A program made the translations under genes and the position numbers. A stretch of DNA of 62,954 bases, filler included, from Globobulimina sp. (lineage: Eukaryota): assembly GCA_003354225.1 (NCBI GenBank). It is 56 parts of 56 records of this genome, joined end to end, with 100 filler letters (N's around TTAATTAATTAA, not from the genome) between each part and the next. Parts side by side here need not be neighbours in the genome. Positions count along the whole stretch, not along the records: positions 54,055 to 55,079 come from PIVH01025480.1; 55 more parts are not named here. One strand, 5' to 3'. Each line of letters begins with the position of its first letter. Positions within the stretch are counted from its first letter, which is position 1. Under the pieces are notes generated by a model that worked only from the letters and a program-made list of their open reading frames with translations, was not told where the DNA came from and searched no databases. Below are positions 1-62,954 of the stretch, piece by piece.

Positions 1-68
1 TTTTGGGTTAGCTACAGTGGTTTTCAACCTAGTATTCGAAGTTGAAAACCACTCTAGCTAACCCAAAA
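1..68. repeat. 28-bp inverted repeat (hairpin) with 12-nt loop
   Basis: 1..28 TTTTGGGTTAGCTACAGTGGTTTTCAAC vs 41..68, one mismatch. Confidence 0.9.
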
Positions 69-358
69 ACCTTGGCAATACCAAAAGAAGTGTTTAGAAG
101 TTTATAAGCCTAAAAAGTCAATTATTTTTCATCTGACTTTTTCAAAATGTATTTTGTACCACTGACTTATGAAACGTTCCTTGCAAATTGTTCATGTTTG
201 TACCGAGTGCGCATGCCATCAATGATATTTTCACAGAAACTTAGAAATGAATTCATTCGACCACAGAAAAAACTGAAATTAACATTCATTTTGTTGTTAA
301 CAATAATAAAAATTATATGCATCAATTCAAACACCATTCATTATTTACCATGCAATTA

Positions 359-682
359 TTACCAACTACCAATGATATCCTTTAATTCAACAGATTTGCG
401 AGACTTTGATAATTTGGGCAATGGAACTGGCACTGGCGATGCTGGTGAATCCTGATTATGTTTAAAATTATCATCCAGTGATTTTATTGGTGTCGATTTT
501 TTTGTCACTTTTGGTTTTATTAATATTGGTTTGGGCTGCTTGTTACCCAACGATTTGCATATTTTTTTATGTTGTTTCCAATGTTTTCGTTGACACTGCA
601 CGTTACAATAAGACGTAATTTTACATCCACCACAAAGACACACGGCACCTGTTTTGGAGCAAAGACCACAGCGAGAAGGCAT
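359..682 (-). CDS. MYND-type zinc finger protein (may continue through an intron)
   Basis: CGLC...CGGCKITSYCNVQCQRKHWKQHKKIC matches the MYND consensus. Confidence 0.85.
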   Translation of the reverse strand: MPSRCGLCSKTGAVCLCGGCKITSYCNVQCQRKHWKQHKKICKSLGNKQPKPILIKPKVTKKSTPIKSLDDNFKHNQDSPASPVPVPLPKLSKSRKSVELKDIIGSW

Positions 683-1027
683 GGTTTAGTAAGGAAACTT
701 GATGTATGAACCATAAATTTGAAAAAACTATATAAATTTGATGTATGAACCATGCTGTAAGGAAAATTTAGGATTAATTTGTTTAATTTTGTTGAAACTG
801 TGTGATTTCCAACAAAATTAAATAGAACATAGCCGTATTTTAAGAGATGGTCATACAAAGGATTATCGCTATGCATATCATATTGAGCGCTTATTTTTGG
901 GAACTGATGAAAAATATTTGTAGAAACTTGTCGTTTGTGAGGCGACGGAAGTAAGCGAGTCGAGTGATCCAAATATGGCAGAAATTAAGCACAAAATCTC
1001 CGATCGGATCGAGTGAAACCAACCAAA

Positions 1028-1127
1028 NNNNNNNNNNNNNNNNNNNNNNNNNNNNNNNNNNNNNNNNNNNNTTAATTAATTAANNNNNNNNNNNNNNNNN
1101 NNNNNNNNNNNNNNNNNNNNNNNNNNN
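1028..1127. other. Artificial contig spacer (first of 55 identical 100-bp linkers)
   Basis: 44 N + TTAATTAATTAA + 44 N recurs every ~1126 bp; contig lengths fall from 1027 to 1025 bp. Confidence 0.99.
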
Positions 1128-2056
1128 CTTTTTGTCGAAGCTAATGGAGTTTTTCGTTTTCGAAAATCCCGAGCAACAGCAACATGCGCACTTCTTTCTC
1201 GCCTTGCTTCACTCAGCACTGATGACGTGTTGCTGACAGAAACATGTTTAGAATCAGCATCACTGGCATCGTGATCCGATGTTGGTGTAACAATTTCATG
1301 CAATTGGTCGATTTCAGGCAAGGCCTTTGACTTTGAGAATTTCAGGAATGTGAGCAGTTTGCGAATCTTTTCAATTGAAATAGTGTGATTATGGAAATTA
1401 TTTGTGTTACTAGTGTCTAAAAATGGGTCTAATAATTTGGCAATCTCAGATCTAATCATACAGTCAAGATCGCGATCAGAGAGAGAGGTTCCTGACACAC
1501 CATCAGTGTCAGACGGTGGTGACTGTGCTCGGTCAGATGTTGTTGGCGTAACGTAGGGTGTCGGTAATTGTATATTTAAATAGGCGCTAGCCGGTCTAGG
1601 TCTTCTTTGTCTCGATCTTTTATCTTTTAGTAACTCAAGAGACAGACGTTTCTGATTGCGATAAAGTCTGTTTCTTTCTGCATCCAAACGTTTCTGATTG
1701 CGTGGCATCTCATTGATGTCAAAGCCATCGGAATTTACATGGGTTAATGAGCGCAAATCAGGGAGAGAGGAAGGTCGCCTTATTTGCGAATTATATTTGC
1801 GAGTTTGGTTGCTTCGAGCAAATAATTTAATGTTCGCCTTTTCCAACAATAATTCAAATTGCTGCTCAGGTGTTGGTACAGATGAGTTTTGTTTTTTTTG
1901 TTTGAGGGTTGATGCGCTAGTTGCACTTAAGTCAAATTGTGATGTTGATGCTGATTTATGTTTTGGTGATGCTGAAAAATTAACATATTTATTGTTTACA
2001 TTGTATGCATGATTCGGGAATATCCCCTCTGAGCTGTTTGCTGGAATTTTCAACAA
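1128..2056 (-). CDS. Hypothetical Ser/Arg-rich protein, partial
   Basis: >300-aa open frame running to the contig edge; no recognised domain. Confidence 0.5.
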
Positions 2057-2433
2057 GCTGTATCATTTCTGTGGCAATGATTGCGTTTATTTTTATAAGA
2101 TCTTTTAATAGTTCCACCATTTCCGGTTGATCATTCATCATATCCTCCTTAAGTNNNNNNNNNNNNNNNNNNNNNNNNNNNNNNNNNNNNNNNNNNNNTT
2201 AATTAATTAANNNNNNNNNNNNNNNNNNNNNNNNNNNNNNNNNNNNNNNNNNNNTTATTCAAAATAAAAACATTGAAAGTCAAAATTGAATTGTTAAAGG
2301 TTGTGTTTCATCGGGAACCATTAACATTTTATTATTAACCTATTTTCCTTCCTCTTTATCTCCTGTTACTGAGTTATTGAGCTAATCTCTCTGCCATTTT
2401 TCACGATCGAATAACATCAGTCTCATTTTTTAG

Positions 2434-3281
2434 ATGCTAAAGATGAGCAGTAGTTTAAATAAAGAAATAACTACACAATTAATGCAATTTGGGTATAACG
2501 AAAAAGAGATTGAAATCGCAATGAGAGCAGTAACAGATCCAAACGATATCAATTTAATCGTGGATAAAATAAAACGATCGCAAAGCTATCAACAAATACA
2601 TATGTCCTTTGATAATATCAATGAGGATTTTGATGGTAATTCCAGCAACAAAGAAAAGTTAAAAAATGTGCAACATTCAGAAAAATATCTGACACTCTGA
2701 AATCTGTATATGTTATTTTGTTTTTTTTAGCGTTTTTGTGGATGCTTCAGACGAAAAGATTGATGATATTCAATTGCAAAAAGTTGACAATGGCAAAGTT
2801 TTCATACGAAATTTGCCGAATAAAGCTGAATTTATTGAACATTCAGAGATATTATCCTTGTTATTATATAGTACAGATTCAAAATATAAAATTGTGGATG
2901 TTCGCGATAAAAACGTTGATTACATTGGCGGACATATTAAAAACAGCATACATATCGACAGTGAGGAATTTTATGACAAAATACCCGAAATATTTGCAAA
3001 ATATCACAGCAGAAATAAATTTATTCTCCAATGTATGTACGGTGTGCGGAGATCCGTTCGTTGCATGCATTTTTATGCAAAATCAATCCAAGAAATGATT
3101 GGAAATTATTCGTCACAGAATGGAGCATCGTTTTATATGATGGAGAAAAAGAAAATTTATGTGAAATGTACGGAGTCAATGTATGAGAATTTGTGCAAAC
3201 AGAAATTGTATGTGTTAAAAGGCGGATTTTTTGAATTTATAAATAATCCAAAAATTGACCGGGAAAATGAAAATATTGTGT
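2434..3281 (+). CDS. UBA-like N-terminus + Cdc25/Acr2/Ibp1-like rhodanese-fold phosphatase; intron 2658..2730; 3' partial
   Basis: QLMQFGY UBA-like start; IVDVRD..DYIGGHIKNSIHI, CMYGVRR (CX5R) and LYVLKGGF; a 73-nt GT-AG intron joins ORFs 2434 and 2738 in frame. Confidence 0.8.
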
Positions 3282-3381
3282 NNNNNNNNNNNNNNNNNNN
3301 NNNNNNNNNNNNNNNNNNNNNNNNNTTAATTAATTAANNNNNNNNNNNNNNNNNNNNNNNNNNNNNNNNNNNNNNNNNNNN

Positions 3382-4175
3382 CACTAAATACACACAAAAA
3401 TGTGCCTGCGTCAATGACGAATCTTGTTGCATTATTTTATATAAATTGTCCACATTAAATCTATATCCATACAGACATAATGGCATACATCGCATCATCG
3501 AACCGTTGGCCATATTGCCTTTCGTAAATTAAGTGTTTCAAAACGGAGATTTTTGGAGTAAAAACATTTGGGAAAAAGTATAGGTTTACCTTTAAATATG
3601 GATGATTTCACATTGATGGCATTTGATTTTGTTTTTTGTTGATTGTACTCAAATGCGCGGACTTTCATTTTTTTAACATTTGGTGCCAATGACAATGTTG
3701 CTTTTGTGCAAAAACCAATATCAAATGGAGCGGAATGAATCCATCTGCCATATTCCGCTGCGATTTGGCTTAAATCGAACATTTTATATTCTTTTTTGTG
3801 TTTTTCTTTTGCATCATTCTCATCATTGTCATTATCAGGTTGTAAGCGTTTGGTTTCTGATGATTTAGCAATGCATGCAATTAATCCATATGCTAAAGAG
3901 ATTGCTAATTCTGTATCGTCGGTGATTTGCCCGGTTATAACTTTTTTGCCCCACGTTCCTCCGCCTGGCATCGACATAGCTTCATTGAGTTCATCGACAG
4001 AGATTTTTGTTTTCCTAAATTCACAATATGACCCAAGTGAATCTCCAATGGCAGCGCCAATACAAACACCATACGCGTTATCTAACAATGCATCATTGGC
4101 AAATGATGTGATGTATTCTGAATCATCATCTTCGTTATTCTTTTTTTCTTCATAGTTGCTTGCTTCCTGCGCCAT
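3382..4175 (-). CDS. ADP-ribosylglycohydrolase (ARH/DraG family); intron 3519..3589; 3' partial
   Basis: GAAIGDSLG, GQITDDTE, PFDIG; splicing restores NGSMMRCMPL. Confidence 0.9.
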
Positions 4176-4260
4176 GGTCCAAACTCAATTGTTTAGTCTT
4201 TACATTCACACTTGTGAAGTTTTGATAATTTGAGGAATTGATCAGTTTGCGACAGGAACA

Positions 4261-4408
4261 ATGCAAAATACAAACAATCAACCATTTTTTGGAAATTCCG
4301 TTCAACAATCACCACCAAACGAAATCGAAACAAGTCAGTCTTTAAATGTGAACATAAACCAACAACAACTGCAACAACAACAACAATATGCAGCATATAT
4401 TCAACAAC
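4261..4408 (+). CDS. Gln/Asn-rich protein N-terminus, partial, divergent from the ARH gene
   Basis: ATG-initiated polyQ-type frame open to the contig edge. Confidence 0.5.
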
Positions 4409-5277
4409 NNNNNNNNNNNNNNNNNNNNNNNNNNNNNNNNNNNNNNNNNNNNTTAATTAATTAANNNNNNNNNNNNNNNNNNNNNNNNNNNNNNNNNNNN
4501 NNNNNNNNGTTTATATTAAATATTGCGCCATTTACACCATTCACATCGCTCAGATCGCCATTCTTTAATTATCAAACACGGAATGCGTGACAGTTAGAAG
4601 CGCATTGGACCGCAGTATGAGGTCTGCAGAATGTGTCAGATTGGGAGGATTAAAGAAATTAAATATTGGGCCAATGTTATTGCGTTGAATGAAGAACAGC
4701 TGTTTCTGTTTAAAAATATAAATAAATACATACGTAAACGTAATGTTTATTGCTTGGGCAAAGTCGTTGCGATGAAGCTGTTTTTATAAAAGGTGAACGG
4801 TGATATGTTGTTAGCAGACGCTGTAAAATGTATATTGCCGATATTTACAGCTCCTGTGTATGCTCCAATGGATAGGAAAGAATCCGCCAAATGTATTGTT
4901 GTCAGACTTATGTTGGAAGAGAGGATAACTTGTTTCTGAACCAATTATATATCCAAAATAATTATAAACTGTCGTCTTTGCATTCTTGTTTAAGAGTGAA
5001 TTTCAACGCACTTTTTATGTGCAGAAAATAAACTGCGTTTATAAATAGTAAAAGGTCTATTTGAGACAGATCCAGACTCAAATGCAGAATATCTGGAGTT
5101 GCCTAAGTATCATGTTTTGCTTTAGAATGTTGGATTAAATTAAACATGAATTCATTTGATTCGATTTTTGGCGTTAATTAAAAATGTGAAGCTTAGTTTC
5201 GATTACACACAAAACTCACAAATAGTATACAAAAACAATTAAGTGCAAGGATATAATAATTATTACACATTATATAA

Positions 5278-5535
5278 TTAATTCTCCTTTAAAACAATGC
5301 TCGATCCTTTAAAATATGTATGCATACAAACAACCAAATAATATGTTTTTTCCAACTGTACATTCCTAAAAGCAATTCCTTGATCACTCCCATTTACTGA
5401 ATATCCCATTTCTTGTTTTTCAAAATCAACTCTCATTTCAATCACATCACCGGCACCCCATTCAATTCCATATTCTTCATCTTTTCCTAAATGGCATTTA
5501 CCACCACATACATTATATCCATAATCTATCTCATC
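5278..5535 (-). CDS. SPRY/B30.2-like domain protein C-terminus, close paralog of 54104..54802 (not in ORF track)
   Basis: Translates as ...YGIEWGAGDVIEMRVDFEKQEMGYSVNGSDQGIAFRNVQLEKTYYLVV...IVLKEN*, near-identical to 54450-54715. Confidence 0.85.
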   Translation of the reverse strand, partial: DEIDYGYNVCGGKCHLGKDEEYGIEWGAGDVIEMRVDFEKQEMGYSVNGSDQGIAFRNVQLEKTYYLVVCMHTYFKGSSIVLKEN

Positions 5536-6151
5536 NNNNNNNNNNNNNNNNNNNNNNNNNNNNNNNNNNNNNNNNNNNNTTAATTAATTAANNNNNNNNN
5601 NNNNNNNNNNNNNNNNNNNNNNNNNNNNNNNNNNNTTCAAATAAAATTATTGAAATTGTTGCAATCGGACCACGTAAAATCATTTATGAACAGACATATA
5701 AAATAATAAGGAAAGAGAACATCTGATTTAGGGGGGCTTCATTTTACCCTCAAATCCGGAAAGTCGCCCAGGTATACAAACGCCTTTAAACCAATCCGAA
5801 TACTTACTCATACCTCCATTTGAATTATCAACCTGCAAATTTTTACGTGCTTTCCCGTGTAAGTCTGTGTGGCGGGTCGATTTGGCGGTTTTATCCGGTT
5901 TGGTTCCTAACCTGATATGGTAGAAATTTAATATTTCCGAAAATTTCTGTAATTGTTTAGATTAGCAAATCATATCTGGCATGAGTTCTTAATTATAATG
6001 GGCGGAGATTAATTAAAGTAATCACCACCGTGAACTTTCCGGCAACAACCTCTGATTAAATGATCAATCTCATGCTTGGAGTTTTCGAAAGATGTGCGGG
6101 CAGTGTCTATAAAAAAGAATAAATGATAATAATCGTACCATAAAGACAAAC

Positions 6152-6182
6152 AAAAAGGCAGGTTCTCAACGATCCTGCCTTT
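6152..6182 (-). terminator. Probable rho-independent terminator
   Basis: AAAGGCAGG/CCTGCCTTT stem followed by a T-run on the minus strand, ~40 bp after the stop at 6225. Confidence 0.6.
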
Positions 6183-6224
6183 ATAATCTGACCTCTTGGA
6201 ATTATTAAAAATCTCAGAAACCAA

Positions 6225-6662
6225 TTACAACTCTTCCCATGTATAATACGTGACAATTTCCGCTTCACCGTCAAAATCGTTACATTCCCCTATGCTAATT
6301 AAGACACCATCGGAATCAAAGGAATAGATTTTCATTACATCTATACTACCGTTATTGCCAATATCCGTAAGTATCTCTACCGGCTGATAGTTAAATAAAT
6401 CGAACATATCATTGCCGATTACAGATAAGGCATATATTGAATCATCATTATTGCGGATACGATATGAGCGGGAATCATATGTATAATATTCAACTTCAAT
6501 TTCCGATCCGTTACCGTCATCTTTATAGCATTCCTTCGTGGAGATATAACCGTTGGTATCATATGTATACGTTTCACTATCAACTACATCAACTGTGCCG
6601 TCATTTTCTTCATCTTGTTCACGCACAAATCTTATCGGCTTTCCGGTTGCATCATAGGTATA
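6225..6662 (-). CDS. Bacterial-type YD/RHS-like repeat protein C-terminus, 5' partial
   Basis: Repeated YTYD.xG units (YTYDATG, YTYDTNG, YTYDSR, YSFDSDG); no introns; terminator downstream. Confidence 0.55.
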   Translation of the reverse strand, partial: YTYDATGKPIRFVREQDEENDGTVDVVDSETYTYDTNGYISTKECYKDDGNGSEIEVEYYTYDSRSYRIRNNDDSIYALSVIGNDMFDLFNYQPVEILTDIGNNGSIDVMKIYSFDSDGVLISIGECNDFDGEAEIVTYYTWEEL

Positions 6663-6919
6663 NNNNNNNNNNNNNNNNNNNNNNNNNNNNNNNNNNNNNN
6701 NNNNNNTTAATTAATTAANNNNNNNNNNNNNNNNNNNNNNNNNNNNNNNNNNNNNNNNNNNNTTAATAATTATCAATGCGTTCTCTTTATGGCACTATCT
6801 TTGAGGGCACGCTCTTTGTGTATATACCCTTCTTCTGAATCAGCAGCCCACACACTGCTGGTGCAGCTCTTACAGCTCTTACAGCAACCACACTGCTGGG
6901 AATTGGTCTGACCTATACC

Positions 6920-7392
6920 TTGTTACATGAAATTCTGATCCATAATGTGTCATTTATTGGCAGTACAGGAAGTGTGTCATTTGATGGTAATGGGGATCGA
7001 ATGCATGGAATGTATGGAATTGGATATGTTTCTGAACGAGGTTCCATTGAGAATGTGGGTTGGTTCATTGATGAATTAGATAGCAATATTAATGAGAGTG
7101 CGATTGAATGGCCAGCTGATTTTGAATATGTTCCATATCCATTTCAAAGAGTATACAAACATCAAATAACCGTCGAATCCGCAGCATTTTGGACTGTATT
7201 TACAATTTGTGTGTATTTACAATTTGTTTGTTACACACATTTTTCATTATTTATTATATAGTTATCTTGATACGGTACAGAAGAAATAAGTTGATCGGAA
7301 ACACATTGCATGGAAATATTATTATTTGTATTGGCTGCATCTTTGATATGTTGCCATTATTTCTTATGGTGTTGAAAATTTATATGCTTTGA
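6920..7392 (+). pseudogene. Class C (GABA-B-like) GPCR fragment with frameshifts
   Basis: VSFIGSTGSVSFDGNGDR (end of the Venus-flytrap domain), then TM1/TM2 segments split over three frames (RYRRNKLI; YVAIISYGVE). Confidence 0.6.
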
Positions 7393-8051
7393 GTTCTTTT
7401 TGCGCTCCATCACTATTTGTGTTATACAGTAAACAAATCACTGCACTTTTTTTGTTGCAATTCTATTTTTGATTGATTGATTTTTGAGTTTTTTAAATTG
7501 TCGGAGGAAAAGAGTTACATAGATCTACAGTATGCAATTCGTATTACACCGATAGGAAATATGATGTGTAGTTAACTTAGAATATAATTTATTGGTTAAG
7601 TTTGATTAAAACCCCCACGAACAGCAAAAAAATAAAAAGTAAAAAAATAAAACCTGCATAATTTGCAATACAAAACATAATTAAAACACAAACAGAAAAA
7701 ATATTAGACCCCGAAAACAGAAAAGAAGTTATTTTTTCACAGCTGGATTTGGAGTGAATTGTACAACTAAATAAATAATATGCGATGCGNNNNNNNNNNN
7801 NNNNNNNNNNNNNNNNNNNNNNNNNNNNNNNNNTTAATTAATTAANNNNNNNNNNNNNNNNNNNNNNNNNNNNNNNNNNNNNNNNNNNNTGACGGAATTA
7901 GCAAGCACCAACGTACGACAACAAATATTCTAGCACTTATCCAACACAACAATATTCTTAATTTAATTATTAATGGAGACAACAAGTGGGTAAATAGTAT
8001 ACGAAATTCAATTTATAAATATACAATTTATATACTTCACTTGTGTCAAAG

Positions 8052-8861
8052 TCAAACTGTTAATCTCGAGTCCCAAATATCTCTTAATCGTTGTTCTATG
8101 ATATTATGTAATAACGGAGTTTCTGTATAATTTTGATGGGTTTGTTGAAACACATAATCAGTGTTTTCTGTATTTTTAATACAGTCAGCAAGTTCCGGCA
8201 AATCATCCGATGAGTCACTTATCTCAATCCCATTGCTTCCATTTGTATAATTTCTATAATTTTCATAAACCAGACTATTTTTCTGATTTTCTTGATTTTC
8301 AATTTTATCTATATAACAATGTAATTTTGCAAATGCATTTTCTAAAGATTCAATAATCTCTGATATCGATGTATTTATTGTATTCGTTGAACAAGTGTTC
8401 GAATTTATTGTTTCTTGAAATTTTTCCATTTCTTTTATTCTTTTCTCCAAATTTTTATTTTGTTTTTTTAAATTATCACATTCATTTTTTGTTCCTTCAT
8501 AGCTTGATTCATAATATTTTAATTCCGATAATATTTTCTCTAAAACCTCATTTGTCGAAGGTTTTGTTTCTGTGCATGTGTTGTTTGAGTTTGCCTTTGC
8601 CTTTGATTTGATTTTTTTGTTTACAACATTCCGTTTAATCTTTGGTTTCATTTGTTTTTTTGTACATTTCTTGATAGTTACCTTTTTTTGCGGTGTTACT
8701 TTCTTTGATGATTTGTATGAGAGCTTTGATGTCGATGTCGAGCTTCCTTTTGCATTAAAATCACGTGTTTGACCCATGAGTTGTTTGAATGATAATTTTA
8801 AAGATAAGTTTTCTTTCATTTTTGAACCTTTTCTGATGTCTAAAATAGAAAATATTTCCAA
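8052..8861 (-). CDS. Hypothetical Lys-rich/coiled-coil protein
   Basis: 269-aa ORF with a basic stretch and a heptad-like segment. Confidence 0.5.
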   Translation of the reverse strand: MEIFSILDIRKGSKMKENLSLKLSFKQLMGQTRDFNAKGSSTSTSKLSYKSSKKVTPQKKVTIKKCTKKQMKPKIKRNVVNKKIKSKAKANSNNTCTETKPSTNEVLEKILSELKYYESSYEGTKNECDNLKKQNKNLEKRIKEMEKFQETINSNTCSTNTINTSISEIIESLENAFAKLHCYIDKIENQENQKNSLVYENYRNYTNGSNGIEISDSSDDLPELADCIKNTENTDYVFQQTHQNYTETPLLHNIIEQRLRDIWDSRLTV

Positions 8862-9281
8862 ACAGCTGCAATTTGGAACATTTTTATTTCCCCTTAAATC
8901 AAAATGTAATAAACTTNNNNNNNNNNNNNNNNNNNNNNNNNNNNNNNNNNNNNNNNNNNNTTAATTAATTAANNNNNNNNNNNNNNNNNNNNNNNNNNNN
9001 NNNNNNNNNNNNNNNNCCATAATACATTAGCTCAATAGTTGTGTCTGCAGTATCATGGGGCAAATATTCATCCGTCTACATTATCAATCATATATTCATT
9101 GCTCACCGGCGTCGCCAATATCTGTATATTAATATGTATGGTGCGATGTCCCTTCATTTTCACCGCCTTTATCTCATATCGATCACTCGCGACACGACAC
9201 GTACAGTCTGCTATGCGGTGCACCGCCTCCTGAATGGCATAGTGTTTTCTATTTAATTATATAATGCAATAATGCCCAATA

Positions 9282-9352
9282 TCACACGCCATGATTTGAA
9301 CCTGGATTCCCTGCATAAAAGCAGTGCTCTACCAATTGAGCTATACGTGTGA
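9282..9352 (-). pseudogene. Degenerate tRNA-like element
   Basis: TCACACG/CGTGTGA acceptor stem, TAGCTCAATTGGTAGAGC D-arm, GGTTCAAATC T-loop; anticodon arm malformed (CTGC-TTTTAT-GCAG). Confidence 0.6.
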
Positions 9353-9456
9353 TTTATGCAGCAAATAGACACTGTTCAGATCCGATTTGTTCGTTTTAGC
9401 GAACTTTAATTTCTACTCTTAATTTGTAAAAAACAAACCGAAAACGTTCACAGAAA

Positions 9457-10043
9457 ATGAACAATGCTGTCAGGAAAAGACGATCCCAATTGTTAGTAAG
9501 TGGATACGTTAGAAAATGTAGCACTCCATACATCCATACAGATATTATTAGTATCATTCATGCGTTCCATTATTATATTTTATTGCTATTATATTCTATT
9601 GGAAGCAACGAAGACGGACAACAAGGAAACGGAGGAAATGAACATATTAGAAAAATAACAAAAATAAAAACATTTGAAAAAAAAATAAAAAATATTGTTA
9701 GTTGTGGTAGTTATGGTGGGGCAGCATATATTTTATTTGATGATGAAACATATGAATGTTGCGGTGATAATGGATGGGGTGTATTAGGTGTTGGACATTC
9801 TAATAATATTAATATATGGCATCAAATAAAAGATATGAAAATAAAAAATATATTTGCAGCACCAAATGGATCAGGACATTCATTTTGTATTTCAAATGAG
9901 AATAAATTATATGCTGTCGGACGGAATAAATATAATCAATTTGGGATAAAAACAAATACAGAAAATAATAATAAATGGACACCAATCAATACATCATTAT
10001 CGATTCAAAAAGTGGCCACAGCATGGTATTATACAACATTTTT
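9457..10043 (+). CDS. RCC1/BLIP-II repeat protein with N-terminal GY[IV]R module, 3' partial
   Basis: GSNEDGQQGNG, GDNGWGVLGVG, GRNKYNQFG repeats. Confidence 0.85.
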
Positions 10044-10143
10044 NNNNNNNNNNNNNNNNNNNNNNNNNNNNNNNNNNNNNNNNNNNNTTAATTAATTAAN
10101 NNNNNNNNNNNNNNNNNNNNNNNNNNNNNNNNNNNNNNNNNNN

Positions 10144-11170
10144 GGCATTACATTGGTTGGAACGCAATCGATTTCGACAGATTTATTGTTAGGGAGTTGG
10201 AGCTCTTATCCGGATAAAGGAGTTGCGACAATTGTTGGAGCAATCAGAGAGAAAATAGAAAATGTTATACCAAGTACAAATTGCACGTTTTTATACAATA
10301 TTTCGTATGTGATTGGAGTGGATGATACTTGGATGGTGACGTATTCTGCAGAGGAATGTTGTGATTTATGTTTTGAAGTCGATGATTGTCGCTATTGGTC
10401 ATTTTATGCTGTCGATTCTTTATGTTATTTGAAGCAAACTGACAATGGGAGACAGTTGCAATCAAATTATGTATCTGGTCAATGTTTAAACAAAAACGTC
10501 ATCATAAATTCCAAAATAAAGTCAAGTTTGGGATGTGAGACAGTGTCGTGTCCCACAACCAGTAAATTCAATGATGCATTGAATTTAGTTAAAAATATGT
10601 ACACAAACAATAGCTTATCCTTTGTGCTGATTGGATTGGGATTAGGTCTGTTTACACAATTTATTGTATTAATTTTGCACAAATTATAAAACACATGTTT
10701 ATATTTTGTAGATGAGAACATTGAAAAAGGTGATCGAGCTTCCATTGAATTACCAGGCAATCAGAATAATATTATACATCAACTATGAATATCCCAATCA
10801 TTTGTTATTTGATTCATGGCAGTACCGTTGCTCTGAGTGCTGCCTACAATGAATGCGATGCCATATTGGATGTGTGGTATCCAGGACAAATGGGTGCTTA
10901 TGCTCTGGCAGATGTTTTGTTTGGTGTTTATAACCCCGCTGGAAGAGCGCCTGCGACATATTATACAGCAACTAATGTATTGCCGCGACTGGATGATTTT
11001 AACGAATATGATGGTATAACCTACAGATATTTTAATAACGACGACAATGGTATCTTAATTCCATTTGGTTTCGGACTCAGTTATACAGCGTTTAAATATT
11101 CAGATTTGTCATTGAATATTACCAAAAACAGCAACCATAGTTTACCGTATGAATATGTATTGGATGATGT
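10144..11170 (+). CDS. Glycoside hydrolase family 3 C-terminal domain with inserted PAN/Apple module; intron 10646..10711; partial
   Basis: GLD..IEKGDRASIELPGNQ, AILDVWYPGQMG.YALADVLFG.YNPAGR, YRYF, PFGFGLSYT; the insert CCDLC...CRYWSF...CYLK...SGQC is PAN-like. Confidence 0.9.
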
Positions 11171-11450
11171 NNNNNNNNNNNNNNNNNNNNNNNNNNNNNN
11201 NNNNNNNNNNNNNNTTAATTAATTAANNNNNNNNNNNNNNNNNNNNNNNNNNNNNNNNNNNNNNNNNNNNGGAAACAGACAAACAAACTTGGAAGCGGCA
11301 CAGGGTAAAACTATTTGATTTATTAATTACAATAAAAACACAATAAAACAAATCAAAAAACATCATAAAACAGCACAGAAAACCAACAAAACAAATTTGT
11401 AAAACACGTCTAACTATATAAACAACAAAATCTATACGTATATCTACATT

Positions 11451-12297
11451 TTAATTTGGAATCGATGACAATGTTTGAAACATTGAGACTAATTCTTCTT
11501 TGATATCATCGATTGTCAAATTCCATCCAATTGATAATTTACACCAAGTCCCATCATTAATAGTTTGTAATGCAATATCAAATCTTGTTTCCTTTTTACC
11601 AAAAGATAATTGTTTTTTAATTTTTTTCGACGAACCCAGCCATTTTTGAATATTATTATGATTTTTCAATGCAATTTTAATTGCAATTATTGCTGGTCCG
11701 GAACTGCCGCAATATTTTTTACACAAATCATTTGAAACATGATTGAGTAGAAAAGGATGATTGATTTGCAATAATTGGCCCGCAAACACAGCTTTGTCCA
11801 CAAGATCACGCAAATAAAATACAATATTTCTGGTGATTATGGATACATTTTCAATCCGTTTGTCTAATAATTGCGTATTTTGTAATATCCATTTGCAGTA
11901 AAATGAACTCACATGAATGCCATTAATAATAATCCAATTTGTAATCTGTTTCATTAATTTCATATTTTTTGCTTCATCCGAACATAAAATAGCACCGCCA
12001 ACGCCATTGCCACCAGAATAGAATTTAGATAATGAGATAACTGCAATATCCGCACCATACTGCAATGGATTGAATACTGCCGAGGTTAGCAACGTATTAT
12101 CGACAACAACATAACTATTTGGCGACGATAATGATTTAAATGTTGCGACTAAATCAAAATTAAAGAAATGACCATGCGGATTGGTGCACGATTCAATAAA
12201 TAAAATATTATTTGCATTCTTTACAGCTTCCGATTGAAATAAATGAATAATTTCTTCGTCGTTGGTAATATCCCCAATTACAATTTGCTCATTATTT
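11451..12297 (-). CDS. PLP-dependent Cys/Met metabolism enzyme (cystathionine gamma-lyase/synthase-like), 5' partial
   Basis: IESCTNPHG, VVVDNT, NPLQYGADIAVISLSKFYSG (PLP lysine). Confidence 0.85.
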
Positions 12298-12418
12298 NNN
12301 NNNNNNNNNNNNNNNNNNNNNNNNNNNNNNNNNNNNNNNNNTTAATTAATTAANNNNNNNNNNNNNNNNNNNNNNNNNNNNNNNNNNNNNNNNNNNNCCA
12401 AGGCATTAACCACAGCAA

Positions 12419-13405
12419 TTAATGAGAATTTGCGATCCTTTGAAAACTCAAATATTCAAAATCGTTTGCGTATATTTTATGTATCAAACTGAGAGATTCA
12501 TTGTTGAGATGTTTAAAACTAAGTTTATGTGCACATCCTCTTCGATTTATTTTATTCCGAACTGGAATATTGTTTGATGATAACTTTGAAATATTATATT
12601 TGATAAACATTTGGTCAATGTCGTTTCTAAATGTTGTTAAATTGAACACATATTTGCACATTTTACGAACATCTCCATTACGATCGACATTGTAAACATA
12701 TTGATATTGCGGTATATAATGACAATTACGATAACAAGAATTCACTACTTTGTCAATAATCATATTCAATATAATTTTTAAGAAATAGTTCAATGCCTTA
12801 GGTGTACAACTTCGTGGATCAAAATCCTCACCAAAGTTATGAGTCCAATTATATTGTGACAAAAATTTGTATGGTCTCATCCTTCGATATGGATGATATA
12901 AACTCCATTTATATTCTGATATAATTCTATCGTATGGATCACGTATGAAACAAAAATAATCCACAATATTATCAATATCAAAATATGTATCATATATTTG
13001 TTTGTCCCATAACTCGTTTGAATCCAATAATGCTTTTTGAATAAATTGCAACGGAATGTGCCAAATTGCTTCTTCTGGGCAATAATCTGTGAGCTTATTA
13101 CAAATTAATTGTTTCAAATGCTTTTTCAATTTGGGTTGTTGCTGGTAAATGAAATACGACCATGATATATTGCTATGTTTCAATGCAGATTGTTCTATCG
13201 AGGTTCCTCCTGTTTTGGGTATATGCAGAAATAATAGCTTTTTATTCGTATTTTTATGCAAATTGTTTGATTCAGTTTTAATTGGTTGCAATTGCAATGT
13301 TTGCAGTTGAGTTAGTTTGCCACTGTTGGACACGCAAAGGATTGAAAGGAACAATAGAAATATGGTGACAGCAAATAAAATGGATACCATCAATATCTGT
13401 TTCAA
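12419..13405 (-). CDS. Golgi-type sulfotransferase (Sulfotransfer_2), type II membrane protein
   Basis: N-terminal TM; FLHIPKTGGTS (5'-PSB), RDPYDRIISEY (3'-PB), HYIPQ, YANDF. Confidence 0.9.
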   Translation of the reverse strand: MKQILMVSILFAVTIFLLFLSILCVSNSGKLTQLQTLQLQPIKTESNNLHKNTNKKLLFLHIPKTGGTSIEQSALKHSNISWSYFIYQQQPKLKKHLKQLICNKLTDYCPEEAIWHIPLQFIQKALLDSNELWDKQIYDTYFDIDNIVDYFCFIRDPYDRIISEYKWSLYHPYRRMRPYKFLSQYNWTHNFGEDFDPRSCTPKALNYFLKIILNMIIDKVVNSCYRNCHYIPQYQYVYNVDRNGDVRKMCKYVFNLTTFRNDIDQMFIKYNISKLSSNNIPVRNKINRRGCAHKLSFKHLNNESLSLIHKIYANDFEYLSFQRIANSH

Positions 13406-14931
13406 TGGGCGGATGGTGTTAGACNNNNNNNNNNNNNNNNNNNNNNNNNNNNNNNNNNNNNNNNNNNNTTAATTAATTAANNNNNNNNNNNNNNNNNNNN
13501 NNNNNNNNNNNNNNNNNNNNNNNNATATTATCGGTGGTTTATTGCCAAATCTCCGACGATTTTCTGCTATGAATTGTTCCCCGGAGTTAGTGAATAAAAT
13601 TATAAATTTATACGGACATAAATTGGAAGTACTTCATCAGGATTGTTCTTATGTTACTGAATCAGGATTGTTCTTTGATTCATTCCAATGGCGGATTCCC
13701 TCTCTTATCTCAACTATCAGTGGTTGCGCCCTCTGTTGCTGTCATTAATCGTATTTTAACGAATACAGCACGTTTGGAATGGGAATGCAACAAAATCAAA
13801 ATATGACACAAATGGAGTTTCAACAGCTAATGGTACACTTAGTAAAGACACAGTATTTGCTGGAATAGGTTGGGTTGGATGTATCGTACCAAGCTTAAAC
13901 TCATGTTTGTGTACATGCCACACGTTGGATAATGCCTTTTTTATCGCATCCATAAATAACCCAAAATCATTGTACGAAATTCGTGTATGTACATTTTTGT
14001 ACATTTTTGTACATTTTTGTAATGAAAATGTAATAAAAAAAGCAAAGTTTTATATTTCGAAAGTTATGCATAAATTGAGAAGGTCGAACATTGCAAATTA
14101 TATGGCATTTGCTCGTTTTATTGTTGATGATGGATACGAGTATCAAGAATCAATCGTGAAGAGAAATAAAATGATAAAAACATTAAATCAAACATATTTA
14201 GCATTTTATGAAAGGTGTATGAATCCAAGACATGAATTTTTTGTCATTTCAAATGAAAATTGTACTATCAATGGATATTCATCTGGTTGGCAACCATTGC
14301 TTTAATCTTTTTATAATTAGACTACTGCTAAGTAAGTATTTTCTGTGACTTAACTCAAAAAGGTTCGATTACATGGCACTTACGCTCTAGTTTGCCAACT
14401 TTGAATCGGTTTTTAGATAATGAATTTAACCCATTTAAGTATTAAATTCATATGAAACCGATTCAAAGCAATCTAAAAATCGCCTCTCAGATTTACTTTT
14501 TCAATAATGGTAAATGCAAGAATTAAGAAAAATGGGCAACCAAATGGATGNNNNNNNNNNNNNNNNNNNNNNNNNNNNNNNNNNNNNNNNNNNNTTAATT
14601 AATTAANNNNNNNNNNNNNNNNNNNNNNNNNNNNNNNNNNNNNNNNNNNNCAAAAACTTCGCTTGTTGTTCATTTATTGATGACATTTATTGATGACACA
14701 CAGTCACTGTCACACATACATACAATGTAATTAATAAAAAGAATATAAAAATAGTGTAATAAGTGTATAATAAATCTCACAAAGATGTTAGAAAAAAACA
14801 ATAATTGTTTTATCTTTGATGCTGAATATCTTAATTCTTCTTCATTCTGAGAGATATTCAGCATGAAAAGCTAAAACACTTATTCTTTCTTTCCGGTTAA
14901 ACCGTTTGAAAGATTACAAAAAACAAATGCT

Positions 14932-15676
14932 TTACAGAATTCTGAGAGTTATTTCAAATTGGAATTCATCGGATTTTTGCATAAAATTGGTTGAAAATGT
15001 GCTACATTGATAATAGGTATTTTCTTTTGTGAGACAAATATTTTTACAATCTGTGTATTGTGCTTTTAAACAAAATAAGTTGCATTCTAACTTAATACTA
15101 GCCATACCATTTGAAAATCTTTTACATTTTATTCCAAATTCAGTCAATCCTTTATTTCGTTTAATATATGGAATGAAAGTAACATTCGCTTGTTGTAATT
15201 GCATAGGCCGTCGCTGACAAAATGGATATACAAATTGTGGACCTATTAATTTTTCATTATTCTTTAAATGCCAAAATTGTTTTGCCTCTCCAATCCATTT
15301 ATATTCATTAAGAAAGTTAGCAGCTTTTAAATTTTTTTCCTCTTTCCAAAACGCTAAAAAATCACCAAATTGATATTTGTCAGATTGTGGGTCAATAATT
15401 ATTAAACGGCTCCATATTTCATGAGTTAAATGTTTTTTATATTGGGATTTTATTAAATATATTTGCTGCGTTGCTGTGATCAAATAATTAAACATTGATT
15501 CTACATATTTTGGTATTCCATTCTTATTAATATTTGCATCACAATGTCGCTTCTTACTTTCTTTAATATCCTCAATTTGTGGTACGTCTGCTTCATTTTC
15601 TTCTTTTTTATAATTCTCAATCGATATCTCATCGTGTTTTACCATCAATGCTTGCTTACGTTCTTCATCTTGAATG
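14932..15676 (-). CDS. Hypothetical protein with possible MATH-like C-terminal beta-sandwich, 5' partial
   Basis: 238-aa ORF; EYKW...GPQF...FQFEITLRIL pattern. Confidence 0.45.
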
Positions 15677-15776
15677 NNNNNNNNNNNNNNNNNNNNNNNN
15701 NNNNNNNNNNNNNNNNNNNNTTAATTAATTAANNNNNNNNNNNNNNNNNNNNNNNNNNNNNNNNNNNNNNNNNNNN

Positions 15777-16357
15777 CTCAGGATGTGGTGGCAAACTACT
15801 CCGTGACCAGCAATTACAGCGACAGCGAGCAGGGCATAAAGGAGCAAATGGATAATATGGAAGACGACATTCGCGAATTGAAAGAGATGCTGTTGTCGCT
15901 CATGGATTGTACCAACAATGTGACACCGCAAATTAATGCCAATTTGGGGCCGTTGGTGCGCAAAATTAATAGAATGTATCTGATGTTGTCGGGGCCGATG
16001 GGGCCGCCAATGTCGCGGAGCTCTGAGGTGCACAATGACTCTTCGTTTATGAATAGGAGCCAAATGCAGCACAATTTGAGTAAAATGAAGAAGAAAAAGT
16101 CATTTGGCTACGATTCGGAGTTTGATAATGCGTCGGAACGGTCGTCCGGTCGTGGCGATGGCGGCAATGAGGAGGACGGCACTGTGTATGGCTGGTTGAT
16201 GCCGTATGTGAATGATTGGATGCCGTCGGTGGGATTTAGTGCCATTATATTGAGCACCATGTATTTGCTGATTAAGTATCATAAAGGGAGCTTTGTAGGG
16301 ATTGGCAGATCGCAGCCGCGCGTGTTGAGGAATAAAAAGCGGGGCAAATTAATGTAA
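15777..16357 (+). CDS. Coiled-coil protein with C-terminal TM (tail-anchored-like), 5' partial
   Basis: GC-richer ORF; SVGFSAIILSTMYLLI followed by a basic tail; T-rich 3' UTR. Confidence 0.55.
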
Positions 16358-16902
16358 GCATTTTGTTAATTTGTTCGTTTTTTTTATTATTATTTCTACT
16401 GTATTTTTCAATTTAATTTTTTTTTTCTTGTTTTTTTTTCAGTTGATTGGCTGTTTTATTTTTTTTATATAGTTTAGGCGAATCAATGTTTTAGGTCAAG
16501 TCTTATGGGTGGACACATTTTGTATTTTAAACACACGGAAGATGGTAATCACTTGCTCTCCAGTTTCAAAAAAGAAATGTTTGAAAGCAATTAACAATCA
16601 CACACAGTCAAAAATTAATAAATCATTAATTTTTGGGTATTTAATACTTGGGTATTGGGTGTTTGAGATTTGCAGATTATATATATTCGTGTGAGTCGCA
16701 TAAGAGGGCGGAATCGAGACAGTTATCAGTGAATGACAGTGGATTACTTGGCAGATTTCATCAAAAAAAACGTATAAAATGTACATAATAAATAGCAAAA
16801 AANNNNNNNNNNNNNNNNNNNNNNNNNNNNNNNNNNNNNNNNNNNNTTAATTAATTAANNNNNNNNNNNNNNNNNNNNNNNNNNNNNNNNNNNNNNNNNN
16901 NN

Positions 16903-17200
16903 ATACATTGGCAATATCTGGATATGGCTGAGATATTAATATCGCATTTTCGTTTTTTTCTTTTGCCGCAACATACTCTTTTTTTGCTTTCTTTTTTTCT
17001 TTGGTTTCGCCAATAAATAATTCGCCATCGATGTTTGCACTAAATCCACAAATAAATGCTTGTGCATCGATTGTAATCGCAAATTTTAATTCATTACTCC
17101 CATTCACATCGCTCTTGTTTTCGAATTCAAATTCATAGCAAATAGAGGCATATCTCTCTGCTATGGATGCATTGATTGAGTGTTTGTTTAAGGAAAGCAT
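16903..17200 (-). CDS. VIT (vault/inter-alpha-trypsin inhibitor) domain protein, 3' partial
   Basis: AFICGFSANIDGELFIGETKEKKKAKKEY..AK is VIT-like. Confidence 0.8.
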
Positions 17201-17233
17201 CTCAGACTGAAGTAATAAAACACGTACAGTTAG

Positions 17234-17919
17234 TTACTTCAACATTTTCTTTGATAGAGCATAGATGGAATAAACTGGAACAACAGTAAACATTACGAAG
17301 ATTCCGATTGCCATTAAAAAATATAACACTCCATTTGGTTCACTGCCATATGACGGAGACTCACTGTAAAATCTCTCTTCGTCTCCATCATTTTCATCGC
17401 AATTTTGAGCCAACTCGCATTGCTCCACTTTTGTTTTCATATAATACATTTCCTTCAAACATTCAAATATTTCAACTTTACCATTATGAGAATTGATACA
17501 CATTCCATTTGCAGCTTTAATCTGTGCATTAATGTCAAAAATGAACCTTTGATTTAAGACATCCTCACAAACTTCAACAGTCAATGCAGTCCGACTCATA
17601 TCTTTTGTATAAATACATCCTCCCATTTTACTTTGAATCCTTTCATATTTCGCATCATATTTCCATAGTTGTTCATCTTTGTCAGTGTCACTGTCACATG
17701 GAACTAGTGTCAGATCCTGAGCAATACCGTTATTTTGGAAACATCGGACACCACTCACACTCCCATCATTGTCACTTGCTTCTACAATATATTTGTAAAC
17801 ATCTCCCAATGCTGCATCTGAACAATAACAGAGAATTATATCTCAGTTTAACATTAGAGTGCAAACCGCAAACCTGTTGATAAAATGTATAATGTTAAAG
17901 TGAATGACATATATAGCAT
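17234..17919 (-). CDS. Type I membrane protein with ricin-B-like lectin domain; intron 17818..17873
   Basis: Spliced signal peptide MLYMSFTLTLYILSTDA; C..QLWKY, GGCI, NQRF, NGMCI ricin-like repeats; C-terminal TM. Confidence 0.7.
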
Positions 17920-18028
17920 TGTTTGAGTNNNNNNNNNNNNNNNNNNNNNNNNNNNNNNNNNNNNNNNNNNNNTTAATTAATTAANNNNNNNNNNNNNNNN
18001 NNNNNNNNNNNNNNNNNNNNNNNNNNNN

Positions 18029-18168
18029 GCCTTCTTTATCTCCATAGGTAACGGCAGATACGTTTCAGGATTCGGATACTCGTACTCTTCTGCATACGTA
18101 AAAGATACTGCAAAAACCAACAACAGACTTGCCAAAATGATACTTCTCCCAATTCTGTAAAACATCAT
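18029..18168 (-). CDS. Bacterial secreted protein N-terminus, partial
   Basis: GGAGGAG RBS before ATG; signal peptide ending SFTYA. Confidence 0.55.
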
Positions 18169-18316
18169 GTTCTCCTCCATTTCCATAAAAATTGATTCAT
18201 AATTTAAATACGCATCAAGGTTCTATAAACTGGAACCAGACAGGTCTTGCCGACTTTTCCGGTTCCGGATCTACCGAGTTATCAACATAACGTTCTTGAA
18301 AAGCTTCTGAGCAGGG

Positions 18317-18685
18317 TTAAATTGTCATAGCAATTTCACCACCTTCTTTCATGGCTCCTTCAATATATCCCACCCCAGTACAATCGCCAATGCTATAAAC
18401 TACAATTCCGGCTTTTTCAAGATTTTTCGCAAGATTTAAGTTCTCCTTGATACCGGTAGCAATAATGACAGAGTCTGCAACAAGCGTATGATCTTCGCCG
18501 TTCGCATCAGAAATCAGGGCTATTTTTTTCCCGTCAATTGATTTAATCCGCGTGTTTAAAAGCAGATCCACCCCGAGTTCACGAATTTCATACAATATAC
18601 GCCAGCGTCTGGGGACCGCCAGCTCTGAGCCAAGTTTCCGGCCTTCTTCTATAATCGTCACTTTCCTGTTTCGTTTATTCGTCAC
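18317..18685 (-). CDS. Bacterial NADH:flavin oxidoreductase / 2,4-dienoyl-CoA reductase-like C-terminus, truncated upstream
   Basis: KVTIIE, ADSVIIATG, IGDC.G.GYIEGA..EG. Confidence 0.75.
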   Translation of the reverse strand: MTNKRNRKVTIIEEGRKLGSELAVPRRWRILYEIRELGVDLLLNTRIKSIDGKKIALISDANGEDHTLVADSVIIATGIKENLNLAKNLEKAGIVVYSIGDCTGVGYIEGAMKEGGEIAMTI

Positions 18686-19154
18686 TTCGTAATTTCATCT
18701 CGAGTTTGTCTGCCGCTTGCTCGTTTTCGTCACCCCTTTAAAAGTAGATTGACGAAGGGACGGAGCTGTAGCGAAATCAGTCACCATAAGTCTTTCACAA
18801 CTATCATGTTGCAAGTGTTAGTATTTGCTGCCCTGTGATGAATGGTGGACAAATTAAAAACATTCGCTGGTGATCGCTATACCACCGACATTGGCATTGA
18901 TGCATTAGCATGTACTTGTAGTTTAAAATATTAAATATTGGACTTGGGCATTAGAATGCTAGCAACGAACTACGTTGATATGTATATACATGTATGGATA
19001 TGTTTGGGAGTATGTGATCGTGCTCCCCGCCAGGGGGAGACTGTGTATAAGAGANNNNNNNNNNNNNNNNNNNNNNNNNNNNNNNNNNNNNNNNNNNNTT
19101 AATTAATTAANNNNNNNNNNNNNNNNNNNNNNNNNNNNNNNNNNNNNNNNNNNN

Positions 19155-20111
19155 ATCCACCAAAACAATATTTTTAGCACCTTTAACAAGAAAGAGCTCA
19201 CAGCAATATATTATACACACTGCGGCCAATAAAATGCAATAATATATGGTATATACTGTATCGTGGCCATCAAAAATAATTTTGCTACGAATCTGTAAAA
19301 CAATGCTATACGTTAACAAAGTCACAATGCATAATTTTAAAAATAAGCCAGAATTATAATGCTTTGCGAGGAGAATAATGTGCATTGAAATTAAAATGGA
19401 GGTCGCAGCGCAGAATGATAAATATGGCGACATTTTGTGTAAAGGCAATACTTTGGGTTTTGCAATGATTATAACTAATAATTGTAAGAATGGGGTAACA
19501 AATAACATCAAAGAAAATAAAATTAAGATTATTAAATGTGTGAATTTTTTGGAATCAAAAAAAAATATTAAACATGCTAAATATAACGGTAATAAGGTGT
19601 ATAATACTTCGTGTTGCCAGCATATATATTTGTTGTCGTCTTTCAATAAAAAAGCCAATAATAATGAGGTTATATGGACACCGGCGCCCACTACAAATGA
19701 AAAAATGGCGAAATAACGTTTGTATTTTGAAAATAGTTTAATTTTAACACCGCAGCATGTGACTATTACCATCATCACACAAGAGATGGATAAGTAAATG
19801 GAAGAGGATACGTAGGCGACTGCCCATGCTTCGCCATATTGTTTGTTGGTGATGATTGCCTGTAAAATGGTGATGGTATTAATCGCGTATCCAACGCTTA
19901 GAAAAATTGATATTGCACAGATTCGGATGAGTTCTGGTACTATGGATGTATCCTTGTATGCTTCCTGTGGCTGTGGTTCTATTGGACCAACGCTAGCGCT
20001 AAAGCTCTGTGATGGCGCTGGTGGTCTCGTGTATTTTTTCTCTTCTTCTTCTTGTTTCTCGTCAAAACCATCTAACAATGGTTCTACATATGAATTACTA
20101 TTGTTTCCCAT
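19155..20111 (-). CDS. Multi-pass membrane protein with possible N-myristoylation (MGNNSN), 3' partial
   Basis: About 8 hydrophobic segments; EPLL dileucine-like motif near the N-terminus. Confidence 0.65.
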
Positions 20112-20335
20112 ACTTTTGTCTCAAGTGTATCAGACAGTTGACTTGTAATGTACTTCAATTCCTCTGCTGTTGGTTGTGTCNNNNNNNNNNNNNNNNNNNN
20201 NNNNNNNNNNNNNNNNNNNNNNNNTTAATTAATTAANNNNNNNNNNNNNNNNNNNNNNNNNNNNNNNNNNNNNNNNNNNNGTCATAGTCAAATTGTTGAT
20301 ATCTTCAAATGTGTTCAGATTATTTCTATCTATAG

Positions 20336-21306
20336 ATTGTTGATCATCCTCGTTATCTAAAAGCAAATTATTATCCGCCACAGCCTTTCTTTGGCCCATT
20401 CAACAAATCCCTATCAAACATATTCGAAAGCAACACCAACAACGTTATCAAAAACACTTTAAATTTGAACTCAATCTCAAAAAAGCACATTCCAGCCATT
20501 ATAACCAATGCCTCCACCAACAACAACAGCAACCACCGCCACGACACGCCCGTTCCCGCAAAGACAAAAAAGAGCAAACACTTAACCAGCAACATCATTG
20601 CTGCCTTCTCCGCGCCGCAACACCTCAAAAAACAGTCCATTCTCAAAGAGAACTCGCTGCCCAACCTAACCCTCAAAAACATGAAAACGCCGCCCTCCCG
20701 CTCGCACTCTACAAAGTCCACTTCGGTGTCCATACCAAACTCGACCACCACAGAAGAAGTGGCGGATATCGTCGACATCAAATTGGAGGAGCTCCACGAC
20801 CAGACATCCGATGTCGAGCTTGACTCGGACCATTCCCATGAGTCCGATACGCTTTTCCCGCTCACTATGAATTCGAACGCGTGCACCGACCCCAACCACA
20901 TGTCACTCCGCGCGCAATTATGGAGCGTTTTATTGGACTTTAACTTCAAAGAACACCAACATAAGGAGTATCTGCGTGAAATTGAAAAGGGAAATTCTAC
21001 ACATTACAATTCTAAGATATTGCGTGACGCGCAACGAACGTTTTTAACTTCTTCGGATTTCAATTCGCGGGTCTCTGAGCATCAAATTGTACGCATTTTG
21101 AACGCCTTTGTCATCAAAAATGACCGCGCGTATTGCCAAGGCATGGATGCCATTGCCGGCATAATGTTGTATGTGATGCACGAAACGTACGCCTTTCAGC
21201 TGTTAAATGTGTTGATGTCGGTGCATTTCCCACTATATTTCAAGAGTGAGAAGGATAATTTGAACTCATTGATTGGAGCGTATGCAGGCACTTTTTTGGC
21301 GTACGA
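20336..21306 (+). CDS. TBC (Rab-GAP) domain protein, Bub2/Cdc16-like, partial
   Basis: ILRDAQRTF (R finger) and YCQGM (Q finger); frame open back to a TAG acceptor at 20335. Confidence 0.85.
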
Positions 21307-21598
21307 NNNNNNNNNNNNNNNNNNNNNNNNNNNNNNNNNNNNNNNNNNNNTTAATTAATTAANNNNNNNNNNNNNNNNNNNNNNNNNNNNNNNNNNNNNN
21401 NNNNNNATATGTTTCGTATGTACACCGCTATCGTAGTTTAAAAATCCAATCTCGGCTAGAAGTGACTGTAAAAGTGACATGCTTTCAAATGTTAAGCCTC
21501 CGAACTTAGTTGGCAGTAGTCAATTATAGTGGATTGTTAGTAACAGTTTTTTCAGTGTACCTGCAGTCTCGATAATCCTAGAGCATTTTTGGGACTAA

Positions 21599-22432
21599 AT
21601 GAGAGGTAATAAAAACAAGAATAAGAACAAGGATGACTACAAAGAAGAGAAAAAACAAGCTCATGAGATTCCATTACGGGACCAAATATATGCCTATAAT
21701 GACAAGAAAATAGATAAATTTAATAAAGAGCGACCATGGAAAAAAGATCCCAAATATTTTAAGAGATGTCGTATTAATGTGTTGGCTGCCACTAAAATGG
21801 TGAAACATGCTATCCAGGGCGTGAATCAAGGCAGAAAAACTGGGGGTTTGCCTACTGAAATTATGGGTTTATTGGTTGGCAGACCTGACCCAGACACAAA
21901 TACGTTAGTCATTATGGACTGTATTGAATTACCGGTCGAAGGCAGTGAAACCAGAGTGGTTGCTGATGATGAGAAAGTATTGGGATTTATGACTAGAATG
22001 CAAGATCGCATAGAAGAGGTATTCATATTTGTTATATGCATCGCACATTCGCAATATATATATAAATAACACAGCTCAGAAAGGATAGATTTATTGGCTG
22101 GTATCATAGTCATCCATTTGAGGTTGGAGCTCATAGCAATGCGTTTTTTAGTGCTACCGACGTGAATACACAGTTATTGTGGCAAATGCAATTCGGCAAA
22201 TGGGTGGGCATTGTGGTGGATCCATTGCGCTGTTTAAGCAAACAAAAGGTGGAATTATTATCATTTATGGCGTATCCACCACAGTATGACCCACCAAAGA
22301 ATCAGGGACCAGATGGTGTTATCAATGACAGCAAGGATCAATTAGCGAAGAGGTGGGGTGCGGCCTATAATCGCTATTACGAATTAAAACATTCGTTTTT
22401 TATGGGCTCATTGGTGCGGCATAATTTAGAAA
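21599..22432 (+). CDS. CSN5: COP9 signalosome subunit 5 (JAMM deneddylase); intron 22019..22074; 3' partial
   Basis: PWKKDPKYF, EIMGLLVG, LPVEGSETRV, GWYHSHP...S..DVNTQ, IVVDPLR. Confidence 0.93.
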
Positions 22433-22532
22433 NNNNNNNNNNNNNNNNNNNNNNNNNNNNNNNNNNNNNNNNNNNNTTAATTAATTAANNNNNNNNNNNN
22501 NNNNNNNNNNNNNNNNNNNNNNNNNNNNNNNN

Positions 22533-23049
22533 ATAAGTTAGAATTTAAAAATGAATCGATATCATTTTGCGATTTTAAGACTGTTGTCGATGCATAATTT
22601 TTTCCCACTAACCATGCAAGTAAATCATGTGTCACAGCAACAGAAGATAACACATCCATTGATATCTCATAATCGATCGGATTTTGAAAATCATTATTTT
22701 TGAAATATTTTAATGTTGGATATGCATTGATATTATATGCTTGTACTATTAATGTGTTTTTCTCATTGGATGCATCCATTTTACATAATACAACATCACC
22801 AATTTCATCTTTTATTGATAAATCATTGTTAATCATATATGCGGCTGATTCGTATGCTGGGTCAAATTGTTTGCAATATTCACACCATGGTGCAAAAAAT
22901 TCAACTAATACTTTATCATTTGATTCAATGGTTACTTCAAAATTGTCTGCATCGATTGTAAGCACATATTCTGTCGAGCTATGCTCTTTGTCGTGTTGTG
23001 AGTTTATTGTGTAACAAAATACTGTTAAAGTTGCAATTAGCGCAGACAT
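22533..23049 (-). CDS. Protein disulfide isomerase-like thioredoxin domain, 3' partial
   Basis: Signal peptide; VLVEFFAPWCEYCKQF; YPTLKYF. Confidence 0.9.
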
Positions 23050-23096
23050 GATAATTGTGTACAGCTAGATTTTCACCTAAAACTTCAAAGTTGTTA

Positions 23097-23488
23097 ATGG
23101 CGATTTATACTTCCAAAAGTAAATGGAATAGTCAACAAATTCAAAAACAATTTAAAAACAAACATCATAGTGAATTCAATGCAGCTTGGAGGTAATATTA
23201 ATTATTTTTTAATTTGTATAAAATATACTACATTCCTCAAACAGCACCACTTCAAATCATTCACCAGCGTTTACAGCTTATTGCAATAAATATATTAAAG
23301 ATATTTACTCAAATTACAACAATGACAATGATATAGAAATTATTGACGAATATGAATTGAATTTAAGCATGCAACAACATTGGGAATGCACAGAATGCAC
23401 ATACAAGAATACTGAACGTGATTTATATGGCCAGTGCACACACACTTACAGCATTCTCAGTAGACCTCTACATGCTATAGCCAGGTGA
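23097..23488 (+). CDS. Small protein with partial RanBP2-type zinc finger; intron 23192..23244 (not in ORF track)
   Basis: A 53-nt GT-AG intron joins MAIYTSKSKW...AAWS to ...WECTECTYKN in frame. Confidence 0.55.
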
Positions 23489-23815
23489 TTTGGACGACAT
23501 GAAGTTCTCAACAGCTGATATAAAAAACTAAATTCCTTTTGTTTGGGGGGGGGGGTCANNNNNNNNNNNNNNNNNNNNNNNNNNNNNNNNNNNNNNNNNN
23601 NNTTAATTAATTAANNNNNNNNNNNNNNNNNNNNNNNNNNNNNNNNNNNNNNNNNNNNCCACATTCCCTCCAAGTTCTTTAATAAATATCTTAATTTAAC
23701 AAATCAATTTAATAGTCATTAATGATTCAATGAATAGTAAATTCAAAAAAATAACATTTCTTTTGTCAATAAGATGTAACAATGTCTTTTTAGTTACTTA
23801 TAAATATGTAATAAA

Positions 23816-24172
23816 TTAAATATTTTGTTGAGATCTATAGGTTTTTATGTCGACATATTTATGTCGATGCCGATCAATTATATGTCGTATTCCCATAATT
23901 GGATGCTGAAATAACATTCTAGGTCCGGCAAACCGCATTACACCTTTTATTTTTTCCCGCATATCTTTGTGATAACAGTGTATTTCACAATCCGAGCAAA
24001 CCGGCTTATCATCTGGAAAAACACATAAGTCAATCCGTTTCGAGGCAAATTCATTTATTGCATTGCAATCATCACACATCTGATTTGTTACACTGTGATG
24101 ATGATTACAAAACATTTCAACCATGACTGAAAGCGTTTTTTTTTCGCGTTCAATTCTGTTATTCAGTTTCAT
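23816..24172 (-). CDS. ygbA: YgbA-family (nitrous oxide-stimulated promoter family) Cys-rich protein, bacterial
   Basis: RIEREKKT...MFC..HH, KPVCSDCEIHCY, VMRFAGPRMLFQHP. Confidence 0.85.
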   Translation of the reverse strand: MKLNNRIEREKKTLSVMVEMFCNHHHSVTNQMCDDCNAINEFASKRIDLCVFPDDKPVCSDCEIHCYHKDMREKIKGVMRFAGPRMLFQHPIMGIRHIIDRHRHKYVDIKTYRSQQNI

Positions 24173-24684
24173 GGAATAATGCTCACAATTTTTCTTGCTT
24201 CATTTAGTAATTTATTATTTTTCAGCATTTCTAGCGCCAATTTATTTATTTCAATATCAATAGAACTAATAATTTTCTCAGTTTTATCATTAACGTTTTT
24301 AGTAACTATAGTATTCACTTTATTAGCCTCGCTCAGAGCGATTCGGCGAACTGCAATATCAATTTTTTTATCAATATCCGAAATGATCTTTGTAGTATAT
24401 TTTTCTGATATTCCTGATATATCAATATTAATATAAAAATTAGAAATATTTTTAAGAATAGAATCAACTGTTGAAATTAGAATATTTTCTTTTTTGTTAT
24501 AATCACTAGTAAATGTCGTTTTGTTAAAATCAAATCTTAAGTTACCTGACAATTTGCCATCATCGACACGCAAAATAATTCCTTTATCAACAAATCCTCC
24601 CTCAAGATTTAATTTCCAATCATCAGTTATTATATATTCACTATTAATTATCTTTTGGCTCTTGATAATAAATGATATTTCATA
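24169..24684 (-). CDS. Bacterial hypothetical protein C-terminus, translationally coupled to ygbA
   Basis: ATGA stop/start overlap at 24169..24172. Confidence 0.6.
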   Translation of the reverse strand, partial: YEISFIIKSQKIINSEYIITDDWKLNLEGGFVDKGIILRVDDGKLSGNLRFDFNKTTFTSDYNKKENILISTVDSILKNISNFYINIDISGISEKYTTKIISDIDKKIDIAVRRIALSEANKVNTIVTKNVNDKTEKIISSIDIEINKLALEMLKNNKLLNEARKIVSIIP

Positions 24685-24809
24685 NNNNNNNNNNNNNNNN
24701 NNNNNNNNNNNNNNNNNNNNNNNNNNNNTTAATTAATTAANNNNNNNNNNNNNNNNNNNNNNNNNNNNNNNNNNNNNNNNNNNNTTTGGTTGTTTATTTG
24801 ATGTATCGA

Positions 24810-25430
24810 TCAGTGAGTTATGTGACAAAATTGATAATAGAGCATAACTGATTGTGTATCATGAATGGTTTGCAATGATTCCAATAAATCAGGTAAATGC
24901 AATGGTTTGTTACGTGGGATTTTGTCAGGTACGGAATCTGATGCTTTTTTTGCACCGCTATTCATATTGAATGTAATGGAATTTATTGAAGTTTTCTCGG
25001 TTTTGTTATGATTTGATTCGATGAAAATAGCCAAATATTGTATTTTTGCAAATGTTGCTGCGCATTTAAAATGTTTCTTCAATCCGATAACTTGACCTTT
25101 CTGCAATTTTCTCTTTGAACAACATATAGATTCGTCAGGTTGCAATGATTTGACATCTTCAAAATCTAAGTCTAAATTTTTCAATTTATAAATATGCACT
25201 TGTTTTGGCGGAGATACATCTTCATCACCAACTTCATTGTCATTTAATGCATATAATGTTATTGCATTTAAATTGACAGTTTGTTTAAATTTAATCAACA
25301 CTAACAATTCCTCATCAACATCAGACAATATGTATTTTTTAGAGCTATTTGGATTGTTTGATATGAGGTCTGTGACACTTATTGTTGAGAGTTCTGTATC
25401 AACATTCAAAACATTGATCACATCCACCAT
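24810..25430 (-). CDS. PITH (proteasome-interacting thioredoxin) domain protein
   Basis: SDVDEELLVLIKF.Q.V.L, PKQVHIY, LDFED, LAIFIESN. Confidence 0.8.
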   Translation of the reverse strand: MVDVINVLNVDTELSTISVTDLISNNPNSSKKYILSDVDEELLVLIKFKQTVNLNAITLYALNDNEVGDEDVSPPKQVHIYKLKNLDLDFEDVKSLQPDESICCSKRKLQKGQVIGLKKHFKCAATFAKIQYLAIFIESNHNKTEKTSINSITFNMNSGAKKASDSVPDKIPRNKPLHLPDLLESLQTIHDTQSVMLYYQFCHITH

Positions 25431-25910
25431 ACTTTCACATTACGGTAGCGAGCTGATGAGGAAACACTAAAAACAGCTTAGATAAATCTTTTAGTTGGCC
25501 GGTAAGAGGAAAGTGACCACGATTCATATAGAACAATATCGGTTTTTTCAACTGAATTATAGGTCCGTTATTTAGCATAATGGTCTTGTCATCGTCATCA
25601 AAACCTATAAATACTGCATAGATACAATTAATATTTTTTATTTTATTGCACAGAACCTGTTCAATTTTTCTCCTTAAGGCGATTTTTTTCTACAGCGATT
25701 TGATTCCATAAACATGATCTACAGATGCATACCATACAGAATATAATAACTACAACCGCTTAACCCGTGAACAAGGTGTCATGATAAGCACCCAAAGATG
25801 TTTTCTTACANNNNNNNNNNNNNNNNNNNNNNNNNNNNNNNNNNNNNNNNNNNNTTAATTAATTAANNNNNNNNNNNNNNNNNNNNNNNNNNNNNNNNNN
25901 NNNNNNNNNN

Positions 25911-26936
25911 TATCCCTTGCATGCAATTGAGTTTCAACCAATATCTGAATATAAAACATCAGGGAAGATAACCTTCTTAGATTGGAGTCCGTATGGTTCG
26001 ATGTTAGTTGCTTCGCTAAGGAAAGAAATACAGGACAATAATAGTAAAAAAAGAAAATATGGATATTTTATACAATGTTTTGATTTACATGCGGTATTAG
26101 GGCAATATACAACCGATTGGGATGATTTTGGTGGTGACCATAATAAATATGATTTTGATGTGACTGCATCGTCGGCATCGGCAGCAGTCGCAAATAGCAA
26201 TGGGCATATTAATGAAAATGAGGATGCTAACAATTATAATGCCGACGATGATGACTCAAAAACAAAAATATTTACGTTGCAGGACCATCCCTCGCGTTTA
26301 GTATTTAGTGCGGATGGCAGGTACATATATATGGCGATGGATATTGATCCAAACTCTGAGGAGAATGAAAAAAGAAGACCAGCCTTTTTGGTTTATTTAG
26401 ATTTGACTCAAAATCAATTGCATCGATGTAAGACCGTGGATCGAATCATTGACCACCAAACTGAATTTATCGTCGGTTTAGCAATGAATAATGCGCGTAA
26501 TATTATGGTGGTGGCGACCTCTACGCATCGCAATATTGGAAGAATTATCGCATGGGACATTGAAAAGAATCAAACTCGAATTATTGAAAGAAAAGGGAGT
26601 CGAATAAGTTCCTTATTATTTACCGATGATGATTCGTGGCTCATTATCGGTCGAAATAACGGCAAATTACAATTTTGGAATTCATATAACGAAAATAATA
26701 AGAAATTAAAATCGTATTACAAGCAAAAACTACGGCGGAAAGAGAGAAGAGAAGAAGAAGAGTGCGAAGAAGAGGAAGAGGAGGAATCGGCTGTAGAGGC
26801 AGCGGCGGCAATGAATGAATCAATATGCTTTTTTGAGCTGCAGTACGAAGAAACAATTCATAGCGGGCCGGTATTCAATATAACAACGTCGAACGGCGTA
26901 TTAATATCATCGGCAAAGCCAACAAATTTGGAATAT
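25911..26936 (+). CDS. WD40-repeat protein, partial
   Basis: LDWSPYG, VFSADG, IIAWD, SSLLFTDD..WLIIG..NGKLQFWN. Confidence 0.75.
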
Positions 26937-27036
26937 NNNNNNNNNNNNNNNNNNNNNNNNNNNNNNNNNNNNNNNNNNNNTTAATTAATTAANNNNNNNN
27001 NNNNNNNNNNNNNNNNNNNNNNNNNNNNNNNNNNNN

Positions 27037-27752
27037 TTAATTATTATATCAATTTTGTGTTTAATCATTCTCATTGTTACACTAACAATGAACGATACAA
27101 TTAGCTGCACAGTGGACAATAATGATAGTGCCGATACAGGAATTGATATAAGATGGAAAGACATAAAATTGTCTGCAAATACATTGACAGCCCCAATCTT
27201 CGGAATAACAGAGTCAAATAACTATAAATATCAACATTTGTTAGATATCATAAAAGCAAACGGATTGCAATCAAATAGTACCGAATGGAAAGACACATAT
27301 TATTCATGGTGGAATATTAAAAGATCAATGAAGATGATGTATGGCGTAGCAATCGCAAGTTGTGTGACATTATTTATATCGATAATATATATGTGTTTGC
27401 GTCGAGATGATGGCTTTATTGTTGGTCCCGAGACATCGTTATTTCTCATATCTGCAGTTGTGTGCATCTATGCTGTTATACAATATCTCATCAATGTTTG
27501 GGTCACACTCAAACAACCCAATAAGTCATGGTCAGAGCATGTTCAATTTGGTTGCTCTTTACAATCGTATGTAAATATCTATATATCTGTAATGAAATGA
27601 TCAAAATTCATGCAAATGTGCATATGTTTGTTGATATACAGAGGAGCTATGATGTTGATGACAACAATGATACTGTTATGCATTGGAATTATTCTTTATT
27701 TAATTCGATGGAAGAAAGAGGTTTATATGTTACACAGGGAAGCTGTTCATAA
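27037..27752 (+). CDS. Hypothetical multi-TM protein, probable intron near 27569..27641
   Basis: Three hydrophobic segments; GTATGT donor and ATACAG acceptor. Confidence 0.45.
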
Positions 27753-28162
27753 ACATTTTCATCGGCACAGCAATAGTCAAAATTAAATATTTTTTAATTT
27801 GTTTTATATCGTTTTATCTGTTTTGTATTCTGTTTTGAGCAGTCCATCTTTGTGTTCTCAATATTTCTGTTGTGTTGATAGTTTAATTGTGTTCTTTAGC
27901 CGTTTATATTTTCCACACCGTAGCCAATCTGTAATGCTTGAAAATAATTTAAATAAATAAAAAACTGTATCATCAAAAGTTTTTTAAAATAGCCAAAGCG
28001 AAAAAAAACATTTGCAATAGTATAGAAAAGGTACTAAAAGGAGATTATGGCAGCTCCCAAACNNNNNNNNNNNNNNNNNNNNNNNNNNNNNNNNNNNNNN
28101 NNNNNNTTAATTAATTAANNNNNNNNNNNNNNNNNNNNNNNNNNNNNNNNNNNNNNNNNNNN

Positions 28163-29182
28163 AAATTGATCTAAATTTTTTCGAATTAATAAACCAATCA
28201 ATTGTCTCTGGATATGGTCCTTTGCAATAATTTGTGCATATTCATTTCCTTCATCATCAACAATACAAAATTGGGATGAATAATTATCAGAAAATAAAAT
28301 GCGTATATTTCCGTTCAAATGAATATCAAAACTTTGTTGTTTGTTTTCATAACAATGGATATTTTTTAACATTACATTTATGTCATTTGTTACTGGTGCA
28401 ACTTTAATATGATTTTTTTTTATTGTTATAATTTGAGGAAATGACGATATTTGCGGCATAAACACCCGAAATTGTATATTTTCATTATTTAGTAAATCAT
28501 TACAGCGTCTCTCTAATTTTCCATCCATTAAAATCGGTCCGATCTGAGCAAAGTTGGATATATTTAATTTGTTATCGTTATGTTTACTGTTTTCATCTGC
28601 ATGCGATTGCGATACCCATTGAACGGTTATTTTACTCCCAATATCATCTAAATTTGGATGAAATATATCATTATGTAAGCCCTCAATCCTTTGCATCTCA
28701 CCATTCCTATTTATTCGATACCATATATGTTTGCCTTTGCTGCTACTCAAATATTTTGGTATTCCATCTGCGCGCAATATCGATGTACACAGCCGGCCAC
28801 CGGATATTTTTAACTTTAATTCATCAGTTGCTGCAGCAGCACGTTGATTGCTCATAATTTCTTTGTTTTGACTATTTTGTTGTTGATGATGTTTTTGTAT
28901 CGATTCTATGGATAAAATTGAAGTTGAAGTGGTGGTGCTTGTCGTTTCTGATTGTGTATCAACATCAAATTGCGGTTTGCCTAAAACAATATTTCTTACT
29001 TTGGTTAACCAGTCTGTTGATATCACGGTTGATACAGAATTTGATGGTGATGGAGCATTATGTTTGTATTTGATGGATATTTCCGATGATTCAGAGCTGT
29101 GACTATCATCGCTTGATATTGTTTGTGGAACATTAAACCGTACAGATTTAGATTGTTTGTTCAATCTTTGGTTTCGTCTCAT
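28163..29182 (-). CDS. Protein with AIR9/SCAB-type Ig-like domain followed by PH-like domain, partial
   Basis: WYR...IEG...FHP..DDIGSKITVQ followed by GPI..D and a beta-rich region. Confidence 0.55.
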
Positions 29183-29575
29183 TGTTGANNNNNNNNNNNN
29201 NNNNNNNNNNNNNNNNNNNNNNNNNNNNNNNNTTAATTAATTAANNNNNNNNNNNNNNNNNNNNNNNNNNNNNNNNNNNNNNNNNNNNATTTAGCAATGA
29301 CTATAAAACAAATTTCAAACTTTGTTTGAAATTTATTCTTGACTGGTTACAGAACGCAAATATCGAGATATTCCACTCTTCCACAACACACAGGGCACAC
29401 AGGGAGTAGATCTTTACAGAAACAGTTTATTTATATATAAAGAAAACGTTTCTGAATCGATCAAACCGGAAAATAAAGAACCTGACACTTTGTATCCGGA
29501 AATATATTTTACATAAATAACAAAAATCATTCTTTTACTATGTCAAATCTATCGCAACTTCCATATTGAACATGA

Positions 29576-30313
29576 TTATCTTTTCCAATTTGTAAATAAA
29601 TCCTCACATAAATCTCCTTCCCAAATATTATAAGTTGTTAAATTTCCATTACTTTTATCAATATTTTTACCACCTGGTCTATTACGACCATGTATCATTT
29701 CAAATGGTATAATACGTAATTGTTGTAATGTGAAATTTATGTATCTGGCAGAAACGTGTGGTAAGTTCTTGATTGACCAAACAACATAGCGAATAAGTTT
29801 AAGTAGATCAATTTCTTGTAAATGGCATAGCGATGTCGATCCTATGCGAACGCTATAGGCAGGATAAGATTGTGGGGATTTGATAACTAAAACTTTCGTT
29901 AAATGTTTCATGATATTGGAAAGTTTGGATGGTCGCCAAATTGCTCCATTTGAACCCACAAAGACGTAACATTCCTTGTTAATATTTAAATTTCTCAATC
30001 GTTTCTGAGTTTTTTTAGATTTGGATTTCTTTGAGTATGGGCTCGATAATGATCGCAATTTAGTTATTATCGTTGTTCTCCGCTCCAACAAAATTAAATA
30101 CATCGCATAAAAATCTAACAATTGGCAATGACATTGTTTGTTATGACAAACTGGTGGTGCCATATAAATTAATTTCGGTTCATCCCGAAACTCCTGATTC
30201 TTATACCAATTTATGACAATTTTTAAATATCTCCGATTATAAACTTTTCGAACATTATGTAATGTGATATCGCCCCAACGGAGACCTGTTGTAATGATTT
30301 CCCAGTCCGGATT
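29576..30313 (-). mobile_element. Tyrosine recombinase of a DIRS/Ngaro/Crypton-like element, 5' partial
   Basis: LRWGDI...K.Q, YSVRIGSTS (HxxR box), W and SARYI (catalytic Tyr); intronless. Confidence 0.7.
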
Positions 30314-31154
30314 CNNNNNNNNNNNNNNNNNNNNNNNNNNNNNNNNNNNNNNNNNNNNTTAATTAATTAANNNNNNNNNNNNNNNNNNNNNNNNNNNNNN
30401 NNNNNNNNNNNNNNAGTTGTTTTTGGTTAAGAAATATTAGATTAATCTTTGTTTTTTAATATTTTTTGGTTTACTTTAATCCAAAGGGTAATATGCTAAA
30501 CACGACCCAAGAAAACACGACCCACGACCCAAGATCCACGACCCAGCGCATGATTTAGTCGTTGAACAACAATCGGCGCCCGTGACCCACACAAGATATA
30601 CTGTATCGTTGTCGTCTGACGTGATTATCATACTATAATATTACTGGCGCCACTTTTAAATTGCCAGACAAAAAATTTAAAGATGTAAAAAATTTATTCA
30701 AGTATTACTAAAGTTTATTTTTTAACAGTTGACAAAACATAATTTGCAAATAAGTTTACTTTGAAATAGAAGCAGAAAAAATTGAAAAATATTTACTTAA
30801 TTTACTAATACTGAAGTAAATTATTTACTAATACATAAACAAATAAATGACCAGTTTAACACCGAAATGACTATGGCATACATTATTTTATCACTGTTCA
30901 CTAATACTCAGGCAAATTTACTACGTTTACTAATACATATTTAAAAATGTAACAGTGACCTGTTTGACAACAAACTGAGTTAAATCATAACATTAATCAA
31001 AAGAGAGGAAATATTAAATGTGACATTTCAATAACATTCAAGTAAACTAAATACTACATCATTTGAAAAGTGACCATTTCAACAAACTAATGAATTTAAA
31101 GCCTACATTTAACAAAATTGAACAAAGTTGTATCACTTATCACTGGAATTTAAT

Positions 31155-31440
31155 TTAATGCACCACATTCAATTGTGGTTGGTAAGGAGGAATGGGGTTT
31201 TTTGTCCAATCTACTGTAGCATCTTCAAATTTTGGCTTTCCAAATTGTTCAATTAATAATTGCTCATGGATTGGTTCAAGAATCAAATTGGGATCCATTC
31301 TCAACAAATCATATGAAATGTATGGATACCTATAACACATAATATAAACATACTGTTTGTACTGCAGGGGCTGTACACGCAGTTTGCACTGCAGGGGCTG
31401 TAAACCCAGTTTGTACTGTAGGGGTTGTCCATACTGTTTG
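31155..31440 (-). CDS. Partial protein with 9-aa repeats (QPLQ[YC]K) encoded by a 27-bp tandem repeat x3
   Basis: GTTTGTACTGCAGGGGCTGTACACGCA-like units at 31356..31440, in frame with ORF 31155..31340. Confidence 0.45.
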
Positions 31441-31541
31441 NNNNNNNNNNNNNNNNNNNNNNNNNNNNNNNNNNNNNNNNNNNNTTAATTAATTAANNNN
31501 NNNNNNNNNNNNNNNNNNNNNNNNNNNNNNNNNNNNNNNNT

Positions 31542-32306
31542 ATTCCAACAATTATTCCAACAAATATACCAACAATTATACCAACATACTTACCAACATA
31601 TTTACCAATAATTATACCAACAAATATACCAACAATTATACCAACATATTTACCAACGTATTTACCACCCACATATTCCCCATCAATATATCCAGTCAAT
31701 CAATTTCGTGCTGATTCGGCAAAACAAAATCCAGGATTCATAGCGTTATATATTGCTGGGAGCATGGTATTGCTCTGTGTTTTAATATTTGTTTTCCTCA
31801 TAACATGTAAAATGAAAACATCACAAACCATGGCGGATGAAGTTATTAAAGATGTTGAAATGTTGCCCAACACAGCAATTACTGGTTCCGTTCCTAAATT
31901 GAACTTATTAAAGGTATGCAGTGTATCCTCGGCAACGGACGAGCATGAAAAACCAGTTGATTTTATACAAGTTGATGATGAGCAATTGCAAGAACCTGGA
32001 AATACAACGCCAATTGCTCCGGATCCAGGACTACAACACAATGAGTTGGAAAATTGGTTGAAAACAAAAGTTGAATTACCAGAATATTATAACGTTTTTA
32101 TAGAGAATGGATATGAAAAGTTAACGTTTGTTGCAGAGATTAAAAGCATGCAAGAGCTTTATGAGATTGGTGTTGTTAAAAAAGGCCATCAAAAGAAAAT
32201 CATGGCAGAGATTGGAAAGTTGAGGAGAAATAATGGAAATGATGAAGTTGGAAATTATGGAGTTGAGGGAAGATCAACATTATCCAACACCAAATATATA
32301 TATTGA
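31542..32306 (+). CDS. Type I membrane protein: PT-rich stalk, TM, cytoplasmic SAM domain; 5' partial
   Basis: IPTIIPTNIPT 12-bp repeats in frame with the TM; WL..VELPEYYNVFIENGY...L.EIGV.KKGHQKKI is SAM-like. Confidence 0.85.
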   Translation: MPTIIPTNIPTIIPTYLPTYLPIIIPTNIPTIIPTYLPTYLPPTYSPSIYPVNQFRADSAKQNPGFIALYIAGSMVLLCVLIFVFLITCKMKTSQTMADEVIKDVEMLPNTAITGSVPKLNLLKVCSVSSATDEHEKPVDFIQVDDEQLQEPGNTTPIAPDPGLQHNELENWLKTKVELPEYYNVFIENGYEKLTFVAEIKSMQELYEIGVVKKGHQKKIMAEIGKLRRNNGNDEVGNYGVEGRSTLSNTKYIY

Positions 32307-33881
32307 CAATATTAATATCGCTGTATTTATTGTAGCAAACAATTGTTTGATTTCTTGTTTGTTGCTGCTATGACTGTGTGACCTGTGTTCCCATTAAATG
32401 TTATTCTTTCATACAAGAAGAAGAAGAAGGTTAAAATAAATCTTTTTGTCTAATTTCAGCTGCAGTCTGGCTCTCCGATAAGTACTGATTTTTTCAAAAA
32501 CTTATCAAACAGCTCTCAAAAATGCAATCAGTTCGATAAGTATTTTCATTTTTTTTATATTACAGANNNNNNNNNNNNNNNNNNNNNNNNNNNNNNNNNN
32601 NNNNNNNNNNTTAATTAATTAANNNNNNNNNNNNNNNNNNNNNNNNNNNNNNNNNNNNNNNNNNNNATCGGAATTTTTTTTTTAAGGGAATCATCGGAAT
32701 TATTGTTTTTAATGGAATCATGGGAATTATTTTTTTCACGGAAATCCAAAATCGAAAAAAAGTACTGTTTTTAGGAAATTAAAAGTTTTGAGGAATCAAA
32801 AAAAGCCACACTTACAAAGTTGCATCGTTTCGAAAGTAGTAATATAATAAACAATGTTCAATTGAGGACAACATGACAAGTTTACTGCCATTTGTAATTG
32901 TAGATAAGCAAGCATTAGGATGTGATTATTCATTAGAAATTGGCAGCAGACGTTGTTGGAATTCTACTTTGATTGCAAAAAATTGCGAATTGCAGCTGTT
33001 GTTGGTTCAAAATTTATACACTCAATGGATATATACGGTGTGTCTGCATGAATTCAAATTGTTGCTCATTCCGGAATGGATGATGAAGAATTGAAAATAT
33101 TTCGAATTACTTTCATCATCCTGATGATATCATGGATCTGTCTTTTACTTTTGAGTGACAGGCAACATTTTCACCAACCTATGAAACCTCCGGCGTTTTT
33201 TCCTTTTCCACCGTTTTTGCTGTCATGCTCAAGCCAGTCACCCGCCGCTGCTGTTTCTAGAATGTAAGTAAGTGTTGCTCCCATTTCAAGTTAATTTTCG
33301 AACCTTCCCCTGTAACCAAACGAGTTGTAACACCCCATGCACAGTGACAGGGTCTGCTTTTTATTCAATTTCAATATATTTCCTTTTTCCTATTCTATCA
33401 AATCAAATTTCATTAATCTCACGTATTCCCATTCCCAATTGCTCATATTCCATATTATTCATTTCCAAACCTCGCATATTTGATTTATCTCAAAACAAAA
33501 ATTATTCCCAATTTAAAATTATGCAGATTCGCATTCCAAAACGAGCCATCTCGTTATCTGGTAAAGACCCCACAATCCTCACAAAACCGAAATATTCACC
33601 CAAACCACCCAACAAATCACACTACAAAGCACCAAAACCAAATGGCACTCCTTCCACACACACATCACACAGCTCGCTATCGCAAAAGCGCANNNNNNNN
33701 NNNNNNNNNNNNNNNNNNNNNNNNNNNNNNNNNNNNTTAATTAATTAANNNNNNNNNNNNNNNNNNNNNNNNNNNNNNNNNNNNNNNNNNNNTCATTTCA
33801 AAAAGGTAACAATATAAAAATATCGATAAACAAAATAAAAATATACGACATAAATAAGTTTTTATAATACTAAATAAGTTT

Positions 33882-34818
33882 TTATTTTTGATATAATTTG
33901 ATCCATTCTTCGCTTTGAACAAAGCGGCCTTTTGAGGCATTCATCAATAACATCATTTCATCGATGACCGGATCAAATATATGAACTAATGCCTCACCAT
34001 CAACGTTCCAATTATCCAAAGCATGTTCAACTGCAATAATGGAATAACTCTCCCGCATTTCATAAGATATATTCACTTCAAATTGGGACTTGGTACTCAA
34101 ATATTTATCATATAATTGAATAAATGCGGTCTTGAAATGATGCATAATTTCTTCCCTTTCTGTCATTTCATCCAAAATATATTTATCCCTATTACAAAAA
34201 ATGATACTTGATTTAGGAATATGTGCTCCAAAGTGTTGATACATCACACCATAAATATCTATATCACTCGTACTCATATTACCGGCCTCTGCCTCATTGT
34301 CATTCTTCAGTTTATCATGCAAACTGTATCGAAATTGCTTCATTTCAATATAACTCAACACACATTCAACAGAAAACTCTTTGATTAAATGTCGAATAAA
34401 AGAGCCAACATACACTTCGTTCGCGAATATGTCGCATAATCTGACCGTTTTCGTTTGCGATCCAACAACAATTTTAGACTCTGACTGTATACGTATACGC
34501 AATATTTTTCGCAACACACAATGCTCGCTATTATTTGCCCACATTTTGTCGTTTAATATAATATGAGGGATATACCACGCCGACACAATGCTTACTGCAG
34601 ACAATGAAATTATCCCTAAAACGCCAGTCACTGCAAATGCGATATGCGGCGCCACCAAAAATAAAATCTCATTCAACAAATACAAAATTAATGTGCCAAA
34701 AAAAACAATATTCGTTGTTTTGAATTCATAGTAAAAGAGGAACGAGTCCTGAACCAATGTTTTGTCCCTCAATAAGCGGATAAATAAATATAAGATGAAA
34801 TTGATGGGAATGCCGTAA
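33882..34818 (-). CDS. Transmembrane + RGS domain protein, 5' partial
   Basis: TM helices, then FIRHLIKEFSVECVL..IE, LYDKYL...FEVNIS. Confidence 0.8.
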
Positions 34819-34918
34819 NNNNNNNNNNNNNNNNNNNNNNNNNNNNNNNNNNNNNNNNNNNNTTAATTAATTAANNNNNNNNNNNNNNNNNNNNNNNNNN
34901 NNNNNNNNNNNNNNNNNN

Positions 34919-35944
34919 GTACTTTTGAAGTTGAAGGATAATGATTTGAACGATCCAAAGAGAGGAATGTTTGTTGAAGCTGAAGCGCAAACGGAAGGTA
35001 TTTCTATGGCTCAATTTTATGGTGCAACAGACAATGCTCCAGTTGATTCAGTTCGATTGGCACCAAAGTCATTCCAATACATTCAACGAAGAGATCCAGA
35101 GATTTGCAACGTAATTGCCATTATTCAACAAGGCAAAAGGGATCAACAAGAATTACCCAAACGATACGGTAGATTTGAGATTATTGATGGGTGTTTGTAT
35201 ATTAAACCTGAGAAGACAAAAGGACCTCGACTGTGTGTACCTCAAGAGTTACGTTACCGAACATTAGCAATGGCTCATGATCATAATGGCCACCTGGGAC
35301 AGAAACATATGTATCGTAATTTGGCCAAGTACTACTATTGGGATCGTATGTCAAGAGATGTTAATAACTGGACAAGGCATTGTGAAGTATGTCAATCACA
35401 TAAAAGAATGACACACCCGACCAAACAACCATTAAAATCGATACAACCACCTCATATTCAGGGACCATGGCGACGTGTTGCGGTTGATGCTATTGGACCA
35501 ATGCCAACGACATTGAATGGTAACAAGTATATTATTGCATTTACTGATTATTTTACACGTTTTCCAGTAGCTAAAGCAGTGCCGGACATTACAGCCGAAA
35601 CAACAGCACAAGCTCTACAGGAATGTGTAGTTTCTATGTTTGGACCTCCAGTAGAATTGATTGGTGACCGTGGCTCTAACTTCTTTAATGAGGATTTTAA
35701 GAAGTTGTGTAAGGGATTGGGTATTAAAAAGATGGAAGTGATGCCATACAGACCACAAAGTAATGGATTACAAGAAAGATTCAATGGAACATTAGCAGCC
35801 ATGATCAAAAGCTATACAAGTAACAAAGAGAATGATTGGGACCAGTATTTACATACAGCACTGTTTGCTATTCGAACTATGGTTAGTCCAGCTACAGGAG
35901 AGACACCATATGCATTAATGTTTTGCCGTGATGCACATACACCT
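34919..35944 (+). mobile_element. Ty3/Gypsy LTR retrotransposon integrase (pol fragment)
   Basis: H...GHLG...YYW...C..CQ zinc domain; PW..VAVDAIGP, DYFTRF, GDRGSNF, PQSNGLQERFN DDE core. Confidence 0.95.
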
Positions 35945-36044
35945 NNNNNNNNNNNNNNNNNNNNNNNNNNNNNNNNNNNNNNNNNNNNTTAATTAATTAA
36001 NNNNNNNNNNNNNNNNNNNNNNNNNNNNNNNNNNNNNNNNNNNN

Positions 36045-36821
36045 AACCATATCTTCGTCCACATTGCCGACTGGGATATCTTCGTCGCCTCTCATGTCAT
36101 CATCTTCATCTTCTTGCATTTGAGTCTCGTCATTATCTGTATATTAATTTGTCCGTCAGCAAAACAACAAGTATTCATATTAAATATATATACCTCGTGG
36201 TTCCGCTTTAACTTTAATAGCCTTTTCACCCTTGTTTGTTGATGATGATTTCTTAGAATTATTAATCATTCCTTTTATAGTAATATCACCCGAACCAATA
36301 TCACCATTTACACTAAATTTCACACCATCTTTGCCCACAGCAATAGTCACTGTGTCGCCAATGGCGGCTAAATCGCGGCATATTCTTTGAAATTCACTCG
36401 ATGGCATTCTTATTGTGGTCGCATACACAGTTTCCGGAATACCTAATTGTTCCTGGTCAATATCATTCAATTTCAACTCAAAATTGCTGTATCTTTTACC
36501 ATCGCCAGACTCAAAGATAAAATTTATAGTATCCCCATCATCTCTCGCTTGGATTGATAAGCGGTCCTTCGATGTCATGCATTTTAAGATCTTGTTTAAA
36601 GCACTAAACTGAATTCCTAAACATTGGTCCGTATCACATCGATAACCTTCGAAGCCACTCTCTGTCAATTGCAAGCTCACTAAACTCACATGCGAGGAAT
36701 CCATGCCTTGAAATGATATCATGTTGCTATCCACCATAAAATTGCCTTGTTCCACTAAATCTGATAATGCTGATACAATCTTTTTGAATAATTCGCCATT
36801 TGGTAATGTGCATTCAAACAT
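36045..36821 (-). CDS. PCNA: Proliferating cell nuclear antigen with long loop insertion; intron 36137..36193; 3' partial
   Basis: MDSSHVSLVSL, FEGYRCD, EQLGIPE, MPSSEFQRICRDL. Confidence 0.95.
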
Positions 36822-37380
36822 ATTGAGTCGGAATTAAGGCTTTTCAAATCGGGTGTAAGTCGGATATATATCGGAGAGAGAGTGCAATGGAAATGGTTGG
36901 AAGGGCAAATTATTTTGAGTTTTTTCTTTAGCTCACATCAACAAAATCTTCAAAACACTGTTCTCAAGACTGGAAATTCTTAACTTTTTGTCTGTTACAG
37001 TGTACAGTCTCTCTTGTATGCAATATCTCTAACCAGACTTCCGATACGATATATGCATGTCTCAATTACTNNNNNNNNNNNNNNNNNNNNNNNNNNNNNN
37101 NNNNNNNNNNNNNNTTAATTAATTAANNNNNNNNNNNNNNNNNNNNNNNNNNNNNNNNNNNNNNNNNNNNGTGAAAAATCTGCTTCAACTCCTTTACAAT
37201 CCTTTAACAAAAAAAGTTTGAAGTTGTTACAATTTATTGCAATTGTGATGGGACCTAGGACCTAGGGTCAAATTTTAATTACGTAATTAACAACATTCCC
37301 CAACAGCTGGAACCAATCTACACTTTTATCAGAAACTCAGACAGCTTGCAAACTTTAAACCGATTGGAAAATGACGAAAG

Positions 37381-38001
37381 ATGGTGGCAAGTCAATGTGG
37401 TTCTGGCACTCTATGCCAAAAACCAACCTCAGTTGTCATGTTGTCGTTTGAATGGAAAATCGATGGATTATTATTGGAAGCGATGCAAGCCGCCCAGGAA
37501 GGGACATGTGTGTTTCACAGTCCAACATTTAATATGCACGGTTGCCGATTATTTTTGGCAATTAATCCAAATAGCAACCAGTTTTACAATGATACAGACG
37601 GCTTTGTCAAAGTAAAGCTTCATGTTAAAAAACTAAAAAAAGGAGAACCTAAATTCAAACGCATGAGTGTTGTGACAGGATATCGTTTTCAATTTAATTC
37701 AGGATATCACACTTTCAATATATTGGGTAGTCATTTAAAGCGTGGTTCTGATCTCGGCAGTTTACAATTGAAAGAAACGAGACAATCAAGCATTTGCCCA
37801 TTGCAGCAATTAACATTAAAATTCGAATTGGAAGTAATACAGGCATTTGATGTCAATGATATTGATATTACGCATGTTTTTAAATCAAATGATGAGTTCA
37901 AGGAACCACAAACACAGAAAGCATCATATTCCATTATGTCACGAATTGAAGAGTTATCAAAAAGGTTTGATATCATACTTGTAAACTTTTTTTCATACTG
38001 A
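37381..38001 (+). CDS. MATH/TRAF-like domain protein
   Basis: FEWKIDG...FHSPTF...LFLAINPN...GFVKVKL...LTLKFELEVI. Confidence 0.6.
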   Translation: MVASQCGSGTLCQKPTSVVMLSFEWKIDGLLLEAMQAAQEGTCVFHSPTFNMHGCRLFLAINPNSNQFYNDTDGFVKVKLHVKKLKKGEPKFKRMSVVTGYRFQFNSGYHTFNILGSHLKRGSDLGSLQLKETRQSSICPLQQLTLKFELEVIQAFDVNDIDITHVFKSNDEFKEPQTQKASYSIMSRIEELSKRFDIILVNFFSY

Positions 38002-38296
38002 AAACACTGACGAATTATTTAAGCATATTATTTTATGTTTAATAGACAAAGTGCATTTAAGTGAAAAGAAAGTAAAATCACTAATTCAGTGCCATTTCAT
38101 TCGTCTCAGCAACGATATCAAGGTTTTCAACTCAATTAAAAACTTAATGTGCTACAAAATATGTAAGTAATTGTTTATTATGTCCTTTTACATATANNNN
38201 NNNNNNNNNNNNNNNNNNNNNNNNNNNNNNNNNNNNNNNNTTAATTAATTAANNNNNNNNNNNNNNNNNNNNNNNNNNNNNNNNNNNNNNNNNNNN

Positions 38297-39191
38297 AAGA
38301 GCAAATTGGGACTGAACATTGGATTTTACCATATCTGTTGGCTATATATATGAAATATATATGTTATATGAGCTAGAAAGTAGAGTAGATTTAAATGAAT
38401 TTGGCCTGGCATACCATATGATAGAACCAGCAGACTAAGCCAGCGACAGCACCTCCGATAAAATGCATCGATGTCGAATTGTCATAATTTGGAAGGTTAT
38501 GTCTCATAAATTCCCAGACTGAAAAAAATATAGCACTTCCTGGAACATCACGTAATAGACCTTTTGTGTATGACTGTATGTTAATAGATTATATTTATGA
38601 AATAATGTGCATCAGATCTAAAGTCTAAACATGTTGTCCAGCCTCGATAGAATATTTTAAACGCGTTCATTAATCCATATCGAGTATATATTTGTGCCAA
38701 AGACTGTGAAGCGTTGATGTGTGATGTTTGTGAGTAACATCTGATTAACTCAATGGGAGTGACGCATGATGCCCAAACAATGCCTGACAGTCCACCTGCA
38801 AAAAATACATTGGATAAACAATTCGAATTCGAATTAGTGTTTCTTGTTTTTCTTTTATTCGTAATAAATTTCAGACATTGTTGGTATGTATAAAAACTAA
38901 GTGACCTGTGATATGAACAGAATATTGCATACAATATGCACCAAAAAATTAAAAGTATACTGACCATGATAATGTTGTAAACATGAGAGGTGGAGACACG
39001 CCACAATACAAATTCCGAAATATGTTTTTGGTCGTATTAGTTTGCAATCTGACACAAACGGAGTTAAACGGGTGTCCCACTATCACACAAATAAACCCCC
39101 CGCTATATCCTTGGATAAAACTATAAAACCATGGATCTTTATCGGACACAATTATTTCGTTTGTAGTGTTATTTTTGGATGAAGTTGCCAT
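38297..39191 (-). CDS. Mitochondrial carrier (SLC25, carnitine/ornithine-like); introns 38906..38964, 38561..38630, 38342..38414; 3' partial
   Basis: GHPFNSVCVRLQ, TPIELIR, LLRDVPG, PTDMVKS after splicing three GT-AG introns. Confidence 0.88.
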
Positions 39192-39422
39192 TTAATTTTT
39201 TGATTTGGATGAAGTCGCAGTTTAAGACTAGAAAATCTTTACATGTCAGCCATTGAAGGATGTGTAGACAATTATGATGCAGTTGATCTATCCAAATACA
39301 AAGAAGTTATTACTTGTTTAACNNNNNNNNNNNNNNNNNNNNNNNNNNNNNNNNNNNNNNNNNNNNTTAATTAATTAANNNNNNNNNNNNNNNNNNNNNN
39401 NNNNNNNNNNNNNNNNNNNNNN

Positions 39423-40125
39423 CACCGCCGCCACCTAACACATCAATTACAGAATCAGTTAAAAAGCGCAAATATTTACCAGTTTTCTTGTTTTGTAGTT
39501 GAATTTTTGCCCCATTTTCTAAGGGAGTCACTTCCCATCGCGACCAAATGCCCAATGCGCCGCCCATTTGAGCTCTATCATCATGTTCCGGGTCAACGCG
39601 GATATCATATTTGTCCACAATTTGTTGCAAAATCACTGTGTTCGCTGCTTTAAATTGGTATAAAGTACAGAATGTCTTACAAGCGGGTCGCAATATATCA
39701 TCTTTTGCGACTAAATCAAAGTCTGTCCATTTACCCATTGCTTGTACTGTGCCCATAAATGCTTTCTGTCCTGAATTATATTCAAAAGCGTAGATCCTAT
39801 CAAATTGTTTCCGATTTTGGGGATGAACGTGAATGGAAATATGCCAACAGTCATTGGCGCCGCTTGTGCAGAATATTTGTTCACATACATAACGAGCATA
39901 TCTGTTTTGGTGATGATTGTTGAGACATTATCATGAAAATATTATATAACTAAAAACATACGTGTCTGTCTCTTTTTTTTTCTTCCATTTACGTACTGCA
40001 TGATATTTATGAAATTGTTTGGCAATTAAATCTCGGGCTGATTTTTTACGCTCTTCTTTTGTTGCTGCGTCAATAGTAAGCATATATATGGCAAGCATAA
40101 GCAGCCATGATGTACACACTTGCAT
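39423..40125 (-). CDS. Secreted protein with beta-trefoil (fascin-like) C-terminal region; intron 39902..39961; partial
   Basis: Signal peptide MQVCTSWLLMLAIYMLTIDA spliced in frame to ...GG..GIWSRWEV...KIQLQNKKTGKYLR. Confidence 0.6.
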
Positions 40126-40548
40126 TTTTAGTAGAGAAAACTCCGATATTTCCTCTAAATATGCAGCTGTAAACCAAACTATTTCCACTCGCATTTACGC
40201 ACTATTGCAAACACCGCAAACACCGCAAATCAAACTCTTTCTCCGCTGTGGTAACTGTTCCCAAATCCAAAAAAACACACACATCACAAAGTCAGTGTAG
40301 GCTTGAGCACCATGCATGCCTCCAAAACCCAATTAGAACAACAAAACATAAACGACCCATTAGATGCATCGCGTGTATTTAACCAAGAACATGGCGATCG
40401 TATCCCATTGGTGTTAGTACCAAGCAATCGGGCCTGCTGTTCATGTTANNNNNNNNNNNNNNNNNNNNNNNNNNNNNNNNNNNNNNNNNNNNTTAATTAA
40501 TTAANNNNNNNNNNNNNNNNNNNNNNNNNNNNNNNNNNNNNNNNNNNN

Positions 40549-41574
40549 TTAAGTATGAATTTATATTATTACTATACTTATTGACAAATTGTATTTTTTG
40601 ATGTTTTAAGTGATCAGGAATGTAATCTAAAGCGCGGCGATAACTATTTTGGATTCCCGCCGTGTCATAAATACGATCATATACAATAATAATTCTTGCT
40701 GTTTTTGTTTCAGTTTCTTTTTGTAATAATTGTTGTTGTTTTGTTAGCAAATTAAAATTGATTTTGTTTCTAATAAATTTATTTTTGTATAAATAATATT
40801 GTTTATTTGTCATCATATCATTATCTTTGATTTGTTTTCGACGGTAATAATTTTCAATGATATCAGTGCGAGTTTCATATTTTGTGTGTTTGCCATTTCT
40901 GATATCAATAACATTCCATCCACGTTCAATTAATTTGTTTGTAATGAAGGTTTTATTGATTATAAAATTGCGTTTGTTTGAGTTTGTTATCACTGTGTTT
41001 TGATACAATGATGAAGTTAAACTCCGAATAATTCGTAGTTTATCACAGTTGGACGTTGGTGTTGTAAACGGAAATGTTGACATTGGCTTAAAATATTGTT
41101 TAAATGCGATTTTATTGTTTATAAAATCAAAATATATTGTAATATTTGTGATATTTATGCTTTTGTTTGATACAATGACTTCTTTTAATGGGATCTCAAC
41201 ATTTTGTGGGTAAAAAGATTGGATTTGTTGTTGGTGAATACAATTATTTGTGTTGTTGTCGCTATCGATCGTAATGGCGGCGATATCATCCATATAATGA
41301 CAATAACATATATTATACAATAATTGTATGCGATTTTTATTCATAATTTCAGCGCAAGTAATAATAAGTCGGCACCGCTTACCGGCTCCTGCTAATCCTT
41401 GTATTTGTGTTGATTGTTTGATTAAATATTTGCCTTTAAATGCGGTGAAATATGTGTTATTTTTATGTAAGTTAATGATTTCTAAGTGACACTCAAATTC
41501 AATGTCAGGGAATTCATTGTCATCTAAATGATTCCTACAAAATGTAATGGCTGATTTCAAATAATTCCATGAGA
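40549..41574 (-). mobile_element. Divergent Penelope-like element reverse transcriptase (palm-thumb), partial
   Basis: NTYF..FKGKY..Q...IQG, YMDD, YFKP.S..P...P.S, KLIERGW. Confidence 0.7.
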
Positions 41575-41674
41575 NNNNNNNNNNNNNNNNNNNNNNNNNN
41601 NNNNNNNNNNNNNNNNNNTTAATTAATTAANNNNNNNNNNNNNNNNNNNNNNNNNNNNNNNNNNNNNNNNNNNN

Positions 41675-41896
41675 ACAACAAGAGATCAATTTGACAGAAT
41701 TTATGCGTATTGCCGAAGCTATGGAAACTTCAGTCAAAACGTCAGACCATATCAGTGGTAATGGACAAATTGCTGCGGCACGATTGCCAAAAAGCAAGTT
41801 TGCCAAACCACCTGATAATGGTCAAAATCGGTCAAATCGATCTGGGGGACAAAACGCAAATTCAAGCTCAAGTTCTACAAAGTGTTTTGGTTGTGG
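41675..41896 (+). mobile_element. LTR-retrotransposon gag fragment interrupted within its zinc knuckle
   Basis: IAEAME...KCFGCG, then an abrupt switch to LTR sequence. Confidence 0.6.
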
Positions 41897-42551
41897 TGTA
41901 ATACCATAAGCCGATATTATGGCTAGACAGGGGTTTCGAACCACTGAGCCTTGGAATGGTTAATGTTAATGCTAAGAAGAGGCAAATGTGGAGGCAGAGG
42001 GATGACCGAGAATGTGGACCATTAATAAAGGCGTGCAATGGACGGCGAGCTATGTAACATCTTTAGACCGAAACAATGGGACAAAAACAACGCACGATTA
42101 TCATCTGTTTATTATTATAGAACTGACAACGCAATCACACAATATCAAGAGTCATAAGTTACCTTTTATTACACAAGAGTCCTGAACAAAACATACAAAA
42201 TATACAACATAATAATGTAGAGCTCTGGACACGTTCTGCTGCCCCCTTCTTGTTCCGGACTTCTTGGCTCTCTCGTAAATCACTCCACTAACAAAACGAC
42301 AACAACTAAACCGAGCACTGCACAATACACAGCGTCACGGCTACATGATTATTCAGCGCCCAAGGCTACAGTACCCAACATGTCACTTTCCAAAGTTACA
42401 ACATCAGAATGCACAACTTATCATTGCTTTGGAAGAGCAAATGACAGAATCAATACATGGTTTATGCATTCATATCGCCACACTGCACATGTGAACAATA
42501 GCTACAAAAACGGTGTACTTTTAATAGCTTATTATGCCTATTGGCATAACA
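41897..42551 (-). mobile_element. 3' LTR (~655 bp) of a second retrotransposon, preceded by a polypurine tract at 42552..42563
   Basis: Minus strand AGGGGGGAGGGA-TGTTATGCCA; TG...CA ends with 8/10 inverted match (TGTAATACCA/TGGCATAACA); internal AATAAA on the minus strand. Confidence 0.7.
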
Positions 42552-42800
42552 TCCCTCCCCCCTATAGATGTAAATGATGACTTTTTTGGAGGAGTCCAGT
42601 CCACATGACCTGGGCGAAAATCATGTCAAGTTTTGAAAGTGGCAGTTGCTGAGCGAATTGAAGGCTGATTTTTCTTCTTAGCCATATTGTCCTTGCTGGT
42701 NNNNNNNNNNNNNNNNNNNNNNNNNNNNNNNNNNNNNNNNNNNNTTAATTAATTAANNNNNNNNNNNNNNNNNNNNNNNNNNNNNNNNNNNNNNNNNNNN

Positions 42801-43742
42801 TTGAATTCGTTTTATTCCAATCACGTGATATAACATCGAGAATTTCATCAATAATTTCTAAATTAACCAAACTTGAATCATTCATTTCTAATCTAGATAT
42901 TAACGGTTTGATCACTGATTTCATTGGTTTTGGTGTTAGCAATTTATACCATTTATCAATCCCTGACTGATTTAATGAGATAAAATAATAATTGTTGCCA
43001 TATAAGTTATTGTTAATCATCAATGGAAACATTGGTAACTGCGATCCGGTTATGTCACCGCGTAGTTTTTGCAATCTGTTCTTGTGCTCTTGCAAATTTT
43101 CCACACATTTCTTGCTGACCATAGTGAACAACAGCGCTTGTTGCTTGGTTCGAAATTTAAGTTGAATTTTGAAGTTATTTTGAGTTTGATTGAGAACCAC
43201 ACTTTGAAATTAAATAAGATATTAATAGTTATATGGCCGGGAAATGCCATGCATATAATGTATGAAACATACTCTGCAGAGCCCGAATAATCGATTTGTA
43301 TATTTGTGACACATAACTTATGGAGTCGTCTGAGAGAATCCTGTTCTTTTACTGCGATGATACCGAAAGGAACATTTTTTGTATTCTCTTTGGAATCGTC
43401 ATTGGAGCCAACAGAAAATGTACGCGATTTTATTGGGGATTTGTGATTTTGTGCTATTTCGCTGATAATAATATAGCCGTCTCTGGTGATAACAATCCAG
43501 AATTCATTTGAATACGAAAATGTTTTCCATATTTTGACAAAGCCACAAAATGCAATTCGATCATTTGATTTAGAGATTGATAAATGTTGGTTGATAATCA
43601 ATACCATATCTGGTGTTCCTTGGCGTTTTAGCTGTTCATTTTTGTAAATAAATAAAAATGGGGATTGGTATTGAATGTATTTGAGATCCCATTTGTCGTT
43701 TGCATTCTGTTTAAAATGCATCCAATCTTCAGCCATTGACAT
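42801..43742 (-). CDS. Hypothetical protein, possibly PH-like; likely spliced; partial
   Basis: Overlapping ORFs 43050..43742 and 42745..43200; DWMHFKQ...W..KY. Confidence 0.4.
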
Positions 43743-43926
43743 TATCTTTGTTTATAATTTCAAAACGTTTTCACTTAAAATATTACACAAAATCTCAACC
43801 TCATAGCATTCCAAAATATAACCCCCNNNNNNNNNNNNNNNNNNNNNNNNNNNNNNNNNNNNNNNNNNNNTTAATTAATTAANNNNNNNNNNNNNNNNNN
43901 NNNNNNNNNNNNNNNNNNNNNNNNNN

Positions 43927-44952
43927 ATTGTGGTGATTTCCACACGCAATGTCAACAAAAAATATATTTTTGTCAATATAATCCGATATCAATTTAAATG
44001 GATGGCAAAGACCAAAATAGTCGTCGCAATCTCCAAAATATCCATCCAGCGAACCATTCCCTATCTGGCCATAATTGTTGATCCCGAATGTATAGCCATT
44101 GCCGTCCTCGTCAATGCACAAAGAGTGCACTTCGCCACATCCAATATCATAAACTTTAATATTATTCTTAGAAAAGTATTCATTTACTTTTGCTGCACAA
44201 ACCATTAAATTCTGCCCGTTGCAATTATCAATCGCAACTTGTCCAAATCTGTTATTACCAAAACTTATTAAATTATGCTGCGAATCAACCAACAAATTAT
44301 GTGAGCGGCCACAGCATATTTTAATTATCTTCTTCTTATTATTGGACACTTTCAATAATTGTGGTTTCAGCACATATGTTATCATATTATTGGGCAAACC
44401 ACATTGACCAAAATAATTATTCCCGCAGCACCAAACATTGCCGGCATCCGTTAAGAATAAACTGTGCGATCTGCCGCATTCAATTGCTTTTATGTTGGAA
44501 TTGAATACATTGAAAACTGGTATTTCAACCATTGTGTCCCTTTCCTTATCATCGTTAATATCACAGTCCATTATTTTCAACCCATTGCCAAATTGTCCTT
44601 TCCTATTCATGCCCGATGCGAATACCACCGCATTGTCCACAGTATGGATGAAAGTATGATAAATATTGCATTTCCCGTTGGAAATCAACTGTATTTTATC
44701 ATTGCTGGGAACGCATATCTTTGTTAAATGCGTCAGACAGATTTCATCAACGCCTAACTGCGCATTCCAGGCACAGCCGGTCGCAAACAATTCGTTGTCG
44801 ATGTTGTGTATCATTAAGTTATTGGCGTTGCAATGGATATTCTTAAAATGCGGAGTTAGCCTTTCTAACTCGTACAACCTCTCAAAGTTTACGACCATGG
44901 AATCGTGTCCTAAGCCTAGCGAATAATTCACATTTTCGCCACTTCCAAATAT
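43927..44952 (-). CDS. RCC1-repeat protein, partial
   Basis: CGRSHSLFL..G.VW.CGNN.FGQCG and further repeats. Confidence 0.92.
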
Positions 44953-45052
44953 NNNNNNNNNNNNNNNNNNNNNNNNNNNNNNNNNNNNNNNNNNNNTTAA
45001 TTAATTAANNNNNNNNNNNNNNNNNNNNNNNNNNNNNNNNNNNNNNNNNNNN

Positions 45053-45679
45053 CATAAAAAGCCATTCCATATTCCATGCCCTTGGGCCCCAGGAGTGATC
45101 TCTCTCGCCACGCCCTTTGAAATCATACCGTTTTTGATCAACACTGAAAAAACCGTCCAGGATAATCGGCTGTTCATAACGGTTGGTTTGGTACCCTTCC
45201 GCACTGTGACCTTCAACCAGCCCCTCACCCATTGAATGGGGCGCTCCTACAGCAGTCACATGCATGTCAACAGCCACAGGCAGAACCATTCCTGTCCGTG
45301 TACCGCTGATGACACGCCCGAACCCGGAAATTTTCATCCTGCCGGTGCGTAAAGGGTCTATGGTCGTATACGAAAAATCAAGTCCCCAGCCTTTGTAACA
45401 CAGCGGGTTGGTTTGAAATCCCTCAAACGGCAGTCTGTATTCTTCGATAACGATCCACTCATCGCCGTTGTAGACATACAGCCACGTCAGTACCCGTTTT
45501 TGAATCGGATGCCAGCCTATTCGCCAGTGTCCGGCATGTTTTCCGTCTGCATCAAACCAGTCAAAAAAATAGGACTCATTCCAGTCAATGTGGTCCGGGC
45601 TGAACGGATGATCGCCCTCATCTTCAGGCTTGATGCCAAACTTGGTGAGTTCTTCCATGGTCAGTTCGTTCGATGACAT
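45053..45679 (-). CDS. Bacterial AttH/CrtC/tocopherol-cyclase-like beta-barrel protein, 3' partial
   Basis: AGGAGG RBS at 45686..45691; WNESYFFDW, RYEQ, GERDHSWGPR. Confidence 0.65.
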
Positions 45680-45706
45680 AATAGTCCTCCTTTTAAAGAT
45701 TTTTGC

Positions 45707-45987
45707 AACCACGAAATACACGAAGCACACGAAAGTAAAAAAGTATTTTAACTGCTAAGCTATTGAGCTGTTAAGCCGGATGGATGGTATCAATTATAGC
45801 GTAACAGCATATCAGTTAATACTTTAGATACTTTTACGTTATTTTTACAGGCATAGCCAATTTATCACTGGACTGGCTCTGAGGACCAGGGTTTCAATGA
45901 CAAAATAAAGGCCCTATCCCTGAAATATAAAATATTTCAAACCGTTAACCCCAATCCCTTTTCGTGTATTTCGTGTCTTTCGTGGTT
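45707..45987. repeat. Inverted pair of 28-bp (ACACGAAAT)n-type repeats, MITE/REP-like
   Basis: 45707..45734 vs 45960..45987 match 25/28 as reverse complements. Confidence 0.75.
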
Positions 45988-46300
45988 AAATTTTAGATTG
46001 GTTAGCCATCCAATATAAATTTTTTGGGTAGATGTCAATAAAATATTCGGAAGTGTAATGATTATTTTTAATGTCAAGNNNNNNNNNNNNNNNNNNNNNN
46101 NNNNNNNNNNNNNNNNNNNNNNTTAATTAATTAANNNNNNNNNNNNNNNNNNNNNNNNNNNNNNNNNNNNNNNNNNNNAAACGAAGGCAAACCTATATAA
46201 TTTTTGCCTTTGTAAGTCACCAGAAACGGTTTGCATCTACCTTACCCCAATAAAAATCTGACGCTGAAAACCGGATGCTCTTTTAATATCATGGATTTTT

Positions 46301-47204
46301 GTGGATATTGATGATTCCATATATTATATGGTATTAGACACACATTTTTGTGCCAAACCAAATCAACGACAAACAGCCTCTGTATTATCTGCATTGTACG
46401 ATCATAATGGCATTGAGCCACCAAAAGGTTGTTTATTATCCAATGCTAAATATATTGTAACATTTGAATATTCCAAGAGTATCTATTATAAATTAATATC
46501 CTCTGAATCAACAAATATAGAGAATTCACAAGATATTGCATTAAAAACTGACGTCGGAGATCAACTAATTGCAGCACATAATGATGGTTTCTTTATTTTA
46601 AGTTATAAGAAGAGAATATATTCGACACAATCATATTTATCACAAGTTGGTGCCACCACATTTAATAACGACCTCAGTGTAAAAACAAATGAATTTATTA
46701 TTGCTGGTGGTGACATATCTGGTGAATATCAAAATGTTTATTTACAATATTTATCATCGATTGATGTATTTTTCGTGCTGTATCAATATAATTACGATGC
46801 TGATTTGCGATATTTATATGCACAGTTAATTGACCCATATAATGGTGATTTGATTTTATCATTGCCGCTGCAGATATATTCATCCATTATCAATGATTTT
46901 TGTGTAGATCAAATTGTTGACGGTAATCAATGGATATTGTTATTTTTTGGATTTACAGACTGGACAAATTACGCAAAATCTATAATTTTAAATGTTACCA
47001 CAAATGGTATTGAAATAGAAGAGCCTTTATCCAATATTGTATATTCACCATATGCTTCATCGGCAGTTATTAATGGTATGATAACAAATATAGTTTGTTC
47101 AACCATGAAAAATCAATTATTTATTATATACGGAGTGGATCAATTTAGTCTAGGGATGTTTTATCAAAATTCATTCAACCATACCAATAAAGACTCAATA
47201 ATCT
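46301..47204 (+). CDS. Hypothetical beta-rich protein, partial
   Basis: ~300-aa open frame in AT-rich DNA. Confidence 0.5.
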
Positions 47205-47833
47205 NNNNNNNNNNNNNNNNNNNNNNNNNNNNNNNNNNNNNNNNNNNNTTAATTAATTAANNNNNNNNNNNNNNNNNNNNNNNNNNNNNNNNNNNNNNNN
47301 NNNNTCTCGGATTTTGTGATAAAAGAAAATAATAAAATAAATAAATGTTGTGTTATTCTTGGAATATAATGTCACAATAATTGGAATAAAATTTATAATA
47401 GAAACTTTGTTGTGCCAATTGCTGATATAAAAAGGGTAATCCTGAGGACTTGTTTAAGTCTCTTTTCTGTTACATTTATTTGTGTGTTAACTGTATTTAC
47501 AGGGCAAATCGAAGGCTACACTGTGTTAGCCATTTTTTTTTTTGGTCAGTAACAATTTATTTCAGTAGTGCACGGACTTATAATATAAGCTACATGGCAC
47601 AAATATATCACAAAAAGTAATATCACAGAGATGTAATGGTACAGATTATTAGTTCACAATGTATGTTTCTAGGTATTCACTTCATCTGTCGTCTGCATTT
47701 CAGTTTCATTTGGTTCTTTCCATTCTGATCAATCATAAGACTGCTCTCGTCGTGGAATTCTTCGCATGATTTGATTTGCTATTGACATCCATTTGACCAT
47801 TGAATCACCATTGTTTGATAGTTCTATTTATAG

Positions 47834-48329
47834 TTATTTATATTGTACATTGAATTGTGATTCATATTCAATAGTTTCGGGTCTATTTTTATATGCAGTT
47901 TTTACTATATTTCCTGTAATGTTTATTATTATTCCTGATGCTGCATCGCTAAGGATGTAGTCAGTTGCCAAGTATAAGTATTCTATTCGTTCTGTATCAG
48001 TGCATGTATTGTAGTTCGGTTTTAAATGTCCATTTATATTATTAGGTATTAAAGACCATAAAGTTTTTATATTATTTTCATATTCATTGAAATAAATATT
48101 ATCTTCACATTCCCACATTAAATGTTCAGCAGTTTCTAATTTGTTTTTATCGCATCTTGTGCATACACCATTTATTCTATTATTTAATACTAAACAACCA
48201 GCTTTTATTTTTAGCCAGAAGTCGCCTCCAGTCTGCAGATTTAATTTATAATTAATTTTTGGATATGTTTTGTCTCGATAATGCACCAGAGTTCCTGCAT
48301 TTTCAAGAATATTGTTATATTTCTGGATC
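47834..48329 (-). mobile_element. Non-LTR retrotransposon (LINE) ORF2 C-terminal zinc finger, 5' partial
   Basis: CTRC...ETAEHLMWEC (CCHC zinc finger of the RT C-terminus). Confidence 0.7.
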
Positions 48330-48675
48330 NNNNNNNNNNNNNNNNNNNNNNNNNNNNNNNNNNNNNNNNNNNNTTAATTAATTAANNNNNNNNNNNNNNN
48401 NNNNNNNNNNNNNNNNNNNNNNNNNNNNNAAATTTAGTTCAAAATTTTTTGTTGAATCATTTTTTGTCGTATCGAATAATATTCCTCCGTACACCTGAAT
48501 GCATAAATATCTTAATAATAGTTTATTGATAGATTATGACACTGTGTCGGCATACTAAGCGGAATATTCAGACAGGATACTTAATGATTCAACGCTTGAG
48601 CACTCAAAGGTGGAAATTTTGATCATATATATCTGCCAACATCACAAAAAATCATATTGCATATGCGAGCGACTC

Positions 48676-49121
48676 GTCCACGTTAGCCTAAGGGAAGGTG
48701 TTTTTACACGCAAGCTATGCCCGACTTATCCTAAGGAGGTTTAGTCGAGCCAGTCGCCAGAGATATTGTAAGGGGAATGTGTTTTACACGCAAGTTATGT
48801 CCGACTTAGCCTAAGGGAAAGTGCGTTTTTTACACGCAAAACCCTCACCTGATTTATTTTAGTCAAATATTATCAAAATTTCAAATATTTCCAAAATAAA
48901 ATATGATCAATATGATCAATATTACCAATATGACCGGACAGGATCCCCTTTTAAAAATTTTTTGATCATATGTAAATTTTTGATCATAGCGTCTTCATCT
49001 TATCCGATACATCACTGTATATCATATAAATATATGAGCAATATATGATCAAATTTTTAAACTCAACTTGGACATGATTTTGAAAGGAAAACTGACACCT
49101 TCACCTTAGGCTAACTTGGAC
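48676..49121. repeat. Non-coding repeat element with inverted ends and internal direct repeats
   Basis: GTCCACGTTAGCCTAAGGGAAGGTGT inverted at 49095..49121; TTTTACACGCAA x3; many ATATGATCAA motifs. Confidence 0.65.
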
Positions 49122-49554
49122 CACATTCCTCTTAGGTGTTTGGTTCAAATAAATATCGACCAACATTGTCACCAAGCCCCGTCATAAATAAATCTCGAGC
49201 ACCGTGTCACCAGCGGTCGCCCGGGATAAACCTCGACCAACATTGTCACCAAGTCACCACTGCTCATATATTAAATATGAGCATGCAGTTGCTGGGAAAA
49301 CTGTCGCGGCGTCATAGGAATGTACCCTATGATAAAATCGATCTCTTAGTTTAGGCGATAACCCTATAGCTATTCGGTCCAGACAAAAAAATCATATATT
49401 AAATACTTTGCAGGTAGTAATGAAGTAGCTCCGTACAACTAGTCACGATATGCCNNNNNNNNNNNNNNNNNNNNNNNNNNNNNNNNNNNNNNNNNNNNTT
49501 AATTAATTAANNNNNNNNNNNNNNNNNNNNNNNNNNNNNNNNNNNNNNNNNNNN

Positions 49555-50579
49555 GCCTCCTTTGCCAGATACGCCCATCGCCGCGGATCCCAGTCATACG
49601 CCACCATCCGCCAATAAAATGCCCCGCACACGGCCCGCATTGCGCTGTTATCACAGTGACGGTCCACCAGAATATACCAACAACCAGTATCATTCGCGTA
49701 TATATGGCCATGGCCATGGCGCCCACCACCATGCTTATTATAACTCGCATGGACATTATGCCTATGGATACCCACCACATTATGCACACGGATACCCACC
49801 ACATCCCCCACGAGAAGCACATTATGCCCATGGACACCATGGATATGGCGCACATGGCTCAGGTCCGGGCTATGACGCACCGCAGACACAGTATGATATG
49901 AAGGATGAAGAGAGTGCGAAAAATAATGGCAAGGACAGCGAAGATCCGCTATTGACGTATTTGGGTGCTTTTGAACCAAACAGACCATTGACACCATTGA
50001 CTCCGAGGGATAAACAGCAGAAAGAAGAGGAAAGTGCGCCTGTCTCAGCGCCAGGGAAGAAACCAACGTTGCCGTTACATCAGAAATCATCTCCGCCGGA
50101 TTTTTTGTATCCGCAAGACGGCGGTAATGGTGCTACGCGTAATGCATTTTCGTCTGCGTTTGCTGGGAATAATTCCCATTGTCGGTTACCGCCAACAGCG
50201 TCAGGTAAAATTATTACTTTTTTATGCACAAATTATGTGATTTAGCAACAATGCAACAATAAATAGGTGCTCCCCATGGTCGACCATCGATAGAACAGTA
50301 TGCAAATTCTAACCCAGTCAATTTCAAAAAAATGCAGAACATGCAGGAAATCCAAGTATTACCACCACCAAATGTAAAAACACCGCATATTGAACCACAA
50401 AGTGCACCGTGCAAACCATTACTGGATAGTTATTCGTATAATGTCACTTGTTTGGGCGATGAGGCCAACGTTAAAACTGGCAAAGAAAAGGAAAAATGTG
50501 TGGCAGTGAAAAAGAAGAAGCATAAAAAGAAAAAGAAAAAGAAAAAAAAGAAGAAGATAGTGACTGCGGTCACTGCGCC
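49555..50579 (+). CDS. Low-complexity His/Gly/Tyr/Pro-rich protein with Lys-rich segment, probably spliced, partial
   Basis: ORFs 49562..50245 and 50332.. separated by an AT-rich intron-like stretch starting GTAAAA. Confidence 0.5.
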
Positions 50580-50679
50580 NNNNNNNNNNNNNNNNNNNNN
50601 NNNNNNNNNNNNNNNNNNNNNNNTTAATTAATTAANNNNNNNNNNNNNNNNNNNNNNNNNNNNNNNNNNNNNNNNNNNN

Positions 50680-51704
50680 GTGTGGTACCAGTAGTCACAA
50701 CAGCTTCAAGAGCAATATCTTTCAATAAAGCTTCTACATCTGCAATTGTAAAACCATTAGTGTCTTCAATTGCAAATCCTACTGAAGTAATACCTTTCAT
50801 AAGGATGTCAAGTCCAAGCATCCCGGCACTGGAACATAAAGTAATTATCACCTGGGATTCAGGCGTAAATCAAAAACATTCCACAAAAGATGTAATAGAA
50901 AAAATATTAATGATGAGTGGTTATGATAAATCTGCAGATGATCGATATAAACTAATTTGTAATAAAGATAATGCGGAAATAATATTCAATGACATGAAAG
51001 ATTTAATTTTTTTCTCTCATTATCAACAAAAATTACAGAAAATGGGATACCATATGACAAGGAATGAAGCACAAGAAAGTGAAGAAACACACGCATCAAT
51101 GTCTGATAATGATAATGATGACGATGGCGACGACGACGACGAAGACGATGATATCAATTTGGACGGTATCAATGTAACACCGCAAGGACCAGCACCACTT
51201 ACAGCGCCGATAAGTAATATTACTGATTTAGTCGAAATAAACTCAGAGTCGGAAGATAATGCCGATACAACATCGCATTTACATTTACATACAGGTCAAA
51301 TCGCAAAAACATCAAAAAAGCAAATTACAATCAAAGAAAACGCAAAAAATAACAATTCTTTTATCGATGAAGTATCCATAAAAATAATGCACAAATCCAG
51401 CAATAATGACAATGAGCAGCCATTCTCATTGAATAATAATAATAATAATTCTAACATTGATGACAATAAACAAGCATTATCGTTGGATGCAGTTGACATT
51501 CCATCGCAGGATTTGCCGAATGATTCGTTCTTTGCCGATTTTGGTCAAAATAATCATAAAAATGAATTAGAAGAAAATGATGTGGCAGTTCGTAACTTAT
51601 TTAATAATAATAATGGTCTACGAAATCCTCGGCCTGGCAATTTATTGTCAACTATAACTGCCCCATTACAACAGGCACCGACTAAAAGTATTCAAAAAGC
51701 GCCA
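50680..51704 (+). CDS. Hypothetical acidic/Asn-rich protein, partial
   Basis: Whole contig open in one frame. Confidence 0.55.
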
Positions 51705-51804
51705 NNNNNNNNNNNNNNNNNNNNNNNNNNNNNNNNNNNNNNNNNNNNTTAATTAATTAANNNNNNNNNNNNNNNNNNNNNNNNNNNNNNNNNNNNNNNN
51801 NNNN

Positions 51805-52829
51805 GCAACATTTTCTTTAAATTGTTTCTGTGTGAAAGCTAAAGTTAATTTTCGTTTATTTGCAACTTTATTAGTAATATCATGAACAGTTGTTTTTGCC
51901 CATTTTACTTTCCTGTCATTTAGGAGTGCTTTCATCTCTTTTTGTGCAATCTTTGGTGCATCATTTTGTTTGTAACTATAATTAGCTGCCGGCCGCGGCG
52001 GTACATGCTTCGCATTGACACCTTCCATATTCATATTTGGTATCTCGTCATATGTATACAGAGTGTCATCAAATTGCCATTGATAATTGTTTTCATTTCC
52101 TGTTACTCTCTTTGCATAGCCATATAATACTTTTTTTGTGGTTTTCTGATGAAAGCCAAAGTTAACAATTCTATCACCATTTGTTAACTCATAAATTTCA
52201 TTCTGTCTCGCTAATAAACGTAATTTATCCATCATGAAAAGGAAAACTTCTTTAATTTGTCCAATTCGTCCAATCGGTTCAATTATCATTGCTGGAAGGT
52301 CTGCTGTTAACTTTCTTGGAATTATATACAATGATCTTAGATCTTGGTCTTTTTTATCATTGTATTTATGTTCTTTACCAAGATTATTCTTTTTAAAATC
52401 GTCAGCTTTGTTATCTATTTCATCAACATTGTCAGCATTATAATTAATTAATTTTAAATCAGCAAAATATTTATGCACAAATTCTGTATATACAATATCT
52501 GTAAACCCATTTTTAATTTTACTGCAATTGAATGCATTAATATGCGCTGCATCAATTTCATGACAAAATGCTCTTAAAACATCAACAATATTATGTTGAA
52601 ATACACGTATTGCACATGGTATATTGGTAAGACCTGACGTCGCACTCTCAGACGATAAATATACACGTTCCACATCTTTACAATGGACAAGATAGCTCAC
52701 CGTAATGCCATTGTATTTTGTCAATGCATTCTTTAACCATCGCGGGTTATTCCTGCAGGTATTATAAATCCATGGTAACTCGGTATAGTTAAACATATCC
52801 ATTGCCAGCTTATTACTGTCAACAGGCTT
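51805..52829 (-). CDS. Hypothetical protein, partial
   Basis: Whole contig open in one frame; no domain recognised. Confidence 0.55.
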
Positions 52830-52929
52830 NNNNNNNNNNNNNNNNNNNNNNNNNNNNNNNNNNNNNNNNNNNNTTAATTAATTAANNNNNNNNNNNNNNN
52901 NNNNNNNNNNNNNNNNNNNNNNNNNNNNN

Positions 52930-53954
52930 CAACACACATCTTCATCACCGTCCTCAGCACACATAATCATATTTCCATATGCATGCATATCATCATCCCC
53001 ATCCCAACACACATCTTCATCACCGACATCGAATGCGTTATCATAACGACCCCGATTCATAGGCATAGCCAGCATACCATTAAGTTGTGCATCAAAATGA
53101 TCATCAAATAGATTAAATTCTTTTTTTTCTTCAAACTCAACTTCATTTTGTTGTAACTTATGCTTAACGACAATCATTGAAGTCCATGGTGTGACAAATT
53201 TATATTTCAAAGCCAATGCTAATGCAATTTGTTCACAATGTTCATCCGCATCATATTCAATCATATCATTGCTAATTAATTTATTTTCTGCAAATTGTTT
53301 TAATTTTAAATACGCCCAAATGCGTTCAACATTATCCTTCTCTTTGTCGTCATCTTTCTCCTTCTCATCATCCATTTCATTAAGCGATACTTTTATTTTT
53401 TTGTTTATTTCAATGGGTTTAACCACCATTTTAACATTGCTTTGTTTTCCGGTCATAGCAGATATATTGGCTGTCATTGTTAATACTTTGTCGTTCTTTA
53501 ATTGTCCACAAATAATAATATCATTTCCAGCATATAATGTATTGAAACATGTTTTGGTTAAATCCATACCGTCGATGCCTTCATATTTAATATTAATGTT
53601 TGACAAAACAGGTTTGGATAAAACATCAAAATACTCATTTAGTTGAGTCTCGCATTTTGATTCTTTGATTCGTTTATAAATACCATCGTTATTTAAAGCT
53701 AATAATTTCAAAAATGAATGATTTAAATCTTGCGTCCACGACGAATCATTTTGATCTGAACCAACACCAAAACAAAATATTGAGATTTGATTTACTTTAT
53801 TTTCCCGCATCACATTGGAAATAATGGTATTTGTGCTCGTTACGCCACTGTTTGGTTCGCCGTCTGTTATTAACACCAACTGATTCATAAAAAAATTATA
53901 TTCTGGCGTCTCATCCATTAATTTTATATCACTTTTAATTAAATCGATACCTTT
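52930..53954 (-). CDS. vWA domain protein, inter-alpha-trypsin inhibitor heavy chain-like, partial
   Basis: VLITDGEPNSG, IFCFGVG, FLKLLALNN.G, ERIWAYL, LALKYKFVTPWTSMIVVK. Confidence 0.88.
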
Positions 53955-54103
53955 NNNNNNNNNNNNNNNNNNNNNNNNNNNNNNNNNNNNNNNNNNNNTT
54001 AATTAATTAANNNNNNNNNNNNNNNNNNNNNNNNNNNNNNNNNNNNNNNNNNNNGATTCCACAAAACGGTGGAGTTTTTGTTGTGAGCTAACTGATCGAA
54101 GTG

Positions 54104-54802
54104 ATGGAGTTTTTAATTGTTAATGGCTACATACGAAAAGTTGAAAAAACAATCGAACCCAAAATCATTCCAATATCCATTAATCAGATTTGTTATAATT
54201 ATTATGGCTGTTATTATAAAAATATTGTAGACACATTCAAAACTGCTCATTATGGGATTACAATCTCAAACAATGGGAAAACTGTGACAAGCAAAGGTCA
54301 TGGTCGTGGTGGTCGTTATGGCAAAGCATTTGGAAGTATAGGAATTGAGGCAAGCAGCAAAAATAAATATAAATATAAATGGAAGTTGACATGTAAGCAA
54401 ATTAGAGGTGGAATATGCATTGGTATTCAACAAAACAGGAAGGTCTTTGCTGAGATAGATTATAATTATGGATATAATGGATGGGATGGTAAGATTCTTA
54501 AATACAATTTAGGAAAAGGTGAATATTATGGAATTGAATGGGATGTCGGTGATGTGATTGAAATGAGAGTTGATTTTGAAAAACAAGAACTGGGATATTC
54601 AGTAAATGGAATTGATCAAGGAATTGCTTTTCGGAATATACAGTTGGAAAAAACATATTATTTGGTTGTTTCTATGTATTTGGAGTGTAAAGGATCGAGC
54701 ATTGTTTTAAATGATTTCTGTAATTTTATGGAACAACAATGTGACCATAATGAAGTTGAAGAGCAAGAAAACAAAACACAATGTCCATGTATAATTATGT
54801 AA
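54104..54802 (+). CDS. SPRY/B30.2-like protein with N-terminal GYIR module and C-terminal CaaX (CPCIIM)
   Basis: YKWKL...ICIGI...GDVIEMRVDF...YSVNG.DQGIAF; ends CIIM*. Confidence 0.85.
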   Translation: MEFLIVNGYIRKVEKTIEPKIIPISINQICYNYYGCYYKNIVDTFKTAHYGITISNNGKTVTSKGHGRGGRYGKAFGSIGIEASSKNKYKYKWKLTCKQIRGGICIGIQQNRKVFAEIDYNYGYNGWDGKILKYNLGKGEYYGIEWDVGDVIEMRVDFEKQELGYSVNGIDQGIAFRNIQLEKTYYLVVSMYLECKGSSIVLNDFCNFMEQQCDHNEVEEQENKTQCPCIIM

Positions 54803-55179
54803 ATATAATGTAATTTCATCTGTAACTGAATAATAATTGTTTTCTTAGTGTTTTGAAGTGTTTGTGTATTAATATTAAAGTAATGGCAGACGTTTTAAAC
54901 ACCAGTCCGTCGATGAACAGTGTGAGTGTGTCGTACGACACCTCCTTCGACTCCCCCTCCAATTACACAATTGACTTTGGCCAACTAAGTGATTTTCGAG
55001 ACCGTTACATTTCATGTCTCCAATGTCTACACTTGTCTTTTAGATTGGCGATCCTAAATATGAATCTCATTCATGAATTNNNNNNNNNNNNNNNNNNNNN
55101 NNNNNNNNNNNNNNNNNNNNNNNTTAATTAATTAANNNNNNNNNNNNNNNNNNNNNNNNNNNNNNNNNNNNNNNNNNNN

Positions 55180-56014
55180 ACAAACATTGAATTCCCATCG
55201 ATCGAGATTGGCAACACATTGCCCATCGACAAAGCACATGCCGTCATAAAGAAATACGGTGCTGAGTATGATAAATTCTTAGTATATAAACAAGTGCAAT
55301 ACGTAACCAATGGGCTATGTTCTCAATTCACTTCGCATGAGATAGCAATCGAGAAATTTAATGACATGGACGACCATATTAAGAAACAATTGGAAGACAT
55401 CCAAACTGAGCTCAAAACCGGCTTAAAAATCGGAGTTAAATTATATTATATTAATTATTTATACTTTGAATTATAGTATTTCCTGAAATCAGTTTGTTCG
55501 GATCGCCAAGCCCCGCCTTCCAGAGCATCTTTCGGATGCGTACCAAAGACAGGCAGGGGAGAGGGCATTAAAGAAAGCCAAAGAAGAGGAATTTAAACGC
55601 ATTCAACAGGAAAACTTGAACGACGAAGAGAAAGTACGCGGTGTATCACAACGTGAATTGTTGCAGTCCAAAAAGCAAAATGAAATAAATATTGCAAAGA
55701 AGAAATCTGAGCAACAACAGGACGCGATTGATAATCAAATGAAGTTAGATTCTGCCAAGACTGAGGCTGAAATTGTAAGGGAGAATGCCAAAGCGCGCGC
55801 TGATGCAATTCGAGAGGAAGCAAATGCAAATCGAGAGTTATTGACTGAGGCATATTTATCATTGAAAAAATATGAAGGCCTGTTAGCAAACAACAAATTG
55901 GTATTTGGCTCCATTCCAAATAATGTATTCTTGAATGAAGGGGGTGCCAATGGTGAATGCAGTGCACCAATCAATGTGAAGGCAGCGCTCGGTGGTAAAA
56001 AACAAAAAACTTAA
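55180..56014 (+). CDS. Erlin-like SPFH/band-7 protein; intron 55435..55492; 5' partial
   Basis: KKYGAEYDK.LV, CS..T.HEI.I..F, VRIAKPRLP, N...LT..YL, ANNKLVFGSIPN. Confidence 0.8.
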
Positions 56015-56385
56015 ATGACATTTATTAATTATGTATGGTTTTTTTATAAAAAACTTTGGTGTTAGTTGTATAATCCTAAACGTCCAATGGCGTTGCAACA
56101 TACTCGTTTGATATCGAAAGTCTTCAAGTCACGCTTATATGCGATAAGTCAACGTCTCGCAAGTGATAGCGGTACCGGCGGAGCTCCGTATCGCCCATAT
56201 CCAGNNNNNNNNNNNNNNNNNNNNNNNNNNNNNNNNNNNNNNNNNNNNTTAATTAATTAANNNNNNNNNNNNNNNNNNNNNNNNNNNNNNNNNNNNNNNN
56301 NNNNAAACAATACTAAATAAAAAAATACGATGTCTAGTTTATGTACAACAATCCTTTCAATTAAAACTTAAGAAATCAATGAATT

Positions 56386-57329
56386 TTAAGTTTGCAATAA
56401 TCCGTCATATTTATTACTACGTTTCTTAAAAAAATAGCAACATCCAACCACACACATTATAATAAATATAACCAAACACGTAATCCAATATGCTTCACTC
56501 TTATCACTTTTGGCGGAATTATTATTTGGATGATGGGATGGATGAGTGGATGGGTGATTGGATGGACAAAAATCCTTCGTTACTTTGTTATGATTATCAA
56601 ATTGTTTTATAACACACGTATTGCACACAATTGCGCCACTCCCATCAATCCAACTGTCATTATACAAATTAACATTGCCACTCTGACAATATATGTTCTG
56701 TCCTCCTGCTCCTTCTGCAGTGTTGGATTTGATTGCCGATTTATTGAATAACTCAATTGTGCCGGAATAGAGATACATTCCTCCGCCTTTACCATACGCC
56801 TTATTATTGCGCACAAATGATTTATTCGATAATCTTACATAAAAAAACATACGTTTCTGTCTTTTTAAATCATGTATTAATATACACACACCTTAGATAA
56901 CCAGATGCGACGTGGATGCCAGCGCTATGATTATGAGCTTTGTTATTTTGGACAATTACATTGTTCATTAGCACTGATGCGGAATATATATATATTCCGC
57001 CACCAATATCAGCCTCATTGCATTCAAAAATGCAGATACTGATATTTTTAGCACTTCCGACTAATTCGATGAATAGTGCTCCACCAAGAGTTTGAGCATT
57101 TAATTGAGATGAAATATCTCGTAAAGGTGCTATACAATTTTTTATGGTTACTCCAATCAATGAATATGCTCCGGAATACATTTGAAATCCCCAGCCCTGC
57201 CGTTCACAATCAATTATTGTACGGGTCGCGTCGTTGGGATATTGTGTTGTAATTACTTTATATGAGTGAGTCAATCGGATGTTCATATTACCGGATCCTT
57301 TGTAAGTGCCTGGTAACATCATTAATATG
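56386..57329 (-). CDS. Surface protein with right-handed beta-helix (GGAL/GGGI repeats), PS/PT stalk, TM, YxxL tail; intron 56834..56891
   Basis: PGTYKGSGN, TIIDCE, GGALF, N.A..GGGIY, NKA..KGGGMY. Confidence 0.75.
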
Positions 57330-57429
57330 NNNNNNNNNNNNNNNNNNNNNNNNNNNNNNNNNNNNNNNNNNNNTTAATTAATTAANNNNNNNNNNNNNNN
57401 NNNNNNNNNNNNNNNNNNNNNNNNNNNNN

Positions 57430-57905
57430 AGGAATGGATAACATATAAAAATGATCAATGGATGGATAACATGTTAACAAATCCAGATCTTTCGAAGTTA
57501 AAACCATCTGAAAAATCACAAATAAAATTAAAATATATACAAACACTTAATACATTCGATACATTTAAAACATGGATCTTATCTATTTTTGTAATCACAC
57601 CAAACTATACAACATTTGAATCTCTATTTAAAAATATTAATATCCGATACCATGAAGACCCAACAAAATTAGTTCGTCGTTTGGGCCGATACTTTACACA
57701 AATTACGGACGTCATTAATTTATTAAATCGCACCACATATCGCAATTCCAAGCGTAAAATTGAAGACTTAACGGATAGAGATAAATTTAAAATATTATAC
57801 CGCATATTTATCACTAATAATTGGCAAAAACAATATGGAAATTACGGCAAAAACAATGACAAAATGCGTGTAAATATATTACAAAGTATTACAAAGTTGT
57901 GTTGA
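57430..57905 (+). CDS. Hypothetical protein, possibly retrotransposon gag-like
   Basis: TFDTFKTWIL..F and EDPTKLVRRL weakly resemble gag capsid motifs. Confidence 0.3.
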
Positions 57906-58899
57906 GCAAGTAGTATGTTTAAAAGTTAAATGTGAATTAAAAGTTTTTCTTCAAAATACTAAGAAATCAATTCATTATTAATATAACACTAATAAATCTG
58001 GATGGGATATACCAGATATGTTGTTTTCAGATCTTCTATAATATGTCTATAGTATCACCCTAATTTAAACAAATATTAGATTTTCTCTTATGTTTCTAAA
58101 CCTACTTTCTCCTATATTTCTAAAATCATTTTTCTTTTTTGATCTTCTGTTGTGTTTCTTTTATGTTTCGTTGAAATTTGATTTCTTTGATCTTCTCTTA
58201 TATTTCTACACCTACTTTCTCTCAATTTTCTACATAAATCTCTATTTTTTTAGTATGGAATTTAGCAGAATTTAAGATCAATAGAAAGTAAGTTTAGAAA
58301 TATAGGAGAAAGTAAAAAATCATTTGTTGAGTATATTTTGCGATATTTATACGTACAGACAATTGGCGACAACATGAAACACAACAACTTCCAATGCACC
58401 AACGTATGCGAAATATTATAATTGCATTATACTTTTATAAAAATCACAGATTGANNNNNNNNNNNNNNNNNNNNNNNNNNNNNNNNNNNNNNNNNNNNTT
58501 AATTAATTAANNNNNNNNNNNNNNNNNNNNNNNNNNNNNNNNNNNNNNNNNNNNACTACATATGGCGCGTTGTTTTAATACGGTGTATAGCTGTCCGCTA
58601 TCTACAGTAAACAATTAAAGTCTGACTTTGTGTTCTGTTCAGCTAATTCTGCCAACAACAAACAGCTAAAAAAACGCAATAGTGATTGTAGTGAACATCA
58701 AAAACAAGAGATGCTCATGTATCTTTATTTTAGAATGACACCATTTTTTATTGCTAACTCACATTCTAAAAACAAAGCATATAATAATAATGAAATGACT
58801 CAGGTAGGATTTAAACCTACATCCATGTGAGTTATATCCACAACATTTAGCTAATAAATCAACAGTTTAGGGAGTAAACAATTTAATGTACAGAACGTG

Positions 58900-59559
58900 T
58901 TACATCACTAATTGTATATAGTCCGTTTCCCCGGCATTGATTGCCACAGCCAATGACAAATCACCTTTCAACTCAACAGAAATGGCGTTACCATATTCTC
59001 GATTATTAATTGCATATCTTAGAAACACTGACTTCGACACAGTTTTGTGATGGTCAATCTCCACTGATATAACATCACCATATCCAATCACCATATTCCT
59101 ACTTTTGCCACAATAGTCATTCCCTGATGCACCACCTGAATAAATCAGACAATCAAACAAACAAAACCCAACACCGCCATATTCTCTATCCGTGAAATCA
59201 GTAATCTTTCCATGGCCATATTGTGTAATCTTTGCAGTCTCCAAAATGCCAACAATAATCCAACAACGCGCCCGTTTCTCACTGCGAATTATATTCGATT
59301 CCATATTTTGAACCAACCTCAATTTCTTGACAACTTTGCTTCCTTTTCCTATCACATCAGCAGCAAAGGCTGTTATCCATCCTCTCGAACATGGATATTT
59401 CCTACGAATCATATCCGAATATACAACAATGTCTTCATGCATATTATAGACAGTCCAGCATTGATACCACATCGCACAAAGTTGCATTATATCCAATGGC
59501 AACAAGACCAAGCTATTCTGGCGAATATAGCCAAAAACCAACAACTCGTTTCTGTTCAT
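58900..59559 (-). CDS. SPRY-like protein with N-terminal GYIR module
   Basis: LLVFGYIRQ; IIVGI...GDVISVEID...LRYAIN.REYG.A. Confidence 0.75.
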   Translation of the reverse strand: MNRNELLVFGYIRQNSLVLLPLDIMQLCAMWYQCWTVYNMHEDIVVYSDMIRRKYPCSRGWITAFAADVIGKGSKVVKKLRLVQNMESNIIRSEKRARCWIIVGILETAKITQYGHGKITDFTDREYGGVGFCLFDCLIYSGGASGNDYCGKSRNMVIGYGDVISVEIDHHKTVSKSVFLRYAINNREYGNAISVELKGDLSLAVAINAGETDYIQLVM

Positions 59560-60804
59560 ATTCAATTCAGTGACATTTTNNNNNNNNNNNNNNNNNNNNN
59601 NNNNNNNNNNNNNNNNNNNNNNNTTAATTAATTAANNNNNNNNNNNNNNNNNNNNNNNNNNNNNNNNNNNNNNNNNNNNGACATTAACGCCAACAAATTA
59701 TCCAACAATGTTGCAACATATTCATTCATTCATTCCTGCCCAATCTCCAATGTCTAAGTACAATTTATTAATATTTTGGAGCGCCAACAATGCCATTTTA
59801 GAATTTTTACAAAATACCATCTCACTGTCTTCCATAACACAGACAACCTCGCACATACTCATAGGGGCTGTTAAATACAAAAATTGTTTAGAACGCGCGC
59901 AAGTAACTGAAGGATGATACAGATAAATACAAAAAGTGTAAGTAAGTTTGGAGTTGAAAATGTCAACCACAGAATTTCACGAAGAAGTCTCCAAACGCCA
60001 TGAAAAAGTCATTCAATCACCAATCCCCATCAGAAACCTCAACAAACGTAGGTGTGATGACCGAAAACTCCTTATTTGTGGCAATCTGCTTCTCATTAAA
60101 TTATTCGATCGGAAGCTAGTGGTATTTTGGGTCTCCTGTTTGTATATTTTCAGTCTGGATTTGTAATGGATGCAATGAAACGAACAAATAATTGTGTTGA
60201 TGCATTGGTGCATAGAACAAAAGAAATATCCGATCGATGATTTGGTGCATTAAATATGATTGAACTTTATGTCTGGCCTTCGCTCACATTATTAAATGCC
60301 TATGTTTTTCATTTAAAACTTCCCTCTCATTCTATAAAATGTTAATATGGATTGAATTAATTGAAAGATTGTATGAATTGTCATATATTTAATTTCATTG
60401 ATTTATGCGTAATATACGATATATATATTAATATATATAAAACCGTTTTTGTTTCAAAAATCCGAACATATAATTCTAAAAAACATACGTTGTGGGAAGA
60501 CGGCCAATAATTGTTGATTCAAACATGATTAGTCTCAATTTCTCCGATATTACTTATTGATAAATATTGCAACATTTGCGTATTTTGTATGATTATAATA
60601 TCATATTTATTATCTTTGTCGTTTGCATTGATTTTCTTTACAATAATTCTTGAAAATGGTCCATTTTAAGAAAATGTAAGAAAGTATGTTTTTTGAGCAA
60701 ACAGNNNNNNNNNNNNNNNNNNNNNNNNNNNNNNNNNNNNNNNNNNNNTTAATTAATTAANNNNNNNNNNNNNNNNNNNNNNNNNNNNNNNNNNNNNNNN
60801 NNNN

Positions 60805-61242
60805 CATGTGAGGTAAACAATATGGTGCAGAAAATAAAAAATAACCACCGTTTGTAGCATAATCACATTTGCTTTGTGCAGCAGTGGTTGATGTTTTTTG
60901 TCTGACAGAACAGTCAATGTTAGGCACTTCAAATGATAATTTGGAATTATTGTTAATTTGACAAGCATATGCACTGAAATTGCTTTTTTTGTTTGTGTTT
61001 GTTTGGTTATATACGCCCGTCCAATGTGGATAAACCACAATTGCTGATAAATTATTATTGCTGGACACAAAGGCATATTCATCCACATTATCGTCTGAAT
61101 ATTCATATGTCGTATCTTGTTGATTCCATCCAGGCTGTTCCATTAATAATAGGTAATCATTTGGAAAGTAATTGATGGCGCATACAACTTGTCTCAATTT
61201 AATAACAAGCAACATTGAGAATATCAGCATTTTGTTGTACAT
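60805..61242 (-). CDS. Secreted phosphodiester glycosidase (NAGPA-like), 3' partial
   Basis: Signal peptide; C.VRQKTSTTA...CDYATNGGYF. Confidence 0.6.
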
Positions 61243-61270
61243 GATTTAGTTCGGTTTTGTTACTTTGATA

Positions 61271-61829
61271 ATGGCAGCCAACCTTGTTGTTGAAAACATT
61301 CTCTATGACATTAAAGTTGGTGATAAGATCAAATTAAACGGCAAAATAACCGGTAGCGGCATTGTGAAATATATTGGACCCATTGCAAACCAACCAGAGT
61401 ATGAGATATTTTATGGCATAATATTTAAGAAACCAATTGGTGACACAAATGGAAAAATTAAAAAGAAGATTTATTTCAAATGTAAAGCAAAATATGGTGC
61501 ATTTGTGCAAAGAACAGACATTATATATCCATTTCCCATCATATTCAATGAAATTTGTGATACCACATTCCACATATTATCATCCACTCTCTTTTTATAT
61601 TTTGACCCTGTTTCAATCGGTAATTTCTGTAAAATCAACAATGGTCTTTGTAAAATTATATTTAACATTGACGAAAATTACAGTTTAACCTGGAAAAAAC
61701 AATGGAGATTATTCATTTCGCCAAACTCCGAAAACGATAATTTTAGTAAACGATGGCAACGATTATACTCATTATATAAATCAACAATATTTGGCGGAGC
61801 TTACCAACATCAAGAAATTGCTTTTGGTG
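61271..61829 (+). CDS. CAP-Gly domain protein with downstream F-box-like region, 3' partial
   Basis: IKVGDKI...GIVKYIG....FYGI...PIGDTNG.....YFKC..KYGAFV. Confidence 0.8.
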
Positions 61830-62360
61830 NNNNNNNNNNNNNNNNNNNNNNNNNNNNNNNNNNNNNNNNNNNNTTAATTAATTAANNNNNNNNNNNNNNN
61901 NNNNNNNNNNNNNNNNNNNNNNNNNNNNNCGTTATCCAAAGAGTCCTGGGAGATTCAATAGATATATTTCTGATTGTCAGTATTCTAAATATATTGGCAC
62001 ATTAAACTTGATCTAGTCTAAATGTGTTGCAATTTTATTCAGTTTAAACGGCTCATTTTTTATTATTTGCAATGTTGTTTTGTTTAATTTTGATGGTAAA
62101 TAATTATTTGTGTTCAATCCAACAATATTCAATGATAATGTATCTGATTTGGATTTGTTTTGTCTTTTATTATACAAATCGCACAATTTTGGTTTCTTTT
62201 TGTCTTTGATTAATAATAAATGCACATTGCAACAAACAATGGATTTAAACGATAAATATCAACATTTTTTAGATTTTATCACCACAATCGAGGAATTGCT
62301 ACAATATCAAACGCACAAAGCAAGCAAAATGACTACAGAGTACATGTTTATTCAATGTTA

Positions 62361-62954
62361 TTAAACAGACAGAGTCACCAACTCACCATACATATATATA
62401 TTTACTACATCCTCCATATCAGAAACCCGCACTTCTCTGCCAGTTTCACGCAAAAACGTTTCCCACAGTTTTGATTGGTTACGATTCATTGTAACAGATT
62501 GTAATCCAATGCTATTCTCAAATTCTAATTGATTTGGCGATGTAATCCCTGAATTAACAATGATAAGCTTTTGTAATGTTTTGGGTATGTTTACCAGTCT
62601 TGTTACATATTTACATCCTTTCATATAAAAGTACTTTGCCATTGTAAGAGTAGCATTGTATGCCTTGAAATCAATAACTCCTTCAATTGGATTATTGGAA
62701 ATATCAACATACTGCAAAGCGAATGGCAGACCAAATGTTTCCTCATCTAACCGCGTAAACTTATTATTAGCAATGTATAAATCAGTAATACCATCAAATA
62801 AAAACTTTTGTAATGAATCTAAATTATTATCTCCTAAACCAACGCAAAAAAATGCTGGAATTTCAAATGCATTGTCAGCAATTTCCAAATATTGCAACAC
62901 CTCTTGATTTAAATACGGTAACTTGTTTAATTCTAAATAATCCCCACCGATCTT
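62361..62954 (-). CDS. Leucine-rich repeat protein, 5' partial
   Basis: LQYLEIADN.F, ITDLYIANN.F, LQYVDISNNPI, LQKLII. Confidence 0.75.
   Translation of the reverse strand, partial: KIGGDYLELNKLPYLNQEVLQYLEIADNAFEIPAFFCVGLGDNNLDSLQKFLFDGITDLYIANNKFTRLDEETFGLPFALQYVDISNNPIEGVIDFKAYNATLTMAKYFYMKGCKYVTRLVNIPKTLQKLIIVNSGITSPNQLEFENSIGLQSVTMNRNQSKLWETFLRETGREVRVSDMEDVVNIYMYGELVTLSV

Follow-up and report, generated by a model that had tools for sequence, protein, structure and literature searches.

A module of about 33 residues, here called the GYIR box, was found in foraminiferal proteins as an autonomous, portable unit that usually occupies the extreme N-terminus and is joined to interchangeable bodies, which are mostly SPRY, Kelch and RCC1 recognition domains. 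The module is nearly constant among many paralogs, while the loops of the SPRY bodies vary. The GYIR box is probably lineage-specific, having been seen so far in foraminifera only, and it looks undescribed so far. It probably serves as a docking handle on these swappable recognition domains. An E3-receptor version of this handle is our leading specific reading, which is put forward tentatively.

Family Loci in the Window

The window, a stretch of 62,954 nucleotides from the Globobulimina sp. assembly GCA_003354225.1, consists of 56 contigs of 1025–1027 bp each, with N/TTAATTAATTAA spacers between them. Since the contigs are separate and joined by spacers, the three GYIR box copies represent independent loci. 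The module (~33 residues) opens the translated ORFs on 3 of the 56 contigs, which are denoted P0001, P0002, and P0003 (Table 1). The three segments quoted in the first-pass annotation were found where it had placed them and translate as it had given them; its description of a shared N-terminal module holds for the three ORFs but not for the contigs, which do not begin with the module. Alignment of the three copies showed invariant L, V, G, Y, R, and I. When a 38-member profile of the module was compared with 1262 six-frame segments of the window, the three copies gave E-values of 1e-16 to 1e-19 versus 0.042 for the next-best segment. The occurrence of the module in 3 of 56 contigs at this level is hence far beyond chance.

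Table 1. Positions of the GYIR box family members and their parts along the window.
Feature	Position	Strand	Description
ORF P0001, complete	54104-54802	+	232 aa + stop; GYIR box, short linker, SPRY at ~residues 45-208
GYIR box of P0001, residues 1-34	54104..54205	+	MEFLIVNGYIRK, loop, IIPISINQICYNYY; module profile E 4.8e-16
Variable SPRY patches of P0001, residues 99-106 and 113-134	54398..54505	+	Mostly predicted loops
Third variable SPRY patch of P0001, residues 192-197	54677-54694	+	From pairwise identity
ORF P0002	58900-59559	-	219 aa + stop; GYIR box and divergent SPRY-like body
GYIR box of P0002, residues 1-39	59443..59559	-	MNRNELLVFGYIRQ, loop, LLPLDIMQLCAMWY; module profile E 1.2e-19
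ORF P0003, cut by contig end	9457-10043	+	GYIR box, then directly RCC1 repeats
GYIR box of P0003, residues 5-43	9469..9585	+	RKRRSQLLVSGYVRK, loop, YIHTDIISIIHAFHYY; module profile E 7.9e-17
Fourth family member, SPRY fragment	5278-5535	-	C-terminal 85 aa of a P0001-like protein

An in-frame stop is located four codons 5′ of the start of P0001, indicating that its module is a true N-terminus. The body of this protein is an SPRY domain (PF00622, E 2.8e-9), and a Foldseek comparison matched its fold to the SPRY domains of TRIM67, TRIM9, and Ash2L (E 1.8e-11 to 3e-11), with the SOCS-box SPRY proteins of PDB entries 2fnj and 8okx also among the matches. Upstream of the P0002 start, the frame is open over the 6 codons remaining in the contig, which makes this start likely without its being bounded. 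P0002 gave no Pfam match at E ≤ 1. Its body was detected by a family SPRY HMM built without P0002 (E 8.6e-9) and is alignable with 19 family members; this match to the family HMM means that the SPRY assignment holds, in a divergent form. For P0003, an in-frame stop is followed by an ATG, and within its box, His replaces the usual Pro and Ile replaces the usual Cys. Its body matched RCC1 repeats (PF00415, E 2e-10) and the RCC1-like domain (PF25390, E 5.3e-17), the latter being scored at E 7.9e-37 in a longer relative, P0048. P0047, P0048, and P0011, which are paralogs or orthologs of P0003, share 79–90% module identity with it. The first-pass annotation had placed SPRY domains behind two of the modules and RCC1 behind the third, and all three assignments were recovered here. 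The fourth locus is a fragment whose N-terminus, with any module, lies past the contig end; it was assigned to the family by the SPRY HMM (E 1.2e-22), PF00622 (E 1.5e-10), and 72% identity to P0001.

Position, Copy Number, and Partner Domains

In total, 53 module-bearing proteins were collected. In 43 of them, the module begins no later than residue 30; in 10 it is internal, and half of these (5/10) carry it behind an N-terminal MG start. Two to four copies are present in 3 of the 53 proteins (P0009, P0016, and P0026), and each copy in P0009 is located N-terminal to a repeat of one unknown domain. Tabulation of the C-terminal partners gave SPRY (8 with Pfam E ≤ 1e-3 and 12 more by alignment only), RCC1 (n = 5), and Kelch (n = 3), together with RasGEF, FKBP, and ZZ; EF-hand-like tails also occur among the partners. 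RasGEF, FKBP, and ZZ are atypical as receptors, which was noted as a point against the E3 reading. Portability of the module is illustrated by P0001 and P0058, of which the modules are 74% identical and the bodies 26% identical, the Kelch body of P0058 being confirmed by a Pfam scan. A discrete unit carried on swappable domains, as originally proposed, is borne out by this pair.

Constant Module and Varying SPRY Loops

Among 6 close relatives, pairwise identity amounts to 90% in the module and 89–93% in the SPRY core, and it falls to 45% (residues 99–106), 51% (113–134), and 29% (192–197) in three patches of the SPRY domain. Between P0001 and its Globobulimina turgida homolog, the module is 88% identical and the remainder 70%. 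Contigs of 4 sequencing runs also diverge into unlike sequence at positions 54401 and 54498–54500. The variation of the SPRY patches was seen in protein identities and in contig divergence.

Family Size and Lineage

A profile made from the three copies matched 40 protein clusters at E ≤ 1e-3 among 1.84 billion representatives, rather than the few copies that would have spoken against a family; 37 of these are genuine, and P0008, P0040, and P0044 were set aside on reading as simple repeats. Contigs lying on the P0001 SPRY ORF at 85–100% likeness numbered 127, 207, 364, and 381 in four runs from three studies, of which only 30–61 per run reached ≥99% likeness, with 54685–54860 and beyond being without cover in the mapping to the P0001 contig. 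That the family is large, as suggested by the first-pass annotation, agrees with these counts (37 genuine clusters, 53 proteins, and 127–381 contigs per run), but the rate of 3 in 56 contigs from which a very large family had been derived is not scalable to the whole genome, because multicopy genes are over-represented among the 1-kb contigs of a fragmented assembly.

Species labels are carried by 12 of the 30 proteins looked up and by the cluster member P0058, giving 13 members, all of which belong to foraminifera: Bolivina argentea, Globobulimina turgida, and Nonionella stella. A word-indexed search with residues 1–40 of P0001 returned one candidate, a known ortholog, the index being too coarse for a 40-aa query; a word-indexed search of longer proteins with the 38-module alignment gave at least 21 matches and undercounts the family. 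No usable match was obtained from the ESM Atlas with the module alone as a query, and none of the 128 stretches matched in metagenome contigs by the three-sequence alignment was confirmed. A tblastn comparison of P0001 with phage records gave no match. A degenerate DNA pattern for LVFGYIRQ hit 118 loci in metagenome contigs; all but possibly one (L044) are without the second half of the box and resemble chance matches, and these loci were discarded. No description of the GYIR module was found among listings and abstracts on foraminifera, including Globobulimina and Reticulomyxa.

Sequence Pattern and Predicted Structure

The pattern of the GYIR box extends over ~33 residues and reads [RK]x[DE]-LLVxGY[IV]R, a variable loop, and IPxDIxxLCxx[FY]Y. 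In the 38-member alignment, the loop contributes 0–11 extra residues between the two conserved blocks; the Pro at the start of helix 2 and the Ile three residues on are each present in at least 90% of the members, and [FY][YHW] occurs late in helix 2. The second block is predicted to form an amphipathic second helix. AlphaFold2 modeled the P0002 module alone (40 residues) as two helices (3–14 and 22–39) with a loop between them, at a pLDDT of 61–86 (mean 75). With two predicted helices in ~33 aa, the box as modeled would be shorter than an F-box or SOCS box, another observation against the E3 reading. In the model of full-length P0001, the module was ill-defined (pLDDT 43–71), the SPRY body reached a pLDDT of 81–96 over most of its length, and the body begins ~10 residues past the box. 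Such a poorly defined module beside a confident SPRY body would be expected if the module depends on a partner. Conservation of the LLVxGYIR block is contiguous, not confined to one helical face, and the pLDDT of this helix is only 43–67. A two-copy prediction of self-association, run without alignment or controls, scored 0.02 against a mark of 0.32, a value that speaks neither for nor against pairing.

Structural searches with the module were as follows. Foldseek returned one match (E 8.7) for the 40-residue model. VIA-align against 48,161 chains reached a best Z of 4.0; its best 50 matches contained unrelated helical hairpins but lacked any chain of the docking and dimerisation (D/D), F-box, or SOCS type, a comparison that is uninformative at the size of so small a hairpin. 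No solved chain in PDB matched the module profile, the best being the chance-level CpcN (E 0.19) and Cdc50 (E 0.6).

The module was also compared with the known docking boxes. F-box profiles (PF00646 and PF12937) matched none of the 38 modules at E ≤ 10 and no full-length member at E ≤ 1, 0.1, or 0.01; the SOCS box (PF07525), PRANC (PF09372), BTB/POZ (PF00651), RIIa (PF02197), and Dpy-30 (PF05186) likewise gave no match in these modules (E ≤ 10) or in any full-length member, although HMMER filters discard very weak matches, and such profile negatives leave room for remote homology. Across all Pfam families, the 38 modules gave 0 relevant matches at E ≤ 10, which fits the unnamed box that the first-pass annotation had considered possible. 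The PIP box, IQ motif, DDB1 H-box, RHIM, and BTB N-terminus were compared by eye and were rejected for misfitting spacing or no profile support.

Proposed Role of the GYIR Box

A helical hairpin of 33 residues can do little alone, and it therefore most likely works as a docking handle. Through the GYIR box, many diversifying binding domains would be connected to a single shared partner. This partner would most likely be the adaptor or scaffold of a ubiquitin ligase, in which case the members would be substrate receptors analogous to, not homologous with, F-box and SOCS-box proteins. Known cullin-RING receptors use the same repertoire of SPRY, Kelch, and RCC1. Among the language-model neighbours of P0002 are F-box-SPRY and SOCS-box clusters (scores 0.88–0.90), which serve as a lead only. 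A substrate-receptor box had been suggested for this module from the start; most partners (SPRY, Kelch, and RCC1) are classical receptor domains, as this suggestion would have it, and no profile match links the module to F-box, SOCS, PRANC, or BTB. Ligase boxes present once per protein are rarely multicopy or internal, which also counts against the E3 version. No Skp1 gene was detected in the window by Pfam scans of 86 and 150 six-frame segments, and no ubiquitin-system gene is linked to any module copy, which is ascribed to every contig holding essentially one gene. When the docking handle and its E3 version are blended into one explanation weighted toward the specific claim, we place it a little below an even chance. 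The most explicit form, a new foraminiferal ligase-docking box that is sequence-unrelated to F-box, SOCS-box, BTB, and PRANC and links diversifying SPRY, Kelch, and RCC1 receptors to a cullin-RING or other E3, is regarded as possible but doubtful.

A serious rival, albeit an unlikely one in our estimate, places the GYIR box in the RIIa/DPY-30 D/D superfamily as a highly divergent member. Its helix-turn-helix would pair into an X-type four-helix bundle gripping amphipathic helices of AKAP-like scaffolds, so that the family would consist of scaffold-anchored recognition and signalling domains in place of ligase receptors. The helix, loop, and helix predicted for the module alone over 40 residues agree with this, as do the tandem copies in P0026, which suit a self-pairing module. 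The “LL.G[YF]” stretch of helix 1 presumably resembles that of RII and DPY-30. According to PMC8339350, the hallmarks of type-II-like D/D domains are a loop Pro, replacement of a second Pro by Ile, Leu, or Val, and a conserved “YF” in helix II; the GYIR box shows this pattern in its helix-loop-helix, its helix-2 Pro (in at least 90%), the hydrophobic residue three on, and its late [FY][YH] pair, a pattern-level likeness for which convergence or chance is possible. PMC8339350 also describes D/D domains fused to very different bodies, namely adenylate kinases, enolase, an EF-hand protein, and the F-box protein FBXL13, but its list of D/D partners does not include SPRY, Kelch, or RCC1. Beyond the absence of PF02197 and PF05186 matches, the PDB profile search found no PKA-R, DPY-30, or SPA17 chain at E ≤ 10, a search of low power for a 38-residue domain. 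Up to 11 residues are inserted between the blocks, as opposed to the tight turn of D/D domains. The resemblance was also reached after ~10 motif families had been tried by eye, which makes chance a real option.

The GYIR box could instead be some other lineage-specific interaction or targeting element, such as a tether to reticulopodial microtubule or membrane systems, or a self-templating signalling motif as in immune-like sensors and effectors. The same portability and conservation data fit such an element. MG followed by small residues at the start of P0018, P0025, P0043, P0049, and P0053 suggests lipid anchoring, and the RasGEF, FKBP, and EF-hand-like tails among the partners, as well as the contiguous LLVxGYIR conservation with its low helix pLDDT, which could reflect a strand-turn-strand, point the same way. 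Nothing positive indicates a particular partner, however, and a receptor family better accounts for the predominance of SPRY, Kelch, and RCC1; we judge this reading improbable. That the box is an intramolecular N-terminal cap, or a non-functional leftover of a duplicated leader exon, with no partner of its own, is very unlikely: it abuts the body (~5 residues before the first RCC1 blade in P0003) and its copies in P0009 each precede a repeat of the same domain, but one cap cannot fit an SPRY sandwich, Kelch and RCC1 propellers, and an all-helical RasGEF, AlphaFold2 gave no confident packing of the box on the SPRY body, and the box is more conserved than the bodies, which argues for function.

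Significance

Foraminifera play a major part in the marine cycles of carbon and nitrogen, and to our knowledge the molecular side of their cell biology has hardly been explored. Most module-bearing members have no Pfam match or are annotated as “SPRY” only. The GYIR box thus offers a handle on dozens to hundreds of recognition-domain proteins, a whole system invisible to current annotation, and its profile allows the family to be counted in any foraminiferal data set. If docking to a ligase is true, the box would represent a fifth independent route to swappable substrate receptors and the first entry into foraminiferal protein turnover or self/non-self surveillance. Foraminifera are giant, long-lived cells exposed to symbionts and pathogens, and a new ligase box would imply immune-like or proteostasis surveillance in a unicellular organism. 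If the D/D anchor is true, that superfamily would extend to a new lineage and new partner domains. On either reading, a 35-residue box peptide is a ready bait for defining the partner.

Comparison with Known Docking Systems

F-boxes occur with the same kinds of bodies, as in FBXO45/FSN-1 (F-box and SPRY), FBXO24 (F-box and RCC1), and the plant F-box-Kelch proteins. Like F-box receptors, the GYIR proteins combine a short N-terminal helical box with a swappable recognition domain, and they form a large, lineage-expanded family in which the box is constant and the binding surfaces vary. The [IL]Px[DE]I at the beginning of GYIR box helix 2 is taken to resemble the start of the F-box. The F-box and SOCS box consist of three helices in 40–50 aa. 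In contrast to the F-box (~45 aa, three helices), the GYIR box comprises ~33 aa and two predicted helices; it has the LLVxGY[IV]R block upstream, where the F-box has its helices downstream, and it is present 2–4 times in some proteins.

The SOCS-box SPRY proteins (SPSB1–4 and GUSTAVUS) are similar in being small SPRY proteins with a short helical box, which docks on Elongin B/C, and in having variability and ligand binding in their SPRY loops. Unlike the C-terminal SOCS box, the GYIR box occupies the N-terminus in 43 of 53 proteins, and the spacing around its conserved Cys presumably differs from the BC-box Cys consensus. With the RIIa/DPY-30 D/D domains, as described in PMC8339350, the GYIR box shares a (predicted) helix-loop-helix of ~40 residues that is mostly N-terminal and attached to very different bodies, its SPRY, Kelch, and RCC1 partners being absent from those given there. 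In D/D domains, helix I is continuous and the turn is tight, unlike the long, length-variable stretch between the GYIR helices.

Repertoires of SPRY- or box-bearing receptors are known from the finTRIM and NLR-B30.2 proteins of fish and from the F-box and MATH-BTB expansions of nematodes and plants. The GYIR family resembles these repertoires in its many paralogs, its constant handle and framework, and the concentration of variation in SPRY loop patches. It differs from them in its unicellular rhizarian host and in a different handle, one without an existing domain model.

Family Members in the Window

The 62,954 bases of the window comprise 56 separate contigs of 1025–1027 bp each, with N/TTAATTAATTAA spacers between them, and the DNA is AT-rich and eukaryotic. 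The first-pass annotation had quoted three translations that open with the same module of about 33 residues, here called the GYIR box, and all of them were reproduced by translating the ORFs (P0001, P0002, and P0003). An alignment of these three N-termini showed that L, V, G, Y, R, and I are invariant. When all 1262 six-frame segments of the window were compared with a 38-member family profile, the three copies were recovered at E values of 1e-16 to 1e-19, and the next best segment gave 0.042. The SPRY domain claimed for P0001 was confirmed (PF00622, E 2.8e-9), and its body was modeled confidently by AlphaFold2, the model resembling the SPRY domains of TRIM67, TRIM9, Ash2L, and RanBP9/10 in a fold search (E about 1e-11). 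RCC1 repeats were matched downstream of the box in P0003, as had been proposed. For P0002, the SPRY assignment was unmatched in Pfam, but it was supported by a family SPRY-body HMM built without P0002 (E 8.6e-9). The family SPRY-body HMM also identified a fourth member, a fragment of 85 C-terminal residues with 72% identity to P0001. With this fragment included, there are four family loci in 56 contigs, a rate (3–4 of 56) that is not scalable to the genome because multicopy genes are over-represented among 1-kb contigs when an assembly is fragmented.

Family loci and other features located in the window
Feature	Position	Strand	Remarks
P0001, box and SPRY	54104–54802	+	Complete ORF; in-frame stop four codons 5' of ATG
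P0002, box and SPRY-like body	58900–59559	-	ATG six codons from contig end; frame still open there
P0003, box and RCC1	9457 onward	+	Start preceded by in-frame stop; 3' part lost at contig end
P0001-like SPRY fragment	5278–5535	-	Front off contig
tRNA call RF00005 (Rfam)	9283–9350	-	34.3 bits, E 0.002
YgbA_NO family (PF11756, bacterial)	23819–24199	-	E 1.5e-40
Retroelement integrase	34919–35944	+	Entire contig; Integrase_H2C2 E 3e-18, rve E 1e-10
Second RCC1-like ORF	43927–44952	-	Entire contig; PF25390 E 6e-50

Pfam matches on the window ORFs include PCNA, RabGAP-TBC, CAP-Gly, and SAM, besides a retroelement integrase and a single gene of bacterial type. The contig of the YgbA_NO match (23659–24684) has a GC content of 27.7% and probably belongs to an associated bacterium and not to the foraminifer. 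The second RCC1-like ORF, both ends of which lie beyond its contig, shows 24–26% identity to the box-bearing RCC1 subfamily. The Rfam tRNA call is on the strand opposite to P0003, approximately 110 bp 5' of its start, and ARAGORN found no tRNA over the whole window.

Distribution and Partner Domains of the GYIR Box

A profile constructed from the three window copies alone was searched against 1.84 billion representative proteins, which gave 40 proteins at E <= 1e-3. Three of them (P0008, P0040, and P0044) were set aside after inspection as simple repeats, and all 37 remaining proteins share [RK]x[DE]-LLVxGY[IV]R, 6–20 variable residues, and IPxDIxxLCxx[FY]Y. Together with the results of two word-indexed searches and one cluster member, the set amounted to 59 proteins, or 56 after removal of the three repeat proteins. 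The box was detected at a domain E < 1e-3 in 53 of these 56; P0006, P0007, and the fragment P0059 are without their N-terminus. Species labels were available for 12 of the 30 proteins looked up and for one further cluster member, all from rotaliid foraminifera (Bolivina argentea, 9; Globobulimina turgida, 2; Nonionella stella, 2), which is in line with a foraminiferal origin of the window. The remaining 18 are on unlabelled contigs from NCBI, ENA, JGI, or Logan, so that a foraminiferal source is established for the labelled copies. Relatives are found among the Globobulimina, Bolivina, and Nonionella entries of EukProt, which are presumably transcriptome-derived.

The box starts within residues 1–30 in 43 of the 53 proteins and is internal in 10, and three proteins (P0009, P0016, and P0026) possess two to four copies. 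SPRY is the Pfam-supported partner in eight proteins (E <= 1e-3), and SPRY-like bodies were recognized by alignment in 12 more. Pfam further supports RCC1 in five proteins (two weak), Kelch in P0017 and P0058 and weakly in P0030, and, in single proteins, RasGEF with RanBP2-type zinc fingers (P0016), FKBP (P0009), and ZZ (P0035). Portability of the box is directly shown by P0001 (SPRY) and P0058 (Kelch), which share 74% identity in the box versus 26% in the rest of both proteins.

Several architectures are described here in their own right. Five of the ten internal-box members (P0018, P0025, P0043, P0049, and P0053) start with MG and small or Cys residues, examples among the internal-box members being MGACC, MGTCC, and MGGIC. 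Such starts look like N-myristoylation/palmitoylation signals, which hints that part of the family may be membrane-anchored. In P0009 (1608 aa, unlabelled ENA contig), a unit of approximately 330 residues recurs that consists of a Pro-rich linker, a GYIR-like box, and an unknown domain; four box copies were detected, and the repeats are followed by two FKBP domains with one of these four boxes between them. P0016 (902 aa, from Bolivina argentea) has two boxes, which flank the region preceding the RasGEF catalytic domain. Its zinc fingers and a weak PUB-domain match (E 0.05) are possible, weak links to ubiquitin/p97 biology. A 343-aa ORF on a metagenome contig (L044, 54–1085, +) contains ...RDRYLVFGYIRQ... 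near its C-terminus, with the second half of the box degenerate and lacking Pro, which could be a reversed architecture or else a chance match.

Sequence Constraint and Gene Copies

The box is the most constrained part of these proteins. P0001 shares 88% identity with its relatives from Globobulimina or NCBI within the box and 70–72% within the body. Among six close relatives, the pairwise identity was 90% for the box and 89–93% for the SPRY core, and it was 45%, 51%, and 29% for residues 99–106, 113–134, and 192–197, respectively. These variable patches are mostly inter-strand loops as predicted by the AlphaFold2 model. Public contig sets (four runs, three studies) were aligned on the P0001 contig, which gave 127, 207, 364, and 381 separate contigs per run at 85–100% likeness and only 30–61 per run at >= 99%. 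The depth in this alignment does not equal copy number, and the samples may include several species. Several contigs per run part from the reference precisely at 54401 and return to it at 54498–54500, which are the borders of the variable SPRY patches. This pile-up fits many diverged gene copies.

Predicted Structure and Database Comparison

Using the 38-sequence alignment, AlphaFold2 predicted a helix (3–14), a loop, and a second helix (22–39) for the isolated box with a mean pLDDT of 75, and about 85 for the second helix. In the full-length P0001 model, the box scored 43–71, most of the SPRY body reached values in the 80s and 90s, and the box had no confident packing on this body. The family alignment indicates that the second helix is amphipathic, with I, I, LC, and FY at i, i+3, i+6/7, and i+10/11. 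A glycine, the only invariant residue, falls in the first block; this block is conserved contiguously, making its helical assignment uncertain. No relevant Pfam family matched the 38 module segments at E <= 10, and the sole Pfam rows were three single-member chance matches (E 0.09–0.17). Neither F-box, SOCS box, PRANC, BTB, RIIa, nor Dpy-30 was found by Pfam in the full-length members. The module profile gave nothing beyond chance against solved chains, and fold searches with the 40-residue box model were uninformative. The 2025 Pfam copy has no model of the box, and the abstracts searched gave no account of the module.

Discussion

Modularity, constraint, and diversification are all evident in the box family, and we infer docking from them. 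The GYIR box is quite probably a docking handle, since a portable 33-residue hairpin stays constant across exchanged bodies with variable loops; it would thereby link a range of many different binding specificities to a single shared partner. The first-pass annotation proposed an E3 ligase adaptor family, and that partner may tentatively be regarded as a ubiquitin ligase, which would make the members analogous to F-box/SOCS-box receptors. The predominance of SPRY, Kelch, and RCC1 bodies, the design of a constant handle with variable loops, and the N-terminal, helical nature of the box are consistent with this, but the box is smaller than known ligase boxes and has no profile similarity to any of them, several copies occur in some proteins, and its partners include RasGEF, FKBP, and ZZ.

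It is unlikely that the box is an RIIa/DPY-30 docking-and-dimerisation (D/D) domain, which it resembles in outline. The D/D domain spans about 40 residues as a helix-loop-helix, and its type-II-like form is marked by a loop proline, by Ile/Leu/Val three residues on, and by an aromatic pair within helix II (PMC8339350). The proteins listed there with such domains are adenylate kinases, enolase, an EF-hand protein, and, notably, an F-box protein. The GYIR box shares the helix-loop-helix outline as predicted, the spacing of proline and hydrophobic residue, and the aromatic pair of helix II, but the segment between its helices is long and differs in length among members, and the likeness was spotted after many motifs had been compared by eye. 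Its first helix, 'LL.G[YF]', is presumably like D/D helix 1; however, the RIIa and Dpy-30 profiles were unmatched, as was any PDB sequence. The D/D and ligase readings are compatible in principle, as the scaffold of a ligase could be what a D/D-like hairpin docks on. Returning to the docking handle, short docking boxes combined with exchangeable recognition domains are a well-known kind of design, and the GYIR box is, as far as can be seen, new in itself, in its lineage, and in its sequence.
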